Assembly: GCA_963716725.1 (NCBI GenBank)
Contig: CAVQUB010000003.1
Coordinates: 64,001-128,000, forward strand
Reading direction: 5' to 3'
From: an uncultured delta proteobacterium
Lineage (GTDB): Bacteria; Myxococcota_A; Polyangia; Polyangiales; Polyangiaceae
Length of the DNA stretch: 64,000 bases
Positions 1 through 64,000 of the stretch are shown here, piece after piece (position 1 is the first letter of the stretch; the number at the start of each line of letters is the position of its first letter). The position numbers and the translations under genes were made by a program. The notes under the pieces were generated by a model. It saw only the letters and a program-made list of their open reading frames with translations, was not told where the DNA came from and did not search any database.

Positions 1-950
1 ATGGTCTCGTCAATCCAGACCACGGGCGCGCCCTGCACCCCGAGCGACCAGGCCACGCGGCGCAAGAGCGCGGTGCGGCCTGAACCCGGCGGGCCGTCGA
101 GGCGGAGCAGCGATCCCGGCGACAGCCTGTTGATCGCCTCGAGCAATTTGTGGGCGACGCCGTCGATGCCCGCGACGGGCCAGAGCGCCATCGCGGTCTC
201 CGGCGCCTCGGGAGGCGGCAGCCCCGCCGCATGCCTGAGCGCGCTGGCGAATTCGTCCGCCGACGGATGGCGCGCCGTCGGTTCGTCGCTCGTGGCGCGT
301 TCGCTGACGGCATCGAGACGACCGCGGAGTTCTCTGGCGAGATCTTTGCTCTGCTCGGCGGCGTCCATCAGCGCCACACCCAGGGCGTACACCTCGGCCC
401 GCACGGTGAGCGGTCCTCCGGCCATCAGCTCCGGAGCCGCGTAGCGCGGAGTCAGCCCCTCGGCCGCGGTGCCCTTGTCCTTCCAAGGTGCCGCCAAGCC
501 GAGGTCCACCAGCGTCGCGCGCCCACCGGGTTCGACGATGATGTTCGCCGGCTTGATGTCGCCGTGCAGGAGGCCAGCCCTATGGACCAGCGTGAGCTGC
601 TCGGCGGCCTGCGCCAGCGCCTCGAGGGTGCGAAGGCTGTCGCGCCCCCGCTCGATCAAGTCCAGCAGGCTGTCGCCTTCGACCAGCTCGCGCACCATGA
701 ACGGACGTGAGCTGTTCGGCAGTCGGCCAAAGCGCACGACCCGCGGCACGCCCAGCCCCTCGAGACCCGAGAGCGCCACTGCCTCGCGCACCAACGCGGC
801 CATCTCGCGCTCGCTCGCTCCCTCTGCGAGCACCTTCAGCGCGAGTCGTTGGCCGCTGTAGCGGTCGCGCACCGACCAGACCTCGCCGCCCCCGCCTTTT
901 CCCAGGCGGCTGACAGCGAGGTAGCGTTTCGGGAGCTCGAAGCGCGACAA
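1..950 (-). CDS. Hanks-type Ser/Thr protein kinase, N-terminal part (runs off the window start; not in the ORF track)
   Basis: Manual translation from TTG at 950: LSRFELPKRY...RLGKGGGGEVW...LALKVL...HGDIKPANII...VDLGLA...TPRYAAPEL, covering the main kinase subdomains. Confidence 0.9.
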   Translation of the reverse strand, partial: MSRFELPKRYLAVSRLGKGGGGEVWSVRDRYSGQRLALKVLAEGASEREMAALVREAVALSGLEGLGVPRVVRFGRLPNSSRPFMVRELVEGDSLLDLIERGRDSLRTLEALAQAAEQLTLVHRAGLLHGDIKPANIIVEPGGRATLVDLGLAAPWKDKGTAAEGLTPRYAAPELMAGGPLTVRAEVYALGVALMDAAEQSKDLARELRGRLDAVSERATSDEPTARHPSADEFASALRHAAGLPPPEAPETAMALWPVAGIDGVAHKLLEAINRLSPGSLLRLDGPPGSGRTALLRRVAWSLGVQGAPVVWIDET

Positions 951-956
951 GCCGTC

Positions 957-1886
957 TCAGAGCCCGTAGTCCGCGCCCACTCCGAAGAAGAAGCCGCTGG
1001 TGCCAAAGCCCGCGTCGAGGCGCGCCACGAAGCTCTTGCTCGGCTTGTAGCGGAAGCCGGTCTGCAGCGCGAGCCACGGGAAGATGATGGGCTTGCTGCC
1101 GCCGTTTGCCCAGCTGGCTTCTTTGTAGCCGTCGTAGTGGTTGTTGTCGTCCCCGCAGAAGTCGCCGATGTTGGGGTTGCCCGGTCCGGTGCACTTCTTC
1201 CACTTGTAGGGATCTTCGTTGGGATTGCCGCTCTCGGGATAGGCCTGCGTCCGGAACAGATCGCCGAACACGAAGCCGAAGCCCGCGCCCATGCCGTAGT
1301 TCACCGCGAACTGCGAGCCGAGCTCTTGGCTCCAGAGGAAATCCGCCGTGAGGAAGATCACGTTGAGGTCGCTCTTGACGACCTCGAACGCGTTCTTCGG
1401 ATCCGAGCTGGCCTTGAAAGGCGTCTCGTCCATGTAGTAGCCGGCCCACCACGCGCTGAACACGTACTCGAAGCCGTCTTTGCGGATCGAAAACTCGGGA
1501 CCGACGCCGTGCACGTACACGGTCTTTCCGCCGTCGCCGAAGAGGTTCATCATGAACTTGGGAACGACGATGCCGCGGTAACGCAGGCCGACGAAGCGAT
1601 AGGTCTGACCCGGCAGCTCGACTGGTGAGTCGCCCGCGGGCACGTCGGCCGTGGGCGTGGCTTCCGCCGGCTTGGCGGCCTCCGTGGGCTCACCAGCCGC
1701 CTCATTGGGATCGACCGCCTTGGGCGGCGGCGCCGCAGCTTCGTCCGGGTTGCCGGCGGCTGGAGCAGCGGGTTCCGTTGGCTTCTCCTCGACGGGCTCC
1801 GCGCCCTGTGCCATCGCCCCCGGCGCGGCCAGGAGCGCCGCAGCCATGAACGTCCCACCAAACTTCCACTTCCCTCGCATCACCAT
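957..1886 (-). CDS. Secreted, probably outer-membrane beta-barrel-like protein
   Basis: Signal peptide (MAAALLAAPGAMAQ), Pro/Ala/Glu linker, amphipathic aromatic strands, C-terminus FFFGVGADYGL; GGAGG upstream. Confidence 0.6.
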   Translation of the reverse strand: MVMRGKWKFGGTFMAAALLAAPGAMAQGAEPVEEKPTEPAAPAAGNPDEAAAPPPKAVDPNEAAGEPTEAAKPAEATPTADVPAGDSPVELPGQTYRFVGLRYRGIVVPKFMMNLFGDGGKTVYVHGVGPEFSIRKDGFEYVFSAWWAGYYMDETPFKASSDPKNAFEVVKSDLNVIFLTADFLWSQELGSQFAVNYGMGAGFGFVFGDLFRTQAYPESGNPNEDPYKWKKCTGPGNPNIGDFCGDDNNHYDGYKEASWANGGSKPIIFPWLALQTGFRYKPSKSFVARLDAGFGTSGFFFGVGADYGL

Positions 1887-1906
1887 GAACCGACCCTCCA
1901 TACCCG

Positions 1907-1923
1907 TGGCACGCCGCGTGCCA
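1907..1923. promoter_or_regulatory. Palindromic sigma54-like -24/-12 element between divergent genes
   Basis: TGGCACGCCGCGTGCCA reads TGGCAC-N5-GTGC on both strands. Confidence 0.45.
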
Positions 1924-2059
1924 GAGCGGGGCGGATTGTGCCACGGCGTGTGCCAATCTCCAAAGCCCATTCTTTTCGCTGGTTCGCGTCCCGTGCCCCG
2001 GCCCCGCGGGGGAGGCGTACATGCTATTGGGTGCGCCACGCGCGCGGCGTGATCCCCCA

Positions 2060-3133
2060 ATGATCCTCCACAGCCTGGTGGTCCAGCAGGCCATCGACAT
2101 CGACGAGCAGGCGCACTTCGTCAAGGAGCTGGTCCTGGCGCGCGGCGTGATGCCCATCGCCATGGTGCGCAAGCGGGCGCTGCGGGCCGACGCCAGCGTG
2201 GCGCTCGCGCGCAGCGCGCCCGACGAGGCGGCGGCGGAGACCCGCGCACCAGTGCTGCTCATCCATGGCTACGGGCAGAACCGCTACGCTTTTCACCTCC
2301 CGCGGCGCAGCCTGGTCAATCACCTGGCTCGCGCGGGCTTCGACGTGTTCAACGTCGACCTGCGGGGCCGCGGACGCAGCGGGCACTTCGGCGCCCGACG
2401 CCCGCGCTCGGTGCTGGAGTTCATCCACGAAGACGTGCCGGCAGCCCTCGAGGAGATCAAGCTGCTCTCGGGCGATCGTCCGGTCTTCATCGTCGGGCAC
2501 TCCCTCGGTGGCGTGGTGGCCTACTGCGTGGCCGTCGATCACCGATCACGGGTCGCCGGCGTGGCGTCCTTCGGTTCGCCCTACCACTTCACCGCCGGGT
2601 CACGCTGGCTCACCGGATTGACCAGCGCGTTCCTGGCCCTCGACCAACGGCTGAACCTGCCCAACTTCGCCGTTCCGGCCCATGCCTACGGGAAGTTCGT
2701 GCGCACCGCGCGGCGCGTGGTGGAGAGCCCGCTGTACCCGCTGCCCTTCCGTGGCTTCCATCGCGGAGCCATCGAGCCGGAGGTGCTCGAGCAGCACATG
2801 GCGCTGGCCATGGACCGCGGCAGCATCGCGACCCTGCGCGCGATGTTCACCTGGGCGCAGGAGGCCCGAGATCGACAAGCCGGCGACGACGGCCTGTTCG
2901 GCTACGGCCGGAAGTTCGAGGCGCTGGAGGTGCCGCTCTTGGTCATTGCCGGGCTGTTCGACGATCTGGCACCGCCGGCCTCGGTGAAGCCCGCGTGGTC
3001 CCTCTCGGCCTCGAGCGATCGGAGCTATCGCGAGCTGCCCTTTGGGCACGTCGACATGTTGATCGGTCGCGAGGCCCCGAAGCTGACCTGGCCCCTGCTC
3101 GAGACCTGGCTGATGAAGCGCACGCGCAGCTGA
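2060..3133 (+). CDS. Alpha/beta hydrolase (lipase/esterase-like)
   Basis: LLIHG, DLRGRG, GHSLGG nucleophile elbow, D-x-LAPP acid, GHVD His. Confidence 0.85.
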   Translation: MILHSLVVQQAIDIDEQAHFVKELVLARGVMPIAMVRKRALRADASVALARSAPDEAAAETRAPVLLIHGYGQNRYAFHLPRRSLVNHLARAGFDVFNVDLRGRGRSGHFGARRPRSVLEFIHEDVPAALEEIKLLSGDRPVFIVGHSLGGVVAYCVAVDHRSRVAGVASFGSPYHFTAGSRWLTGLTSAFLALDQRLNLPNFAVPAHAYGKFVRTARRVVESPLYPLPFRGFHRGAIEPEVLEQHMALAMDRGSIATLRAMFTWAQEARDRQAGDDGLFGYGRKFEALEVPLLVIAGLFDDLAPPASVKPAWSLSASSDRSYRELPFGHVDMLIGREAPKLTWPLLETWLMKRTRS

Positions 3134-3166
3134 GACCGACGGATCGCGACCACCGGGCACCTCGCC

Positions 3167-3436
3167 TCAGCTGTCGACCTTCTTCTTCAGCTTCGCGACC
3201 TCGCTCTCGAGGGATTTGACCTGGCGTTTCAGATCTTTGAACTCGTCCATGGTGGGGACCCGCATCATCTTGGCGAAGCGCTCGGTCTGCTCGGAGGTGA
3301 AGTGTTCCACTTTTCCCGGCACCTGGATCACGGTCATCATCGCGCGCATGAACTGCTCGTTCTGCATGAGCTTGGCCACGCGTGGATCACCCAGGAGCTG
3401 AAGGCCCCGCTTCTTCACCTCGTCCTTGATGCTCAT
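3167..3436 (-). CDS. Small coiled-coil protein
   Basis: 89 aa with coding-like codon use; C-terminal VPT..EFKDLKRQVKSLESEVAKL heptads. Confidence 0.7.
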   Translation of the reverse strand: MSIKDEVKKRGLQLLGDPRVAKLMQNEQFMRAMMTVIQVPGKVEHFTSEQTERFAKMMRVPTMDEFKDLKRQVKSLESEVAKLKKKVDS

Positions 3437-3534
3437 GGGGCTAGTTCTAGCCGAGCCCCCAGAAAAACGGCGACAAATTCGCCGCTGTGCCCGGGCTCTT
3501 GGCGCTGATCCGGAGAGGCGGGTATTCTCGGCAG

Positions 3535-3999
3535 GTGCGCCGAGCCCTCGCCCCCGTTGTCCTAGCCTGCTGCGTCTTTGCCGGCTGCGAGACCCATGTC
3601 CGCCGGGGCAGCACGCTGTACGGGGATGGCCGGTACGTCGAGGCGGCCGAGGTCTTCGAGCAGACCGAGTATCGACTGGCGAACTTCACGCCTCGCGAGC
3701 GCGCGGAGTACGGGCTGTACCGCGGCATGACCCTGTTGGTACTGGGCGACCTGCCGAACGCCCGGCGATGGCTGACTTACGCCTACGAGGTCGAGCGCGT
3801 CGTTCCCGGCGCGCTGCGCGTCGATCGTCGGGCATTGCTCGACCGCGGCTGGTTCGAGCTGGGTCAACGCCATCGCTCCGAATTGGAGGCGTCGCCCCGG
3901 GACGCCGACAGCGCCCTCGCCCACCGCCAGCCCGCGCCGCCTCCCGCAGCGCCGCCGGTGGACCCGGCGACCCCCGAGCGGGCGCTCGTGCCTCGCTGA
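3535..3999 (+). CDS. Lipoprotein with TPR-like helices
   Basis: Lipobox FAGC; YVEAAEVF...YRGMTLLVLGD. Confidence 0.65.
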   Translation: MRRALAPVVLACCVFAGCETHVRRGSTLYGDGRYVEAAEVFEQTEYRLANFTPRERAEYGLYRGMTLLVLGDLPNARRWLTYAYEVERVVPGALRVDRRALLDRGWFELGQRHRSELEASPRDADSALAHRQPAPPPAAPPVDPATPERALVPR

Positions 4000-4041
4000 G
4001 AGACTGGCAAAACTCGCGCGGCGTCCTAGGTCTCTCGCAGC

Positions 4042-4443
4042 ATGGCGCGAGACAAGATCGTGAAAGACGAGGCCGAGTGGCGACGCGATCTGACCGACGA
4101 GCAGTATCGGGTGACGCGGCAGAAGGGCACCGAGCGCGCGGGCACCGGCAAGTACTACGGTGCTGCGGACGCCGGCGTGTATCGCTGCGTCTGTTGCGGA
4201 GCCGACTTGTTCTCGTCCGAAACCAAGTACGACTCGGGCAGCGGCTGGCCCAGCTTCTGGGCGCCGATGCTGAAAGAGAACGTCGAGCTCGAAGGCGACG
4301 CCAGCCTCGGGATGCGCCGGATCGAGGTCAAATGCGCGCGCTGCGACGCGCACCTCGGCCACGTCTTCGAGGACGGCCCGGAGCCCACGGGGCTCCGGTA
4401 CTGCATCAACAGCGTGTCGCTCGAGCTCGAGAAGCAGCGCTGA
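4042..4443 (+). CDS. msrB: Peptide-methionine (R)-S-oxide reductase
   Basis: GTERA, Cxx[28 protein letters not shown]. Confidence 0.97.
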
Positions 4444-4444
4444 G

Positions 4445-5272
4445 TCAGCTCGACTTCACTGTCCCGATCTTGGACACATCGAAGTTGAACGAACGCTTGC
4501 CGTTGCTGACGGTCACCTTGATGGTGTCCTCGTCCACGCGCTGGAATGACAGCCCGAGTTTCTTGTTCTTGGGCGTGAGCAGGTTGTACGAGCCGGCCTG
4601 AGGGACCGGATCGACCCAGCGCATCTGGACACCGTCGATGGTGAGGTTCCACTCGCCGCGGACGCTGGCCCAGGAGCGGTGTCCGTCAATCTCGATGCCC
4701 TCGAGCACGCCGCCCGCCAGCGGAGTCTGGGTGCGGTCACCCTGCCCGCTGACCGCGAAGCCATCGTGAACCCGCGTCCACTCCACCTGGTGAACGACCT
4801 TGCGGCTCAGTTCCTGGAAGTCCCAGGTCACGTCCGCGGTGCCATTCAGCTTCACCACCCCGTTGGTCAAGTCTGCCCAGGTGTGGTGGACCAGCACCTG
4901 AGCTTGGTCGTTCTTCTCGACCTGGATCGAGTGGGTCCCGCTGAATTTGTGCCCCTTGTACGTGCAGTTTCCGGGCTTGGCGCCGTACTTCACGGTCAGG
5001 GTCGCGTCGGCCAGGGTGATCTCCGCGCAGGGCAGCTGGGTCCCGACAACATCGCGGATTTCCTGGGCCGCGTTCTCGACCGCCTGACCAATGGTGAAGC
5101 TGGTCGTGATCTCCACCGACGCGGATTGCAGGCTCTGAGCCTGGGAGGACAGCGTCGACTCTTCGACCGCCTGCAGGGCCTCGGCGAAGGTGAGGGTGTC
5201 GTCTTCCTTCTCTTTGGGGCAGCCACTGAGAACAACCGTCAACACCAGACCCACGAGCGCGCGATAACGCAT
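4445..5272 (-). CDS. Beta-rich lipoprotein of unknown function
   Basis: Lipobox LSGC; AGGAGG RBS; upstream sigma54 site. Confidence 0.75.
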
Positions 5273-5300
5273 GATGAAACCTCCTAGGACCACCCAGACT

Positions 5301-5316
5301 AGCAGCGATCGTGCCA
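5301..5316 (-). promoter_or_regulatory. sigma54 -24/-12 promoter for the lipoprotein gene
   Basis: Minus strand TGGCACGATCGCTGCT, about 30 nt upstream of the ATG. Confidence 0.6.
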
Positions 5317-5365
5317 GGCCGGGAGTCGTGGGTCCGGGTGCGAGCAGCGCCTACCGACCTGCCCT

Positions 5366-7485
<2,120 letters not shown>

Positions 7486-7554
7486 GGTGCCCTCAGCATA
7501 GCCGGAAATGGGCCGCGGCGTGGGCCCCGTCAGCTGTGGGCATCTGTGGGCCGC

Positions 7555-7650
7555 TCAGCGCGAGCCGTGCCGCCAAAGCAGGCGATACAAGTAGTTGCTA
7601 TCGATTCCGGCAGCCCGGGCCACGGCCGAGACGTTACCTGGCGCTCTCAG
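7555..7650 (-). pseudogene. Remnant Fis-type HTH, the C-terminus of a sigma54 enhancer-binding protein
   Basis: GNVSAVARAAGIDSNYLYRLLWRHGSR* with no AAA domain upstream. Confidence 0.6.
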
Positions 7651-7748
7651 CCAGGAGATCCTCCAGATTGCTACGCGCCAACCCCCGCAGGTGGATCGGC
7701 AACCGTCGGCTCGTTCTGACCAATCTGCTTCGCGAGCTCCCGCCGACG

Positions 7749-8966
7749 TCATTTGGGGACGCTCAGGATCAGCCCACGTTCGGAGTCGCTGAAGTAGAGC
7801 CGGGATTCATCGACCGCAAGGTCGTTCGTTAGGGCCGTGGCCAGAGGCACACTCTCGTCGCCTGTCTTGGCTTGTCGCCGGATCATGTCCGCATTGAAGT
7901 AGACGTGGGCGTCATCGACGGCGATGCCGCTCGACGTGTGAAGCTTCGAGAGGGTGTGAGTCGCCCCGCCTACTTTCGCGATTTCGAGCAAGCCGCGAGA
8001 CGCCCAGAATACCGAGGTGGCGTCCGTCCCGATCCCGCCCGTTTCGAACTCGGTGGATGCGAGTTTCTGGGGGTCGGAGCCGTCCAGCGCTGCGCTGAAC
8101 AGGTCCGTTGTGGGCCAGGTGTACGGGCCCGGGCTGTGGAAGGGGGGTGTCGTCCAGTAGACCTGGGTGGAGTCAATCGCCAAGCCGACAGTTTGAGCGG
8201 ATACCCAACCATCGACAGTGGCGATGTCCGCCGTTGCGCTCCCGTCGAAGGACACCCAGAGGATGCCGCCCGCCCCGTAGACGTAGAGGCCGGACCCTCC
8301 GACGACCAGGGCGATTGCCCAGTAGTTGTAACCTTCGAGCAAGGTCGTGACCGAACCGCCGTTCGCATCGACCCCGCGCACGGCGGGTCCGGGTCCGCCT
8401 CCCGCCCTGCGATTCACCCAGTAGACAGTGCCTTGGTGGACGGCCACATCCCAGGGGCCATCCTGCCCGGAGGCGAGCACCGCGGGGTTGCCTCCGCTCT
8501 TGGGCGCCTTGAGCACCCTGCCACTCGCGTCGTCAGTCCAGTAGATGTTGGCGCTGTCCAAGGCAATTGCGCTCGGCCATGCTTGCCCCGCTGCGTGAAT
8601 CGTCGCGCTCTTGCACTGCCCTGCGACGCACATCGGCGCCTCACCCGGCGACGTGACGCCGCACAGCACGCCACAAGCACCGCAGTTGTGGCGATCGACG
8701 CGCAAGTCGACGCAGCTCGCGCCGCAGAGCGAGGTGCCAGAGCAAGAACAGGCTCCCTCGATGCAAGTCAAACCTGGCTCGCATGCGTGGCCGCATTGGC
8801 CGCAGTTTTGGGAGTCATACGAGAGGTCGGAACAGCCGGATCCGCACGGAACTCCGATGGGGCAAGCGGGCTCGTTGCCGCCGTCGGATGGCGTGGAGTG
8901 CTCGGTCTGCCCACACCCCGCGGCTGCTGCGACGAGGGCCACGAGCATCCAGCGATCCGCAGACAT
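7749..8966 (-). CDS. Lipoprotein with myxobacterial Cys-rich repeats and a YWTD/DUF5050-like beta-propeller
   Basis: Lipobox AAGC; D..NCG.CG..C repeats; IALDSANIYWTD, VAVHQGTVYW, LAIDSTQVYWT. Confidence 0.75.
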   Translation of the reverse strand: MSADRWMLVALVAAAAGCGQTEHSTPSDGGNEPACPIGVPCGSGCSDLSYDSQNCGQCGHACEPGLTCIEGACSCSGTSLCGASCVDLRVDRHNCGACGVLCGVTSPGEAPMCVAGQCKSATIHAAGQAWPSAIALDSANIYWTDDASGRVLKAPKSGGNPAVLASGQDGPWDVAVHQGTVYWVNRRAGGGPGPAVRGVDANGGSVTTLLEGYNYWAIALVVGGSGLYVYGAGGILWVSFDGSATADIATVDGWVSAQTVGLAIDSTQVYWTTPPFHSPGPYTWPTTDLFSAALDGSDPQKLASTEFETGGIGTDATSVFWASRGLLEIAKVGGATHTLSKLHTSSGIAVDDAHVYFNADMIRRQAKTGDESVPLATALTNDLAVDESRLYFSDSERGLILSVPK

Positions 8967-9378
8967 GCACGTCATCGTACCACTCCGTCCGAGAGGGTGC
9001 CGTGTCGTCGCCGCCGCCGGCACTCGAGACGGCCAGGGCCGCCAGCAGAGCGACCTTCGCGGTCTCCCCCGCGGCGGGCATGTCGCCGTCATCGAAGCGG
9101 TTCCTCTCGCTCGAGAGAACGAGGGGGATGAACGAAGCCTTCGACAGGTTCCGTCGAGTTGCTCGTTGGTTCTTCGTTCACCGAGCTTCGTGCCTCTAGG
9201 TCGTAACGCTCTGGCGAGCCGCTCGACGACGGCGAGTGCCGTCAGCGCAACGGTGTCGCGGCGTTGCTCGTCCGCACTCCCATCGACGGGTTGGACCCGC
9301 ATGGTCGCTCAGCCCGGGGCGTGGTCGCCGCCATGGAACCGGCCCGCCGCCACGTCCTGTCGCTCGCCGCGCCTCGGC

Positions 9379-10656
9379 CTACGGGGGAAAGCAGTCGTCG
9401 CCCATCGCGTACAGCCGCCCCGTCCAAAGCAGCACTCGGTCGCCGAACGTGGTGTCGCCGAGCTTGCTCGCCGTGAGGATCTTGATTGCGGGTGGAGCGC
9501 TGGGAAAGGTCTGCTCGACGGGACCGAGGACGGAGAGCCCGTAGTAGCGATAGGTTCGAACTCGGGCGTCCAGGCTGGGGATCACCAGGTCCGGATAGCC
9601 GTTCCGATCGACGTCGGCGATGGCGAGCCCGCGCCCCCCGGCAACCGTGACGGCACGGCTGAACACTCCGCTGTCGTCGGAGACGTGGATCTCCACCGGC
9701 GGTTCGTACGGTGGGCTTGACTCTGCGTGCACGAGGACGAGATCGACGTTTCCGTCCTGCGTCAAGTCGTGCGCAACCACTTCCGCGATGGGCCCCGAGG
9801 TGTCGAGCTTCTGGTCAACGACGAGCGCTCCCGCTTCGAAGCGGTAGACCGTGTCGCCCACTGCGAGCCGGTGGTCACCGAGGTGAGCCAAGGGTTTGGG
9901 CAGCGGCTGGCTGGCTCCCTTCAGCGTCGTGATGAGCTTCAGCGCCCCGTTCTGCACGCCGAGCACCGAGACATGCGGGGTGTCCCCCGCCGTGGAGACG
10001 ATCAGCTCCGCCTTTCCGTCCCCATCGAGGTCGCCGAGGATCATTTGCTCCGCCCAGCCCGAGCCGAACGCTTGTCCGCCGAGCGCGAAGTCGCCGCCAC
10101 CGAGGCCACCCCACCAGCGCACCGCCGACTTCTCCTTGGACGCCGCCGCAACGACCGCGATGTCGGGGACACCGTCCCCGGTGAGATCACCCAGCACCGG
10201 CGAGTAGGTCCCAAGATTGTACCAATCGAGCTCTCCGATCACGCGCGGCTCATCCAAACGTCCGGTTCCGTTGCCCAGCGCCACCGCGAGCACGGGAGCC
10301 CGGTCGTATGGCAAGACCATCGCGACGTCGGAGGTGGAGTCCGAGTTCGCATCCCCGATGGACACAGCGACCGCAGTGTAGGCCGCCGGCAAGAGCAAGA
10401 CCGACGAGCACACCCGAGTCCCGAGGGGATGGCAGACCGGCGAGGTCTCGTACTCGTGGCACAGGGGCTTTGCACCCGGACAGGTCTCGTTGCTCCACTC
10501 ATACGAGCCGCCGTGGTCGCCACTGTTCACGTATTCGCAGACTCGGTAGCTGCTCTTTCCCGTGCAGTGCGCGGTGTTCGGTTCGCATTCGTCCGTGCCG
10601 CACCCGCCGGGGGTCAGGCTCAGGAGCGCCGCGAGCGAATGAACGAAGATGCGCAT
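9379..10656 (-). CDS. FG-GAP/VCBS repeat lipoprotein
   Basis: GDANSDSTSD, GDLTGDGVPD, GDLDGDGKAE, DLTQDGNVD, ADVDRNGYPD. Confidence 0.85.
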   Translation of the reverse strand: MRIFVHSLAALLSLTPGGCGTDECEPNTAHCTGKSSYRVCEYVNSGDHGGSYEWSNETCPGAKPLCHEYETSPVCHPLGTRVCSSVLLLPAAYTAVAVSIGDANSDSTSDVAMVLPYDRAPVLAVALGNGTGRLDEPRVIGELDWYNLGTYSPVLGDLTGDGVPDIAVVAAASKEKSAVRWWGGLGGGDFALGGQAFGSGWAEQMILGDLDGDGKAELIVSTAGDTPHVSVLGVQNGALKLITTLKGASQPLPKPLAHLGDHRLAVGDTVYRFEAGALVVDQKLDTSGPIAEVVAHDLTQDGNVDLVLVHAESSPPYEPPVEIHVSDDSGVFSRAVTVAGGRGLAIADVDRNGYPDLVIPSLDARVRTYRYYGLSVLGPVEQTFPSAPPAIKILTASKLGDTTFGDRVLLWTGRLYAMGDDCFPP

Positions 10657-10671
10657 GTGCTCAGCCTGCCC

Positions 10672-11076
10672 TCAGGGGTGCGAACAGGTCTTGCTGGAGC
10701 CTACGACGTCGCAGATGAACCCCGGCCGGCAGTCCTTGTTCTCCTTGCAGTCGAGCTTACAGCCCAGACCGAGGATGCAGTAGTGGCCGCCGCAGCTGAA
10801 GGTCGCACCCACCTTCTCCTCGGTGTTGTCGTTGGGACAACGCCACCCACATCCGTACCCCGGGATGCAGAAGAGATTTCCGCACTTCGTGCCGTCCGAG
10901 AGCGTCCAGTCGTCGAGGCAGCTCGGTCCCGCGTCGCCCGTGCTGCCTCCGGCGCCACCCGTCGCCGCGCCGCCCGCACCGCCGCCCCCACCTGCAGGTC
11001 CCGGTTTGTCGTCGTCACCGCAGGCCGGTAGCAGCAGGCAAGCTCCAATCGCGATCAGAACGAAGTAGTGCTTCAT
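10672..11076 (-). CDS. Small Cys-rich lipoprotein (cassette copy 1)
   Basis: Lipobox LPAC, Gly linker, Cys-rich domain; paralog at 34323-34691. Confidence 0.8.
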   Translation of the reverse strand: MKHYFVLIAIGACLLLPACGDDDKPGPAGGGGGAGGAATGGAGGSTGDAGPSCLDDWTLSDGTKCGNLFCIPGYGCGWRCPNDNTEEKVGATFSCGGHYCILGLGCKLDCKENKDCRPGFICDVVGSSKTCSHP

Positions 11077-11087
11077 CTCGTCCTCCC

Positions 11088-11776
11088 TCACCCCAACGTC
11101 AACGAACCGGTTCGGCCCAGGTACACGACAGTGCGCACCGCGCCCGAGGGCTCGAACATCGTGTGAACGACGCTCTTTTCGGTGGCGAGCGTTCGAGACA
11201 TCCCACCCAGGCGCGTGCGACGCGTCTCGGCGCGAGCCCCCGTGAGCAGCAGCTCGAACCGACAGGCGTCGCGCCGGCACTCGGCGCTCTCGAGTTGGAT
11301 ACCGCTGAGTCCGAGCCGCGCGCGCTCGGTCGCAACGGCGCCCTTGCCAGCGCGAAGCCAGGCGGTGTCAGCCGGCATCGCACGAAAACGCCGTTCCATG
11401 GCCGACGCATCTGCCCGCCGCAAACGTGGTGGTTTCGCCGCCGGGTGGCGCTTGGACTCGGTCGCCGACACCGGAGCAGGCGCGCTGGAGGGCGGCCACT
11501 TCTCCTCCAGGGCGGCCTTCAGCTTCTCTGCTTCGGCGAGACCCGCGAGCAGCACGTCCGTCGAACGACGATCCTTGGCGGCGACCGTTCGCGTGAGGTC
11601 CGGCAGCGCGGCGGCTGTTCCGTGGGGCGAAACCGCCTGAGCGCGCGGCTCGGGCGGCGTGGCGGACGCCAATCTCGCGCGACTGGACTGAGGCGTTTCG
11701 TCCCGCGGCCAGAGCGCAAGGCCCGCAACGCACAAGAGTCCCGCGACGACCCCGGCCTTCCGGGTCACCACGCCCT

Positions 11777-11780
<4 letters not shown>
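11088..11780 (-). CDS. Membrane-anchored hypothetical protein with an ECRxxxCR motif (cassette copy 1)
   Basis: GTGA overlap with the upstream gene; N-terminal TM segment; paralog at 34703-35389. Confidence 0.75.
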
Positions 11781-14515
<2,735 letters not shown>

Positions 14516-14654
14516 AGTTCATGCCACCCATCCCCAACCTCCCGACGTGCTGCGTCCGACCCGTAGCATTCCCGGTCGAGGGAGCGATGTCACGCGGTAA
14601 TGCATCGGCGCGCCAACTTTCGTGGGCGCATGGATGGCGATGTGGGCGGGACCG

Positions 14655-14668
14655 ATGACGACCGTCAA
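14655..14668 (-). promoter_or_regulatory. TTGAC-N4-GTCAT box within a conserved upstream block
   Basis: TTGACGGTCGTCAT, identical at 38280-38293. Confidence 0.5.
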
Positions 14669-14907
14669 GTCGTGCGCGCTCCGAGGACACCCGCTGCCTG
14701 CCCCGCATCGAGGCGGCCTGCATCGCGGGCGTCGATGACACGCGCCAGCCTCGGCCACCGAACTAGCGGTGGCCATCGCCATTGAAGCGATGGCTCACGA
14801 GCGCGGAGCGACGCCGGCGCGCCATGGAGGAAGCGGTGGGCCGCGGCGAGCAATTTTGAGTTCCGGTGCCCGATGCCTTCCCTCGAGCGCACCGAGCGGG
14901 ACCCTGG

Positions 14908-16152
14908 TCACGGCGCCGAGAACGCCGCGAGCGCGTCGAGAACGCTGCCCATGGCCGCTTTGTCGGTCTCTGCAGGGCCGCGCAAGCCGAGTGAGCAGAA
15001 CGCCGAGATGGCTGCGACGTTCCCGACTGCCCCGACTGCCGCTGCCTCGCTCGCGCACGCTGAAGCGTGCTGATCGTTCAGGCCATTCACGCTGACGAAG
15101 GGAAAGCGCTCGCGGCGTGAGGTGAGGCTCTGGAAGAGCGCCTGGAAGAACGCCTTCTGCTGATCCGGCGAGCTGCCGCTCTCAATCGCGCTGGGATATC
15201 CCACCGCTTGCAGCAAGATCGGACGCGGCACTGCGCCGTCGACCTCGACCGCTGCCAGCAGTCCGGCCAGATCTTGCGCCACCATCGACGGTGCTCGCGC
15301 CGCGAAGCTGGAGTCCAGCGGGTAGTAGGTCGCGATGACGACGTCGGACTTGTCGATGATGTTCTTGATCGAAGCAGAGCTGCCGCTGGTCAGCGCCTCC
15401 GCGCTGAAGGTCGCGCCGACTCGCAGCGACGGCGGCTTGGCCGGATGCTTCTTCAGGTAGAAGATGCCGTGCTCGACGAGGGCAGCCAGCTCCGTCGCGT
15501 TCTTGTTGCTTTGGCTCCCGAAGTAGCGATCGAGCTCGTTGCCGAACGAGATCGCGTACAGCTCGTCACCGAAGGTGGCCAGCACTTTGTCGACCAAGGC
15601 GTCGAGCGCGCCTTGGGTCGCGCTGTCGTTCCAGCTCGCCGCGGAGCCCGTTGGGCGGGCGTCCAAGCTTCGGTCCACCAGCGCGAGACAGACGAGCAAG
15701 CTGCGTCCCGACCCCTGGTAGAGCTGCGACAGACTCTGCAGCCTCGCCCACTCGCTGGCGTCTGGGATCGTCGGGGCCTCGAACAAGCGGTCCCAACGCA
15801 GCACCTCGCTCACCCCGCGGGAACCGAGCGCGATCACGTCGAGCTGTGCCAGCTTCTCGTCCGCGGGGGTGGGCCCGGCGTCCCCAGCGCTGGGCGCAAC
15901 CGGCATGATCCCGAGCCGGATCGGCGACAGCGGAGCGTCGCCCACGTCCGCGTCGATGCCCGCATCATCTGCGCCGTTGCCCCCACTGCCGTCCGGCTTG
16001 CCCCCGTCGCCGGCAGTGCCGCCGGAGCCGCCAGCGTCCGCCTTGTGCTTGGTGATCTCGGGGTTGTCGTCGCCGGAGCACGCGACACCGAGCGCCAGCC
16101 CGATGAGCCCGACGGCCACCGACGCGAGGAGCCTTTCGAAGCGAGCCGACAT
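14908..16152 (-). CDS. Lipoprotein with a clan GH-A-like TIM-barrel domain
   Basis: Lipobox GVAC; LRWDRL, ISFGNELD, ATYYP, PILLQAVGYPS, QQKAFF, SLGLR. Confidence 0.65.
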   Translation of the reverse strand: MSARFERLLASVAVGLIGLALGVACSGDDNPEITKHKADAGGSGGTAGDGGKPDGSGGNGADDAGIDADVGDAPLSPIRLGIMPVAPSAGDAGPTPADEKLAQLDVIALGSRGVSEVLRWDRLFEAPTIPDASEWARLQSLSQLYQGSGRSLLVCLALVDRSLDARPTGSAASWNDSATQGALDALVDKVLATFGDELYAISFGNELDRYFGSQSNKNATELAALVEHGIFYLKKHPAKPPSLRVGATFSAEALTSGSSASIKNIIDKSDVVIATYYPLDSSFAARAPSMVAQDLAGLLAAVEVDGAVPRPILLQAVGYPSAIESGSSPDQQKAFFQALFQSLTSRRERFPFVSVNGLNDQHASACASEAAAVGAVGNVAAISAFCSLGLRGPAETDKAAMGSVLDALAAFSAP

Positions 16153-16227
16153 CGGAGCCGGAGCCTAGCACTTTTGCCTTCACTCGCCCTCGCTGGGGTA
16201 GGATTGCTGCCCCTCGCCGGACCGCAC

Positions 16228-18474
16228 ATGAGCCTCGACCACCCCGCCAATCACCGCCCGCCGCTTTCGCAGCGCGCTCCCCGACCGCTCGACGACGCGA
16301 GCTTGTTCGTCAATCGCGAGCTGTCTTGGCTGGAGTTCAACGCACGCGTGCTCGCGGAAGCCAACGACACGCGCGTCCCGCTCTACGAGCGCGTGAAGTT
16401 CCTCTCGATCTTCGCCAACAACCTCGACGAGTTCTTCATGGTTCGGGTAGCGGGCCTCCAGGCGCAGCTCTCCGGCGAGGTCGACGAGGTGCCCCCCGAC
16501 GGGCTCTCCCCGGTACAGCAGCTCACCGCCATCAGCGTTCGAAGCCACGAACTGGTGGACGAGAGCTATCGAATCTGGACCGACTCGGTGCAGCCGGCCC
16601 TGCGCGACGTTGGGATCGCCCTCATCTCTCCCGAGGAGCTCGCCGCGGAGGATCAAGCGCTGCTCGACGAGCATTTCAGGAAGGACATTTTCCCGGTGCT
16701 CACACCCATCGTGGTGGATCCGGCGCACCCCTTTCCGCACGTGCGCAACAAGAGCATCAACGTCGGTTTCGTCTTCGACAGCCCGGTGCGCGGGAGCGAG
16801 CCGAGCTTCGGCGTGGTGCAGGTTCCGGGTCCCCTTGGTCGGCTGATCCGGGTTCCTCGCCAGGGGCTCCGCCGAGCGTACGTCACCCTCGAAGATCTGA
16901 TCTTGCGCCACAGCGCCATGCTCTTCCCACAGGTGCGCGTCGTCGGGCGCTTTGCCTTCCGGGTGACCCGCAACTTCGACATCGAGTTGGACGAAGACGA
17001 GGCAGAAGACCTGTTGCTCACGCTCCAGGCCGAGCTTCGGCGGCGCGAGCGCGGCCACGCCGTGCGTCTCAGCGTCGCCGGTGACGTGCCGCCGGACTCG
17101 CTCCAGTTCCTCTGCCGCTCCCTCGATCTGGACATCGATCGGGACGTGTTCACGACGCTGGGTCCCCTGTACCTCGCCGACATGATGGAAATGACCAACG
17201 GCGACGAACGGCGCGACCTTCGCGACGAGAGCTTCTCGCCGGTCTACGTGCCCCCGCTCCGGGACAGCGACGACCTCTTCGAGACGATCCGCGAGCGAGA
17301 CATCCTCCTGCACCATCCCTATGAGTCCTTCGAGGCCGTGGTCGACTTCCTGTCACAGGCTGCCGAGGACCCCCACGTGCTCGCCATCAAACAGACGCTC
17401 TACCGCACGGGGGGCGAGTCGCCCATCGTGCGCGCGCTGCAGCGTGCCGCGGAACTGGGCAAGCAGGTCACCGCGGTGGTCGAGCTGAAGGCACGCTTCG
17501 ACGAGGCCAGCAACATGCAGTGGGCGCGGACGCTCGAGCGATCCGGGGTCAACGTGATGTACGGGCTGATGGGCCTGAAGACCCACGCCAAGGTGCTGCT
17601 CGTGGTGCGTCGGGAGCGGACCGGACTTCGGCGCTACTTGCACCTCGCGACCGGAAACTACAACCAGCAGACAGCGCGTCTCTACACGGACCTCTCGCTC
17701 TTCACGGCCAACGAAGAGCTGGGCGAAGACGCGAGCGCGTTCTTCAACCTGCTCACGGGGTACAGCGCGCCGCAGCGCTGGAACCGAATGATCGTCGCGC
17801 CCCTCGGCTTGCACGAGGCCGTGCTCGGGCTCATCTCCCGCGAGACCGAGCACGGCCTGGCCGGCCGCCCCGCGAAGATCACGTGCAAGCTGAACTCCTT
17901 GGTCGACGCCGACGTGATCGCCGCGCTCTACTCGGCGTCTCAGGCGGGCGTGCAGGTCGATCTGCTGGTACGAGGGATCTGCTGCTTGCGACCCGGAGTG
18001 AAGGGCGTAAGCGAGAACATCCGAGTCCACGCCCTGATCGATCGCTACCTCGAGCACTCGCGGGTCATGCACTTTGCCAACGGCGGAAACGACGAGGTGT
18101 ACCTCTCGAGCGCCGACTGGATGCCCAGAAATTTCCGTCGCCGGGTCGAGGTCATGTTTCCGATCTTGGACGAGTCGATCAAGCGGCGGGTGATCGAAGA
18201 GATCTTGGGCACCATGCGATCGGACACCGCCAAGGGTTGGTTGCTGGAAGCCAAGGGGCGCTACGTGCGCGCCGAGCCGGCAAAGGACGAGCAGCCCCTC
18301 AGGAGTCAGCTCCGCTTCATGGAGTTCGCTCGTGAGCGCGCCCGCGACACCGACAAGGGAGTTTCGCGGCAACTCGCGCCGGCACCCATGCCCACTGCCC
18401 AGGCCACGATGGACAAATTGCGCAAACGCGCCGGCAAGAAGCGCCGCAAGGCCAAGCGTCGGCCGGAGGACTAG
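16228..18474 (+). CDS. ppk1: Polyphosphate kinase 1
   Basis: NRELSWLEFNARVL, NLDEFFMVRVAGL, HPFP, LLHHPYESF, KQTLYRT, ELKARFDE, KTHAK, LEHSR, SADWMPRN. Confidence 0.97.
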   Translation: MSLDHPANHRPPLSQRAPRPLDDASLFVNRELSWLEFNARVLAEANDTRVPLYERVKFLSIFANNLDEFFMVRVAGLQAQLSGEVDEVPPDGLSPVQQLTAISVRSHELVDESYRIWTDSVQPALRDVGIALISPEELAAEDQALLDEHFRKDIFPVLTPIVVDPAHPFPHVRNKSINVGFVFDSPVRGSEPSFGVVQVPGPLGRLIRVPRQGLRRAYVTLEDLILRHSAMLFPQVRVVGRFAFRVTRNFDIELDEDEAEDLLLTLQAELRRRERGHAVRLSVAGDVPPDSLQFLCRSLDLDIDRDVFTTLGPLYLADMMEMTNGDERRDLRDESFSPVYVPPLRDSDDLFETIRERDILLHHPYESFEAVVDFLSQAAEDPHVLAIKQTLYRTGGESPIVRALQRAAELGKQVTAVVELKARFDEASNMQWARTLERSGVNVMYGLMGLKTHAKVLLVVRRERTGLRRYLHLATGNYNQQTARLYTDLSLFTANEELGEDASAFFNLLTGYSAPQRWNRMIVAPLGLHEAVLGLISRETEHGLAGRPAKITCKLNSLVDADVIAALYSASQAGVQVDLLVRGICCLRPGVKGVSENIRVHALIDRYLEHSRVMHFANGGNDEVYLSSADWMPRNFRRRVEVMFPILDESIKRRVIEEILGTMRSDTAKGWLLEAKGRYVRAEPAKDEQPLRSQLRFMEFARERARDTDKGVSRQLAPAPMPTAQATMDKLRKRAGKKRRKAKRRPED

Positions 18475-18539
18475 TGCCGCGCGGCAGAAGTTTCGCTGGT
18501 TTCTTTTCCGTGTGCGTGTCGTCGGTGTGGTGGGGTGAC

Positions 18540-19200
18540 ATGATCGACTACAGCGCGTTCGCGGGCCGAGCGCACGGTGGTCGTCCGACGGTTCCGCTCG
18601 CGCTGAGGGCTGAAGAGCGCGCGCGGATCGAGGAGGCGTTGCGACCCGCCAGGGCGGAGCAGCGGCTGGTTCGTCGGGCGCAGGCCGTGTTGATGATGGC
18701 GGACGGAGTGCCTGCGACGGACATCGCCCGGCTCCTCGGGGTGCACGTGCGCACGGTGGACGACTGGCGCAAGCGCTTCGACTGCGCGGCACCTAGCGAG
18801 AGACTGGCGGACGCCCCGCGCTCGGGACGGCCGCCCTCTCTCTCTCGGACACCGTAGCGGCTCGAGTAGAAGCAGAAGCGTGTCGACCGCCGAGCGACGT
18901 CGGCGTGCCCGTCACGCACTGGTCAGCGTCGTTGCTTGGCGTGCACGTTCGCGCGCAAGGAATTCAGATCAGCGACCGGTCGGTGGGCCGCATACTCAAG
19001 GATGCTGACCTGCAACCGCATCGGCAACAAATGTACCTGACTTCGCACGACGACGAGTTCAGGGGGAAGCGCGACGACGTGCTGCGCGTCTACTACGAGA
19101 CGCCAAAGGAGGAGCACATCGTGTGCGTCGACGAGAAGACCGGCATCCAGGCGCTCGAACGCCGCTACGCTGACATTCCGATGGTGGCCGGACAGCAACT
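18540..19200 (+). pseudogene. IS630 transposase, frameshifted at (CT)5 (18836-18846) and truncated after the first catalytic Asp
   Basis: HTH RRAQAVL..ADG..IARLLGV..WRKRF..LADAPRSGRP; second frame THWS..LQPHR..VCVDEKTGIQALER. Confidence 0.85.
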
Positions 19201-19229
19201 GTTTCGGAGTGAGGCCCGACCACACGGGG

Positions 19230-19662
19230 ATGGCACAGGAAGGGCGAAAGCTCGGAAGATTTGGGGATGGGACGGACGAGGTGATCGGTGCGCTGATCGA
19301 GGTGCATCGGCATCTCGGTCCAGGGCTGATGGAATCCGCATATGAGGCCTGTCTATCTGCCGAGCTGTCCGAACGACGGCTCAAGTTCGAGCGGCAGCGA
19401 CCGCTACCAATCCGCTACAAAGGCGTACACCTTGACTGCGCCTATCGCCTCGACCTGGTCGCTTCCAGATCGTATCCTCCTGGAGCTCAAGGCGGTCGAG
19501 CGGCTGCTCCCGATTTACGAAGCGCAGGTCATCACCTATCTGCGCCTTTCGCGGTTGCCCGTCGGCCTGCTCGTCAACTTCAACGTGACCGCGCTCAGAA
19601 ATGGCCTGCGGAGGCTAACGCCTGACCACCCCAAATCCTTCCGCTCTTCCGCCCTTCCTGTG
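19230..19662 (+). pseudogene. GxxExxY (PD-(D/E)xK) protein with one frameshift near 19462
   Basis: VIGALIEVHRHLGPGLMESAYEACL; YRLDLV; LELKAV; AQVITYLRLS..GLLVNF. Confidence 0.9.
19234..19266. repeat. Left arm of a ~33-bp imperfect inverted repeat bounding GxxExxY (partner 19629-19662)
   Basis: CACAGGAAGGGCGAAAGCTCGGAAGATTTGGGG versus right-arm reverse complement CACAGGAAGGGCGGAAGAGCGGAAGGATTTGGGG. Confidence 0.85.
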
Positions 19663-19730
19663 AGAGCCCAAATGAGCGCAGGTCTCAGGGGCGAATCCAC
19701 TCGAACTTCGGCCGCGCGGCACTAGCCCGA

Positions 19731-21671
19731 TCAGCCGGCGTCGGCCGAACCGGCAGCCCGTCCGCCCAGCACCGGGATCAGGCGATGCGCCTCGAGGGTG
19801 CCGGCGCCCTGATCCCGGTTGCAGCTCGGGGTGTAGAGCACGCCCTGGTGGAACAGCGGCTTGGTGAACCGAAAGCCTCGGCCCGACAGCGTCTGGTCGG
19901 TCAAGAGCGCGCCGTCGATGGCGCTCAGGCCGATCAGCCTGCCCGGGATCTGTTCGACCGTCCCCGGCTCCACCAACCAGATCGTGTCTTCGCCCGCGAG
20001 CTCGACCACGCTCGCTCGAGACGGATGCCAGCGAAAGCGCGCGCGCGCGGCGGCCGTGCCGGCGGCGGGGAATACCCAGCGGTTCTCGAGCCGCGGCCCG
20101 TTCGGGCCATCGACGAGCGCCAAAGCGAACACCCCCGACTCGTGGGTCTTGTCGGGCATGAAGGTCGGAACGACGATCAGTGTGGTGTCGCTCGCGCGTG
20201 CAACGGTGGGTTGAGTGACGATCATTCCGGCCCAGTCCGCCTGACAGCCGTCGGACTCCGTACCGCAAACCTCGACCAGCTTCTTCCGCTGATAGAGCGT
20301 GCCAAAGTGAGCCCAATCCACCAGGAAGACGTGTCCTTCCTTGGTCGCGTACGCGACGACTCGCGTTCCCTTGGGAGTCGCGGCCACGACTGGCGTGCTG
20401 CCGCCGATGTAGTCGAGCTTCTCCCAGCACTGGAAGAGCGTGGTTTGGTCGCACACTCCGCTCGCGGGCCGGAGCGGCGGATCGCCCGACGGCACGCGCG
20501 GCACGAACAGGTCCTTGCACGACTCGACGCAGGCCAGCGCCGGCTGATCGGCGTCGAACTTGGCGCAAGCCTCAGGGTCGCAACCGGCGGCGAAGGGGAT
20601 CCCGGGCCTCACCCGAAGCAGCGTGTTCGCGTAGTCACCACGCGAAAGGTCGAGCTTTCCGTTGCCGGGCGAGAGCACCAACTCGGGACCGGTGTCGCCA
20701 TCGACCAAGAGGGGACCCGACGGCGCCCAAAGTCCGGCCCCGCAGGCGCGCGAGCGAGAGCCCGATTCGTCCTCGGGACCGCAATCGTGTTCTGGCGTGA
20801 GCAGCCGAGTCAGGGTGACCGCAGCGCTCGCGCCCGTTGTCTGCCAGGCGTCGAGCGAAAGCTCGAACACCCAGCCGTGCCAAGGTTGGAGATCCCGAGC
20901 GTTGCCGAAGGTGACGACGATCGTGCCAAGCCCCGAGGTGCTCGGCACATGAGCGAGCGCGCCGCGCTGCAGCGCGTGGTCGGGTCGGAAGGGGACGCTC
21001 TTGCCCGAGTCGAAGGCGGGCAACGTCGCACTGAGCGTGACCAGCGGGAAGGTCGGATCGACCGCTCGCGCCTCGAGATCGACGACCGCAACATGTTGGT
21101 GCTTGCGGGAGTCCATCACGTCCCGCCCAGGCTTGTGTGTCTCGTCGGGCATGAGCGTGGTGTGGTAGGCGACCACGAGTCGGTTGCCGACGAGGGCGGG
21201 GGTGCTGACCACGAATGGTCGCTCGGCGCCCGTCGCCGGCAGCTCGATGCGATAGAGCTCAGCTCCGCTGGTGGGGTCGAGGCCGACGACGTGGTCACCG
21301 ACGGCGATGACGATCTCGGACTTTCCAGCGTGCTCGAAGGCGAGAGCAGAGCCGAACAGACAATCTTCGAAGCTGATCGATGGATGGCTCGCGGTCGGGA
21401 ACAGACGCTCTGCTGCGACGGAGTCGATCCGACTCGTGGTGCTACCCCCGGCACCGGCGTCGCCCCCCGCACCGGCTCCGCCGTCGCCCGATCCGCCGGC
21501 GGAGCCCGCGGAGCCCCCGCCGCCCGTCGCGGCCACCAGAGCTTCGTCGTGGCCGCACGCCGCGAGCGCGCCGGCCCCGAACAGAGCGGCAGCGACCAAG
21601 ACCGCCGCTATGCGCACTTGACCGTCCCTGTGGTGACGGTGGGTTGCGCTGATCATGCCCGCACTTTGCAT
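19731..21671 (-). CDS. Lipoprotein with a PQQ-like beta-propeller
   Basis: Lipobox LAAC, Gly linker, VVSTPAL, WHGWVF, GLWAPSGP, GSTP, TKEGHVFLV. Confidence 0.65.
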   Translation of the reverse strand: MQSAGMISATHRHHRDGQVRIAAVLVAAALFGAGALAACGHDEALVAATGGGGSAGSAGGSGDGGAGAGGDAGAGGSTTSRIDSVAAERLFPTASHPSISFEDCLFGSALAFEHAGKSEIVIAVGDHVVGLDPTSGAELYRIELPATGAERPFVVSTPALVGNRLVVAYHTTLMPDETHKPGRDVMDSRKHQHVAVVDLEARAVDPTFPLVTLSATLPAFDSGKSVPFRPDHALQRGALAHVPSTSGLGTIVVTFGNARDLQPWHGWVFELSLDAWQTTGASAAVTLTRLLTPEHDCGPEDESGSRSRACGAGLWAPSGPLLVDGDTGPELVLSPGNGKLDLSRGDYANTLLRVRPGIPFAAGCDPEACAKFDADQPALACVESCKDLFVPRVPSGDPPLRPASGVCDQTTLFQCWEKLDYIGGSTPVVAATPKGTRVVAYATKEGHVFLVDWAHFGTLYQRKKLVEVCGTESDGCQADWAGMIVTQPTVARASDTTLIVVPTFMPDKTHESGVFALALVDGPNGPRLENRWVFPAAGTAAARARFRWHPSRASVVELAGEDTIWLVEPGTVEQIPGRLIGLSAIDGALLTDQTLSGRGFRFTKPLFHQGVLYTPSCNRDQGAGTLEAHRLIPVLGGRAAGSADAG

Positions 21672-22906
21672 CAAAGGCTCATCGGTGTCTTCTGGGCACG
21701 CGGCAGGAACCAGGCAAGCAGCCCAATGGCGGGCAACCAGGCGCAGAGCCGATAGACCGCTTCGATGCCAATCTGATCGGCGAGCTGGCCGAGCACGGCG
21801 GCGCCGATGCCGCCCATGCCGAAGGCAAAGCCGAAGAACAGACCCGAGATCATGCCGGTGCGGCCCGGAACGAGCTCCTGAGCAAACACCAGGATCGCCG
21901 CAAACGCTGACGCCAGGACCAGGCCGATGACGATGGTCAGCACGGTCGTCCACAGCAGATCGGCATGAGGGAGCAGCAGGGTGAATGGCAGCACGCCGAG
22001 GATCGACGCCCAGATCACGTAACGCCGACCGATCCGGTCGCCGACCGGGCCACCGATGACCGTGCCGACGGCAACGCCGGCAAGAAATATGAACAGATGG
22101 ACTTGTGCGGACTGCACGCTGATGCCGAATTTATGCATCAGGTAGAACGTGTAGTAGCTCGAAAGGCTGGCAAGATAGAAGTACTTGGAGAAGATCAGCA
22201 GGCCGAGCACGACGAGCGCAGCGACCACCTGGCGTCGCGTGTAGCCCACTTCGCCCGACGCCCGCGTTGCTGGACGGCGCAGGCTCGGGATGCGCAGGCG
22301 GTACCAGCGACCGATCCGGCCAAGCAGGATGATTGCGACCATGGCCGCCAGCGCAAACCAGGCGATGCTGGTCTGGCCGCGCGGCATGATGATGAAGGCG
22401 GCGAGCAGCGGGCCGGTTGCCGAGCCCACATTGCCGCCAACCTGGAACAGGGACTGCGCCAGACCGTGTCGCCCGCCCGAGGCCAGGCGCGCAATACGTG
22501 AGGATTCGGGATGAAACACGGCTGAGCCGGTTCCGATCATGGCCGCAGCAACGAGCAGGATCGGGAAACTCGGAGCTCGCGACAATAGGAGCAGACCAGC
22601 CAGCGTCGAGGCCATGCCGATCGCCAGCGACCAGGGCTTTGGATGGCGATCGGTCAATGCTCCGACCATCGGCTGCAGTAGCGAGGCGGTGATCTGGAAG
22701 GTCAACGTGATCAGCCCGATCTGGCCGAAATCGAGGGTGAACGAAGATTTCAGCAGCGGATAGATCGCCGGCAGCAGCGACTGGATCATGTCGTTGAGCA
22801 GATGGCAGAAGCTCAACATGGCGAGAATCGGAAACGCCGTGGCGACGCTCGCCTTCGTGGCGGGTCCATCCCGTGAATCGGCGATCACTTCAGCGGGTAT
22901 CGACAT
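21671..22906 (-). CDS. fsr: MFS transporter, fosmidomycin-resistance (Fsr) family
   Basis: HLLNDMIQSLLPAIYP, SLLQP, GSAVFHPESSRIARLASGGRHGLAQSLFQVGGN, FSKYFY, SGLFFGFAFGMGG. Confidence 0.9.
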   Translation of the reverse strand: MSIPAEVIADSRDGPATKASVATAFPILAMLSFCHLLNDMIQSLLPAIYPLLKSSFTLDFGQIGLITLTFQITASLLQPMVGALTDRHPKPWSLAIGMASTLAGLLLLSRAPSFPILLVAAAMIGTGSAVFHPESSRIARLASGGRHGLAQSLFQVGGNVGSATGPLLAAFIIMPRGQTSIAWFALAAMVAIILLGRIGRWYRLRIPSLRRPATRASGEVGYTRRQVVAALVVLGLLIFSKYFYLASLSSYYTFYLMHKFGISVQSAQVHLFIFLAGVAVGTVIGGPVGDRIGRRYVIWASILGVLPFTLLLPHADLLWTTVLTIVIGLVLASAFAAILVFAQELVPGRTGMISGLFFGFAFGMGGIGAAVLGQLADQIGIEAVYRLCAWLPAIGLLAWFLPRAQKTPMSL

Positions 22907-23054
22907 GATTGCGCGTGAACTCCACGGGTTATCTTCACGACATACGGAGCATGCGCCACTCGAGATCTGACGAGTCACCGTCCGCAACGCGCGCCTTCAA
23001 GGCGTTCTTTGCCTTGGTCGTCCTCGCCCGGTCTCGCAAGGTCGCCGCGCCTCG

Positions 23055-23624
23055 CTACGGCTCCGTCGGGATCAAGTCGATGGGGTTCGACGGCGCCCCT
23101 TGGTGCAGCCCGCCGTCGCCGACCCAGTAGATGTACGCGGGCGCCGGTGCGTCGTCGAGGTACACGTCCACGCGCACCGTTGCGCCAGGATTGGTCTCGA
23201 ATGACACGCCGTCGAAGTCGAGGGTGTTGGTCGCGACCATGCGCACGCCGCGGGCCGTACGCCAGTCGATGTAGTCGGTGGTCTCCAGTTCTTCGGGATC
23301 GAACTTCACGATCTGGTCCTTGCTGCCCACCGAGACAATGATGTCCCAGGGGCAGTCGTAGCCGGTGATCGCCGTGTCGCAGGCCGTGTACACGCGCCAC
23401 TTGCCCCCGGCCTGATACTCGACAAAGGCGCCGGCGCCCTGCCCAGGCTCGATCTCCGAGAGGGCGGCGCCGGTGTCGATGTTGCTCTCGGCGATGTCAC
23501 CGGGTGGCACGTAGGAATCGCAGGTGGGTCCCACGCAGTCCGCGTTCCCAGCGCGGTCGGTCATGCAGCCGACGACGGAGAGCGACATCAACGACGAGAA
23601 CGCAAGGAGGGATCGAATGCTCAT
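23055..23624 (-). CDS. Lipoprotein of unknown function
   Basis: Lipobox VVGC; GAGAFVEY..GGKWRV..ACDT. Confidence 0.7.
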   Translation of the reverse strand: MSIRSLLAFSSLMSLSVVGCMTDRAGNADCVGPTCDSYVPPGDIAESNIDTGAALSEIEPGQGAGAFVEYQAGGKWRVYTACDTAITGYDCPWDIIVSVGSKDQIVKFDPEELETTDYIDWRTARGVRMVATNTLDFDGVSFETNPGATVRVDVYLDDAPAPAYIYWVGDGGLHQGAPSNPIDLIPTEP

Positions 23625-23631
23625 GGTGACC

Positions 23632-24888
23632 TCAGCGACGGCGGCCGGGGCGACCCCGGGACGGGGCCGCTGGCTGCTGCGAGGGAGCCGGGGCGGGGGC
23701 CGGCGCAGCTCGCGGCGGCGGCGCACGATACACCGGCGGGGACGGGCGCGACGGCGGCGCGGCGCGGGACGGCTGAGAGCCCCGGGAGGGCGGCGGCGAA
23801 CGATATTCCGGAGGCGAAGTGCGGGAGGGCGGCGCGCTGCGCGCCGGCGGTGAGGGCTGCGACGGCGACCAGGCGTGCGATGGAGCGCGCGGCGCAGGGC
23901 GCTGCGATCCGGACCAGGACTCGCCCGGTCCGCTCGGGCCTCGTTGCGGCGCCGCGCTCGGCGCGCGCTGCGATCGGAACGGCTGGCTGCTGCCCCCGGG
24001 CAGCGTGCGCGATCCGGCGCGACCCGGCGGCATCCGGCGGACGCCGTCGTTCCAACCTGGCGACACGATCTTCGCGTTGCGATCGCTGGCCTTCTGCCGT
24101 GAGGCCGCGATGGCCTTGGGGTTTGCCGGCACGTGCTGCTTGGGCACGGCCTTGGCGGGGATGCGCGCTCGAGCCGGCGAGGGCCCCGCCCATCCCGGCG
24201 ACCCGCTCGGCGGGAGGTACCGATGCGAGTGCGCGCCAATGCGGTGCGCGTGGTGGTGATCGTGCACCACGTAGCTGTGCATGTGCGCGTGGTAGACGTA
24301 AGCGCTCGGGCAGAACACCCACGGCGTGTAGAGGCCGAACCATACGCCCACCGCGACGCCGTCGTGCCAGACGTAGTCCGGGGGCATGGGCGCCCAGCCC
24401 ACGTAGGCCCAACCCGGTTCGGCGACGCGCCAAGTGACCCAGGCGTGGGCGTAGCGACGCCCCGGGATCCAGGCCCAGCCGACGCCGCCGACCCACACCC
24501 AGCGGCCGTAGTGGAACACCACCCAACCGAAGGAGTAGTCGCTCACCCACAGCCAGCCGCCGTCGTCGGCGACGGCCCAATGACCGGAGGTGACGTAGGG
24601 CGCAAAGTCTGGGCCCACCACGCTGCGGTGCGGGATCCAGACGCGGCCGTAGGTGGCATCGTCGCGCCAGGTTCCGTTCGGTGCGAGCTCCGCATTGAAG
24701 TCAGTGAGCGCGGCGGGATCCGTGTCGTCGTAACCGACCAGCTCATTTCCCACGGGCGGCGAGCCATCGGCGGGCGCGTCGTCCCACTGGGCTCCCTGGG
24801 CGCTGGCGACTCCGGGCATCACGACCGCCAGGGCGATGGAGGCGAGGCCCAGGTTGAACAACCTTCGGCTTTGCATTGGGTCAATCAT
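23632..24888 (-). CDS. DUF6600-like secreted Trp/Pro-rich protein
   Basis: LAPNGTW..YGRVW.P, PY..GHW, W.WVSDYSFGW..FHYGRW, AWVTWR, VGWAPMPP; Pro-rich tail. Confidence 0.75.
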   Translation of the reverse strand: MIDPMQSRRLFNLGLASIALAVVMPGVASAQGAQWDDAPADGSPPVGNELVGYDDTDPAALTDFNAELAPNGTWRDDATYGRVWIPHRSVVGPDFAPYVTSGHWAVADDGGWLWVSDYSFGWVVFHYGRWVWVGGVGWAWIPGRRYAHAWVTWRVAEPGWAYVGWAPMPPDYVWHDGVAVGVWFGLYTPWVFCPSAYVYHAHMHSYVVHDHHHAHRIGAHSHRYLPPSGSPGWAGPSPARARIPAKAVPKQHVPANPKAIAASRQKASDRNAKIVSPGWNDGVRRMPPGRAGSRTLPGGSSQPFRSQRAPSAAPQRGPSGPGESWSGSQRPAPRAPSHAWSPSQPSPPARSAPPSRTSPPEYRSPPPSRGSQPSRAAPPSRPSPPVYRAPPPRAAPAPAPAPSQQPAAPSRGRPGRRR

Positions 24889-25097
24889 GCGCTTGGCTTC
24901 GGGGTCTAGCAACCAACGTACCCAGGTTGGACGCCGCCGAGGCCGCCCGCATTCTTCGAGCCGATCCGAGCCGCAGCTGAGCGCATTCTTCTGAATTTCC
25001 AGGGACTCGGCGGGCGTCGACCGAGAACTTTCGGACGTGGTGCAAGCGCCACACCTCTCTCCGGACCGCGATGATTTTGCGCTAGAGTCCGCCCCCC

Positions 25098-26288
25098 ATG
25101 TTGTCCTTCGACGAGGCACGCGAGCGCATCTTGCGCGAGGTTCGGCCCCGAGGCAGCGAGCGCGTCCCGCTCGGCGAGGCCTTGGGTCGGGTTCTGGCCG
25201 AGACGCTCACCGCCGCTGCCCCGATGCCCGCCTTCGATTACAGCGCCATGGACGGCTACGCCGTGGACTCGGGCTCATTCACCGGCGGAGGACCCTGGAG
25301 CTTGCCGGTCATCGGCGAGAGTCGAACCGGGGCGAACCCGCCGAGCCTGGTGCGCGGGAGCGCGTGCCGGATCTTCACCGGCGCGCAGCTGCCCCCGGGC
25401 GCGGACGCGGTCGTCATGCAAGAAGAGGTGGAGCGGGAGGGCGACGGCGCAACCTTCGCCGCGCGTCCGCCGACTTTTGCCCACGTGCGGAGGCAGGGCG
25501 AAGATCTCGCGGTCGGCGCCGTGGGGCTCGAGCGGGGCACCCGGCTCGGCCCGGCGCAAATTGGCCTCGCCGCCGCGCTGGATCGCGGGGACCTCGCCGT
25601 GTTCGAGCGGCCGCGGATCTCGATCTTGTGCACGGGAGACGAGCTGCGCGCTCCGGGATCACCCCCGCGACCGGGCAGCATTCCGGAGTCCAACGGCCAC
25701 AGCGTCGCCGCCATGGTGCGCGCGCTCGGTGGCGCACCGACCCTGTTGCCCTACGTTCCCGACAATCGCGACGCGACCCTCGAGGCGGTGCGGAGCGCTC
25801 TGACCGACGTGGAGCTCCTGCTCACCATTGGCGGGGTCAGCGTGGGCGATCACGATCTGGTGCGCCCCGCGCTCGAGGCCGCCGGCGCCGCACTCGACTT
25901 TTGGAAGGTGAAGATCCGACCCGGCAAGCCTCTGGTCTACGGCACCCACGGATCGACGCGCATCCTCGGCCTGCCGGGCAACCCGGTCTCGGCCCAGGTC
26001 ACCTTCGCGCTCTTCGGCGCGCCGCTGGTGCGCAAGCTCGCGGGCGATCGCCGACCGCTGCCGAGCGCGCGACGCGCAACGCTGACCCACGCCGTCCGCC
26101 AGAAGCCCGGGCGCACCGCCTTCTTGCGCGCGACGCTGGACTTCGACCGCGTCACTCCCGTCGGCAACCAGGCCTCCGGTGCCTCGACCAGCATGGCCTG
26201 GGCCGATTGCCTGATGATCGTGCCCGCCGATTCCGAGGGGCTCGCAGCAGGCGAAGACGTGACCGTGATCCCGCTCGCGGAGATCTGA
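25098..26288 (+). CDS. moeA: Molybdopterin molybdotransferase
   Basis: SAMDGYA, RIFTGA..P.GADAVVMQE, TGDEL, GGVSVGD, PGKP, GLPGNPVS. Confidence 0.95.
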   Translation: MLSFDEARERILREVRPRGSERVPLGEALGRVLAETLTAAAPMPAFDYSAMDGYAVDSGSFTGGGPWSLPVIGESRTGANPPSLVRGSACRIFTGAQLPPGADAVVMQEEVEREGDGATFAARPPTFAHVRRQGEDLAVGAVGLERGTRLGPAQIGLAAALDRGDLAVFERPRISILCTGDELRAPGSPPRPGSIPESNGHSVAAMVRALGGAPTLLPYVPDNRDATLEAVRSALTDVELLLTIGGVSVGDHDLVRPALEAAGAALDFWKVKIRPGKPLVYGTHGSTRILGLPGNPVSAQVTFALFGAPLVRKLAGDRRPLPSARRATLTHAVRQKPGRTAFLRATLDFDRVTPVGNQASGASTSMAWADCLMIVPADSEGLAAGEDVTVIPLAEI

Positions 26289-26857
26289 TGGCCCCGCCGC
26301 TGGTCGGGATCTTCGTCGGCGGAAAGGGGCGGCGCATGGGCGGCGTCGCCAAGGGACTCCTGACCGCGCCCGGCGGAGGCGAGACGCTGGTCGCCCGCCT
26401 CGCGCGCATCGTCCGCGATGCGTACGACGAAGTAGATCTGCTGCTGGTGGGGACCGCCGACGCCTACGCGAGCCACGGGCTGCCGAGCCTCGCCGACGAT
26501 CCGCCCGGGGTTGGGCCCATCGGCGGGCTCACGGCGTTGCTGAACGAAGGCAAGCGGCGTGGCGCGCCCTTCGTGCTGACCCTCGCCTGCGATCTGCCCT
26601 ACGTGAACGCTGCGCTCTTGAGGCGCCTACGCGACTTCTCACCAGCCGCAGCGGCGGTGGCCGCGCGCCAGGGAACGCACTGGCAACCCTTGTGCGCGCG
26701 CTTTGATCCGGTAGCGGCGCAACCGATCGCGCACGCTCTGATCCGCGGAGGCGCGCGCTCGCTGCAAGCGGTGCTCGATGCGCTCTCAGCCACGGAGCTG
26801 CCCCTCGACTCCGATCACGATCTCAGAGACTGGGACGAGCCCGGCGACGTGGAGTGA
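26288..26857 (+). CDS. mobA: Molybdenum cofactor guanylyltransferase
   Basis: GGKGRRMGG..K, GPIGGL, LACDLP, QPLCA; start overlaps the moeA stop. Confidence 0.85.
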   Translation: MAPPLVGIFVGGKGRRMGGVAKGLLTAPGGGETLVARLARIVRDAYDEVDLLLVGTADAYASHGLPSLADDPPGVGPIGGLTALLNEGKRRGAPFVLTLACDLPYVNAALLRRLRDFSPAAAAVAARQGTHWQPLCARFDPVAAQPIAHALIRGGARSLQAVLDALSATELPLDSDHDLRDWDEPGDVE

Positions 26858-26975
26858 GCTCAGCGGCGCCGACGGGCACAGGCGGGAATTGCGCCGCTGT
26901 TCACGAAGCGCTCCCAGCGCACGCTCGGCGCCATGGCCCCTTCACCTGCGCCGCGCAAAGGCTATCGCGTTGCGC

Positions 26976-27149
26976 GTGCCGCAGGTCTGGCTCGTCGACC
27001 CGCTGGAGCACCTGCTCGAGGTGCTCCGGCTCGAAGGGGATCGCTACTCGATTCTGTCCGTGCACCAGCACGCCGAATCGGTGCGGGCCGAGCCCTTCGA
27101 CGCCATTGCGCTCGATCTGTCGCTGCTGTGGGCGGACGTGAAGCTCTGA
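26976..27149 (+). pseudogene. Uma2 (DUF820) endonuclease C-terminal remnant
   Basis: VPQVWLVDP..LEVLRL..VRAEPFDAIALDLSLLW; N-terminal two-thirds absent. Confidence 0.75.
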
Positions 27150-27199
27150 CGGTCGGGCAGGCCGCTTCCATGCTCCGAAGGCTGCTGCTGGCGTGTGGA

Positions 27200-28564
27200 T
27201 CACCGCTTGGTCGCGCGACGTGCTGCCACGAACGCCAGCGCGAGCAGCGACGCCACACCAAAGTCGCGTGATTGCCCGCCGGGCGTGCGGCAACTGCAAT
27301 CGCCGGCGTCGTCCTTGAGCAGGTGGGTCTTCTGACCCCCGCCACCGTTGCCACTGGTGCCGGCGTCGCTGCCGCTGGCGCCTCCCGCACCCGCGCTGCC
27401 CGCGGCGCCTGCGCTGCCCGCGCTGCCGTCTCCTGCGCAGTCCACCACGTCGAAGGTCAGGCTCATCTCGGGCCCAAACCAGGCCTTGAGCTCGTCGACC
27501 AACTGCCAACGAGACTCGTAGACGCCAGGCGTGGTCGGGGCCGTGCCCGCGATGCCCGGCGTCTTGCTGAACAGGGTGCGACGACACTTGGGTTGGTCGT
27601 TGCAGTCGCCGCCCGGTGGGCTCGCGCTCGCGGAGTGCACCTCGGTGTTGGCGTTGGCATTCAAGCTGACGCGGCTGGTGCCGGTGAAGGGATCGAGGCC
27701 GTCGCCCGGGACGCCGAGGCGCACGGCCTGTCCGTCGCCGCCGCCGCTCGAGTCCGTCCACGCCACGCTGCCGGTGTTCTCGAGCTCGAACCAGAAATGC
27801 AGCTTGTCACCGGCACACACGCGGTAGTCGGCGGCGCCCGCGGGATCGACCTCGGCGTCGCTGCCCTTGGCGATCAACTTGGCGCCGAGCTTCGCCACCA
27901 CGGGTCCGACCAGCTCTTGGTATGCCGCGACCAGCGAGGTGTAGGGCGGAACGAAGATCTTGCCGAGACCCGAGACGTTCTGCTCGAGATCGAAGTGCAG
28001 GTGCACGGTGGTCGGGGTGCCGCCGAACTCGTTGGACACCTTGCCCAGGAGCTGGCCCCGCTTGACGGTCGCTCCGGTCGAGACCGCGACGCTGCCCATG
28101 TGCAGATAGCGGTAGACGGTGCCGTCGTTGCCCGTGAGGTAGACCGAGTAGGTGCCGATGCTGCTGATCTTGCCGTCGGTGGTGGCCGAGGTGCTGTGCA
28201 CGTTCTTGGTGCACGACGCGGCGCGAATGTCTTGCCCTTGGTGGCCCTTGCCTGCGGGGCAGAGCGGCATGGTCCAGCTCCGCGTCTCGCAGTAGTTGTC
28301 CCACCAGGGGTAGCTGAAGTTCTCGACGTCGCACTGACCCCCGCCGGGCCCGCTGTTGCCACCGTGTCCCCAGACCTGGGAGTTGGCGTAGGCCGGCGCC
28401 TTCTCGATGGGAAAGCGCATGCCCGGAGCGTAGATCTTGCTGTCGACGCGGCCGGTGCCGGAGCCCGAGACCAAGGTGCCAGCGGGCTTGTACGAGAAAT
28501 CCGCCGCCGCTGCGGAGCTCGCGAGCAGCAGCGTCGCGACGAAGGCGGTCGCGCGGAGCGTCAC
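27200..28564 (-). CDS. M23 peptidase with a MYXO-CTERM sorting tail
   Basis: HQGQDI, YRYLHM, HLHF; Ig-like region; Gly/Ser linker; CSCRTPG-hydrophobic-RR. Confidence 0.85.
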   Translation of the reverse strand: MTLRATAFVATLLLASSAAAADFSYKPAGTLVSGSGTGRVDSKIYAPGMRFPIEKAPAYANSQVWGHGGNSGPGGGQCDVENFSYPWWDNYCETRSWTMPLCPAGKGHQGQDIRAASCTKNVHSTSATTDGKISSIGTYSVYLTGNDGTVYRYLHMGSVAVSTGATVKRGQLLGKVSNEFGGTPTTVHLHFDLEQNVSGLGKIFVPPYTSLVAAYQELVGPVVAKLGAKLIAKGSDAEVDPAGAADYRVCAGDKLHFWFELENTGSVAWTDSSGGGDGQAVRLGVPGDGLDPFTGTSRVSLNANANTEVHSASASPPGGDCNDQPKCRRTLFSKTPGIAGTAPTTPGVYESRWQLVDELKAWFGPEMSLTFDVVDCAGDGSAGSAGAAGSAGAGGASGSDAGTSGNGGGGQKTHLLKDDAGDCSCRTPGGQSRDFGVASLLALAFVAARRATKR

Positions 28565-29130
28565 GGCCGCGCTCCCCGTCCGCCGACGTGAGCAAGAGAC
28601 TCGACCGCGTCGACCAGGAACTTGTCGTCGGCGCAGCGACCGTCCCCGGCCGTCGCGCATTCGACGTGGAGTGAATACGCGACGCCCCCCTCGCTCCACG
28701 AGGCCTGCCAGATGTTCGATTCGGCGGTGACAAAACCCTTCGCTCCCCGGAGCACGCGATCGCCGTCGACCGGCGCGATGTCGCCGTACTTGTAGGCGAG
28801 CTTCGAGGCGTGCAGCGCGAACGTCACGCCGTCAGCGGTCGCGGACACCGCCGCCCACACCGGACCGGTGGTGACGATCGCGTTGTTCGCCAGCGCGATG
28901 TTGGACGGCGCGAGGACCGGAACCGGGGACTTCGCCGCTTCAGCGCGAGCTGCAGCCGAGAGGCGGCTCTCGACCTCGCGATCGATCGGGGCCGTCCACG
29001 CGGGCTCGGTGACCTCCGCCGTGCGCGCCGGCGTCAGCGGCTGGGTGCTGCTCGCGACGACGGCCGGCGGCTCGGCCTCGCAGCCCAGAATCAAGAGTGA
29101 GACGATCAGGGGCGCGGCGCGCTTGGGCAT
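28561..29130 (-). CDS. Lipoprotein coupled to the M23 peptidase gene
   Basis: Lipobox ILGC; SPVPVLAP; GTGA overlap. Confidence 0.75.
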   Translation of the reverse strand: MPKRAAPLIVSLLILGCEAEPPAVVASSTQPLTPARTAEVTEPAWTAPIDREVESRLSAAARAEAAKSPVPVLAPSNIALANNAIVTTGPVWAAVSATADGVTFALHASKLAYKYGDIAPVDGDRVLRGAKGFVTAESNIWQASWSEGGVAYSLHVECATAGDGRCADDKFLVDAVESLAHVGGRGARP

Positions 29131-29139
29131 GAGCAGCCC

Positions 29140-29589
29140 TCAGTCTACGTGATCGTGGCGCCCGGTGCAGCGGGCATCTTTGAAGCCGACCCAGTAGGGG
29201 CCCTCGGGACCGTGCTCGCGTTTCCAGATCGGCACGCGCTCTTTGATCCGATCGATGAGCAGGCGGCAGGCTCGAAACGCCTCGTCGCGGTGGGGCGCGC
29301 TGGCCGCGCAAACGATGGCGAGGTCGCCGACCTCGAGCCGACCGACGCGGTGCAAGACCGCCACCCGCGTCCCGGGGATCTCGGCGGCGATCTCGTCGCC
29401 AATCTCGCGCATCTGCTTGACGGCCATGCTGGCGTAGGCCTCGTACTCGAGCAGCGTGATCGGCAGGTGGTCGTTCTCGTCGCGCACGGTGCCGATGAAG
29501 AGGCTCGTGCCGCCGGCGCTCGGGTGCGCCACGGCAGCCGTCACCTCGTCGACGGACAGGGCTTCATCACGGATTTCGAACAGGGTCAT
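29140..29589 (-). CDS. moaE: Molybdopterin synthase catalytic subunit
   Basis: F.GTVRD, LEYEAY, HRVGRL, SAPHR, IK..VPIWKRE. Confidence 0.95.
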   Translation of the reverse strand: MTLFEIRDEALSVDEVTAAVAHPSAGGTSLFIGTVRDENDHLPITLLEYEAYASMAVKQMREIGDEIAAEIPGTRVAVLHRVGRLEVGDLAIVCAASAPHRDEAFRACRLLIDRIKERVPIWKREHGPEGPYWVGFKDARCTGRHDHVD

Positions 29590-30473
29590 CGCGAATAATC
29601 TCCGGAACGCCCTCCGGATTTGGAGAGCAGGCGGGTCGGACCGAGCTCCATCGAGCGGTCGTAGGCTTTCAGCATGTCGTAAACCGTCAGCGCCGCCACC
29701 GAGGCCGCGCACAAAGCCTCCATCTCGACGCCGGTGCGATCGAAGGTCTCGACGGTGCACAGAACGTGAGCTCGACGCGCGCTGGGCTCGAGCTCGATCT
29801 CGACGCTCACATGGGTGATGGCGATGGCGTGACAGAGCGGGATCAGATCGCTGGTGCGCTTGGCGGCCTGGATGCCAGCGATGCGCGCGGTCGCAAGCAC
29901 GTCGCCCTTGCCGGCGCTGGCGCCGTCGAGCCGCGCAAAGGCCTCCGGCCCCATGCTCACGAAGCTCTCGGCGACAGCGCGCCGCAACGTCGAGTTCTTG
30001 GCTCCCACGTCCACCATGCGCACCGCGCCGCTCGGCGAGAGGTGCGTCGAGAGCACGCTGGCCCCGACGATCTCGGCGTAGGCCGCGGCGATGCGCTCGG
30101 CGCGCCCCTTCGACGCGACCTTGCCGAGCGCGTAGCGATCGAGGGCGCTGAGGCCAGACCAGAGCGCGATCGGCAGCGGGCGACTCTCGCCAAACGCGTC
30201 GGTGATGAACTTCGGCGCGGCGTCAGCCGGGGGATCGGCGACCGCGAGGGTCGACTCCGGCGCGGGATCCGCGGGCCCGAGCAGCGCGCGGGCCGCATCG
30301 AGGTCGACGGCTTCGGTCTCGCCGGCCTCGACCATGGACCGGCGAGCATCCAGCCCGAGGCTCAGCCAGCCTGCCCTCGACAAACGTTGACCGAGCCGAT
30401 CGAGGACGCGGCGCGCCGCCAGCGGCAACAGCAGCAGGCGGTCGTCCACTTCGTCGAAGACGTAGAGCTTCAC
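29586..30473 (-). CDS. moaC: Cyclic pyranopterin monophosphate synthase with an N-terminal nitrate-reductase-associated (NarM-like) domain
   Basis: THL...MVDV..K, KGDVL..ARIAGI.AAKRTSDLIPLCH, TGVEMEAL, YDMLKA, KSGG; N-terminal PLAARRVLD..G..LS..W and W..L..LDRYAL.K. Confidence 0.9.
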   Translation of the reverse strand: MKLYVFDEVDDRLLLLPLAARRVLDRLGQRLSRAGWLSLGLDARRSMVEAGETEAVDLDAARALLGPADPAPESTLAVADPPADAAPKFITDAFGESRPLPIALWSGLSALDRYALGKVASKGRAERIAAAYAEIVGASVLSTHLSPSGAVRMVDVGAKNSTLRRAVAESFVSMGPEAFARLDGASAGKGDVLATARIAGIQAAKRTSDLIPLCHAIAITHVSVEIELEPSARRAHVLCTVETFDRTGVEMEALCAASVAALTVYDMLKAYDRSMELGPTRLLSKSGGRSGDYSR

Positions 30474-30519
30474 GGCGGCGAAGGTATCACACGGCGCCCC
30501 GTGCAATACTCCGTGCACC

Positions 30520-31905
30520 GTGCGCGCTCCCGTCGTCGCCCTCGCCCTGACGGCCGCCCTCCTCCCGGGTTGTCCGCGCGCGCCGGGCGACGTCGCGGCC
30601 GGTGCCGTCACGACCGCCGGCGCCTGTCGCGTACGCGTCGAGGACACAGCGTTCACTGTCGTCCCGCCCGAGCCCATGCCTGCGCCGCGGTCCCGGGTCG
30701 GCGTCGAGGTGAACGCCAGCCTCGCTGCCCTGGAGCGGGAGCTCGCCAAGCAGGTGCCGGTGACGCTGGCCGCCGAGCGTCGCCGATCGGTCGGCACGGC
30801 GGGCGAGGTCAGCTACGTGGTTCGACGCGGCCGCTTCGGCATCGCGCTCGACACCTCTCGCCTCGCGGTCAAGGTGCCGGTCGAGGTCGAGGCCGAGGTC
30901 TGCAAGCCCCTCGGTCCGTTCTGCCCGACCTATGGGCGCTGCAGCCCGCGCCTGATGGCGCTGGCCAGCGTGCCTCTGCTGCTCAGTGACAGCTACGAGA
31001 TCGGCAAGAGCCGCGTCTCGATCTCGGTGCACCGCCCGTGCATCATCGGCGGCTACGACGCCACCCCGCAGATCAAGTCACAGGCTGCGAACCAGGTCGG
31101 ACAGGTGCAGGCCCGGATCGACGCGGCGATGCCCAATCTGCGCCCAAGCGTCAACAGCGTGTGGGAGCTCTTGCATCACCCCATCGCGCTCGGAAGCTCG
31201 ACTTGCCTGCGCATCGAGCCCGATCGAGTCACGCAGAATCGCCCGGTGCTCAAAGACGGAGCGTTGATCACCGAGCTCGGCGCCGAAGGCACGCTGCGCA
31301 TCGAAGATCCCTGCGAGCCAAACGTCGCTGTCAAGCCCGGGCCACTGCCGCGCCTGGTCACCTCCGAGGCCTCCGCCACCGGAGTCGAGCTCCGAGTGGC
31401 GGTGCGCACGAGCTGGCTCGATGTGTCGGCGGAGCTGACGCGGTCGCTCACGAAGAAGGGCGCGTCGGAGGCCGAGACGCGGGTGGTGAAGGTCGAGGCC
31501 GAAGGCACACAACTGGGGACTCGCGCGCTGGTGGTGATGCGAGCGACTCTCGCCGGCGCGACCTGCGGCAACCTGCGGCTGCTGGCAGAGCCTTGGTTCG
31601 ACGGCGAGGCCGGTCGGCTCCGCTTGCGACGGATCGTGCTGGCGCCAGGCGCGCCGGAGGTGCCCGGCTTCGCCGCGCTCGCAGCGAGCATCGAGCAACA
31701 CGCTTCGGCCGCGCTGCCGGTGGACCTCAGCGCCGGTCCCGCCGCGTTGACCGCCCTTGTCCAGGGCTTTGGCCGGGATTTGCCGGACGGCGCCGAGATC
31801 GACGCCAAAATCGCCAAGTCCGCCGTCGAGCGGGTCCACCCCGAACGCGAAGGGCTGGTGGCACTTGCGGTTTTCTCTGGCCACACGACGTTTCGGCTGA
31901 GGTAG
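30520..31905 (+). CDS. DUF4403-like lipoprotein
   Basis: Lipobox LPGC; S.V.V.V..SL..LE..L, WELLHHPI.LG..CL.I.P. Confidence 0.6.
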   Translation: MRAPVVALALTAALLPGCPRAPGDVAAGAVTTAGACRVRVEDTAFTVVPPEPMPAPRSRVGVEVNASLAALERELAKQVPVTLAAERRRSVGTAGEVSYVVRRGRFGIALDTSRLAVKVPVEVEAEVCKPLGPFCPTYGRCSPRLMALASVPLLLSDSYEIGKSRVSISVHRPCIIGGYDATPQIKSQAANQVGQVQARIDAAMPNLRPSVNSVWELLHHPIALGSSTCLRIEPDRVTQNRPVLKDGALITELGAEGTLRIEDPCEPNVAVKPGPLPRLVTSEASATGVELRVAVRTSWLDVSAELTRSLTKKGASEAETRVVKVEAEGTQLGTRALVVMRATLAGATCGNLRLLAEPWFDGEAGRLRLRRIVLAPGAPEVPGFAALAASIEQHASAALPVDLSAGPAALTALVQGFGRDLPDGAEIDAKIAKSAVERVHPEREGLVALAVFSGHTTFRLR

Positions 31906-31915
31906 ACGAGCGTCG

Positions 31916-32938
31916 ATGCGTGCGAACGAACTCCCCCCGCTGACGGATCCTCGAGGGCGACCCCTCAGGGATCTGCGCCTCAGCGTGACCGATCGCTGCA
32001 ACTTTCGCTGCCGCTACTGCATGCCGAAGGAACACTTCGGCCCCGGATTTCGCTTCTTGCCGCGCGCCGATCTCTTGCGCTTCGAGGAGATGACCCGCGT
32101 GGCTCGGGTGTTCGCCTCGCTGGGCGTGAAGAAGCTGCGCCTGACCGGCGGCGAGCCGCTCCTGCGATCCGATCTTCCCGATCTCGTCGCTCAGCTCGCG
32201 GCCATCGACGGCGCCGAGCTCGCGCTCACCACCAACGGTTCACTGCTCGAAGCGCGCGCCGATGAGCTGGTGCGCGCCGGCCTCAGCCGCGTCACCGTCA
32301 GCCTCGACTCGCTCGACGAAGCAATATTCCGCGAGATGACCGACGCGGCTCTTCCGCCAAGCAAGGTGATCGCCGGCATCGAAGCCGCTGCGCGTGCCGG
32401 CCTGCGCCCGGTCAAGATCAACTGCGTGGTGCGCCGCGGCGTGAACGACGCTGGCATCGTCGATCTCGCGCGTCGCTTCAAGGGCACGGGCCACATCGTG
32501 CGATTCATCGAGCTGATGGACGTCGGCGCCACCAACGGTTGGCGCATGGATCAGGTGATGAGCGGCGCCGAGATCGTCGACACCATCTCGCGGGCGCTGC
32601 CCCTGGAGCCGGCGTCACCGACCTACCGCGGTGAGGTCGCCAAGCGCTGGCGCTACACCGATGGCAGCGGAGAGATCGGCGTCATCACCAGCGTCACGAA
32701 CCCCTTCTGCGGCGACTGCTCCCGGGCGCGCCTGAGCGCCGAGGGCAGCGTCTATACCTGCCTGTTCGCGACCTCGGGCACGGATCTCCGGGGGCCGGTC
32801 CGCGCGGGCGCGACGGACGAGGAGCTCGCCGAGATCATCCGCGGGATCTGGTCTCGGCGCGACGATCGCTACTCCGAGCTGCGCTCCGACAATACGCGCA
32901 GCCTGCGTCGCATCGAGATGAGCTACATCGGCGGGTGA
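31916..32938 (+). CDS. moaA: GTP 3',8-cyclase
   Basis: LRLSVTDRCNFRCRYCM, LTGGEP, TTNG, SLDSL, RFIE.M, FCGDCSRARL, MSYIGG. Confidence 0.97.
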   Translation: MRANELPPLTDPRGRPLRDLRLSVTDRCNFRCRYCMPKEHFGPGFRFLPRADLLRFEEMTRVARVFASLGVKKLRLTGGEPLLRSDLPDLVAQLAAIDGAELALTTNGSLLEARADELVRAGLSRVTVSLDSLDEAIFREMTDAALPPSKVIAGIEAAARAGLRPVKINCVVRRGVNDAGIVDLARRFKGTGHIVRFIELMDVGATNGWRMDQVMSGAEIVDTISRALPLEPASPTYRGEVAKRWRYTDGSGEIGVITSVTNPFCGDCSRARLSAEGSVYTCLFATSGTDLRGPVRAGATDEELAEIIRGIWSRRDDRYSELRSDNTRSLRRIEMSYIGG

Positions 32939-32943
32939 GCGCG
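32861..32943 (+). repeat. 83-bp direct repeat (moaA 3' end), copy 1
   Basis: Matches 38410-38492 with 2 mismatches. Confidence 0.95.
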
Positions 32944-33080
32944 GCGGTTGGGTCGTGCGCCGCCACCTCCGCGACGGGTCCCAGGGCGTCGAGCTCGCAG
33001 TCAAAGAGGTTGGACATGGGCGGGTCAGACGGGCTCGAGGCGGTTCACTTTCCCACCCTTCGTGCGATATGGTGCGCGCC

Positions 33081-33716
33081 ATGGGCAGTCGCAGTTCGGC
33101 TCTTGTTTCTGCTTTCGTTCTGTCGGCGTGTGGTGGCGCTCCTGCGGTGTCGGCGTCACCCAGCGCACCGCGACCTGTCGCACCAAACCAACAACCTGCG
33201 GCTGCGGCTGCTGTAGAGGCTTCCGCAGCACCGGTGGCGCAGGCGCCGCCGGAAAAGACAGTCTCCGAAGAGAGCGTCGCGCAGGCTCGCAAGCAAGCAC
33301 AGATGTATCTCACGGCGATCGCCCGGAGCGTGGTGATGTCATTCGAGCGGGAGCCAATGCCGGGCAAGCCGCCGCACATGTGCAAGAGTGCGGCGTCGTC
33401 CGTACCAGCGTCGAAGGACAGCATTGCAGGCAAGCTGTACGAGCCCGGGCAAGACGACTTCATGGCGGGCGACGAAGACACCGGTTTTCGTTGTTTGAGA
33501 TTCTCGGTGGTGGAGAGCACGCCACTGATGTTCGACTACAAGGCAGCGGGAGATGGTGCGTCTGAGGGCAGCAGCTTCCGCGCGATCGCCCACGCGGATC
33601 TGGACGGGGACGGGAAGCTGAGCACGTTCTCCATCGAGGGCAGCATCGTGAAGGAGGGCGCAGGACTGACCGTGAAGTTCGACCCGCAAGTGAAGGAAGA
33701 AGACCCGCGCGAGTGA
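33081..33716 (+). CDS. Lipoprotein with a myxobacterial pilin-like globular domain
   Basis: Lipobox LSAC; A...L.AIAR, GF.CL.F, SFRAIAHADLDGDGKLSTF. Confidence 0.6.
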   Translation: MGSRSSALVSAFVLSACGGAPAVSASPSAPRPVAPNQQPAAAAAVEASAAPVAQAPPEKTVSEESVAQARKQAQMYLTAIARSVVMSFEREPMPGKPPHMCKSAASSVPASKDSIAGKLYEPGQDDFMAGDEDTGFRCLRFSVVESTPLMFDYKAAGDGASEGSSFRAIAHADLDGDGKLSTFSIEGSIVKEGAGLTVKFDPQVKEEDPRE

Positions 33717-33742
33717 AAGCGCTGCGGCGCGCGCCTGTGGCG

Positions 33743-33900
33743 GAAAGCGGTCGTCGCCCATCGCGTACAACTGTCCCGTCCGCAGCAAGACTCGGTCGCC
33801 GAAGGTGGTGTCGCCAAGCTTGCTCGCCGCGAGGATCTTGACCGCGGGTGGAGCGCTGGGAAAGGTCTGCTCGACGGGACCGAGGACCGCGAAGATGCGT
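33743..33900 (-). pseudogene. FG-GAP lipoprotein remnant with a ~1.1-kb internal deletion
   Basis: Homologous to ~9385-9531 joined directly to ~10645-10656. Confidence 0.8.
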
Positions 33901-33915
33901 ATGCTCAGCCTGCCA

Positions 33916-34272
33916 TCAGGGGTGCGTACAGGTCTTGCTGGAACCTATGACGTCGCAGATGAACCCCGGCCTGCAGTCCTTGTACTCCTTGCAGCCGAGC
34001 TTACAGCCCAGACCGAGGATGCAGTAATGGCCGCCGCAGCTGAAGGTCGCGCCAACTTCCTCCTCGGTGTTGTCGTTGGGGCAGCGCTTGCCGCAACCAT
34101 GGCCGGGGACGCAAAAGAGACCGCCGCAGTTGGTCCCGTCCGAGAGCGTCCAGTCGTCGCGAAGCCACGCGGCGTCCGCCGGCATCGCACGAAAGCGCCG
34201 TTCCATGGCCGCCGCATCTGCCCGCCGCAGACGCGGCGCTTTCGGCGCTGCGCGGCGCTTGGCTTCGGGCAC
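33916..34272 (-). pseudogene. Chimeric, signal-less Cys-rich lipoprotein fragment
   Basis: 34159-34272 equals 34967-35080; 34034-34159 equals 34435-34560 with 1 mismatch; tail resembles the copy 1 lipoprotein. Confidence 0.8.
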
Positions 34273-34322
34273 GGGCAGGGGCACAGGAGCACGGTCGCGG
34301 TGGAGAGCGACCTCGGACACGG

Positions 34323-34691
34323 TCACCCGCACTTCTTGGTGGAAACAACCAGTTCACATACAAATCCCGGGCGGCAGTCCTTGTCGGACTCGCAGGTCAG
34401 GCGACAGCCTGTCCCGAGAATGCAGTAATTGGGACCGCAGCTGAAGGTCGCGCCAACTTCCTCCTCGGTGTTGTCGTTGGGGCAGCGCTTGCCGCAACCA
34501 TAGCCGGGGACGCAAAAGAGACCGCCGCAGTTGGTCCCGTCCGAGAGCGTCCAGTCGTCGAGGCAGCTCGGTCCCGCGTCACCCGCGCCGCCCGTTCCGC
34601 CGCCCCCGCTTGCGGGGCCAGGGTTGTCGTCGTCGCCGCAGGCCTGCAGCAGGGAAGCCCCAATCGCGATCAGAAGAAGGTAGCGCTTCAT
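34323..34691 (-). CDS. Small Cys-rich lipoprotein (cassette copy 2)
   Basis: Lipobox LQAC; paralog of 10672-11076 with a different C-terminal third. Confidence 0.8.
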   Translation of the reverse strand: MKRYLLLIAIGASLLQACGDDDNPGPASGGGGTGGAGDAGPSCLDDWTLSDGTNCGGLFCVPGYGCGKRCPNDNTEEEVGATFSCGPNYCILGTGCRLTCESDKDCRPGFVCELVVSTKKCG

Positions 34692-34702
34692 TTCGTCCTC
34701 TC

Positions 34703-35385
34703 TCACCCCAAGGTCAACGGGCCGCTTCGGCCCAAGAACACGACAGTGCGCACCGCGCCGGAGGGCTCGAAGGTCGTATGAACGACGCTCTTTTCGGTGG
34801 CGAGTGTTCGCGACTTCCCACCAAGGCGCGTGCGACGCGTCTCGGCGCGAGCGCCTGTGAGCAGCAGCTCGAAGCGACAGGCATCACGCCGGCATTCGGC
34901 GCGCTCGAGTTGGATGCCGCTGAGTCCGAGGCGCGCGCGCTCGGTCGCAACGGCTCCCTTGCCAGCGCGAAGCCACGCGGCGTCCGCCGGCATCGCACGA
35001 AAGCGCCGTTCCATGGCCGCCGCATCTGCCCGCCGCAGACGCGGCGCTTTCGGCGCTGCGCGGCGCTTGGCTTCGGGCACCGGCGAGGCCTCGGCGGTTG
35101 AGGGCCACTTCAGCTCCAGCGCGGCCTTCAAGGTCTCCGCCTCGGTGAGTCCCGCGAACAGGACGCCCGTTGCACGACGGTTCGCAGCGGAAGCCGATCG
35201 CGCCGCGGCCGGCACCTCGGCGGCTGTTCCCTGCGGTGTAGCCACCGGGCGGCGTGGCTCGGCCGGCGCGGGGGTCACCGGGTTCGTGCGACCGGGCTGC
35301 GGCGGTTCATGCCGTGGCCAGAGCGCAAAGCCCGCAATGCACAGAAGGCCGGCAACGACCCACGCCTTCCGCATGACCGCGCCCT

Positions 35386-35389
<4 letters not shown>
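34703..35389 (-). CDS. Membrane-anchored ECRxxxCR protein (cassette copy 2)
   Basis: Paralog of 11088-11780. Confidence 0.75.
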
Positions 35390-38146
<2,757 letters not shown>

Positions 38147-38409
38147 GCCACCCACTCAAACCTCCCCGAGGACGTTGCGTTCGGTCCGTAGTATTCCCGA
38201 TTGGACGCGCAGAGTCAGCAATAAGCGCATCGAGGCAGCTGCTTTCGTAGGCGCATGGACGGCGATGTGGGCGGGGCCAATGACGACCGTCAAGTTGTCC
38301 GCGCGCCGAGAACCGCGCGAACTGCACCGCGGCCCTCGACACGCCCGTGCGCGTCACTGCACCGCAAGCCATCGATCACAATTCGAAGCGACCGCAGCAG
38401 ATGGGGCCG

Positions 38410-38492
38410 GACGATTGCTACTCCGAGCTGCGCTCCGACAATACACGCAGCCTGCGTCGCATCGAGATGAGCTACATCGGCGGGTGAGCGCG
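38410..38492 (+). repeat. 83-bp direct repeat (moaA 3' end), copy 2
   Basis: Still encodes YSELRSDNTRSLRRIEMSYIGG*. Confidence 0.95.
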
Positions 38493-38705
38493 CGCTCGCG
38501 CCTACCGCGAACGAGCTGCGCGCGCGGCGGTGTCCACGCCGTGCTCGCCGGAGGAGGAACGCGAGAACCCGCGGCGTACTTGGCAGCATCGTGCCCCCAT
38601 TTTTCGCGCGTGGCTCGTTCGTGGTCGCCGCAGTCGCCGGTGGATCGCGCAGGCAGCATTCCAGCTCCAAGTGGTTGGTGATAGCCTCGTGGTCGAGGTG
38701 AGGGC

Positions 38706-40052
38706 ATGCGGTTGATCAGCGTTGCGGCGATGGCATCGGTGGCACTGGTGGCGGCAGTCGCCTGCGGCAGCGACGACAGCGGAGGCGGCACCAACACCGG
38801 CGGGGGCGGCGGCACGGGCGCGACCGGGGGTGCTGGTGGCAGCGGCGGCAGCGGGAACATCGGCGGCGGCGGCGGTGCGAGCGGCAGCGGCGGTGCGAGC
38901 GGCAGCGGCGGCAGCAGTGGCGGTGCGAGCGGCGGCGGCGGTGCGGGCGCTACAGGCGGCGGCGGCAGCGGCGGTGCGGGCGCTACAGGCGGCGGCGGTA
39001 GCGGCGGTAGCGGCGGCAGCGGCGGCGGTGGCACCTCGCCCGATTGCAAGAAGCACGCGAGCGCGACCTTTGCGACGGCGTGCAACAGCTACGCGACCAC
39101 CTACTGCAAGTTGATGTGGAAGTGCGCGCCGGCGTTCATGTCGATCTTTGCTTTGGACTCCGAGGCGCAGTGCAGCGACCGCTTCGAGAAGATGTGCCTG
39201 CTGACGCAAGGTGCGCCGGGCAACAACTCGAAGGCTGCGCTGTACGCCGCGTACGCTGAGCTCATCGGGACCGTCACTTGCAACGATTTCTACTCCGGTG
39301 CTTTCAACGACCTCGGCGGCGGCACCCTCCAGCCCGAGTGCGGAGGGCCCGGAACGCTCGCCGACGGCAAGGGCTGCTACTCCGGAGCCCAGTGCAAGAG
39401 CGGAGACTGTGACAATCAGATGGGTGAAGCCTGCGGAAAGTGCGAAGCGGAACTTGCGGTCGGCGCGAGCTGCAAGTTCGACTCGGACTGCGGCAAAGGC
39501 CTCTTCTGCGACACGAACGACAAGTGCGCCGTGGACAAGAAGATCGGCCAGAGCTGCACCTTCAGCTCCGACTGCGAGGACGGCGCCTTCTGCGGCTCCA
39601 GTTCGAAGGTCTGCGTGGCAAAGGGCGGAGTGGGCGCCACCTGCAGCGTCGGCGAGTGCAAAGACAACCTGGTCTGCGGCAACGCCAAGACCTGCAAGAC
39701 GCCAAACTTCGGAGCCTTGGGTGCGACCTGCGACTCGTCGGAGCAGTACAGCTGCAACTCGTACGTGGGGCTAGAGTGCGACAAAACCACCCTCAAGTGC
39801 ATCCAGAGCCCGAGCAGCACGCCCGGCAGCAAGTGCGGCATGATCGCCACCGATGGCGGCTTCACCTATGCGCCCTTCTGCTCCGGCGCGACGTGCGTGA
39901 CGCCAAACGGCCAGAGCGAGGGCACCTGCATGAAGCCGGTGGCGGACGGCGCGACCTGCGACCTGAACCTCGGTCCGCCCTGTCTCTTCCCGGCCGGCTG
40001 CGTGAGCGGCAAGTGCACGCTGCCGAGCCCGACCGTGTGCCCGCCCGGCTGA
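38706..40052 (+). CDS. Gly-rich, Cys-rich surface lipoprotein
   Basis: Lipobox AVAC, long Gly/Ser linker, GxxC..xxxC..GL.C repeats. Confidence 0.85.
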   Translation: MRLISVAAMASVALVAAVACGSDDSGGGTNTGGGGGTGATGGAGGSGGSGNIGGGGGASGSGGASGSGGSSGGASGGGGAGATGGGGSGGAGATGGGGSGGSGGSGGGGTSPDCKKHASATFATACNSYATTYCKLMWKCAPAFMSIFALDSEAQCSDRFEKMCLLTQGAPGNNSKAALYAAYAELIGTVTCNDFYSGAFNDLGGGTLQPECGGPGTLADGKGCYSGAQCKSGDCDNQMGEACGKCEAELAVGASCKFDSDCGKGLFCDTNDKCAVDKKIGQSCTFSSDCEDGAFCGSSSKVCVAKGGVGATCSVGECKDNLVCGNAKTCKTPNFGALGATCDSSEQYSCNSYVGLECDKTTLKCIQSPSSTPGSKCGMIATDGGFTYAPFCSGATCVTPNGQSEGTCMKPVADGATCDLNLGPPCLFPAGCVSGKCTLPSPTVCPPG

Positions 40053-40113
40053 CCGCGGGCGCCGGTGGTGCGGGCGCGGCCTCCACCGGCTCCGGCGCCC
40101 TGGTGCGCACAGG

Positions 40114-40719
40114 TCACCCGTCGAGCGACGCCACCAGCTCGCGCAGCACACGGTGGCCATCCCGGAAGATCGGCCAGCCGTCGGCGACCAGCACGGCCTG
40201 CACCTTGGTGAAGTCGAGCAGCTGCCGAACCGAGTCGATGGCTGCCGCGCGATCCGCGAGCTTGCCGTCTGGGAGGATGGTGAGCGAGCCCGCGCGGTGC
40301 GCGCGCACAAGATCTCCCATGATCAAGCTGTGGTCGCCGACCAAGAGGGCCAGCTCACCTGGGGTCTTCGAGCCCTTCATCTCGATCACGGACACGCCTG
40401 GCAGAACCTCGTCGCCGGCCGCCAGCCAACGCTGGCAGGTGATCGGAAACCCGTCTTGCTCCGCGGCGGGCCCGGCGATCTCGGCGCCGGTCCAGCCGGC
40501 GATCTTCTGGCTGTCGCGCACGTGATCGGAGTTCGTCACGATGATCAGCGACGCGCCGCCAAGCTCGCGCAGATGCGCCTCGTCGTGGGGCGTGAGCGGT
40601 TGCGGGTCGATGAGCACGTTGCCCTCGGGGCGCACCCACAGCCAGCTGTGAAAGTCGATGTTGCGAGCCTCGTCGAAGACCGACCAGCAAAAGAACTCGG
40701 GGCGGTGCAGCTGCTTCAT
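40114..40719 (-). CDS. MBL-fold hydrolase-like protein
   Basis: GNVLIDP, VTNSDHVR, GSKTPGE, MGDL, LVADG; degenerate HxHxDH. Confidence 0.75.
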   Translation of the reverse strand: MKQLHRPEFFCWSVFDEARNIDFHSWLWVRPEGNVLIDPQPLTPHDEAHLRELGGASLIIVTNSDHVRDSQKIAGWTGAEIAGPAAEQDGFPITCQRWLAAGDEVLPGVSVIEMKGSKTPGELALLVGDHSLIMGDLVRAHRAGSLTILPDGKLADRAAAIDSVRQLLDFTKVQAVLVADGWPIFRDGHRVLRELVASLDG

Positions 40720-40725
40720 CGTGTA

Positions 40726-41538
40726 GTGTCGGGTATCGCGACGCTTCGCAGAGGTCAACGCAGGAGCGCGACGCTGCTCGTGGTCGCGACGATGTCGTGC
40801 GCGGCTCCCCGGGTGGTCGAGCCGAAGCCGGTCCCGGCGCCGTTGACCCAAAAGCCCTTCGCAACCCCGGCGCCAGACCCCGAGATCGAGACGCTCAGCC
40901 TGCCCGTTGACGGCTTCTTGCCCGCGGTGCTGGTCCTGCCAGCGACGACCACGCCGCGTCCGCTGCTGGTGGTGGCCCACGGCGCCGGGGACAAGCCCGA
41001 GTGGCAGTGCGAGTGGTGGTCGGCGGCCCTGGGCTCCCGCGCGGTGGTGCTGTGCCTGCGAGGCTCGGCCATGTACCCCCGCAAGGCGGACACCGGGTTC
41101 TACTTTCGAGATCACCACGCCCTGGGTCAGGAGCTCGTGGCGGCCCTTCGTGCCCTCGAGCGCCACCGGGATCGCATCGCGGACGGGCCGCCGGTCTTCG
41201 CGGGCTACTCCCAGGGTGCGATCATGGGCGCGATCGTCGCGCAGGAGCAGGCGCCGCTCTTCTCGCGGCTGATCCTGATCGAAGGCGGCTACGACGAATG
41301 GAACGTTGCGAACGCCAAGCGCTTGGCCAGGGCTGACGCGCCGCGAGTCCTCTTCGCCTGCGGGCAGGTGTACTGCGCTGACCGGGCGCGCAAGTCGATG
41401 CAGTGGCTGGCGCGTGCCGGTGTGAAGGTCCGGCTCGAGCACGCGCCGCGCGGCGGACACACCTACGCCGGTGCGGTCGGCCAGCGGGTGCAGAGCGCGT
41501 TTGCTTGGGTCATTGAGGGGGACGCGCGCTGGCGCTAG
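40726..41538 (+). CDS. Secreted alpha/beta hydrolase (esterase-like)
   Basis: VVAHGAG, AGYSQGA, GHTY; start uncertain. Confidence 0.75.
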   Translation: MSGIATLRRGQRRSATLLVVATMSCAAPRVVEPKPVPAPLTQKPFATPAPDPEIETLSLPVDGFLPAVLVLPATTTPRPLLVVAHGAGDKPEWQCEWWSAALGSRAVVLCLRGSAMYPRKADTGFYFRDHHALGQELVAALRALERHRDRIADGPPVFAGYSQGAIMGAIVAQEQAPLFSRLILIEGGYDEWNVANAKRLARADAPRVLFACGQVYCADRARKSMQWLARAGVKVRLEHAPRGGHTYAGAVGQRVQSAFAWVIEGDARWR

Positions 41539-41542
41539 CCCC

Positions 41543-42829
41543 TCACTTCTTCGCGACGGTCTTGGCGCGGCCGGTCTTGGCGGCCTTGGCGGGCTCGGAC
41601 TGGCCGCTCGCGGTCTTGTAGAGCTCGTCGAGGGCCAGGCTTGCTCCCAAGAAGAAGCGAGCGTCGGGGCTGTACAGGATGTTGCGGCGTTCGCTGCTGG
41701 GTCCGAGCTGACCGGTGAGGTTCTCGTAGGCCAGGGCGACGCCGAACTCCTTGGTGACGTCGACGCTGACTTCGGTGGAGAAGTAGGTGTTCACGCCGAA
41801 GTTCTTGGGCTCGTCGACCCGCTCAGGCGTCACGCAACCCGTGGAGACGTTGCAGATCTCAGCGTCGTCCTGGAACTTGTACTTCCAGAACATCGTCCAG
41901 CCCATGCCGGTGGTCAACGTCACCTTCTCGTGGATTTGCAGGCCCGCCTCTAGGCGCATCGGCACCGAGTGCTCGGCGAAAGCGCCAGCGCTCAGCTGAT
42001 CGGTCGAGACCGCGCGCCCGTCCGGATCCATGCGGACGCGGTCGAGATCCGAATTGGTGGGCGTGGTCGCACGGCTGAACCAGTGCGTGTACCCGACGGT
42101 GAACGACCCAGTGGCCGTGGAGAGCCACTCTTGATCGCCGCCGGTGAGCGGGATCTGCTGGCCGATGCCGACGCTGGCGCCAAGGGCGAAGTAGCGACCG
42201 TTGTTGGCGCTGACCTTCGAGGTGGGCAGGTCGAGGTTGGGTACGCGCAGGCGAAGATCGGTCTTGTAGTCGCCGTCCTTGGCAAGGTCGCGACCGTAGG
42301 CGCCTTGAATGCGGAAGTCGCTGAAAGACCACTCGCCACGGCGGGACGTCGAGTCGCTGTTGGTGAACTCGCGGTACACACCGAAGTCGCCGCGGATGCT
42401 GATGTTCTGGTCCTCGTCGTCGTAGACGTACCAGCGCGGGAGCAGGTTGAACGCCATCTCGTAGCTCGGGTTGCTGGACTGGTAGTCCTGTCCGATGCCG
42501 ACGGTCTCGGTGGAGACGCTGTTGCCCCAGACGAAGCCCGTGCCACGCCACTTGAGCTTCTCGGGCTTCTTGGCGGCAGCGCCGGGCTGACCGGGCTTCT
42601 TGCCCGTATCGGCCTGCGGCGCGGTGCTCGCACCGAACGAGAGGCCAGGTGCCGGTGCGGGTGCAGCCTCGGGAGGTGGCGTGGCCGGGGGCGGCTCCGC
42701 AGGCGGCGGCTCGGCAGGCGGCGGCTCCGCTGGAGGCGGCGCGGGCTCTTCGTCCTGAGCGAAGCTGGTGTTTGCAAAGAGGAGGGAGGTCGCGGCAAAT
42801 GCGACCCAGCCCAAGCTGCTGCGCTTCAT
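41543..42829 (-). CDS. Probable outer-membrane beta-barrel protein
   Basis: Signal peptide, Pro-rich linker, alternating beta-strand pattern. Confidence 0.6.
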   Translation of the reverse strand: MKRSSLGWVAFAATSLLFANTSFAQDEEPAPPPAEPPPAEPPPAEPPPATPPPEAAPAPAPGLSFGASTAPQADTGKKPGQPGAAAKKPEKLKWRGTGFVWGNSVSTETVGIGQDYQSSNPSYEMAFNLLPRWYVYDDEDQNISIRGDFGVYREFTNSDSTSRRGEWSFSDFRIQGAYGRDLAKDGDYKTDLRLRVPNLDLPTSKVSANNGRYFALGASVGIGQQIPLTGGDQEWLSTATGSFTVGYTHWFSRATTPTNSDLDRVRMDPDGRAVSTDQLSAGAFAEHSVPMRLEAGLQIHEKVTLTTGMGWTMFWKYKFQDDAEICNVSTGCVTPERVDEPKNFGVNTYFSTEVSVDVTKEFGVALAYENLTGQLGPSSERRNILYSPDARFFLGASLALDELYKTASGQSEPAKAAKTGRAKTVAKK

Positions 42830-43087
42830 GGTTCTCCTGAGCCTCGCTGTGCAGAACGGCCATGAGGCCGGTCCGACCCCGGGAGCGGGGTGCTCCCATA
42901 GCCATGCACCGGTGTCAACGAGACACCGGTCGGTCCACACAAGCAGGATTCGGGCCGACAGCGCGGCAAGCTGGAACGGCCGCAGATCGACCGCCTTTTC
43001 CCCGTACGGCGCCGGGGCGTCACCCCTCGAACGGCTCGGAGCGTTAGCAAGCAGACGGCCCTTTGGAGCTAGGATGCGCCAGGCTCA

Positions 43088-43432
43088 ATGGACCCCACTC
43101 TTCCCGCCACCGAGATCACGGCGCTGCTCGGCCGAGGCACTCACTTCGAGGGCAAGCTGGCCTTCGAAGGGCGCGTTCGCATCGACGGCAGCTTCAAAGG
43201 CGAGATCAAGAGCGCGGACGTGCTCATCGTCGGAGAGGGCGCGGAGATCGAGGCCGAGATCGAAGCGGGCACGGTGATCATCAAGGGCGGCAGCGTCACC
43301 GGCAACGTGCGCGCGCGCCAGAGCATCGAGCTCTACGTGCCCGCCAACGTCACCGGCAACCTGCACGCGCCGGAGATCTTCATGGACAAGGGCGTGCAGT
43401 TCTCTGGAAACTGCACGATGGCGCCGCTTTGA
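43088..43432 (+). CDS. Bactofilin (polymer-forming cytoskeletal protein)
   Basis: LGRGTHFEGKL.FEG.VRIDG..GEI, V.GN..A, G..F.G.C.M. Confidence 0.92.
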   Translation: MDPTLPATEITALLGRGTHFEGKLAFEGRVRIDGSFKGEIKSADVLIVGEGAEIEAEIEAGTVIIKGGSVTGNVRARQSIELYVPANVTGNLHAPEIFMDKGVQFSGNCTMAPL

Positions 43433-43436
43433 CCGC

Positions 43437-45149
43437 TCAGCGTTTCGGGCGTTCGTAGACCCAGACCACGGGGACGCCGTCGTACGCGCCCACATGCGCC
43501 GGCGCGATGGTGCCGTAGTCGACCCACAGCTGATACTCGACGCGCAGCATGTGTGGCTCGTGGTGGTAGAGCGCGAAGCTCGATCCGGCGGGGGACCACG
43601 CCGCGCGCAGATCGGCCCGCAGGCGGCCGTCTCGGACCATCTGATCCCAGCTCTGCATCGCGGTGTCGTGCACGTACACCGACGCGTTGGGCGGCGCGCG
43701 CTCGTTCAAGAAGCCCTGCACGGAGCCGGTGGTGTAGCCCCAGAACGATCGATTCAGTCCCAGGCTTGCGGCTCCCGGCGCACCGCCGACCAGGGGCGTG
43801 TAGGCGCCGAGCCCCCAGGGGTGCGAGCCGATGGCGATGGCGATGGGGGCGGCGACGGCGCTGGCGGCGAGTCCCAGCTGGGCCGCGGCGCGGGCCAACC
43901 GGCGGCGCTCGGCGAGAAAGCTCGAGAGCGCCCGGCTCACCAGCACGAAGCCCCGCGCCGCAAATAGCGCCATGAAGGGGTAGGCAGTGATCCAGTGCTT
44001 GGTGCCGCCAAAGATCGGCGTGCTCTTGGAGATCCACGGCGCGTAGCTGGTCAGGATGCAGCCAAGCCAGAGCAGCTCCGTCGAGAACAGCTCGCGGTCA
44101 GCCGGCGACGATGCGCTGGGCTCCGGGCGACCAAGGCGCTTGGCGACGGCGCGCTGCCACGCACCCAGGCGCACGACCAGGCCGCGCTTGGTGGCGTCGC
44201 CAAGGCCGATCACGAACAAGAGCAGCGTGATGGCGGGCACCGTGGCCACCGTCATGACCCAGGCGTAGCCGAGCGGCATCGGCGGCTTCCAGTAGGTCCG
44301 CCCGAGGAACTCCATGTTGTAATATTCGTGGCCCGTGTGAAACGCGACGTAGGCGGCCAGACGTTTCCCGGTGTCGTGCCAGATCCAAGGCCACAGCGCG
44401 TAGAACACCGCGGGACCGATCACCGCCATGGCGATCAGGGCGAGCGGCGCCCGCACGCGTCCCGTGCGCAGCTCCCGCCAGAACCCCCCGCCGCGAGCGA
44501 CGACGAAATGCACGATCAGCGCCGGAGGCAAGAGCCACGAGTTGTGCTTGGTGTCGAGCAAGAGTCCGTAGAGCACACCGGTTGCGATGGCCCAGAGCCA
44601 CCCGCCCCCAGAGATTGATCGCCAGTAGGCATAGGTGGTGAGCAGCCACATGGCCGCCACTGGCATGTCGAAGCAATCGAGGTGCGAGTGGTAGAAGACG
44701 CGTGGCATCATCGCGAGGGAGAGCGCCGCGACGAGTCCGGCCAAGCGCCCGCTGACGCGCCGGCCCCAGAGGTAGGTCACCGCCACGGTGACGCCCGACA
44801 GCACCATGCCGGGGAAACGGAAGCTGGTGCCTTCTTCCGCGATCAGCTTCCACTTGGTGTGCAGGAAGTGGTGCGACAGCGCGAAGAGCGACTTGACCAG
44901 CGCCGGGTGCTCGTTGTTCGCGACCCAGTAGCGATCGATGGTCGCGCGCTCGAAGGCCGCCTTCGGCGAGTCGAACAGGATCTGGAACCAGCCTTGGTAG
45001 CTGCGCGCCGCCTGGAAATAGAAGCCCTCGTCGCGGGCGTAGCCGAGATCGTGGCTCGTGCGGAGCAAGAGCCAGACGTAGCCGACGGCCAGCCCCAGCC
45101 CGATCAGGGGGTCGACGCACGCCAGAACGAAGCGGCGGGCGCGGCTCAT
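43437..45149 (-). CDS. GT-C (ArnT/PMT_2-like) membrane glycosyltransferase
   Basis: RDEGFY, EHPALVK, multiple TM segments, FDMP, TKH. Confidence 0.8.
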   Translation of the reverse strand: MSRARRFVLACVDPLIGLGLAVGYVWLLLRTSHDLGYARDEGFYFQAARSYQGWFQILFDSPKAAFERATIDRYWVANNEHPALVKSLFALSHHFLHTKWKLIAEEGTSFRFPGMVLSGVTVAVTYLWGRRVSGRLAGLVAALSLAMMPRVFYHSHLDCFDMPVAAMWLLTTYAYWRSISGGGWLWAIATGVLYGLLLDTKHNSWLLPPALIVHFVVARGGGFWRELRTGRVRAPLALIAMAVIGPAVFYALWPWIWHDTGKRLAAYVAFHTGHEYYNMEFLGRTYWKPPMPLGYAWVMTVATVPAITLLLFVIGLGDATKRGLVVRLGAWQRAVAKRLGRPEPSASSPADRELFSTELLWLGCILTSYAPWISKSTPIFGGTKHWITAYPFMALFAARGFVLVSRALSSFLAERRRLARAAAQLGLAASAVAAPIAIAIGSHPWGLGAYTPLVGGAPGAASLGLNRSFWGYTTGSVQGFLNERAPPNASVYVHDTAMQSWDQMVRDGRLRADLRAAWSPAGSSFALYHHEPHMLRVEYQLWVDYGTIAPAHVGAYDGVPVVWVYERPKR

Positions 45150-46057
45150 CGGGTGTCCGCCTGAAAGCAAAAGTGGCGATCTTTGACCACCGAGCTCCGA
45201 ACCTCGATCTCGACCTCGTGGGTCTCGCCAGCGCGACCGGTGTCGAAGCTGAAAGGCGCGAAGCCCTGCTCGTCGCGGTGCGAGTAGGTGCCGATGCTGG
45301 TCCCAGCGACGCGCACCTCGATCTCGACGGGAGGAGCGCCCACGCTGTCCCGAAACAGGAGCCAAGGAAGGCCGCCGTAGCCGCGGATCTTCTTGCCGAG
45401 GGGGACTCGCTCGAACCTCAAGCGAAGCGGCGCGCCCGGAGGTGGATGGGCCCAGATGCAGCGGCGGGGCCGGTACTCGCGGTGGTCGTCGATCACGGTC
45501 ACACCGGCGAAGAACCACTCGCCGGCCGGGCACATGAAACGCTGCGCCGGAAATGTCGGGTTGCCGCCGAGGCCGCCGGACGAGATCGCTGCGTTGGCGT
45601 TCCAAGCGCACGGCTTGGCGCCTTCGAAGACCTTTGCGTGCTCGGGCTTCAGATGGTCGACGAAGTCGAAGCTCACCGGCTCGGGCGCGGGGTTCTGCAG
45701 CGTACGCAGCCTGAAGCGGCCGTGCCTTTCCTCGCTCACGGGTCGCCAGCCCGCGAGCTCGGGCGCGCGCTCGCCCATCGCCGAGATCTCGATGGCCCGG
45801 GCGTAGCGAGTCTCGTCAGGGCGTGCGACGTCGGCGAGAGGCATCAGCGAGTCGCCGAGCGCTTGACGCGCCAGCGGATCGGCCCAACGCGGTGCGACCA
45901 CGACCAGCTCGTCGGTCTTGCGCAACGCAGCGACGGGCTCGCGCAGGCTCGCCCATTCATCGACGCCGGGCGCGCGGCGGGAGAAGTAGTAGTACGCGCC
46001 GAGCTCCGCGATGCCCGCGAGCGGCACGGCCAGCCAGAGCATGCGCCTGCGGGACAT
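45146..46057 (-). CDS. Membrane-anchored hypothetical protein co-transcribed with the GT-C gene
   Basis: N-terminal TM; RRCIWAHP; ATGA overlap. Confidence 0.7.
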   Translation of the reverse strand: MSRRRMLWLAVPLAGIAELGAYYYFSRRAPGVDEWASLREPVAALRKTDELVVVAPRWADPLARQALGDSLMPLADVARPDETRYARAIEISAMGERAPELAGWRPVSEERHGRFRLRTLQNPAPEPVSFDFVDHLKPEHAKVFEGAKPCAWNANAAISSGGLGGNPTFPAQRFMCPAGEWFFAGVTVIDDHREYRPRRCIWAHPPPGAPLRLRFERVPLGKKIRGYGGLPWLLFRDSVGAPPVEIEVRVAGTSIGTYSHRDEQGFAPFSFDTGRAGETHEVEIEVRSSVVKDRHFCFQADTR

Positions 46058-46230
46058 GGGGGCGCGAGCTTAGGTCAAAGCGGAGCGATTCTCGGCGGTG
46101 GAGTGCGGCCTGACCGCGAACTCCCACCTAGCGTGGTCAACTTTTCGACAACGCAGTGCGGCGTTTTCAGAATTGAAAGCCTGCCTTGGTACATGCCCCA
46201 CTAACTATCTGAAATCGGGTTCTTTTGGCC

Positions 46231-46246
46231 TGGCACGTCGCGTGCA
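46231..46246 (+). promoter_or_regulatory. sigma54 -24/-12 promoter
   Basis: TGGCACGTCGCGTGCA preceded by an AT-rich tract; predicts +1 near 46257. Confidence 0.7.
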
Positions 46247-46256
46247 AACTACTTCA

Positions 46257-46418
46257 ATCGGCGGCAGCGAATGGACTGCCAGACAGTTCTCTCTTCCGCC
46301 GAACACTACGCACGGTGACGCTGACGATCCCCCCCCTCCGTTAGTGGCACCGTGCTTTTCTCACCCACGGCAGTGTTGGAACGTCCCCCCCCGGTCCGAC
46401 CTGCCGTGGTTTTTTTTT
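46257..46418 (+). ncRNA. Candidate Pxr-like three-hairpin sRNA with C-rich loops
   Basis: SL1 46258-46302, SL2 46310-46355 (C8 loop), SL3 46365-46409 (C8 loop) followed by T9; no credible ORF. Confidence 0.75.
46365..46418 (+). terminator. Rho-independent terminator (SL3 of the sRNA)
   Basis: CCACGGCAG/CTGCCGTGG stem followed by T9. Confidence 0.85.
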
Positions 46419-46443
46419 GTGCGCCGTGTAGAAGTCGCGGCGC

Positions 46444-47040
46444 ATGTCTCACGCCACTGAGTTCCGCGACGAAGCCATCCAGATCCTGAACCAGCTGGAC
46501 ACCGAGGCCGTCGAGCGGCTCGCCGCGCTGGTGGTGGCGCTGCGCGCACGCGGCGGTCGGCTGTTCGTGCTCGGGGTGGGCGGGAGCGCGGCGAATGCGT
46601 CGCATGCCGTGAACGACTTTCGGAAGCTCTGCGGCATCGAGACCTACGCTCCCACGGACAACGTCTCCGAGCTCACCGCGCGCGTGAACGACGACGGATG
46701 GGAGACGACCTTCGAGCGCTGGCTGGAGGTCAGTCGACTGGGTGACAAGGACATGGTGCTGGTGTTCTCGGTGGGTGGCGGCAGCCTCGAGAAGAACGTG
46801 AGCCCCAACCTGGTGCGGGCGCTCAGCCTCGCAAAGCGCGTCGGTGCGAGCATCGGCGGCGTCGTTGGGCGTGACGGCGGGTACACGGCTCAGGTGGCGG
46901 ACGCCTGCGTGATCGTGCCGACGGTCAACCCCAAGGCGATCACGCCCCACACCGAGGCCTTTCAAGCCGTGGTGTGGCACCTGTTGGTCTCCCACCCATC
47001 CTTGCAGCTGTCGGCGACCAAATGGGAGAGCACGCGATGA
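46444..47040 (+). CDS. gmhA: Phosphoheptose isomerase-like SIS protein
   Basis: GVGGSAANASH..ND, LTARVND, FSVGG, HTEA. Confidence 0.8.
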   Translation: MSHATEFRDEAIQILNQLDTEAVERLAALVVALRARGGRLFVLGVGGSAANASHAVNDFRKLCGIETYAPTDNVSELTARVNDDGWETTFERWLEVSRLGDKDMVLVFSVGGGSLEKNVSPNLVRALSLAKRVGASIGGVVGRDGGYTAQVADACVIVPTVNPKAITPHTEAFQAVVWHLLVSHPSLQLSATKWESTR

Positions 47041-47984
47041 AGTCATTGGTCATCGGCGGCGCGGGGTTCATCGGCAGCCACTTGGTCGATCGGCTGGTGA
47101 GCCGCGGGCCCGTCACCATTTTCGACAACATGAGCGTGGGCAAGCGCGAGTTCGTGGCGGATCACCTGGCCTCGGGCGCGGCCAAGCTGGTGGTCGGCGA
47201 GCTGCTCGAGCTCGATCCGCTCTGCGACGCGGTGAAGGGCCACGACGTGGTCTTTCACCTGGCGGCAAACCCCGAGGCGCGCTGGGGTCTCGACAACCCG
47301 CGCCTCGATCTCGAGCAGGGCACCATCGCCACCTGGAACGTGCTCGAGGCCATGCGCCGAGGCGGGGTGAAGTCCCTGGTGTTCTCCTCCTCGGGCACCG
47401 TCTACGGCGACACCGCCGCCGTCTGCGCCGAGGGCGATCTCGGTGCCTTGCCCATCTCACTGTACGGCGCGGCCAAGCTCGCGGGCGAGGCGCTGATCAG
47501 CGCCTTCGTCGAGTGTTTCGGATTGCGCGGGTTGATCTACCGCTTTGGCAACGTGGTGGGTCCCCGGGGCACCCACGGCGCGGCCCTCGACTTCTTCAAG
47601 AAGCTCGAGAAGACGCCGAACGAGCTCGAGGTGCTCGGCGACGGCTCCCAAGCCAAACCCTACGTCTATGTGACCGACTGCGTGGACGGCATCTTGTTCG
47701 GCCTCGATCGCGCGGCCGGCCCCCTGGACATCTTCAACATTGCGCCGCCCGACACCACCAGCGTCAAGCGCATCGCCGAGCTCTGCGTGGCGGCCTCTCC
47801 CTTCCCGACGGCGAGCATCCGCTACACCGGCGGCGCCCGCGGCTGGCCCGGGGACGTGCCGAAGTCGCGCCTCGCCACCGACAAACTCGGCGAGCTGGGC
47901 TGGCGGGTCCCGAAGACCAGCGACGAGGCTCTACGCCTGGCGGTGACCGCGCTGTCGGCCGAGGTGTTCGGATCGCGATCGTGA
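47037..47984 (+). CDS. NAD-dependent nucleotide-sugar epimerase/dehydratase
   Basis: GGAGFIGSH, HLAA, SSS..VYG, YGAAK, RFGNVVG, W.GDV. Confidence 0.9.
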   Translation: MKSLVIGGAGFIGSHLVDRLVSRGPVTIFDNMSVGKREFVADHLASGAAKLVVGELLELDPLCDAVKGHDVVFHLAANPEARWGLDNPRLDLEQGTIATWNVLEAMRRGGVKSLVFSSSGTVYGDTAAVCAEGDLGALPISLYGAAKLAGEALISAFVECFGLRGLIYRFGNVVGPRGTHGAALDFFKKLEKTPNELEVLGDGSQAKPYVYVTDCVDGILFGLDRAAGPLDIFNIAPPDTTSVKRIAELCVAASPFPTASIRYTGGARGWPGDVPKSRLATDKLGELGWRVPKTSDEALRLAVTALSAEVFGSRS

Positions 47985-47985
47985 G

Positions 47986-49266
47986 TCAGCGCTCTTCAGC
48001 GAGCTCGTAGGCTGCGCGGGCGAGACTGGTCACCGCGTCCGCATTCAGGGCCTTGTACGCCAGGCGGTCGGCCACGAGCGCGATGCCTGCGTAGTCGATC
48101 CAAGCGCTGTAGCCCATGGCGCGCACGCGCTGGGCGGCGGCAGACTGGGCGACCTTTGCGGGGTCGCGCTGTCGCGGACAGGCCAAGACGACGGCGGCAA
48201 CCTTTGCGGAAAGATCCGTCCACGAGGAGAGCACGCTGACCAAGACCGGGCGACCGTGGAAGGCCGCCGCTATGGACCAGCGGCTGGCGAAGGTCCCGAG
48301 CTTCTCGAGGGTGGGCGGGGTGTCGCCGATCCAGTGGCGATCGAGCCACTCGAAGGGCGGATCGAGGCCTGCGCCAAACTCTCCGCGCAGCTCCTTCGCC
48401 AGGGAGAGCATGGCCTCCTCGAGGCTCGGGGTCAGGGCGCGAATGGCGTAGCCGATGCTCAGCAGGGGAATGGCGACGAGCGCCATCGACCCCGCCATCA
48501 GCCACGCCCTGATGGCTACCGAGCGTCGCTCGGTCGCGACCCGTGCGCGCAGGAGCGCTCGGTCGGACTTGGCGCGACCCCGGCGCGCGATCTGCAGTTC
48601 GGAGAGCGCCAAGGAGATCACGGCCGCGGCGTGCTCGTCGGGCGCGATCACCACGGCGTGACAGTGTCCGCAGTCCACCGCGTGCTCACCCGGGTGGAAG
48701 GTCAGCGGCGCGCCGCACTCGCCGCAACACACCAAGGTCTGCTGCGCCGCGCCGCTGCCGTGCCACTCCGCGTGTTCCGCCAAGCGACTCCAACGCCGGT
48801 GTCGCGTAGCGCGACGAAACAGGAAAAAACACGCACCCACGAAGCCGAGCAGGAGGCCGAGCCCCACGGCGCCCGACACCGCGCCCACGGTCACTGCGGC
48901 CCAGGTCTCCAGCGCTTCGAACGCCACCAGGAAGCCGGCCAAGACGTAGATGCCCACGGTGAAGAGGAACGGCAGGATCACCACCAGCGCAACGGCCACG
49001 ACGACCGCGGAGAGCGCCTTGCTCTTGACGTTCTCCATCGACGCGGCAGAGCTCCGTTGGCGCTCGAGCGTTCGCTCGTTGCCCAGCGCCACCTGCGCGC
49101 TCGCAAGCGCGTTCCAGCGCTGCCACGCCCGCTGACGGATCTCGTCGGGAACGGGTCGCCAGAGGTGGCAGGTGCGACACCACGACCACGCGGCCGAGAC
49201 GTCCACCGCCAGCGGCGCGCCGCAGCCCTCGCAAGGGACGGCGTCGGCTTCGTGAACCCGAGTCAT
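47986..49266 (-). CDS. Membrane protein with two Zn-ribbon motifs
   Basis: CEGCGAPL..CRTC; CGECGAPL..CGHC; TM helices. Confidence 0.65.
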   Translation of the reverse strand: MTRVHEADAVPCEGCGAPLAVDVSAAWSWCRTCHLWRPVPDEIRQRAWQRWNALASAQVALGNERTLERQRSSAASMENVKSKALSAVVVAVALVVILPFLFTVGIYVLAGFLVAFEALETWAAVTVGAVSGAVGLGLLLGFVGACFFLFRRATRHRRWSRLAEHAEWHGSGAAQQTLVCCGECGAPLTFHPGEHAVDCGHCHAVVIAPDEHAAAVISLALSELQIARRGRAKSDRALLRARVATERRSVAIRAWLMAGSMALVAIPLLSIGYAIRALTPSLEEAMLSLAKELRGEFGAGLDPPFEWLDRHWIGDTPPTLEKLGTFASRWSIAAAFHGRPVLVSVLSSWTDLSAKVAAVVLACPRQRDPAKVAQSAAAQRVRAMGYSAWIDYAGIALVADRLAYKALNADAVTSLARAAYELAEER

Positions 49267-49273
49267 CGCCGAG

Positions 49274-49516
49274 TCAGTTGCACCACGGCTCCGCGCAACC
49301 TGTCCAGCTCGCCGGCTTCTGTAGGGACTTGCCCTGGGCGACGAGCACGACCTCGGCCTTGATCTCGATCGGCATGTGCGCGGCAGCGCCGCCCGCGACG
49401 GGCCAGCAGGCGCTGCCGCCGGTCGCACCGCCGCTGCCCGCCGGGCCCGCGTCGTCTTCGTTCCCGCAAGCAAGCAGGCACCATGCCGCGAGCGTCACGA
49501 GTATCCAGGGCTTCAT
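49274..49516 (-). CDS. Short lipoprotein, possibly truncated
   Basis: Lipobox LLAC, Gly linker. Confidence 0.45.
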   Translation of the reverse strand: MKPWILVTLAAWCLLACGNEDDAGPAGSGGATGGSACWPVAGGAAAHMPIEIKAEVVLVAQGKSLQKPASWTGCAEPWCN

Positions 49517-49571
49517 GCGCTCATTCCTGGCCAGATTGTTAGCACGAAACGCGGCGAGCTATGCTTTCGCA

Positions 49572-50273
49572 GTGACGGCGGTCGACGGAGAGGACGCTTT
49601 CGAGGTGGGCGCGCGCTACCGGACGCGAGCCGCGATCGACGCGCTGCGGGATCGCTTCGCGGCGGGCGAAGTCCTGGTCTATTGGCGCTACGGCTACAGC
49701 CGCTACGACGACGCGCGCGGCTGGTTCTTTCGTCAACCGGGCAGCGCCGCCGTTCGCTCCTACGATCTGCTCGGCGACGCGCCGCTGCTGCGCGACGAGC
49801 TGTTCGAACGCGTGTCGGGTCCGGCAGCGGTCGTGCTCGCGGCGCTGACCGATGATGCAGTGGAGATCGAGCGCCTGCTCGCCGACGGCACTGCCTCGGG
49901 CGATCCAGACGAGGCACTGGACCGTGAGATCGCTGCCGAGCGAGCCCTCGTCCTCGATCGTCCGGGTGCTTCCTCGACGCTGATCACCCGCGGGGCGCTG
50001 GCCGAGAGCGCGCGGATCGCTCTGCTTCAAGTCGCCGCGCAGCACGGTCGGGCTCGGGCTGTCGTCGAGATCGTGGCCAGCGGGATCGCCGCCGACGCCG
50101 CCGCGCCCCACGCTCAGACCGCGCTGGTCTCGGCGGTCTCCGGCGGACACGTCGAGGCAGTGCGCGCGTTGATCGCCGCGGGGGCGGATCCCGATCGGCC
50201 CCAGGCGAGCGGCCCCCCGGCACGTTCGTTTGCACGCGGTCCCGAGATCGCGGCGGCGCTCGACGGGCGCTGA
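49572..50273 (+). CDS. Ankyrin-repeat protein
   Basis: TAL..AV.GGHVEAVRALIAAGADPD. Confidence 0.6.
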   Translation: MTAVDGEDAFEVGARYRTRAAIDALRDRFAAGEVLVYWRYGYSRYDDARGWFFRQPGSAAVRSYDLLGDAPLLRDELFERVSGPAAVVLAALTDDAVEIERLLADGTASGDPDEALDREIAAERALVLDRPGASSTLITRGALAESARIALLQVAAQHGRARAVVEIVASGIAADAAAPHAQTALVSAVSGGHVEAVRALIAAGADPDRPQASGPPARSFARGPEIAAALDGR

Positions 50274-50281
50274 CGCTGAAC

Positions 50282-50734
50282 TCAGGCTTGCTCCACCACG
50301 TAGAGCGAGCAGCCCGCGTGGGGCCCCCAGGGGTGCTTTTCGCCGCCCGGCGGATGGTAGTGCTGCTCGATGCGTCCGACGAAGTGCTTGCCGTCGATCT
50401 CGAACTCTACCTCGAAGCCAAAGGGCTTCTTGTAGTGCTCGTCGATGATGGCGCGGGCACGCTTTACGATCGCCACGCTCATCTCGCTGCCCTTGATGCG
50501 GCGCAGAACGCGCGGCTTGGCGGTCTCGTCAGCCACCACCGCGGGCGCCGGCGCCTGCTCGGCGGGCTCGACCTGCGGGCTCGACGGAGCGACGGCGGGC
50601 GACGCGACCTCGGTGGCGACTGCCCGCTGGGCGACCGCCGGGGACACCGCGGGGCTCGGCGCGCAGCTCAGCGAGGCCGAGAGCGTGGCCACGAAGATCC
50701 AGAACGCCGTGACTGCCTTGCATCGATTGCTCAA
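50282..50734 (-). CDS. Lipoprotein of unknown function
   Basis: SLSC lipobox, Ala/Pro linker, IEQHYHP..P.G.H.GCS; start uncertain. Confidence 0.55.
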   Translation of the reverse strand: MSNRCKAVTAFWIFVATLSASLSCAPSPAVSPAVAQRAVATEVASPAVAPSSPQVEPAEQAPAPAVVADETAKPRVLRRIKGSEMSVAIVKRARAIIDEHYKKPFGFEVEFEIDGKHFVGRIEQHYHPPGGEKHPWGPHAGCSLYVVEQA

Positions 50735-50862
50735 TTTCCCGTCTCCTGAGCGGGCAGACCCGGGCGTCGGGAAATCGATCACAAAAAGAACGCGTGCCGT
50801 TGTCGACAGGGATTTCCCCCTGTATTTTCTCAATGGCGTGGAGAACACCCACCTCGACCCAC

Positions 50863-52374
50863 ATGCCAACCGATGACCTCGCCGAAGCGGTGACCGCACC
50901 CGCCGACGAGCAAGACGTCGAGCTCGCTCGGGTGCGCGCGCGCGTCCGACAGGGGCTCTTCGGCGGACCGCCGGAGCCGGTGCGGCTCGAGCAGTTCGAG
51001 GTCATCGCCCGACTGGGCGCGGGGGCCATGGGGGTCGTGTACGAGGCCCATGACACCGAGCTCGATCGAGTGGTGGCGCTCAAGTTGCTGCACCCGGATC
51101 TGCGCGAGCAGGCGGCGGGCAGAGGCACCCGAGCGTTGCTCGACGAAGCGCGCAACATGGCGCGGGTGCGGCACCCGGCCGTGCTCACGGTTCATCAAGT
51201 CGGGACCCACGGGGGCCAGGTCTACGTCGCGATGGAGCGCGCGAAGTCGACCCTGAGCGACTGGTTGACGCGGGACCGGCCGACCCCCGAACGCGTTCTC
51301 GAGGTCCTGATCGCTACCGGGCGAGGTCTGGCCGCGGTGCACCGGCAAGGCATCGTGCACCGCGACTTCAAGCCGGACAATGTCCTGATGGACGATAACG
51401 GGCAGCCGCGCGTGAGCGACTTTGGCCTGGCACTCCGGACCGAGGCGCTGGCGCCGGGGTCTCGGGCAGGGACCCCCGCGTACATGGCGCCGGAGCAGAT
51501 CCGCGGCGACGAACTCGACGCGCGCAGCGACCAGTTCAGCTTTGCCGTGACGGCCATCGAGGCGTTCACTGGGCGGCGGCCCTTTGCGGCCGAGAGCATG
51601 GACGCGCAGCTGGAGGCCATTCTCCGCAGGGTGAGCGCTTCGGATCTCGGACCCGGCATTCCAGCCGGAGTCGCCGAGATCCTGCTGCGCGCGCTGGAAC
51701 CGGAGCCCGCGGCGCGCTTCTCGTCCATGGACGTGCTGGTCGAACGGCTCGAGTCGTCGAAGCCGCGCCCGGCGCGGGGCCGGGTGGCGATGACGCTCGG
51801 GATCGCGGCGCTGGTGGTCGGCGGATTCGCGGCCCTGGCGGTGGCAGCGCGCTCCACGAAACCCACCCTCGCGCTGGCTCCCTCGGCGCCCCACCCCTCC
51901 GCGACGTCGAGCGCCACGCCGCCCCCGCAAGACGTCACGCGGCTCTGCGTCACGGGGCTTCGCGCTTCATCCGAGCTGGAGGCTCACCCCGCGCGCCACG
52001 CCTTCGACGGGGTGCCCACCACGGCCTGGTCCGAGGGAACCCCGGGCGATGGCGCCGGAGAGTGGATCGAAGCGGAGCTTCGCGACGGCACCTGGGTCTC
52101 GGAGATCGAAGTCAGCGGCGGTTGGTCCACAACCACGGCGGCGGGGATCGATCTCTGGCTGCACAACTCCACCATTCGCAGCATGCGCGTGTCCTGGGAC
52201 GGCGGAGAGCGCCTGGTGTCCTTCGATCGCCAGACGGATCGCGACAAGCGCAAGCGCGTCCCGATCGGCGCGAACACCCGCCGCGTCCGCATCACCGCCC
52301 TGGAGGTGGACCGCGGTCGGTTCCGTGACTTGTGCTTGGATGAGGTGCAGATCATCGGGCGCTGCAGCCCGTAG
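50863..52374 (+). CDS. Membrane Ser/Thr kinase with a C-terminal discoidin/glycan-binding-like domain
   Basis: LGAGAMGVVY, VALK, HRDFKPDN, DFGLA, GTPAYMAPE; TM; AFDG..TAWSEG..GEWI. Confidence 0.9.
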   Translation: MPTDDLAEAVTAPADEQDVELARVRARVRQGLFGGPPEPVRLEQFEVIARLGAGAMGVVYEAHDTELDRVVALKLLHPDLREQAAGRGTRALLDEARNMARVRHPAVLTVHQVGTHGGQVYVAMERAKSTLSDWLTRDRPTPERVLEVLIATGRGLAAVHRQGIVHRDFKPDNVLMDDNGQPRVSDFGLALRTEALAPGSRAGTPAYMAPEQIRGDELDARSDQFSFAVTAIEAFTGRRPFAAESMDAQLEAILRRVSASDLGPGIPAGVAEILLRALEPEPAARFSSMDVLVERLESSKPRPARGRVAMTLGIAALVVGGFAALAVAARSTKPTLALAPSAPHPSATSSATPPPQDVTRLCVTGLRASSELEAHPARHAFDGVPTTAWSEGTPGDGAGEWIEAELRDGTWVSEIEVSGGWSTTTAAGIDLWLHNSTIRSMRVSWDGGERLVSFDRQTDRDKRKRVPIGANTRRVRITALEVDRGRFRDLCLDEVQIIGRCSP

Positions 52375-52383
52375 CGCCGGGCT

Positions 52384-53025
52384 TCATCCGTCAGTTTCGT
52401 TCGCGAGGGCGCCGTCGGGGTCTGCCTGCTCGCGGACGGCGTCGGCCCACTTCTCGAGATTGCAGAGCGTCGCCTCGAGCTCTCGGGGCGAGCGGGACAG
52501 GGCCGCGAGCTTCGCTTCGAGCGCCTCCTTGGCGCGCCGCAGGCGGCTGCGCACGGTGCCCTCGGCGATGCCGAGCACCCGGGCGATCTCGGATCCGGAC
52601 ATCTGCTCCCAGAAGTGCAGCTCGAGGGCGATCTGAAGCTCCAGGGGGATCGCCCGCAGCGCTTCGAGCAGCAGGCGATCGCCCACGCGCTTGTCGACGA
52701 GCAGGCTCGGTGTTGGACCGAGGTCGGCCAGCGAGGTCACGCCAAAGTCGGCTCCGGGTTTGCGGTCGCGGTAGCTGTTGTAGAGTTTGTTGCGAGCGAT
52801 CGAGAACAAGTAGGTGCGAAAGCTCGACTCGCCGCGGAACGAGTCGCGGCTCTCCGCGCAGGCGAGAAACACCGACTGCACGAGATCCACCGGATCGTTC
52901 GGGACCTTGTTGCGCAAGAACCGGAACAGGCCCTCGAAGTGCCGCTCGAAGAGCTGGTTGCCCGCCTTCGCGTCCCCCGCCCGCCAGGCGTCGAGCAGAT
53001 CGTAGTCGCTGCGAACCTCGGACAC
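52384..53025 (-). CDS. ECF sigma factor
   Basis: LL.AWR.GD, DLVQ.VF, FRGESSFRTYLFSIARN, EIARVLGIAEGTVRSRL.RA. Confidence 0.9.
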   Translation of the reverse strand: MSEVRSDYDLLDAWRAGDAKAGNQLFERHFEGLFRFLRNKVPNDPVDLVQSVFLACAESRDSFRGESSFRTYLFSIARNKLYNSYRDRKPGADFGVTSLADLGPTPSLLVDKRVGDRLLLEALRAIPLELQIALELHFWEQMSGSEIARVLGIAEGTVRSRLRRAKEALEAKLAALSRSPRELEATLCNLEKWADAVREQADPDGALANETDG

Positions 53026-53098
53026 GGCTCCAAGCCTTTCACGCCCCGCGCTCCACGGCCACTCTCCTCCGCCTCGGCCCCGTGATAGAGCCAGCGGC

Positions 53099-53795
53099 GT
53101 GCAAGCAGTGATCCTGGCTGGCGGGCTGGCCACGCGCATGCAGCCGCGCACGCTCACCCTGCCCAAGGCCATGCTCGAGGTCGCGGGCCGGCCCTTCGTC
53201 GCGTGGCAACTCGAGGCCCTCGCGCGTGACGGGTACGAGCGGGTGCTCGTCTGCGTTGGGCACCTGGCCGAACAGCTCCGCGATCACGTCGGCGACGGCT
53301 CGGATTTCGGGCTCGCGGTCGAGTACTCCGAGGACGGGCCGAAGCTGTTGGGGACCGCGGGCGCTCTGCGTCGTGCGCTGCCGCTGCTCGAGTCGACCTT
53401 CTTGGTGACCTATGGCGACAGCTATCTGCCCTTCGACTACTCGGCGCCGCTGCGGGACCTCGAGGCACACCCGGAAGCGCTGGGCAGCATGAGCGTGTTC
53501 GAGAACCGCGGGCCGTTGGGACGCGAGCAATACCCGCGTCGAAGGCCAACTCGTGGCGAGCTACGAGAAGGGCGCGACGTCTCCCGACGTCACCTTCATC
53601 GACTACGGCGCCATCGCGCTGCGCCGCGAGGTCATCGCCGCCCTGCCCGAGGGCGAGCCCCTGGGCCTCGACGGAGTACAGGCCGATCTGGCCCGAAGCG
53701 GCCGCTTGCGCGCGCTCGTGGCTCATGAAAGGTTCTTCGAAATCGGCTCCGAAGCCGGCCTGGCGGAACTCTCCAAGAAACTCGAGACCCCGTGA
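53099..53795 (+). CDS. Sugar-1-phosphate nucleotidyltransferase (HddC-like), with a +1 frameshift near 53513 (probably an error)
   Basis: VILAGGLATR, PKAM, GTAGAL, YGDSY; continues as RWDASN..IDYG..FFEIGS. Confidence 0.8.
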
Positions 53796-54787
53796 TCATC
53801 TCCCGCGCACCCGTACGTTTCTCCCTCGGTGGGGGCGGCAGCGATCTGCCGAGCTACTACCAGAGCTTCGGCGGGTACGTGGTGTCCGCGGCCATCGACT
53901 CCTACGTCTACATCACGGCCAACAAGCGCTTCTACGACGACATTCGGCTGGCGTACTCGCAGACCGAGATCGTGCCAAACGTCGAGTCGATCCAGCATCG
54001 GATCTTCCGCGAGGCGCTGCGCATGACCGGCATCAGCCGCGGCATCGAGCTGACCAGCGTCGCCGACGTGCCGGCCAACAGCGGGCTCGGCTCCTCGTCG
54101 AGCTTCACCGTGGCGCTCTTGAACGCTTTGCACGCCTACAAGCGCGAGTTCGTCTCGTCGCGACAGCTCGCCGAAGAGGCCTGCGAGTTGGAGATGGTCC
54201 GGCTCGGCGAGCCCATCGGCAAGCAGGATCAGTACATCGCGGCCTTCGGCAACGTGACCGCGATGACCTTCGAGAAAGACGGCACGGTCCACGTCGAGCC
54301 CGTGCCAGTTCGCGACGAGGTGCTCGACGAGCTCACCAACAACCTGGTGATCATGTGGTCGGGTGTCGAACGCGCGGCCAGCTCGGTGCTCGCCGAGCAA
54401 GGCGCTCGCGTGCAAAAGCAAGACAGCGCGACCCTCGAGGGCATGCACCGGATCAAGGCGCTCGGCCACGAGGTCTACGACCTGCTCGTGACAGGCGACA
54501 CCGACCGCTACGGCGAGCTGCTGCACGAGCACTGGACCCACAAGCGCAAGCTGGCCAGCAAGATGACGGACGACCGCATCGACGAGCACTACGACGCGGC
54601 ACGCAAGGCCGGCGCCATCGGCGGAAAGTTGATGGGCGCGGGCGGAGGAGGCTTCTTCATGTTCTACGCCCGCCCTGCCGACAAACGCCGGGTCTACGAG
54701 ACCATGGTCCAACGCGGGCTCCGGCCCCTTCGCTTCAGGTTCGATCTCGATGGCGCTCGCATCGTGGCCAACATGCACCGCTCGTGA
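53792..54787 (+). CDS. hddA: D-glycero-alpha-D-manno-heptose-7-phosphate kinase-like (GHMP)
   Basis: RAP.R.SLGGGGSD, DVP..SGLGSSS, GKQDQY, GKL.GAGGGGF. Confidence 0.85.
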   Translation: MIISRAPVRFSLGGGGSDLPSYYQSFGGYVVSAAIDSYVYITANKRFYDDIRLAYSQTEIVPNVESIQHRIFREALRMTGISRGIELTSVADVPANSGLGSSSSFTVALLNALHAYKREFVSSRQLAEEACELEMVRLGEPIGKQDQYIAAFGNVTAMTFEKDGTVHVEPVPVRDEVLDELTNNLVIMWSGVERAASSVLAEQGARVQKQDSATLEGMHRIKALGHEVYDLLVTGDTDRYGELLHEHWTHKRKLASKMTDDRIDEHYDAARKAGAIGGKLMGAGGGGFFMFYARPADKRRVYETMVQRGLRPLRFRFDLDGARIVANMHRS

Positions 54788-55406
54788 GGCGGTGGCGATC
54801 TGCCTCGTGGTCGCGACCACGAGCTGCAGCTCGAGCTATCAGCCGCAGATGGGGCCACGCCTCTCGATCGCCATGGACGAAGGCAGCCTGACCTACGTCA
54901 GGGACGGACAGCGCTTCAAGCACGGCTTCACCGGCGGCGGGCTGGTCGAGGCCGTCGAGGACGATCCCGAAGCCAAGCAGGCGGCCGACCGCTACCAGTC
55001 ACGCGTGAGCAGCGGCCTCGTGCTCTACCTGGTCGGGACCGGATGCTTGGTCACCGGGATGGTCGTGGGCTTCGACACACTTCGCGATCGCGAGTCGAGT
55101 GCGACCAAAGACGCTGTCCTGGCCGGAGCGCTGGTGTGCGGCGTCGCAGGTCTGATCGCCGGTGGCTCGCTCCTGGCGTCGGGCATGCCGTACCAATGGG
55201 ACGCCATCAACATCTACAACGACAACCTCGAACGTCGGCGCGCCATCGTGCTGCCGCCGGCTGGGCCGCCGGGCTACGTTCCGTATTCACCGGTGCCAGT
55301 GCCGCTTCCCACGCCGACCCTCACGCCGCCGCCGCCCCCGCCCCTCGGCGGAGGCGCGACGCCCGACCCAGGCTCCACCGACGCGGGCGCCGCGGACGGT
55401 CCCTGA
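54750..55406 (+). CDS. Lipoprotein/membrane protein with a Pro-rich tail
   Basis: TTSC lipobox, two TM segments, DAINIYND; start uncertain. Confidence 0.6.
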   Translation: MALASWPTCTAREAVAICLVVATTSCSSSYQPQMGPRLSIAMDEGSLTYVRDGQRFKHGFTGGGLVEAVEDDPEAKQAADRYQSRVSSGLVLYLVGTGCLVTGMVVGFDTLRDRESSATKDAVLAGALVCGVAGLIAGGSLLASGMPYQWDAINIYNDNLERRRAIVLPPAGPPGYVPYSPVPVPLPTPTLTPPPPPPLGGGATPDPGSTDAGAADGP

Positions 55407-55408
55407 AA

Positions 55409-56341
55409 ATGCGGCGGCTCGCCCAGCGGCTCGGGGAACCACTGCTGCTCACGCGCGCGCTGGCTCGGGCCCGGGCAATTCCGGCTGAGCACGCCGACCG
55501 CGCTCGTGCGTTGGGAGCCGCAGCCCGACGCCGTGCCGCTGCGTCTGCCGCCCTGAGAAACGACGAGCAGGCCGTCGCAGCGCTGCGCCTCGACCAAGAA
55601 GCGGCAGGTCTCGCCCTTGCGGCGGTGTTCGCGCAGCGCGGCGAGCTCGACGACCACGTCCCGACGGCCAGCGTGCTCTGGTCTCGCGCGGGCACGCTCT
55701 CCGATCCGCCGCCGAACTTCCAGGCCGCATGCGCGATCTTGTCCAACGACGATCCCGTCGCCGCCGACGCCCGCGGCAGCGTGGGCGCTTGGCGTGCGCG
55801 GCGCGAGATCGCCCCGACGCTGCGCTGGCTCTTGGCGCTGGCGGAGCCGCGCAGCGCAAGTGAGCTGGTTGTGACGCGGGTCTTTCGAGTCATCGCCCTC
55901 GCCCTGTGCACCGCCGCTGCCGCGTGGCTCGCGCTCTGGCTCTTCGTCTGGCCGTCCAACGAAGCCCTGCACAAGCCAGTGGTCATGAGCAGTCTGGTGC
56001 GCGGCGCCGCTCCCACCGCAACGCTGACCGACGGCGCGGAGAGCGGCGAAGCTTCGACCACCGTGCGCCAGGCCGAACCCTGGGCCCGGATCGATCTCAT
56101 GAACCACGTCGCCATCGAGAGCGTCCGGATCCACGTTCGTGCCGAGACCTCGCTGCCGCTGCTGCTCGAAGTGAGCGACGACGATCGCAGGTTCACCGAA
56201 GTCGCGCGTCGAATCGACGCCGTGGGCACGGGGCGCTGGCGGGTGGTTCTGGGCAAGAAGCGAGCGCGCTTCGTGCGCCTGCGTCACCCGGGCGAGGGCG
56301 TGCTCTCGGTGTCCGAAATCGAGGTCTGGGGCTGGCGCTGA
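55409..56341 (+). CDS. Membrane protein with a discoidin (F5/8C)-like domain
   Basis: NEALHKPV..SS, PWARIDL, ARFVRL, SEIEVWG. Confidence 0.7.
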   Translation: MRRLAQRLGEPLLLTRALARARAIPAEHADRARALGAAARRRAAASAALRNDEQAVAALRLDQEAAGLALAAVFAQRGELDDHVPTASVLWSRAGTLSDPPPNFQAACAILSNDDPVAADARGSVGAWRARREIAPTLRWLLALAEPRSASELVVTRVFRVIALALCTAAAAWLALWLFVWPSNEALHKPVVMSSLVRGAAPTATLTDGAESGEASTTVRQAEPWARIDLMNHVAIESVRIHVRAETSLPLLLEVSDDDRRFTEVARRIDAVGTGRWRVVLGKKRARFVRLRHPGEGVLSVSEIEVWGWR

Positions 56342-56353
56342 CGAAGTCGACGC

Positions 56354-58066
56354 TCAGTGCTTCGCGTCGGGTTCGAAGACCCGGGTAAACACGTCCCGCT
56401 GAGCTTTGGTGCCCATCAATACCAGCTGTGCGTCGGCATCGAGGGTGCTGTCCGGCTTCGCCAACGAGAGCGGCTCACCCGCGTGGCGGATCCCGATCAC
56501 GCTGAGGCCGGTCTTCGCGCCAATTTCGCTGTTGTCCAGCGACCGGCCTCGCAACGACCGCGGCACGCTCACCATGAAGGTGTCCACCTCTTCGCCGATG
56601 ATGGCGAGCTCGCGCTTCTCGATCACGCTGAGCACGCGCTTTGCGCCCAGGGAGCTCTGCGACAGGGCAAAGTTGGCTCCCGCCCGATGGATCGCCTCGA
56701 TGTTCCGTTCATGGGTCACGCGGCTGACGATGTGACAGTGCGGGTTGAGCCTGCGGCAATAGATGGCGAGATAGATGTTCACCGCGTCGTCGTGAGTCGT
56801 CAGCACGACCGAGGGCGCATTCTCGATGCCCGCGTCGCGCATGACCTGCAGGTTGGCCGCGTCGCCGATGATGACCTTCGAGGTCAGCGCCTCCAACTTC
56901 ACCCGCAGCTTCTCCTCGGCCTCGATGACCTGCGTGGACACCTGCTTCGCCGCCAGCGCCCGAAGCGCGGCCCGCCCCACCTTGCCGCCCCCAATCACCA
57001 ACACGGGCGCGTCGTTCGGTGCGTAGATCACGAACATGGCGTTCAGCCCCGACACCTGCTCTTCGGTGCCGACGACGACGGGAACGGAGTCCTCGGACAG
57101 AAGCGTGTCGGCTTGCGCGGGCAGCAAGCGCCCCCGCTCCCAGACGCCGACGACACTCAGACCAGTGGCCTCTCGCAGGTTCGATTCTCGGAGCGTTCGG
57201 CCGACCAACTGCGTGCCACGGACGGGGAACTCCGCGAGCACGAGGTCCTCGACGTGCCCGATGGGATGCGCGCAGACGTTGCCTGCGTAGACGCGATTGG
57301 CCAACTGCTCGCCCAGCTCGTTTTTCAGGGCAACGACGCTCTGGGCGCCGCTGAGCTCCAAGATGTCGACCGAGTCCAGGTTCTCGACGAGGGCCACCAC
57401 CGGTACGCTGGGCGCGTGCTCGCGCACGGTGAGCACGATGTTGGTGTTCGCCGCGTCATCCAAGTTTGCCACGACTACCGCGGCCGCCTCGGCCCGGGAG
57501 GCGCGCCAGGTTTCGACCGCGGCGGGCTCACCCACGATGACGCTGAGGCCGTCGGTGTGATGCACGATGGCCAGTGCCGGGTCCGGCTCCAAGAGCACGT
57601 AGGGGATGCGCAGGCTGCTCAGTCGAGCGATCAGCGCCTGGGCCAAGGCGTCGTGGCGACAGATGATCACGTGTCCCTGCAAGCCCGCCGCGACGCTGCG
57701 AGGCGCGCGCAGCTTGAGCTGGGCCTCCAGCCACGGTGCGTAGAAGAAACGGATGAAGGCGAAGGGCAGGACGATGAGCAAGAGCAGGATGCCCGTCAGC
57801 AGCACGACCAGGCTGAAGATGCGCCCGATGTCGCTGTGGAAGGTGATGTCCCCGAAGCCCAGGGTGCTCATCACCGTCAGCGTCCAGTACACGCCCGTGA
57901 GCCACGAGTGGTTCTGGCCCTCGTAGAGCATCAACATGTGGAAGACGACGCTGTAGACCGCGATCGCCGCCGCGAGCACGCCCAGCACTTTCAACAATGC
58001 GCCGATGTTGCGTCGCATCTCGCGCTGCTGGAACGCCGCCACGAGCTGCGAGGTCAGGAACTTCAT
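56354..58066 (-). CDS. Potassium channel with TrkA-N/TrkA-C (RCK) domains
   Basis: TVMSTLGFGD filter; GGGKVG; GDAA; tandem RCK domains. Confidence 0.9.
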   Translation of the reverse strand: MKFLTSQLVAAFQQREMRRNIGALLKVLGVLAAAIAVYSVVFHMLMLYEGQNHSWLTGVYWTLTVMSTLGFGDITFHSDIGRIFSLVVLLTGILLLLIVLPFAFIRFFYAPWLEAQLKLRAPRSVAAGLQGHVIICRHDALAQALIARLSSLRIPYVLLEPDPALAIVHHTDGLSVIVGEPAAVETWRASRAEAAAVVVANLDDAANTNIVLTVREHAPSVPVVALVENLDSVDILELSGAQSVVALKNELGEQLANRVYAGNVCAHPIGHVEDLVLAEFPVRGTQLVGRTLRESNLREATGLSVVGVWERGRLLPAQADTLLSEDSVPVVVGTEEQVSGLNAMFVIYAPNDAPVLVIGGGKVGRAALRALAAKQVSTQVIEAEEKLRVKLEALTSKVIIGDAANLQVMRDAGIENAPSVVLTTHDDAVNIYLAIYCRRLNPHCHIVSRVTHERNIEAIHRAGANFALSQSSLGAKRVLSVIEKRELAIIGEEVDTFMVSVPRSLRGRSLDNSEIGAKTGLSVIGIRHAGEPLSLAKPDSTLDADAQLVLMGTKAQRDVFTRVFEPDAKH

Positions 58067-58118
58067 GCTTCTCCCCAGAACCTAGCGCAATCCAGACCGG
58101 CACGAGCGGGACCGCGCC

Positions 58119-58565
58119 TCAAGGCGGCGTCCAGCCGCCCTTCGCGAGCGCGGCCAGCACCACCGCGCTCACGTAGCACGCGAGCCCCACCGCGATCAGC
58201 ACAGCGCCGCGTTGCAAGGAGCTCTGCAAGAGGTTGCGTCGCGCGATCACTCGCTTGCTCAGCTCGAGGTTGCCGTCGCCGAGATCCATGCTGACCCAGC
58301 GCACGTTCGAGAGACACCTGAGCGTGATGACGATGGCGACCATGATGAACGCGATGCCGACCACCATCGCCACCGCTGAGAGCGGGCCGGCGTTGACCAT
58401 GTTGTGCCCGGCAAATCCGGTCACGCTGATGCAGATGCCTGCGATGCCGAGGAAGGTCTGCGCCTGCGTCCGCAGGACCGCGAGTTGCCCGGACAGAAAG
58501 GACACCAGATCTGCCGTCCGCTCGAAGGCGGCGGTCACTTCCTCTGCTTCGCGAGCTTCCGCCAT
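58119..58565 (-). CDS. Small membrane protein
   Basis: Three to four hydrophobic helices. Confidence 0.65.
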   Translation of the reverse strand: MAEAREAEEVTAAFERTADLVSFLSGQLAVLRTQAQTFLGIAGICISVTGFAGHNMVNAGPLSAVAMVVGIAFIMVAIVITLRCLSNVRWVSMDLGDGNLELSKRVIARRNLLQSSLQRGAVLIAVGLACYVSAVVLAALAKGGWTPP

Positions 58566-58647
58566 GATCCCGGCGGGTAGCAGATGCCCCAGGAGACGGC
58601 CAAGTTGGCTTGCGGAAGTCCAGCCACCCTGCGACCCTGAACCGGCG

Positions 58648-60273
58648 ATGTACGTGTGTCCGAGCTGCGGCTTGCCCGGCGATGCGCCGGGGTTTTGCAC
58701 CGAAGACGGGGCCTCCCTGGTCTTCGCGGACGATCCCCTGCTCGGGCAGACCGTGGGCAGCTATCGCATCGCGCGCTTGATCGGCCAAGGCGGCATGGGA
58801 GCGGTCTACCTCGGGGTGCAGCCCAGCATCGGCAGCCGCGTCGCCATCAAGGTGTTGTCGCAATCCGCGAGCTCGACTTTGGGCATGGTGGAGCGCTTCT
58901 TCGCAGAGGCCCGCGCCGCCAACCGGATCCGCCACGAGAGCATCGTGAACGTCCTCGACCTGGCGCTCCTACCGGACCAACGTCCCTACATCGTGATGGA
59001 GTGCCTCGAGGGCGCCCCGCTCACCAGCCACTTTGCCGCGCACCGGCCCTTCCCCCTGGGCTCTCTGGTGCGGATCGCCCTCGAAACCCTCAGCGCCCTC
59101 GAAGCCGCGCACTCCCACGGCATCACGCATCGAGATCTCAAGCCGGACAACTTGTTCGTGACCACCCTTGGGCGAGTGAAGGTCCTCGACTTCGGCATCG
59201 CCAAGCTGCGCCCGGAGCTCGGTGGCCAAAGCGACGCCACTCGCACCGGCGCGCTCCTGGGCACGCCGCAGTACATGTCGCCGGAGCAGGCGCTGGGACA
59301 GACGGCGGACGCCCGCGCCGATCTCTATTCGCTCGGCGTCGTGCTGTACGAAGGCGCTGCCGGCCAACGCCCATTTCTAGCCGACTCGCTCTTCGAGTTG
59401 CTACGGCAACACATCGAAGCGAGCCCGGCGAGACCCTCGACGCTTCGTCACGACCTGCCGCCCGCCCTCGAGCACGTGATCTTGCGGGCGATGGAGAAGG
59501 ACCGGAACCACCGCTTTCAGTCCGCCACCGAGATGGCCGAAGCGCTCACGGCATTGCTGCCGTCGTTGCCGGACGCGGGAGTGACGGCGAAAGCCCTGCC
59601 GCGCGTCGGCCCACCCACACCCGTCCAGCTTGCGCCAACGGCCGCGCAGAGCGGGGTAGGTTCGCGCACGAGCGTCGGCGGCACCTCGCTCGCCCCGGCG
59701 AGGAAGCGTTCGTCACCGGTGGGCTTGATCGTGGGTATCATGGGCGCGCTGATCGCGCTCGCGGCCGTCGCGTCAGCCATCATCGTCTACTTGGTCGCCG
59801 ATCGAGACTCGGTCAACGTCAACTTCGACGGCACGGGCCCCACGGGCTCCGTCGGCGGGGCGCCCTTCCCAGACCTCGACGCGGCGCGGGTCGCCGCCCG
59901 CAAACACTTCCCAGACGCCGAGCTCGTGTCGATCTCGATGCTGGGAGTACAGGCCGACGGGAGCGTCTCGCTGACCAAGCCCACGCACGTCATCAGCTTC
60001 GTTTTTCGCTCGCCGTCCGCCTCGAAGGCCAGCAAGACCTGCGTCGTGTCCGTGAGCACCACCATGTACGGGACCTTCGCCGCGCCCTTCGAAGACGCCA
60101 CCTACAACTGCCAGCAGCCGACCATCCCGGCACCTCGTTGTTCGGTGGCTGCGATCATGAAGAAGGCCTCCCCCGGGGTGAAGCAGCTGGCCTTCGGACA
60201 CTTGCCGACTCCGTGGACCTGGTCGCTCATCGGTGGGCCCGACGGCGTGAAGTCCGTCCCCGACGACTGCTGA
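58648..60273 (+). CDS. Membrane Ser/Thr kinase with an N-terminal Zn ribbon
   Basis: CPSC..FCTEDG, IGQGGMGAVY, HRDLKPDN, DFGIAK, GTPQYMSPE; TM. Confidence 0.92.
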   Translation: MYVCPSCGLPGDAPGFCTEDGASLVFADDPLLGQTVGSYRIARLIGQGGMGAVYLGVQPSIGSRVAIKVLSQSASSTLGMVERFFAEARAANRIRHESIVNVLDLALLPDQRPYIVMECLEGAPLTSHFAAHRPFPLGSLVRIALETLSALEAAHSHGITHRDLKPDNLFVTTLGRVKVLDFGIAKLRPELGGQSDATRTGALLGTPQYMSPEQALGQTADARADLYSLGVVLYEGAAGQRPFLADSLFELLRQHIEASPARPSTLRHDLPPALEHVILRAMEKDRNHRFQSATEMAEALTALLPSLPDAGVTAKALPRVGPPTPVQLAPTAAQSGVGSRTSVGGTSLAPARKRSSPVGLIVGIMGALIALAAVASAIIVYLVADRDSVNVNFDGTGPTGSVGGAPFPDLDAARVAARKHFPDAELVSISMLGVQADGSVSLTKPTHVISFVFRSPSASKASKTCVVSVSTTMYGTFAAPFEDATYNCQQPTIPAPRCSVAAIMKKASPGVKQLAFGHLPTPWTWSLIGGPDGVKSVPDDC

Positions 60274-60339
60274 AATCCCGAGTTGACCGTCGTCATGTCG
60301 ACCCGCGCCGGCGCGTGGGACCCTCCGGGTCGAGGCATC

Positions 60340-60762
60340 ATGGATTCCTTCAGCGTATGCGAGTCGTGCCATCGGCACATCAAGGCGACCGAAACAGCGT
60401 GTCCGTTCTGTCGCTCGTCCAAGAGCCGCATCGGCGTGACCGCCGCGCTCGTGGTGGGCGTCGGGCTCTCACTCGCCGCATGCGGTGGTGATGGCGACGG
60501 CGGAGGCAGTGGTGGCACCGGCGGCGCGGCGACGGGCGGCAGCGGTGGCACCGGTGGCACCGCGACCGGTGGCGCAGCTGGGAGCGGCGGCGCGGCAGGC
60601 AGCAACACCGGCGGCCAGGGCGGCATCGCACCGGCCTACGGACCTCCTCCGATGGGCGGCGCGGCCGGCACGGCGGGATCGGGCGGCTCGGCAGGCAGCA
60701 ACACCGGCGGCCAGGGCGGCGCAATGCCAGCGTATGGTCCACCGCCGTCCGACGCGGGCTGA
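60340..60762 (+). CDS. Zn-ribbon/lipobox Gly-rich protein with 2 AYGPPP motifs
   Basis: CESCHRHIK..CPFC, LSLAACGG, IAPAYGPPP, AMPAYGPPP. Confidence 0.85.
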   Translation: MDSFSVCESCHRHIKATETACPFCRSSKSRIGVTAALVVGVGLSLAACGGDGDGGGSGGTGGAATGGSGGTGGTATGGAAGSGGAAGSNTGGQGGIAPAYGPPPMGGAAGTAGSGGSAGSNTGGQGGAMPAYGPPPSDAG

Positions 60763-60764
60763 AG

Positions 60765-61124
60765 GTGAACTCGTACGTCGTCTGTGAGTCGTGTCGGCGA
60801 CACGTGAAATCGGATTCGAGTGCGTGTCCGTTTTGTCACGCGGGCAAGCGCCATTCGGCGGCGGCAACCGCGGTGATCGTGGGCGTCGGACTGTCGCTCT
60901 CGGCCTGCGGGGGTCCGAACTCCGGCATGCCCGCGCCCGTTTACGGGCCACCGGCCCACACTGAGCAAGGCGGCGGGCCGGCGACGGTCTACGGCCCACC
61001 TCCCGTGGACGAGCACTCCGGCGATCATCACGGCGAAATCGCGGGCGAAGATGCCCTAGTGGACAGAGACGCGGGCCCGTTGGCGGTCCCCGCCTACGCG
61101 CCTCCACCGCCTCACCCGCACTGA
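60765..61124 (+). CDS. Zn-ribbon/lipobox protein with 2 VYGPP and 1 AYAPPP motifs
   Basis: CESCRRHVK..CPFC, LSLSACGG. Confidence 0.85.
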   Translation: MNSYVVCESCRRHVKSDSSACPFCHAGKRHSAAATAVIVGVGLSLSACGGPNSGMPAPVYGPPAHTEQGGGPATVYGPPPVDEHSGDHHGEIAGEDALVDRDAGPLAVPAYAPPPPHPH

Positions 61125-61193
61125 ACCGCGCTCCGCTGTCGCGTTGACATCCATCATCTCGCTGACTGCGCGGGCGTGGAAGACTTCCGACCC

Positions 61194-61643
61194 ATGGAGT
61201 CGTTCTTCGTCTGCGAATCGTGCCGTCGGCACGTGAAGGCCGCCGAGAGCAGCTGTCCATTCTGTCGCACCTCGCGCAGTCGCATGGGCGTCACCGCCGC
61301 TCTCGTGGTCGGCGTCGGTCTCTCGCTGGCCGCGTGCGGCGGCGACACGGATCGTGATGGCGGCGGCGGCACCGGCGGAGCTGCCAGCGGCGGCACGGGC
61401 GGCAGCGGTGGCGGAGTCGCCGGCAGCGGCGGCGCGTCGAGCGGTGGCACCGGCGGCGACGCTGGCAGTGGAGGCATGGTCTCGCTCTACGGCCCACCGC
61501 CGGTGGGCGGCGCGGCCGGCACTGGCGGCGCTGCGGGCTCCGCGGGGTCGGGCGGCGCGGCCGGCACTGGCGGCGCTGCGACGGGCGGCAGCGGCGGCGG
61601 TGCTCCGCTCTACGGTCCGCCTCCGCCTCCTCCTGACAAGTGA
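61194..61643 (+). CDS. Zn-ribbon/lipobox Gly-rich protein with 2 LYGPPP motifs
   Basis: CESCRRHVK..CPFC, LSLAACGG, MVSLYGPPP, GAPLYGPPP. Confidence 0.85.
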   Translation: MESFFVCESCRRHVKAAESSCPFCRTSRSRMGVTAALVVGVGLSLAACGGDTDRDGGGGTGGAASGGTGGSGGGVAGSGGASSGGTGGDAGSGGMVSLYGPPPVGGAAGTGGAAGSAGSGGAAGTGGAATGGSGGGAPLYGPPPPPPDK

Positions 61644-61924
61644 TCCCGGCGACGCGCCGGCTTCCAGGGACGTGAACGCTCGCGCTCGCCGGCGCTGAAC
61701 GGCGGTTGCTGCGCCGGTCGCTCGCGTCCGCGTTCCGCGATACGTTCGGCGCGACGACGTGACGTTGATCGCCCGGGACCCGCGGGGTGAGATTTGGGCT
61801 CTGCGCATGCAGTTCGAACGCGGAGATGATCCCACGTTGGATGCGAATCCCATCGTGCGCGTGCGCCGAGCCAAGCGCGATTGAGTTCCGACAACGCCGA
61901 TTGGCGCCCTCGCCGCAGCCCACC

Positions 61925-62071
61925 TCAGGGAGTGCCGGCGCGCTCGGGCCACAGCGCAGAGAGAGTCAGCTCGATGGCGTCGAAGGGCTCGAGCCGGACC
62001 ACGTCCGCTTCCCCGTGCACGGCCGCGAGGCGGTAGCTGTCGGCGTCCAGGCGAAACACCTCCACGCTTTG
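61925..62071 (-). pseudogene. Second Uma2 (DUF820) C-terminal remnant
   Basis: Manual translation QSVEVFRLDADSYRLAAVHGEADVVRLEPFDAIELTLSALWP, similar to 26976-27149. Confidence 0.7.
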
Positions 62072-62132
62072 TGGCGGGGTTCGCGGCCATGGCCCAGGGC
62101 GAATGTAGCATCAGATCGCCCACCTCACGCGA

Positions 62133-63527
62133 TCAGCGCGGCAGCTGGTTCCACTGCCGCGAACGCTCGCGCCACGGCATTGCCTCTTCGAGCTGCCGTG
62201 ACAGGCGCAGCACCACGTCGTCGCGGCCCTGGCGGCCGACGATCTGAACGCCGTAGGGCAGCCGGGAGTCGGAGACGCCCGCCGGGATGCTGGCCGCCGG
62301 TTGTCCGGTCACGTTGAAGGGCGCGGTGAAGCTGCCGAGCGCTGAGATCGCGATGAAGGCCGCCTCGGGTTCGAGCCCGGCAAACGCGCCGACCTTGGGC
62401 GCGTACTGACCCACGGTCGGCGTCAGCAGCACGTCCGCGTCGCCGTGAAACTCGAGCACGCGCTGCAACAACACCTGCTTCAAGCGCTGGGTCTCGGCGT
62501 GGTCGAGCCCGCGCCCCACCTGGCGCAACCAACGGGTCACGGGCTGCAGCACGCTCTCGCTGATGGACGGCACGTTGGCCAACATGCGTTGCCAGAGCGG
62601 AAGGAAGTCCTCGAGTCGGCCTTGCACCATCGGCACTTGCTCCACGCGATGTCCGAAGCCCTCGAGAATGTGCGCTGCGCTCTCGACGGCCGCCGCGATC
62701 TCCGGCTCCACGTGCCCTATCATGGCTTCGGTGCAGAAACGGATCTTCAGTGAGCGCAAGGTCGGCAAGGCCTGCTGGGTGAGGCAGCTGTCTTGCGCAT
62801 AGTGCCTGTGCGTCATGGGGTGACCGCGCATCACGTCCAGCATGGCCGCCGCGTCTGCCACGTCGTGCGTGAGGGGTCCCATGGTGGACAGCGCCAAGGT
62901 GTTCACGCGCCCGTGCAGATTGCCGAGCAGGCTGTGGGTGGGCTTGAAGCCGTAGAGGTGACAGAACGCTGCGGGGATGCGCACCGAGCCGCCGCCGTCG
63001 GAGCCGTGCGCCAGCGGAACGAGCTCCGCGGCCACCGCCGCACCGGAGCCGCCGCTGGAACCGCCAGGGGTGTGCTCGGGGTTCCACGGATTGCGCGTCG
63101 GAGCGTGGATCAAGGGCTCGGTGACGGGCAGCGCGCCAAACTCGGAGGTGGCCGTCTTGCCCAGGACCACGAAGCCGCCGCGCTTGAGCAACTTGGTCAC
63201 CGGTGCGTCGATGGGAGCGCGAAAGTAGCGGAACGCGCGCGAGCCCAGCTGAGTGCGCGTCCCGCGCATGAGCGCCAGGTCTTTGAGCCCGAGGGGAACG
63301 CCGTGGAAGATCGGTAGCTCGTCCGCCGGAGTCGAGCGGCTCTTCTGGTCCTTGCCGCGTGCGGCTCGCAGCGCGCTCGCCTCGAGCACACTCACGAACG
63401 CGCTGTACTTGCCGTCGAGCTGCTCGATGCGCGAGAGGTAGAAGCGGCAGGCTTCTTCGCTGGAGATCTCGCGCTGCCGAATCGCGGCGGCGAGCTCCAG
63501 GGCGGTCATCTTCAATAGCTCGTGCAT
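62133..63527 (-). CDS. Amidase signature family protein
   Basis: HGVPLGLKDL, GKT.TSEF, TPGGSSGGSGAAVAA, GSDGGGSVRIPA, FNVTGQPA. Confidence 0.95.
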   Translation of the reverse strand: MHELLKMTALELAAAIRQREISSEEACRFYLSRIEQLDGKYSAFVSVLEASALRAARGKDQKSRSTPADELPIFHGVPLGLKDLALMRGTRTQLGSRAFRYFRAPIDAPVTKLLKRGGFVVLGKTATSEFGALPVTEPLIHAPTRNPWNPEHTPGGSSGGSGAAVAAELVPLAHGSDGGGSVRIPAAFCHLYGFKPTHSLLGNLHGRVNTLALSTMGPLTHDVADAAAMLDVMRGHPMTHRHYAQDSCLTQQALPTLRSLKIRFCTEAMIGHVEPEIAAAVESAAHILEGFGHRVEQVPMVQGRLEDFLPLWQRMLANVPSISESVLQPVTRWLRQVGRGLDHAETQRLKQVLLQRVLEFHGDADVLLTPTVGQYAPKVGAFAGLEPEAAFIAISALGSFTAPFNVTGQPAASIPAGVSDSRLPYGVQIVGRQGRDDVVLRLSRQLEEAMPWRERSRQWNQLPR

Positions 63528-63575
63528 TGCGCGTCGCTCTAGCTCGAAGTCGAGCGGGATGCGAGACTCGGCCCC

Positions 63576-64000
63576 ATGAAAGACGGCCTGGGTCCAGCAG
63601 CCGTGCGTCGCCTGGCGGGCGCGCTCCGGAGGTCCGACCCGAGCTTCGACGAGGCCGCCTTCGTGCGCGATGCCTGTCGCGGCCTTGCCCAGCTCGAGCT
63701 CAAAGCGCGCGTGCAGCACGTGATCGATTCTCTCGAGCGCCATCTGTCCGAGAATTTTCCGCGCGCGCTCGAGATCGTGGTGGGCGCGGGCGAGCACCGG
63801 GACAGCGGTGACGCCGACGACCCGCTGCGCGGCTTTGCTTGGTGGCCGCTGATCGACTGGGTCGCGCAAGCAGGCCTGCACGACTTCGATCGTTCCATGG
63901 CCGCGTTGCGCCGGCTGACCGGGTTGTTCTCGGCGGAGTTCGCCGTGCGCCCCTTCCTGGAGCGCTACCCAAAGCGGTCCCTCACGCTGTTGAAGCGCTG
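63576..64000 (+). CDS. alkC: AlkC-like DNA alkylation repair glycosylase (partial; not in the ORF track)
   Basis: Manual translation MKDGLG..FDEAAF..LELKAR..WP..LT..FSAEFAVRPFL. Confidence 0.8.
   Translation, partial: MKDGLGPAAVRRLAGALRRSDPSFDEAAFVRDACRGLAQLELKARVQHVIDSLERHLSENFPRALEIVVGAGEHRDSGDADDPLRGFAWWPLIDWVAQAGLHDFDRSMAALRRLTGLFSAEFAVRPFLERYPKRSLTLLKR

Follow-up and report, generated by a model that had tools for sequence, protein, structure and literature searches.

The small RNA Pxr exerts negative control over fruiting-body development in Myxococcus xanthus and has a processed short form, and the claim that it arose within the Cystobacterineae reportedly goes back to Chen et al. in 2014. 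Three papers hold to this origin (PMC5568312, PMC11928866 and the review PMC8538405), and a sigma54-type promoter lies directly upstream of the gene according to one of them (PMC5568312). The gene pxr is placed between pxrR (nla19) and Mxan_1080, whose predicted product is an NADH dehydrogenase, with M. xanthus pxrA (Mxan_1079) immediately downstream of pxr (PMC5568312, PMC5684412, PMC11928866). Two papers describe how replacing one C by A in the loop of SL1 abolishes Pxr function (PMC5568312, PMC5684412), and a third states the direct targets and mechanism as still unknown (PMC11928866). A search of the open-access literature found no report of Pxr outside Cystobacterineae and no sRNA description for Sorangium or Polyangiaceae.

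Other described small RNAs share parts of the design reported below. In 6C of Actinobacteria (RF01066), RoxS/RsaE of Firmicutes and CcsR of Alphaproteobacteria, C-rich loops pair with G-rich Shine-Dalgarno (SD) regions and block translation; 6C is reported to pair with G-rich mRNA sites, and RoxS/RsaE use C-rich loop motifs on G-rich SD regions. Like the RNA described here, 6C has two hairpins with loops of at least six C, but it belongs to another phylum, lacks the UCC loop extension and the modular arrays, and to our knowledge has no sigma54 promoter; the best locus of the new family scored 35.7 bits with RF01066, below the gathering score of 47, and positions 45900-46600 gave no match to it at E <= 10. 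CcsR1-4/'cuckoo' and ar7 (RF02791, RF02342) share repeated hairpins, anti-SD-like C/U-rich loops (CCUCCUCCC) and tandem copies with the new family but differ in loop motif, promoter type and taxon, and family matches to ar7 (35.6 bits) and CcsR1 (25.8 bits) fell far short of the gathering scores (60 and 65.3). Qrr1-5 of Vibrio, GlmY/Z and CrcZ combine sigma54 with an NtrC-type regulator, as is proposed here, and Qrr1-5-type sRNAs are likewise multi-copy in some genomes, with one seed conserved among copies. These RNAs have no sequence or model similarity to the locus and no Rfam match in it, and the Qrr seed lies in a single-stranded 5' region, whereas the proposed seed of the new family lies in hairpin loops. 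RoxS/RsaE, compared via Rfam scans in which they gave no match, are unrelated in sequence, promoter and taxon.

The locus lies in a 64,000-nucleotide stretch of DNA (the window) from an uncultured member of the Polyangiaceae. We put a probability of about 0.55 on the reading that positions 46257-46418 are an independent small-RNA gene for a trans-acting, anti-SD sRNA that is the Polyangiaceae counterpart of Pxr. The element is a member of a previously undescribed RNA family in Polyangiaceae and some other Polyangiales that has no entry in Rfam 15; no Rfam family matched the whole 64-kb window at gathering scores, and at E <= 10 positions 45900-46600 returned chance-level matches only (e.g. NsiR1, 15.9 bits, on the terminator).

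Structure of the RNA

The predicted sRNA is about 162 nt long (46257-46418, plus strand), its likely start taken from promoter geometry and its likely end from a T9 run. SL1 (46258-46302) has an outer stem, CGGCGG/CCGCCG, around a variable interior; 17 of 18 alignment rows from several genera preserve this outer stem while showing G-C/G-U/A-U changes, four extra rows having been dropped beforehand. SL2 (46310-46355) is a canonical C-loop unit with the loop AUCCCCCCCCUC at 46327-46338, and SL3 (46365-46409) is a variant unit, with C8 at 46385-46392 and no UCC, that would also serve as terminator stem. They score 53.5 and 47.9 bits, respectively, with the unit model R2 built in this analysis, a match by construction because both hairpins are in its seed alignment. 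The T9 run (46410-46418), which is T8-T9 throughout the genus, would be the U-tail of an intrinsic terminator: inspection and fold give SL3 17 pairs with T9 directly after, the GC-rich hairpin and U-run form of such terminators. A simple terminator scan of 45800-46800 returned no terminator-like sites and left SL3 unflagged, presumably owing to its bulged stem and long loop, so the call rests on inspection of the 17-bp stem and the nine T that follow.

Folding of the plus-strand RNA predicted exactly SL1, SL2 and SL3, at -77.1 kcal/mol, whereas shuffles averaged -48.1 (SD=4.1); z was -7.04, and 0 of 200 shuffles folded as well. For the minus strand z was -1.71, and 12 of 200 shuffles folded as well. 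G-U pairs are abundant in the unit alignment (e.g. 12 at one pair), and their frequency together with the strand-asymmetric fold fits an RNA made from the plus strand. The sequence-only reading had listed a promoter, three hairpins, C8 loops and the T9 run, and had taken the G-U pairs in the stems as a sign of structure at the RNA level; all of these elements are present, the fold recovers those three hairpins and no others, and the difference between strands agrees with its argument.

Conservation and covariation

Family genes consist of a sigma54 promoter, usually an SL1, and then one to six copies of a 54-nt hairpin unit, which recurs behind sigma54 promoters. As modelled in R2, the unit is a hairpin of 13 pairs with CACRGCG/CGCYGUG at its base and a C5-10(UCC) loop at its apex, as a rule preceded by a sigma54 promoter and ending in a U-run; the full loop motif, C5-10 then UCC, is present in 44 of 71 units, and many units carry a U-run of their own. 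Independent members recognised by R2 are non-seed loci from relatives and a second copy in the window genome, a single hairpin at G000:C33 (47.3 bits). The window genome thus has three units in 7.9 Mb, all behind sigma54 promoters.

Within the genus, 4 of 6 genomes carry the element, with 85-89% identity and each time ahead of the same SIS-domain gene. The genus alignment has compensatory changes at 3 of 49 pairs, and its loops contain indels of a single base, which speak against coding. Over the wider set, 71 units aligned to the unit model are paired in 96.4% of cells and contain 178 compensatory cells, against 41.6 +/- 8.6 in shuffles (none of 500 reached 178) and 13-35 in slid controls. 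A structure-blind MAFFT alignment of 39 units is 94.7% paired, with 95 compensatory cells versus 22.7. Covariation in relatives, proposed as a check by the earlier reading, is thus strong. The totals of 39 loci and 71 units include two probable false positives that look coding, L030 (G135) and L046 (G178), and one reverse-strand row in alignment A4.

Covariation alone cannot tell DNA palindromes from RNA hairpins, and no transcript was seen in the contigs of two metatranscriptome runs; both points would be compatible with an inverted repeat of the DNA itself, a repeat element or a structure that arose by chance in GC-rich sequence in place of an RNA gene. We consider this very improbable, as the folding is strand-asymmetric, G-U pairs are abundant, a promoter sits at a fixed distance ahead and U-tails follow, and the copy number is low, with every unit of the window genome behind a sigma54 promoter. 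That the window element is a real structured RNA gene is the claim we hold with most confidence.

Matches to a model of the family, R1, were found in 24 of 151 family genomes, and R2 matched 18 of 41 relatives (14 of the 24 inside the family) and all five large complete genomes of Polyangiaceae. A family genome of only 1.8 Mb (G032) has kept one copy. An exact-pattern scan with one genome per species gave 29 loci. Of these, 18 are canonical hairpins; 17 have a promoter match and the remaining one has just the palindrome, and the records behind all 18 are titled Polyangiaceae, Myxococcales or (delta)proteobacterium. The other 11 were set aside as non-folding chance matches. Whole genes are also repeated in tandem, at least six times in G138.

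This variation in unit number, with one to six units per gene and the tandem genes of G138, would suit a sponge, that is, an RNA that titrates a protein recognising the C-rich loop in its hairpin context, its capacity set by the number of units. Precedents are CsrB/RsmZ for CsrA and CrcZ for Hfq/Crc. The stems are conserved beyond what pairing needs (CACRGCG at the base, GACG/CGUC closing the loop), identical loops are repeated, and both an Hfq-like protein (33.2 bits) and CsrA (60.8 bits) are encoded in the window genome. However, CsrA binds GGA and Hfq binds A/U-rich RNA, and this analysis turned up no known bacterial protein specific for poly-C loops. Many members, including the second copy in the window genome and those of large complete genomes, are single hairpins, which would make poor sponges, and the loop is an exact complement of an extended SD sequence, which base-pairing explains more simply. 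A sponge is therefore an explanation to which we give a minor share of belief.

Promoter and activator

A sigma54-type -24/-12 promoter, TGGCACGTCGCGTGCA, lies at 46231-46246 on the plus strand (GG at 46232-33, GC at 46244-45) and is kept as TGGCAY-N5-RTGC in 5 of 5 genus sequences; its geometry puts +1 near 46257, the start predicted by the sequence-only reading. Across the family the -24/-12 motif is found upstream in 36 of 39 loci, 25-29 nt ahead of the RNA model start in 23. Judged by this motif, the window RNA is in all likelihood sigma54-driven. The gene rpoN was found in 4 of 4 congeners, and its DNA-binding domain was not found in the window genome, which is 84% complete.

An enhancer-like palindrome, TTTCAGAATTGAAA (46165-46178, plus strand), starts 66 nt upstream of the promoter and has motif matches at family and pxr loci. 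Of 39 family loci, 21 have its consensus, TTTCA-N4-TGMAA, at 56-68 nt, and the whole window genome holds just three palindrome and promoter pairs, two of which are its two sRNA loci. Upstream of it, a distal box, CAACTTTTCGACAACGCAGTGCGGCG (46138-46164, plus strand), is near-invariant in five same-genus sequences and could represent a second, degenerate half-site for the activator, some 22 nt ahead of the palindrome. Between enhancer and promoter, the box TAACTATCTGAAAT (46202-46215, plus strand), in which AAC and GAAA are invariant in the genus, is possibly a DNA-bending (IHF-like) site. It resembles CAAGTGCYTGAGA, a box found in 10 of 12 pxr loci, 41 nt upstream of the promoter in nine and 31 nt in one.

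The DNA-binding end of PxrR has one best match among the activators of the window genome (49.3 bits vs 37.7 for the next), a response regulator at G000:C2:45530-46960 with receiver, Sigma54_activat and HTH_8 domains, encoded on a different contig from the sRNA. The two recognition helices are TTLWRKMKRL and TTLWRKMTRL, and we lean towards an activator of the same type as that of Pxr. Of 41 relatives, 40 have an orthologue of its C-terminal domain, among them genomes in which no unit was detected (units occur in 18 of 41), so co-occurrence says nothing. In G230, an activator gene adjacent to the sRNA was considered as a link to PxrR and rejected: its recognition helix, RRALIYKMEKY, differs from that of PxrR, and adjacency there is no evidence for such a link.

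Gene context

Upstream of the sRNA lies a divergent open reading frame with no Pfam match (45146-46057). Downstream, outside the RNA and on the plus strand, are a SIS-domain (GmhA-like) gene at 46444-47040 (Pfam SIS_2, E=2.2e-7) and an NAD-dependent epimerase/dehydratase gene at 46974-47984 (Pfam Epimerase, E=1.1e-41), whose true start is uncertain. At 11 other loci, making 12 of 48 in all, the RNA is followed on its own strand by a SIS orthologue of 72-87% identity, and the epimerase gene is syntenic in 10 of the 12, the other two being cut by the locus end. This context differs from that of pxr, as the earlier reading had noted. The 25-nt gap before the SIS gene holds a TAG-containing, -10-like box, TAGAAGT (46429-46435, plus strand), which may be the SIS gene's own promoter; a similar TAG box (TAGGTT, TAGAGT, TAGAAG or the like) stands 9-29 nt ahead of the SIS start in all 11 syntenic loci viewed.

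Transcripts were looked up in two RNA runs and two DNA runs from 24 listed. The two metatranscriptome runs contained RNA contigs over the SIS gene at 46706-46839 and 46843-47018, plus short unlike pieces, and no RNA contig over 46257-46418. Small RNAs are frequently missing from contigs and standard libraries, which makes this gap uninformative; it is not counted as a negative result.

The position of the sRNA raises the alternative of a cis-acting leader or attenuator, in which the sigma54 promoter serves chiefly to transcribe the SIS-epimerase (sugar-nucleotide/polysaccharide) operon, the hairpins with U-runs are conditional terminators and any short RNA arises incidentally. On the same strand, 25 nt separate T9 from the SIS gene, the order sRNA-SIS-epimerase recurs in 12 of 48 loci (genus g1 and seven genomes of other genera), and so some cis role stays conceivable; in addition, glycosyltransferase or nucleotidyl-transferase genes follow other loci on the same strand, and many units have their own U-run. 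For pxr itself, the authors of one paper do not exclude an effect of the upstream position of the pxr deletion on pxrA transcript levels (PMC11928866). Yet 36 of 48 loci have no SIS neighbour and still keep promoter, hairpin and U-tail. In the 1.8-Mb genome the sole Pfam-matched downstream ORF is on the opposite strand, as is the nearest downstream ORF at the second locus of the window genome. The TAG box is conserved between terminator and SIS gene in 11 of 11 loci viewed, and SL3 with U9 forms a very stable terminator-like hairpin. The earlier reading had named action purely as a gmhA leader as the alternative to its own proposal; the loci without a SIS neighbour and the -10-like box weaken it, the synteny keeps it in play, and we rate a leader or attenuator as improbable beside an independent small-RNA gene.

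Relation to Pxr

A resemblance to Pxr had been proposed for the window RNA, in a myxobacterial lineage other than Cystobacterineae, and the lineage is indeed Polyangiaceae. The Rfam model of Pxr, RF01812 (gathering score 80 bits), which the sequence-only reading had named as a check, had no match in 45900-46600 (E <= 10) or in 16 family loci (E <= 1); as a positive control it scored 91-127 bits on 5 of 5 metagenomic pxr loci. In the reverse direction, R2 gave weak matches of 11-15 bits at the SL3 terminator of Pxr, which we do not take as evidence of homology. On both results, homology with Pxr at the RNA level stays hypothetical. A Pxr probe pattern allowing up to three mismatches was absent from 401 and 123 phylum-sample genomes, and RF01812 from 151 genomes; evidently no pxr-bearing genome was among those sampled. 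A metagenome scan supplied 15 candidate pxr loci, 12 of them true, the other three (L090, L100 and L101) being chance matches in coding sequence.

All 12 genuine pxr loci have two or three copies of a TTTCA-N4-TGMAA-type palindrome and a C7 loop in SL1; the enhancer motif used in this comparison was derived in this analysis from such pxr loci. The idea that Pxr has C-rich loops on three stem-loops does not stand, since the C-run loop is in SL1 only; the likeness to Pxr itself gains from the palindrome shared with all 12 loci and from the PxrR-like activator in the window genome. Pxr and the new family are both myxobacterial, with a sigma54 -24/-12 promoter, an intrinsic-terminator end (presumed here), an upstream palindrome of the form TT(T/G)CA-N4-6-TG(C/A)A(A/C), a similar intervening box, an apical loop with a C7-9 run, a PxrR-type NtrC activator in the genome and tandem paralogues in some genomes. 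They differ in that the window gene is not adjacent to the activator gene and lies upstream of the SIS-epimerase pair, not pxrA; that its SL1 loop is not C-rich and the C8 loops are in SL2 and SL3; that the family's C-loops are extended by UCC and its hairpin number is modular; and that the palindrome is at about 66 nt in one clear copy, versus 91-148 nt in two or three copies at pxr. Some family members (L018, L019, L035, L029 and L042) do have a C7-11 loop in SL1, and some of these SL1 loops are very like that of Pxr (GGUUCCCCCCCC vs GGUUCCCCCCCA).

The differences could also mean convergence: a real sigma54-dependent C-loop sRNA without Pxr ancestry, for which an old conserved activator was recruited independently, and which would be compatible with an anti-SD mechanism. 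The missing RF01812 match, the different spacing and copy number of the palindrome, the different gene contexts and the placing of the C-rich loop in SL2 and SL3 here and in SL1 in Pxr all fit such an origin, and C-rich loops arose repeatedly, as the sub-threshold matches to 6C, ar7 and CcsR1 indicate. Set against it are the co-occurrence of four features in both systems (palindrome, a similar intervening box, sigma54 promoter and C7-9 apical loop), the SL1 loops of some members that are close to that of Pxr, and the fast divergence of sRNA bodies in general. We regard convergence as unlikely, although it is the alternative that weighs most with us. Given the common control module of palindrome, sigma54 promoter, PxrR-type activator and C-rich loop, the family is most likely the Polyangiaceae counterpart of Pxr, with an RNA body diverged beyond recognition by the model, which suggests that the Pxr module is older than Cystobacterineae.

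Proposed mechanism and targets

We propose that an NtrC-type enhancer-binding protein, with the PxrR-like regulator at G000:C2:45530-46960 as candidate, would bind the palindrome at 46165-46178 and, once bound, switch on sigma54 RNA polymerase at 46231-46246. Transcription from near 46257 to the SL3-U9 terminator would then yield the RNA of about 162 nt, whose C5-10(UCC) apical loops may act as seeds that pair with G-rich SD regions (GGAGGGGG...) and block translation. Anti-SD pairing by the C-rich loops is, in our estimate, an even bet.

Perfect 12-nt complements to the SL2 loop lie at the start sites of three 118-aa paralogues and of one hybrid histidine kinase (G000:C9:269992), whose homologue in G001 has the same leader. 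The duplexes of these candidate targets have energies of -29 to -33 kcal/mol, beyond the minimum of -27.5 among 2264 background start regions, a circular comparison because the candidates were chosen by motif. GGAGGGGGG shows no enrichment close to start codons: 13 of 44 cases lie within 14 nt of one, while G-rich controls reach 13 of 53 and 52 of 177, and the complement reaches 6 of 42. A search of four congeners for the motif plus a following ATG returned 13 matches vs five for a reversed control, mostly before short or dubious ORFs, one being the C9 kinase homologue. A further apparent target, C21, was discarded, its motif being the glycine loop inside a kinase gene. The sequence-only reading had suggested repression of GGAGG/GGGG leaders; perfect complements do exist, but they are not enriched at starts. 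When 2264 start regions are ranked by how well they pair with the SL2 loop, the leader of the activator's own gene comes fourth, which hints weakly at feedback of the Qrr-LuxO kind.

A bolder version of the Pxr reading, which we offer tentatively, is that the window RNA represents the ancestral, widespread form of Pxr. A two-component activator of the PxrR type would, with sigma54, drive one small RNA or several. The module would then predate the Polyangia/Myxococcia split, the C7-9(UCC) loop would be an extended anti-SD seed, the number of units and genes would be a fast-evolving dosage dial, and the RNA might feed back on the G-rich leader of its activator. If true, it predicts the mechanism of Pxr itself, namely pairing of the SL1 loop with G-rich ribosome-binding sites.

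Significance

Independent of Pxr, the family would be a new Rfam entry, strongly supported by covariation. It is present in the large complete genomes of Polyangiaceae, so bench testing would be possible if cultivable strains exist. If related to Pxr, the family would provide dozens of divergent natural variants (one to six hairpins, single or tandem genes) for comparative target prediction, a conserved C-run-UCC loop as functional seed and, for PxrR-class activators, an enhancer motif that can be tested. Among the sRNAs of multicellular bacteria Pxr is the best known, and if a related module does span Polyangiaceae, Pxr-type control would have an earlier origin.

The window RNA gene

Direct reading of the sequence at window positions 46130-46418 agrees with the sequence-only reading, which had described a sigma54-driven small RNA (sRNA) with three hairpins at this place. 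The promoter TGGCACGTCGCGTGCA (46231-46246, plus strand) matches the sigma54 -24/-12 consensus at all but one position, and its GG (46232-33) and GC (46244-45) place the expected start near 46257, one base ahead of the first hairpin, where it had been predicted. The three predicted hairpins, SL1 (46258-46302), SL2 (46310-46355), and SL3 (46365-46409), also lie on the plus strand, whose fold of -77.1 kcal/mol compares with -48.1 +/- 4.1 in 200 dinucleotide shuffles (z = -7.04, 0/200 as good); for the reverse strand z is -1.71, with 12 of 200 shuffles equally good. The twin C8 loops and the T-run of the earlier description are likewise present, with one C8 run in each of the SL2 and SL3 loops and nine T (T9) directly after SL3. 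SL3 and T9 were missed by a simple terminator scan; we read them as a putative terminator, based on the 17 pairs and nine T.

By blastn, the element is single-copy in its own genome and present at 85-89% identity in 4/6 same-genus genomes, and 54 further relatives gave just two short, chance-level matches. All five copies are followed by the same SIS-domain (GmhA-like) gene and keep TGGCAY-N5-RTGC, an upstream block, and both C-run loops. The genus RNA alignment has a mean column identity of 92%, and compensatory change at 3 of 49 pairs. It also contains one-base indels, which would not be tolerated in coding sequence. We conclude that the window holds a genuine and conserved sRNA gene of the sigma54 type.

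Metagenomes from wastewater, biofilters, sediment, and groundwater contain this stretch. Wastewater metatranscriptome contigs from two runs cover part of the SIS gene (within window 46706-47018, 99-100% identity) and not the sRNA, so the SIS gene, or contaminating DNA, is represented in these RNA libraries; this coverage neither supports nor refutes expression of the small RNA.

With only 25 nt between T9 and the SIS gene start, the RNA might instead act mainly in cis, as a leader of the SIS operon. In 12 of 48 loci (five in the genus, seven in other genera), the genes downstream of the sRNA and co-oriented with it are SIS and epimerase, and in three more they are glycosyltransferase or nucleotidyl-transferase genes, which makes a cis role possible for this orthologous locus. 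However, the remaining 36 loci, in unrelated contexts, retain promoter, hairpin, and U-tail. In all 11 syntenic loci viewed, a -10-like box containing TAG precedes the SIS start by 9-29 nt, which suggests that the SIS operon has a separate promoter and that its leader is very short. On the minus strand, two long ORFs overlap at window 43437-46057: one of 724 aa (43437-45611) matching the PMT_2 glycosyltransferase family, and one of 303 aa (45146-46057) with no Pfam match, reflecting either unsettled gene boundaries or a frameshift. Together with SIS and the epimerase, the PMT_2 ORF marks the surroundings as a glycan-related neighbourhood.

A modular RNA family

The window RNA belongs to a new RNA family with no entry in Rfam 15; across all 64 kb of the window there are zero Rfam matches at gathering scores, and no earlier description was found in the open-access literature. 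A covariance model built here from the full-length RNA (R1) matches 24 of 151 same-family genomes, in 16 of 89 genera, with 2-4 loci per genome in several. These loci share a sigma54-type promoter, usually SL1 (outer stem, where present, GGYGG-YAG/CUR-CYGCC), and then one to six hairpin units with the base CACRGCG/CGCYGUG, an apical loop of almost pure C and, after many units, a U-run.

Covariation in relatives, proposed earlier as a test, is extensive. A structure-blind MAFFT alignment of 39 units has compensatory change at all 13 predicted pairs, 94.7% of cells paired, and 95 compensatory cells vs 22.7 +/- 7.0 in shuffles. The model of the single C-loop unit built here (R2) gathered 71 units (one row being a reverse-strand artefact) from 36 loci, with 96.4% of cells paired and 178 compensatory cells vs 41.6 +/- 8.6 in shuffles (0/500 reach 178) and 13-35 when partners were slid by 1-3 columns; this alignment was fitted to R2 and is biased towards structure, and the MAFFT alignment gives a like result. 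C-runs are 5-10 long (mode 7), and 44 of the 71 loops continue with UCC. The outer stem of SL1 is retained in 17/18 rows from several genera once four rows, either reverse-strand or secondary, are removed.

Of 39 family loci (two being probable false positives), 36 have an upstream -24/-12 motif, which in 23 is 25-29 nt ahead of the model start; in 21 the palindrome TT(T/G)CA-N4-6-TG(C/A)A(A/C) begins at a constant distance, 56-68 nt upstream of the promoter; the window copy is TTTCAGAATTGAAA (46165-46178), upstream of its promoter. The window's own genome (G000) has 33 palindromes and 1898 loose promoter matches, and only three palindrome-promoter pairs vs about one expected by chance; two of these are both of its sRNA loci. 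The sigma54 DNA-binding domain (PF04552) was not found in this assembly, which is 84% complete, and is present in 4/4 congeners; G000 encodes dozens of sigma54 activators. A conserved element, TATTGTAGTGTCACTGCAAT, lies about 90-130 nt past the sRNA terminator in L018, L019, and L035 (two genera), and in L019 and L035 the opposite flank carries a K+ transporter (K_trans) gene that diverges from the sRNA.

G000 contains three R2 units, two of them inside the window and the third in a one-hairpin gene (C33:2168-2221, minus strand) with its own TGGCGC-N5-TTGCT promoter. This second sRNA gene (L040, C33:2168-2248, minus strand), outside the window, has the palindrome TTTCAGAGTTGCAC 56 nt upstream, one hairpin with the loop UUCCCCCCCCUCC, and a U-tail, and has orthologues in congeners (e.g. 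G001:C26:24138). R2 is positive in 18 of 41 relatives (family 14/24, genus 5/6) and in 9 of 151 genomes sampled phylum-wide, one of which, G178, seems to be a false positive in coding sequence. All five large single-contig genomes of the family are positive, mostly with one-hairpin genes in several copies, and one has a tandem array; one sRNA copy is kept in a 1.8-Mb genome of the family. The array (L029/L121/L126, G138:C1:9574070-9577581) has at least nine unit matches and at least six whole sRNA genes spaced about 385 nt apart. Every gene has a promoter of its own, a C8-11 loop in SL1, and a C9-10 loop in the terminator hairpin, the C-run lengths varying from copy to copy.

Scanning 185,579 species, one genome per species, for the exact pattern returned 29 loci, 18 of which fold into the canonical hairpin; a promoter match accompanies 17 of these, and L067 has the palindrome only. 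The other 11, from assorted phyla and with neither fold nor promoter, are chance matches. By record title the 18 are Polyangiaceae (9), Myxococcales (2), delta proteobacterium (5), and Proteobacter-/proteobacter- names (2), and on these labels we assign the family to Polyangiaceae.

Candidate targets

The loop CCCCCCCCUCCG is exactly complementary to CGGAGGGGGGGG, an extended Shine-Dalgarno. Sites of this type lie on the starts of three near-identical paralogous 118-aa ORFs (C32:306116, plus; C32:307114, plus; C11:376408, minus), whose common leader ends in CGGAG, a G-run of 9, 8, or 6 depending on the copy, and CAUG; GGGGTC/GGGTGC-type tandem repeats precede two of the three. Judged by eye, the protein resembles a four-helix bundle. 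Another such site lies on the start of a 671-aa ORF, a putative hybrid histidine kinase from its sequence, and its homologue in the relative G001 carries the same leader. Duplexes of candidate leaders with the SL2 loop reach -25.6 to -33.4 kcal/mol, equalling or exceeding the strongest values in 2264 crude background start regions (minimum -27.5), the candidates having been picked by motif, which makes their extreme energies circular. The motif is not enriched ahead of start codons, and the proposed repression of GGAGG/GGGG leaders is still an inference. G000 has an Hfq-like ORF (C27:117254-117406, 33.2 bits) and CsrA (C13:260834-260989). Weighing the exact loop complement, the circular energies, the lack of enrichment, and these two proteins, we give base-pairing about an even chance (roughly 0.5) of being the mechanism, while a sponge role seems unlikely and a mainly cis role more doubtful still.

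The leader of the PxrR-like activator (L102:4410-4530 on G000:C2; L129-L131) has a conserved CGGGGCGG motif, which in four congeners lies 15-20 nt ahead of the GTG start codon. Among 2264 start regions it places fourth in predicted pairing with the SL2 loop. The sRNA could feed back on this activator, which we regard as only a weak lead.

Relation to Pxr

Published accounts describe pxr, a Myxococcus developmental sRNA gene, as lying downstream of the NtrC-like regulator gene pxrR (nla19), with a sigma54 promoter and three stem-loops, as requiring its SL1 loop, where one C-to-A change abolishes function, and as thought to originate within Cystobacterineae (PMC5568312, PMC5684412, PMC8538405, PMC11928866). 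No pxr-bearing genome was among the samples searched, and comparison loci were retrieved from metagenome contigs with the published probe sequence (12 of 15 genuine). Two of them, L094 and L096, hold tandem pxr paralogues, each with its own palindromes; L094 has three RF01812 matches (91, 76, and 44 bits, the last cut off). Tandem paralogues are likewise reported in the literature for Cystobacter.

The Rfam Pxr model (RF01812), suggested earlier as a check, scores 91-127 bits on five genuine pxr loci. Neither the window (E <= 10) nor any of 16 family loci (E <= 1) gives a match, which by the model's own definition rules out the window RNA as a member. The RNA bodies of the family and Pxr cannot be aligned. 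Each of the 12 pxr loci has an SL1 loop with a C7 run and 2-3 copies of the family's palindrome 91-148 nt before the promoter, and ten have the box CAAGTGCYTGAGA 41 nt (nine) or 31 nt (one) upstream of it; L014 and L033, among other loci of the family, carry TTTCAGATCTGAAAG and GTCAAGTGCCTGACG, and the SL1 loop is GGUUCCCCCCCC in some members (L019) vs GGUUCCCCCCCA in Pxr. The best match in G000 to the DNA-binding end of PxrR, taken from the retrieved pxr loci, is an activator at C2:45530-46960 (49.3 bits; runner-up 37.7) with receiver, Sigma54_activat, and HTH_8 domains, and the two recognition helices compare as TTLWRKMTRL vs TTLWRKMKRL. The window RNA is Pxr-like in control and design, yet not a member of RF01812. 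We read this as a control module shared by the family and Pxr, which makes their common ancestry the likelier case.

Follow-up and report, generated by a model that had tools for sequence, protein, structure and literature searches.

The window, that is, the whole stretch of 64,000 nucleotides analysed here, contains three open reading frames on the same strand (60283-60762, 60765-61124 and 61176-61643 in the ORF listing), for which orthologue alignment indicates likely starts at ATG 60340, GTG 60765 and ATG 61194, each lying six residues ahead of the first cysteine. From these starts, the plus-strand genes P1 (60340..60762), P2 (60765..61124) and P3 (61194..61643) encode proteins of 140, 119 and 149 aa, respectively, and the GTG start of P2 is located 2 nt past the P1 stop. 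All three proteins display the N-terminal motif CESC[HR]RH[IV]Kx5CPFC at residues 7-24, a putative zinc ribbon that reads CESCHRHIKATETACPFC in P1 (60358..60411; AF2 pLDDT of 85 over residues 1-20), CESCRRHVKSDSSACPFC in P2 (60783..60836) and CESCRRHVKAAESSCPFC in P3 (61212..61265), all features of the array being on the plus strand. Within this ribbon, C7, C10, R12, H13, C21, P22, F23 and C24 are invariant in the alignments of relatives. In P1, P2 and P3 alike, a hydrophobic stretch then closes with L[AS]AC (residues 45-48) and runs into GG; by sequence pattern, this corresponds to a lipobox: LAAC in P1 (60472..60483, with Cys48), LSAC in P2 (60897..60908) and LAAC in P3 (61326..61337).

The lipobox is followed by a tail that is Gly-rich in P1 and P3 and Pro/His-rich in P2. 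PAYGPPP occurs twice in P1 (60631..60651 and 60727..60747), and P2 carries three sites, PVYGPPA (60936..60956), TVYGPPP (60984..61004) and PAYAPPP (61089..61109), the last of which has Tyr-Ala instead of Tyr-Gly and may not be a substrate site. In P3, LYGPPP is found twice, as SLYGPPP (61482..61502) and PLYGPPP (61605..61625). Every tyrosine downstream of the lipobox in P1-P3 falls inside such an x-Y-[GA]-P-P motif. The residue preceding the tyrosine is A and A in P1, V, V and A in P2, and L and L in P3, and might tune target specificity, as proposed in an earlier note on this DNA. That note had also described three tandem genes with a common ribbon, a lipobox and seven motifs, and the sequence check bore this out, with the motifs as listed there.

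Long ORFs occur in every frame of this region and codon-position GC (GC3) does not separate the frames of P1-P3, both of which would suit a motif arisen by chance in non-coding DNA that is GC-rich and of low complexity. In DNA as Gly-rich as this, the GC3 frame test is uninformative; that P1-P3 are coding is shown instead by their conserved homologues, proteins of the same architecture being present in many genomes. Moreover, Y[GA]PP occurs 122 times in the 12,273,117 residues of the six-frame ORFs (≥60 aa) of the genome, whereas the 408 aa of P1-P3 hold 7 occurrences against ~0.004 expected, a ~1700-fold enrichment over the genome background. The motif enrichment and the conserved homologues thus led us to reject the chance reading, which retains a negligible probability. 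No leader family was matched by P1-P3 in Pfam and NCBIfam scans, which returned only weak, sub-cut-off RING-like matches; the one named homologue (P0001) is called 'RING-HC finger protein' by NCBI.

The genome contains 63 matches to PF04055 (Radical_SAM), one of which is inside the window (31982-32473), so the earlier remark that the window holds a single, unrelated-looking radical SAM match is correct. A search of the 7.9 Mb genome for PlpX-like radical SAM/SPASM genes revealed two genes with TIGR04103 as the best family. One of them (G000:C3:128713-129921, minus strand, equivalent to 64713-65921 in window numbering; hereafter the C3 enzyme) lies 3.07 kb downstream of the P1-P3 array and 713 bp beyond the window end, in convergent orientation with the array. 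Two unrelated genes intervene; an amidase gene (62133..63551, minus strand, from the domain/family scan) lies between array and enzyme and was placed outside the system, and no amidase was found between precursor and radical SAM gene in the congener loci. The earlier note had placed the enzyme of P1-P3 outside the window, acting in trans, which stands as to the window but not as to distance, since the gene begins just past the window end and its orthologues abut the precursors in congeners.

Both enzymes, that is, the C3 enzyme and a second one on contig C8, match PF04055 and PF13186 (SPASM) above cut-off. Their NCBIfam scores are 421 and 500 bits for TIGR04103 and 396 and 440 bits for TIGR03913, with other families at ≤155 bits, and both remain below the curated cut-offs of the two families (725 and 591.75 bits, respectively). 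The cluster cysteines C28, C32 and C35 and seven cysteines of the SPASM region are invariant in 40/40 aligned enzyme rows, and the enzyme fold model is confident, with a pLDDT of 89.8. TIGR04103, which we take to be identical to IPR026482, is represented above its cut-off by a cyanobacterial enzyme (L031, 829 bits) that adjoins a Nif11-leader precursor carrying QPLYGG and QPLYGI. In the alignment, the C3 enzyme shares 46-54% identity with the more distant family members, L031 (47%) among them; in a separate comparison, L031 shares 53% with the C8 enzyme. In the tree, L031 is nested among ribbon-linked enzymes. The stem of the C3 enzyme lineage is long (1.01 changes per column), so that its chemistry could have shifted. 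The PlpX clade is given as IPR026482 in the portion of PMC11002830 available; judged from the TIGR04103 score and L031, the two enzymes are candidate members of this clade. Among solved structures there is no splicease, the nearest being SkfB and PqqE by sequence and SkfB, PqqE, SuiB, CteB and anSME by fold.

We then consider the linkage between ribbon genes and enzymes. Four strict ribbon ORFs are present in the genome, all within 3.1 kb of the two enzymes. Elsewhere in the genome, a fourth paralogue overlaps the ATG of the second enzyme by 4 nt. In all four congener loci fetched, the C3 enzyme has an orthologue that lies tail-to-tail with orthologues of P1 and P3, at a distance of ~16 bp or less; P1 orthologues abut the radical SAM gene in four same-genus genomes and a P3 orthologue does so in locus L093. 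More broadly, 55 of 80 related enzyme loci have a strict ribbon ORF, and 64 of the 76 ORFs concerned are same-strand and downstream; a relaxed ribbon pattern adds 12 loci, bringing to 67/80 those with ribbon plus Tyr-Gly genes. Up to five tandem precursor copies occur per enzyme locus. Co-occurrence was also examined in 41 genomes: the 23 with a ribbon all have an enzyme match (23/23), and the 15 genomes lacking the enzyme have no ribbon (0/15). Dispersed ribbon copies, which would need service in trans, also exist and keep Tyr-Gly in 19 of 20 cases. The possibility that neither the genome nor the family neighbourhoods would hold a splicease, which would have spoken against the proposal, was tested, and candidate enzymes were found in both. 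Beside the enzyme, the search for a third gene turned up no conserved protease, transporter or PlpY-like gene; the next neighbour cluster is present in 8/82 loci, and the largest further ones are shadows of the enzyme gene on its antisense strand. An apparent in-frame fusion of enzyme and precursor in locus L082 was set aside, because the enzyme match begins at 4229 and the open frame at 4401 in another frame, which makes an assembly indel likely.

The tails of the precursors are hypervariable and keep only the Tyr-Gly motif. Among locus precursors, 194 of 221 tail tyrosines belong to Tyr-Gly, compared to 45 on average and at most 64 over 1000 shuffles, and [PA]xYGxP was observed 120 times in precursor tails against 1.7 expected. 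A similar proportion (276/328) was obtained for the top 150 library matches. The splice tags derived from the PlpA core are likewise P-x-Y-G-x-P, according to Table 1 in the part of PMC10533398 available. A conserved X-Tyr-Gly precursor encoded with the enzyme, by which spliceotide systems are recognised, is found here at 3.07 kb for P1-P3 and with overlap for the fourth paralogue.

The idea that the ribbon is the recognition leader of the maturase gained support from modelling, in which the ribbon-enzyme complex scored 0.91, compared to 0.01 for the best of three controls. This mark is reached by 116/157 solved complexes and 2/215 mismatched pairs, figures that are approximate here since our own alignments were used. 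At least 46% of contacts agree between runs, with a partner pLDDT of at least 67. In the model, the confident ribbon contacts are residues 1-2, 4, 6, 10-13 and 22-23, including the invariant R12, H13, P22 and F23, and no Tyr-Gly site is among them. The contacted enzyme residues G241, P242, Y325, Y326 and H353 are conserved in all or ≥90% of 40 rows, including relatives without ribbon precursors, so that the site where the ribbon docks could be a general pocket.

As regards export, a lipobox-type core was found in 3/3 window proteins, 54/72 locus precursors and 121/142 library matches, compared to 1, 3 and 9 in shuffled controls, by a test that used a PROSITE-like pattern only (K/R, hydrophobic core, Cys). 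The cysteine at the helix end is invariant in alignments of close relatives. Under a loose pattern, a lipobox-like cysteine is missing from 15 of 76 precursors. The genome possesses both lspA and lgt, and RiPPs that mature through the lipoprotein pathway have been described before (PMC13056109).

Spliceotides are characterised by the loss of C8H9NO per site and the formation of an alpha-keto-beta-amino amide. Very probably, P1-P3 are substrates of the backbone-editing radical SAM enzyme encoded just past the window, and the original splicease-substrate reading is supported by the two TIGR04103-best genes and the pairing across genomes. We consider it reasonably probable that they are the precursors of a binary spliceotide-type system, in which tyramine would be excised and the tails then exported as lipoproteins. 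Each precursor would be made with its zinc ribbon in the cytoplasm at the N-terminus, where the ribbon would dock on a radical SAM/SPASM enzyme related to PlpX, in this case the C3 enzyme as the cognate copy. Ahead of export, this enzyme would act on the disordered tail at its P-x-Y-G-P-P sites, most likely excising a tyramine equivalent and leaving an alpha-keto-beta-amino amide in place of each x-Tyr-Gly. Directed by the hydrophobic segment and lipobox, the tail so modified would then pass through Sec, Lgt and LspA, and the ribbon would be lost along with the signal peptide. The expected product is a lipid-anchored envelope protein with several ketoamides, presumably surface-exposed and plausibly a protease inhibitor. 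Counting against the splicease reading are the fact that an oxygen-sensitive cytoplasmic enzyme would have to precede Sec export, as well as the sub-cut-off scores, the long stem, the non-adjacent enzyme at this locus and the one Tyr-Ala site of seven.

The same enzyme-substrate pair might carry out another Tyr-Gly chemistry (cross-linking, C-H functionalisation or epimerisation) with no tyramine excision, as could be expected of enzymes that score below both curated cut-offs and have as nearest solved folds (SkfB, PqqE, SuiB, CteB, anSME) proteins that catalyse other reactions, the C3 enzyme lineage moreover having a long stem. This is unlikely, however, given the identity of both enzymes to L031, a TIGR04103 member that has a Nif11 precursor with PLYG and groups with ribbon-linked enzymes, and given a substrate motif identical to that of the PlpA-derived splice tags. 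P1-P3 could also be single-pass membrane proteins with an uncleaved signal-anchor and a cytoplasmic ribbon, modified or not, instead of lipoproteins; residue 48 is later than usual for the cysteine of a lipoprotein signal, members without a lipobox-like cysteine exist and the hydrophobic segment is absent altogether in some planctomycete forms. We nevertheless find such an anchor improbable, since the lipobox core and the K/R ahead of it are kept far more often than in shuffled sequences, the position of the cysteine does not vary in close relatives and no other leader protease is conserved near the enzyme.

It is even conceivable that P1-P3 are ordinary, unmodified Pro/Gly-rich envelope proteins in which PxYGPPP serves as a binding element or spacer, the radical SAM enzyme having some other role or the ribbon protein being an accessory factor. 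GYGPPP-type repeats without a ribbon do occur in other ORFs of the genome and the enzyme is 3 kb distant here, yet the adjacency and co-occurrence data, the up to five tandem copies with hypervariable tails and the complex model, which favours binding, make this a very unlikely explanation.

A spliceotide-type system, the preferred reading, can be compared with known ones as far as they are covered by the partial texts cited below. Type I systems (PlpA/PlpX/PlpY, and PcpAXY of Pleurocapsa; PMC11414181, PMC10533398, PMC11002830, PMC5995677) resemble it in having a radical SAM/SPASM enzyme, for which the PlpX-type model is the best match, X-Tyr-Gly sites, single or multiple, set within P-x-Y-G-x-P, and several precursor genes per enzyme. 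P1-P3, in contrast, have a zinc ribbon in place of the Nif11 or nitrile-hydratase-like (NHLP) leader and carry a lipoprotein-type signal, no conserved PlpY-like partner was found in 82 loci, and the enzymes are below the TIGR04103 cut-off. [quoted passage not shown] This element is a leader alpha-helix in type II, whereas in P1-P3 it is modelled as a four-Cys ribbon with two short strands; moreover, type II products are small, disulfide-containing peptides, unlike the disordered tails of 70-100 residues behind the lipobox of P1-P3.

DAG-RiPPs of the ChrH/DybH-type MNIO enzymes (PMC13056109) likewise have a lipoprotein signal on the precursor, and cytoplasmic modification would in both cases precede lipidation and leader removal by the general lipoprotein pathway. 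They differ in using an MNIO and the motif CPxCGxG, where the P1-P3 system has a radical SAM enzyme and xYG, and, in the text covered, in having no zinc ribbon before the signal; the available text of PMC13056109 contains none of the terms 'radical SAM', 'rSAM', 'splice' and 'zinc'. Among the matches listed in our literature search, none joins spliceotide or splicease with lipobox, zinc ribbon or lipoprotein, and 'TIGR04103' was absent from papers in the full-text search. The P1-P3 system may be regarded as a variant within the known spliceotides, with probable maturation via the lipoprotein pathway.

The tree places TIGR03913, the 'GDL motif peptide-associated radical SAM/SPASM maturase' (loci L062, L067 and L079), as a sister enzyme family. 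Small neighbouring ORFs at these loci carry PLYG and PPYG, and a CxxC..CPHC ribbon belongs to the system as well; there, however, it forms a C-terminal fusion with the enzyme, and the peptides lack both ribbon and lipobox. Neither of the two enzymes studied here has a CxxC..CxxC ribbon in its C-terminal extension. The fused ribbon was discarded as a relative of the precursor ribbon, since against the precursor-ribbon profile it gave 15.5 bits for L067 and no detection for L062 and L079, and is a hint, not evidence.

According to a review (PMC9811515), the end products of spliceotide pathways in native hosts are still elusive. A family of products held at the membrane by a lipid would offer a place to look and a testable function; if the proposed mechanism is true, P1-P3 would be membrane-anchored carriers of protease-blocking groups. 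The system would also be the radical SAM counterpart of the MNIO DAG-RiPPs, relying on general lipoprotein enzymes for leader removal and export, and its compact zinc-ribbon recognition module could be used to aim spliceases at chosen proteins. In a broader and more tentative proposal, the ribbon would replace the leader and dock on the SPASM part of the splicease, signal peptidase II would be the leader protease, and the lipid-anchored product, with up to six ketoamide warheads, would be used by predatory Myxococcota and Planctomycetota on the envelope or on vesicles against proteases, forming a very large unnamed RiPP class. Should this hold, a native site and role would be known for spliceotides for the first time. 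Since the enzymes score under the curated cut-offs, standard pipelines are unlikely to flag such loci. The ribbon family is large and unannotated, and clustering it at 50% identity gives no fewer than 3,851 clusters.

The three small genes that lie in tandem on one strand of the window (G+C ~68%) encode proteins, P1 to P3, built in one order: a CxxCxRH[VI]Kx5CPFC zinc ribbon at residues 7–24, a few basic residues and then a hydrophobic segment closed by L[AS]AC at residue 48, and a low-complexity tail, rich in Pro and His in P2 and in Gly in the other two. Alignment with orthologues placed the likely starts at ATG 60340 (P1), GTG 60765 (P2) and ATG 61194 (P3), all on the + strand, with the first Cys six residues past each. 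The tails carry exactly the seven x-Y-[GA]-P-P motifs listed in the earlier note and contain no other tyrosine. Y[GA]PP is scarce in the source genome (122 per 12.27 million six-frame ORF residues). The AF2 model of P1 confidently predicts a small unit of two strands (residues 1–20 at pLDDT 85), followed by a helix at 22–47 and disorder beyond. Pfam and NCBIfam scans of P1–P3 returned no family for these proteins, and a word-indexed search gave 11 homologues, the best of which (49% identity, from a Polyangiaceae MAG) carries the NCBI name 'RING-HC finger protein'.

The earlier note had held that no splicease, an enzyme cutting a tyramine equivalent out of X-Tyr-Gly, is encoded in the window. 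This stands for the window itself, which holds one of the 63 radical SAM matches of the genome, but a radical SAM/SPASM gene, the C3 enzyme (402 aa; source genome contig C3:128713–129921, − strand), lies 713 bp past the window's last base and 3.07 kb past P3. The whole-genome SPASM search gave eight matches, two of them beside ribbon genes. On contig C8, a second splicease-like gene, the C8 enzyme (385 aa; L010:6889–8046, +), follows a fourth ribbon paralogue (L010:6638–6892, +; the pair is C8:228638–230046), whose stop is overlapped by the enzyme ATG (ATGA). The paralogue (MLVQCPDCQRHV...IGC-AYGMPP) has a single AYG right behind the lipobox Cys, and this 'GC-AYG' form goes with a distinct enzyme clade (10 loci). 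Both enzymes have Radical_SAM and SPASM domains. Their best family is TIGR04103 ('nif11-class peptide radical SAM maturase 3'; 421 bits for C3, 500 for C8), the PlpX-type model, which we take to correspond to IPR026482, and their second is TIGR03913, the model of GDL-motif peptide-associated maturases (396 and 440 bits); all other families score ≤155, and both enzymes fall below the curated cut-offs (725 and 591.75, respectively). No other radical SAM gene of the source genome scores above 400 bits on TIGR04103. Translating the 7.9 Mb genome in six frames yields four occurrences of the strict ribbon pattern, each ≤3.1 kb from one or other enzyme.

A scan of species-representative genomes with the C8 enzyme gave 589 related loci, of which we retained the 80 best. 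Strict ribbon ORFs numbered 76, in 55 of these 80 loci, with up to five per enzyme locus. Sixty-four lie downstream on the enzyme strand (43 within 300 bp), two just upstream and two on the opposite strand; six overlap the enzyme by stop-to-stop reading, and for two the crude placement rule gave no enzyme ORF. A relaxed CxxC..CxxC pattern added 12 loci. The remaining 13 include a cyanobacterial locus with a Nif11 precursor, several broken by contig ends, and four from Blastocatellia/Pyrinomonadaceae that belong to the TIGR03913 clade (two of the four were scored on the model).

Orthologues of the C3 enzyme in four same-genus genomes are 79–86% identical to it and stand tail-to-tail with P1 or P3 orthologues, with gaps of at most ~16 bp. 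One congener keeps the gene order seen here (kinase, P1-like, P3-like, enzyme, SDR and two more genes), the sole difference being the absence, between the P3-like gene and the enzyme, of the amidase gene (window 62133–63551, −) and the DNA_alkylation-repair-like gene (window 63576–64000, +, running off the window); in no congener locus examined did we find either gene separating the precursor from the enzyme. Given this adjacency and gene order, the window array has the C3 enzyme as its cognate partner, and the two intervening genes are a local difference. The Ser/Thr protein kinase gene (window 58656–60273, +) encodes a product with a zinc-ribbon-like CPSC..C start and a membrane segment; a kinase gene is also directly upstream of the precursor in congeners L091 and L093.

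A ribbon profile of 30 positions, run on the source genome plus 40 relatives, matched 23 genomes, all 23 with an enzyme match; three had the enzyme without the ribbon, 15 had neither and none had the ribbon without the enzyme, these counts come from kin, which cannot be treated as independent. A more distant paralogue type also passes the enzyme threshold and is the sole match in G013 and in G036; the 1,220 contigs of G036 contain eight ribbon matches and lack a close enzyme. Ribbon genes are expanded in G034 (18), G040 (9), G036 (8) and G006 (8) against one or two enzyme matches (two in G034), and many of these genes are scattered. Since ribbon genes so outnumber enzymes, one enzyme may serve many dispersed precursors. 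Tyr-Gly is kept in the tail of 19 of the 20 dispersed copies fetched.

At the sequence level, the tyrosine site is the sole conserved feature of the tails. Gly follows 194 of the 221 tail tyrosines in the 76 locus precursors, compared with a mean of 45.4 and a maximum of 64 Tyr-Gly in 1000 shuffles, and the 120 instances of [PA]xYGxP compare with an expectation of 1.7. The sites share the consensus [PA]-[ALVP]-Y-G-[AG]-P-P. Run against 1.84 billion cluster representatives from a sequence library, the ribbon profile matched 3,851 at E ≤0.001. Among the best 150 of these, 138 have a tail of at least 60 aa; a lipobox-like Cys occurs in 122 of the 138 and at least one Tyr-Gly in 123, the dipeptide accounting for 276 of their 328 tail tyrosines. 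The source genome also contains ribbon-less ORFs with 5 to 9 GYGPPP or GYAPPG repeats (C15:197949–200471, +; C6:191853–193133, −; C11:291727–293205, +).

PlpX, PcpX, RhaX, RasX and RcsX remove a tyramine equivalent (C8H9NO) at X-Tyr-Gly to leave an alpha-keto-beta-amino amide, and spliced peptides, not unspliced ones, inhibit serine and cysteine proteases (PMC11626197). IPR026482 is the entry assigned to PlpX (PMC11002830), and splice tags derived from the PlpA core (...RP-[L/G]-YG-LP...; PMC10533398, Table 1) have the same P-x-Y-G-x-P frame as the tails described here. We infer tyramine chemistry and an inhibitor function for P1–P3, the proposed substrates. The cyanobacterial locus L031 is the anchor for this comparison: its enzyme scores 829 bits on TIGR04103, above the cut-off, and is 47% identical to the C3 enzyme in the alignment, and the gene before it encodes a Nif11-leader precursor (57.9 bits, cut-off 32.3) with the sites QPLYGG and QPLYGI. 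In both trees (FastTree, 81 rows; a short IQ-TREE search, 42 rows comprising 40 enzyme sequences and two outgroups), L031 and the TIGR03913 loci are nested among ribbon-linked enzymes, with L031 sister to one of these (support 98). Support for the root is weak (79), and a long stem (1.01) leads to the C3 enzyme lineage. No solved splicease structure was found, the nearest being SkfB and PqqE.

Type I spliceotide systems require a small Y protein, and type II systems are binary, with modelling that puts a leader helix where Y sits on the enzyme (PMC11414181). No conserved Y-like gene was found near the enzyme here, and the C3 enzyme has no N-terminal recognition domain, its cluster motif beginning at residue 28. 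The complex model of this enzyme with full-length P1 scored 0.91, the best of three controls 0.01; 116 of 157 solved complexes attained this mark, as did 2 of 215 mismatched pairs, a calibration that is only approximate here, as our own alignments were used. At least 46% of contacts agree between runs, with a partner pLDDT of at least 67. The confident P1 contacts all fall in the ribbon (residues 1–2, 4, 6, 10–13 and 22–23, including the invariant R12, H13, P22 and F23), facing enzyme residues 240–246, 254–258, 325–329, 353 and 356, and include no Tyr-Gly site; several contacted enzyme residues are also kept in ribbon-less relatives. The model supports the proposed binding of P1 to the C3 enzyme, and we read the ribbon as a probable leader or activator element.

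In the sister family TIGR03913, the enzymes (L067:5944–7455, +; L062; L079) carry a C-terminal fused CxxC..CPHC ribbon, of weak sequence likeness to the precursor ribbon; the arrangement is similar to the fusion of enzyme and leader engineered in PMC11414181. The L067 enzyme scores 651.6 bits over model positions 2–474 of 477, and two ribbon-less small ORFs upstream of it (L067:5052–5294 and 5723–5938) contain PPYGVAI and QPLYGRPI, which suggests that TIGR03913 too may be a Tyr-Gly-acting maturase family. [quoted passage not shown]

With the ribbon set aside, the basic-hydrophobic-lipobox segment fits a lipoprotein signal. A pattern test with a PROSITE-like lipobox core matched 3/3 window proteins and 54/72 and 121/142 relatives (shuffles: 1, 3 and 9). 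The genes lspA and lgt were found in the source genome. Given that no dedicated protease or exporter was found conserved near the enzyme, the simplest scheme is that the ribbon proteins would first be modified in the cytoplasm, then exported by Sec and lipidated, whereupon signal peptidase II would take off the ribbon and signal. We infer this order of events, the lipid and the location. MNIO-made 'DAG-RiPPs' reported on a lipoprotein-pathway route (PMC13056109) provide a precedent.

Both spliceotides and lipoprotein-routed RiPPs are already in print. By mining radical SAM/SPASM genes that have YG-rich genes beside them, Scott et al. 2022 arrived at splicease-like enzymes in 189 genera and 27 confirmed splicease-substrate pairs (reviewed in PMC10849128), and 939 splicease systems have been predicted (PMC10533398). 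Among the papers we searched, none joined spliceases or spliceotides with a lipobox, zinc ribbon or lipoprotein; the ribbon/lipobox loci may already be in the lists of Scott et al.

The source genome also encodes a third, more distant radical SAM/SPASM protein (L115:3938–5308, −; 246 bits on TIGR04103). Behind it on the same strand is an ORF of ~1,300 aa (L115:1–3969) with a lipoprotein-like N-terminus (..TTFACGG..), and the two (C21:151001–156308, −) are possibly another enzyme-lipoprotein pair.
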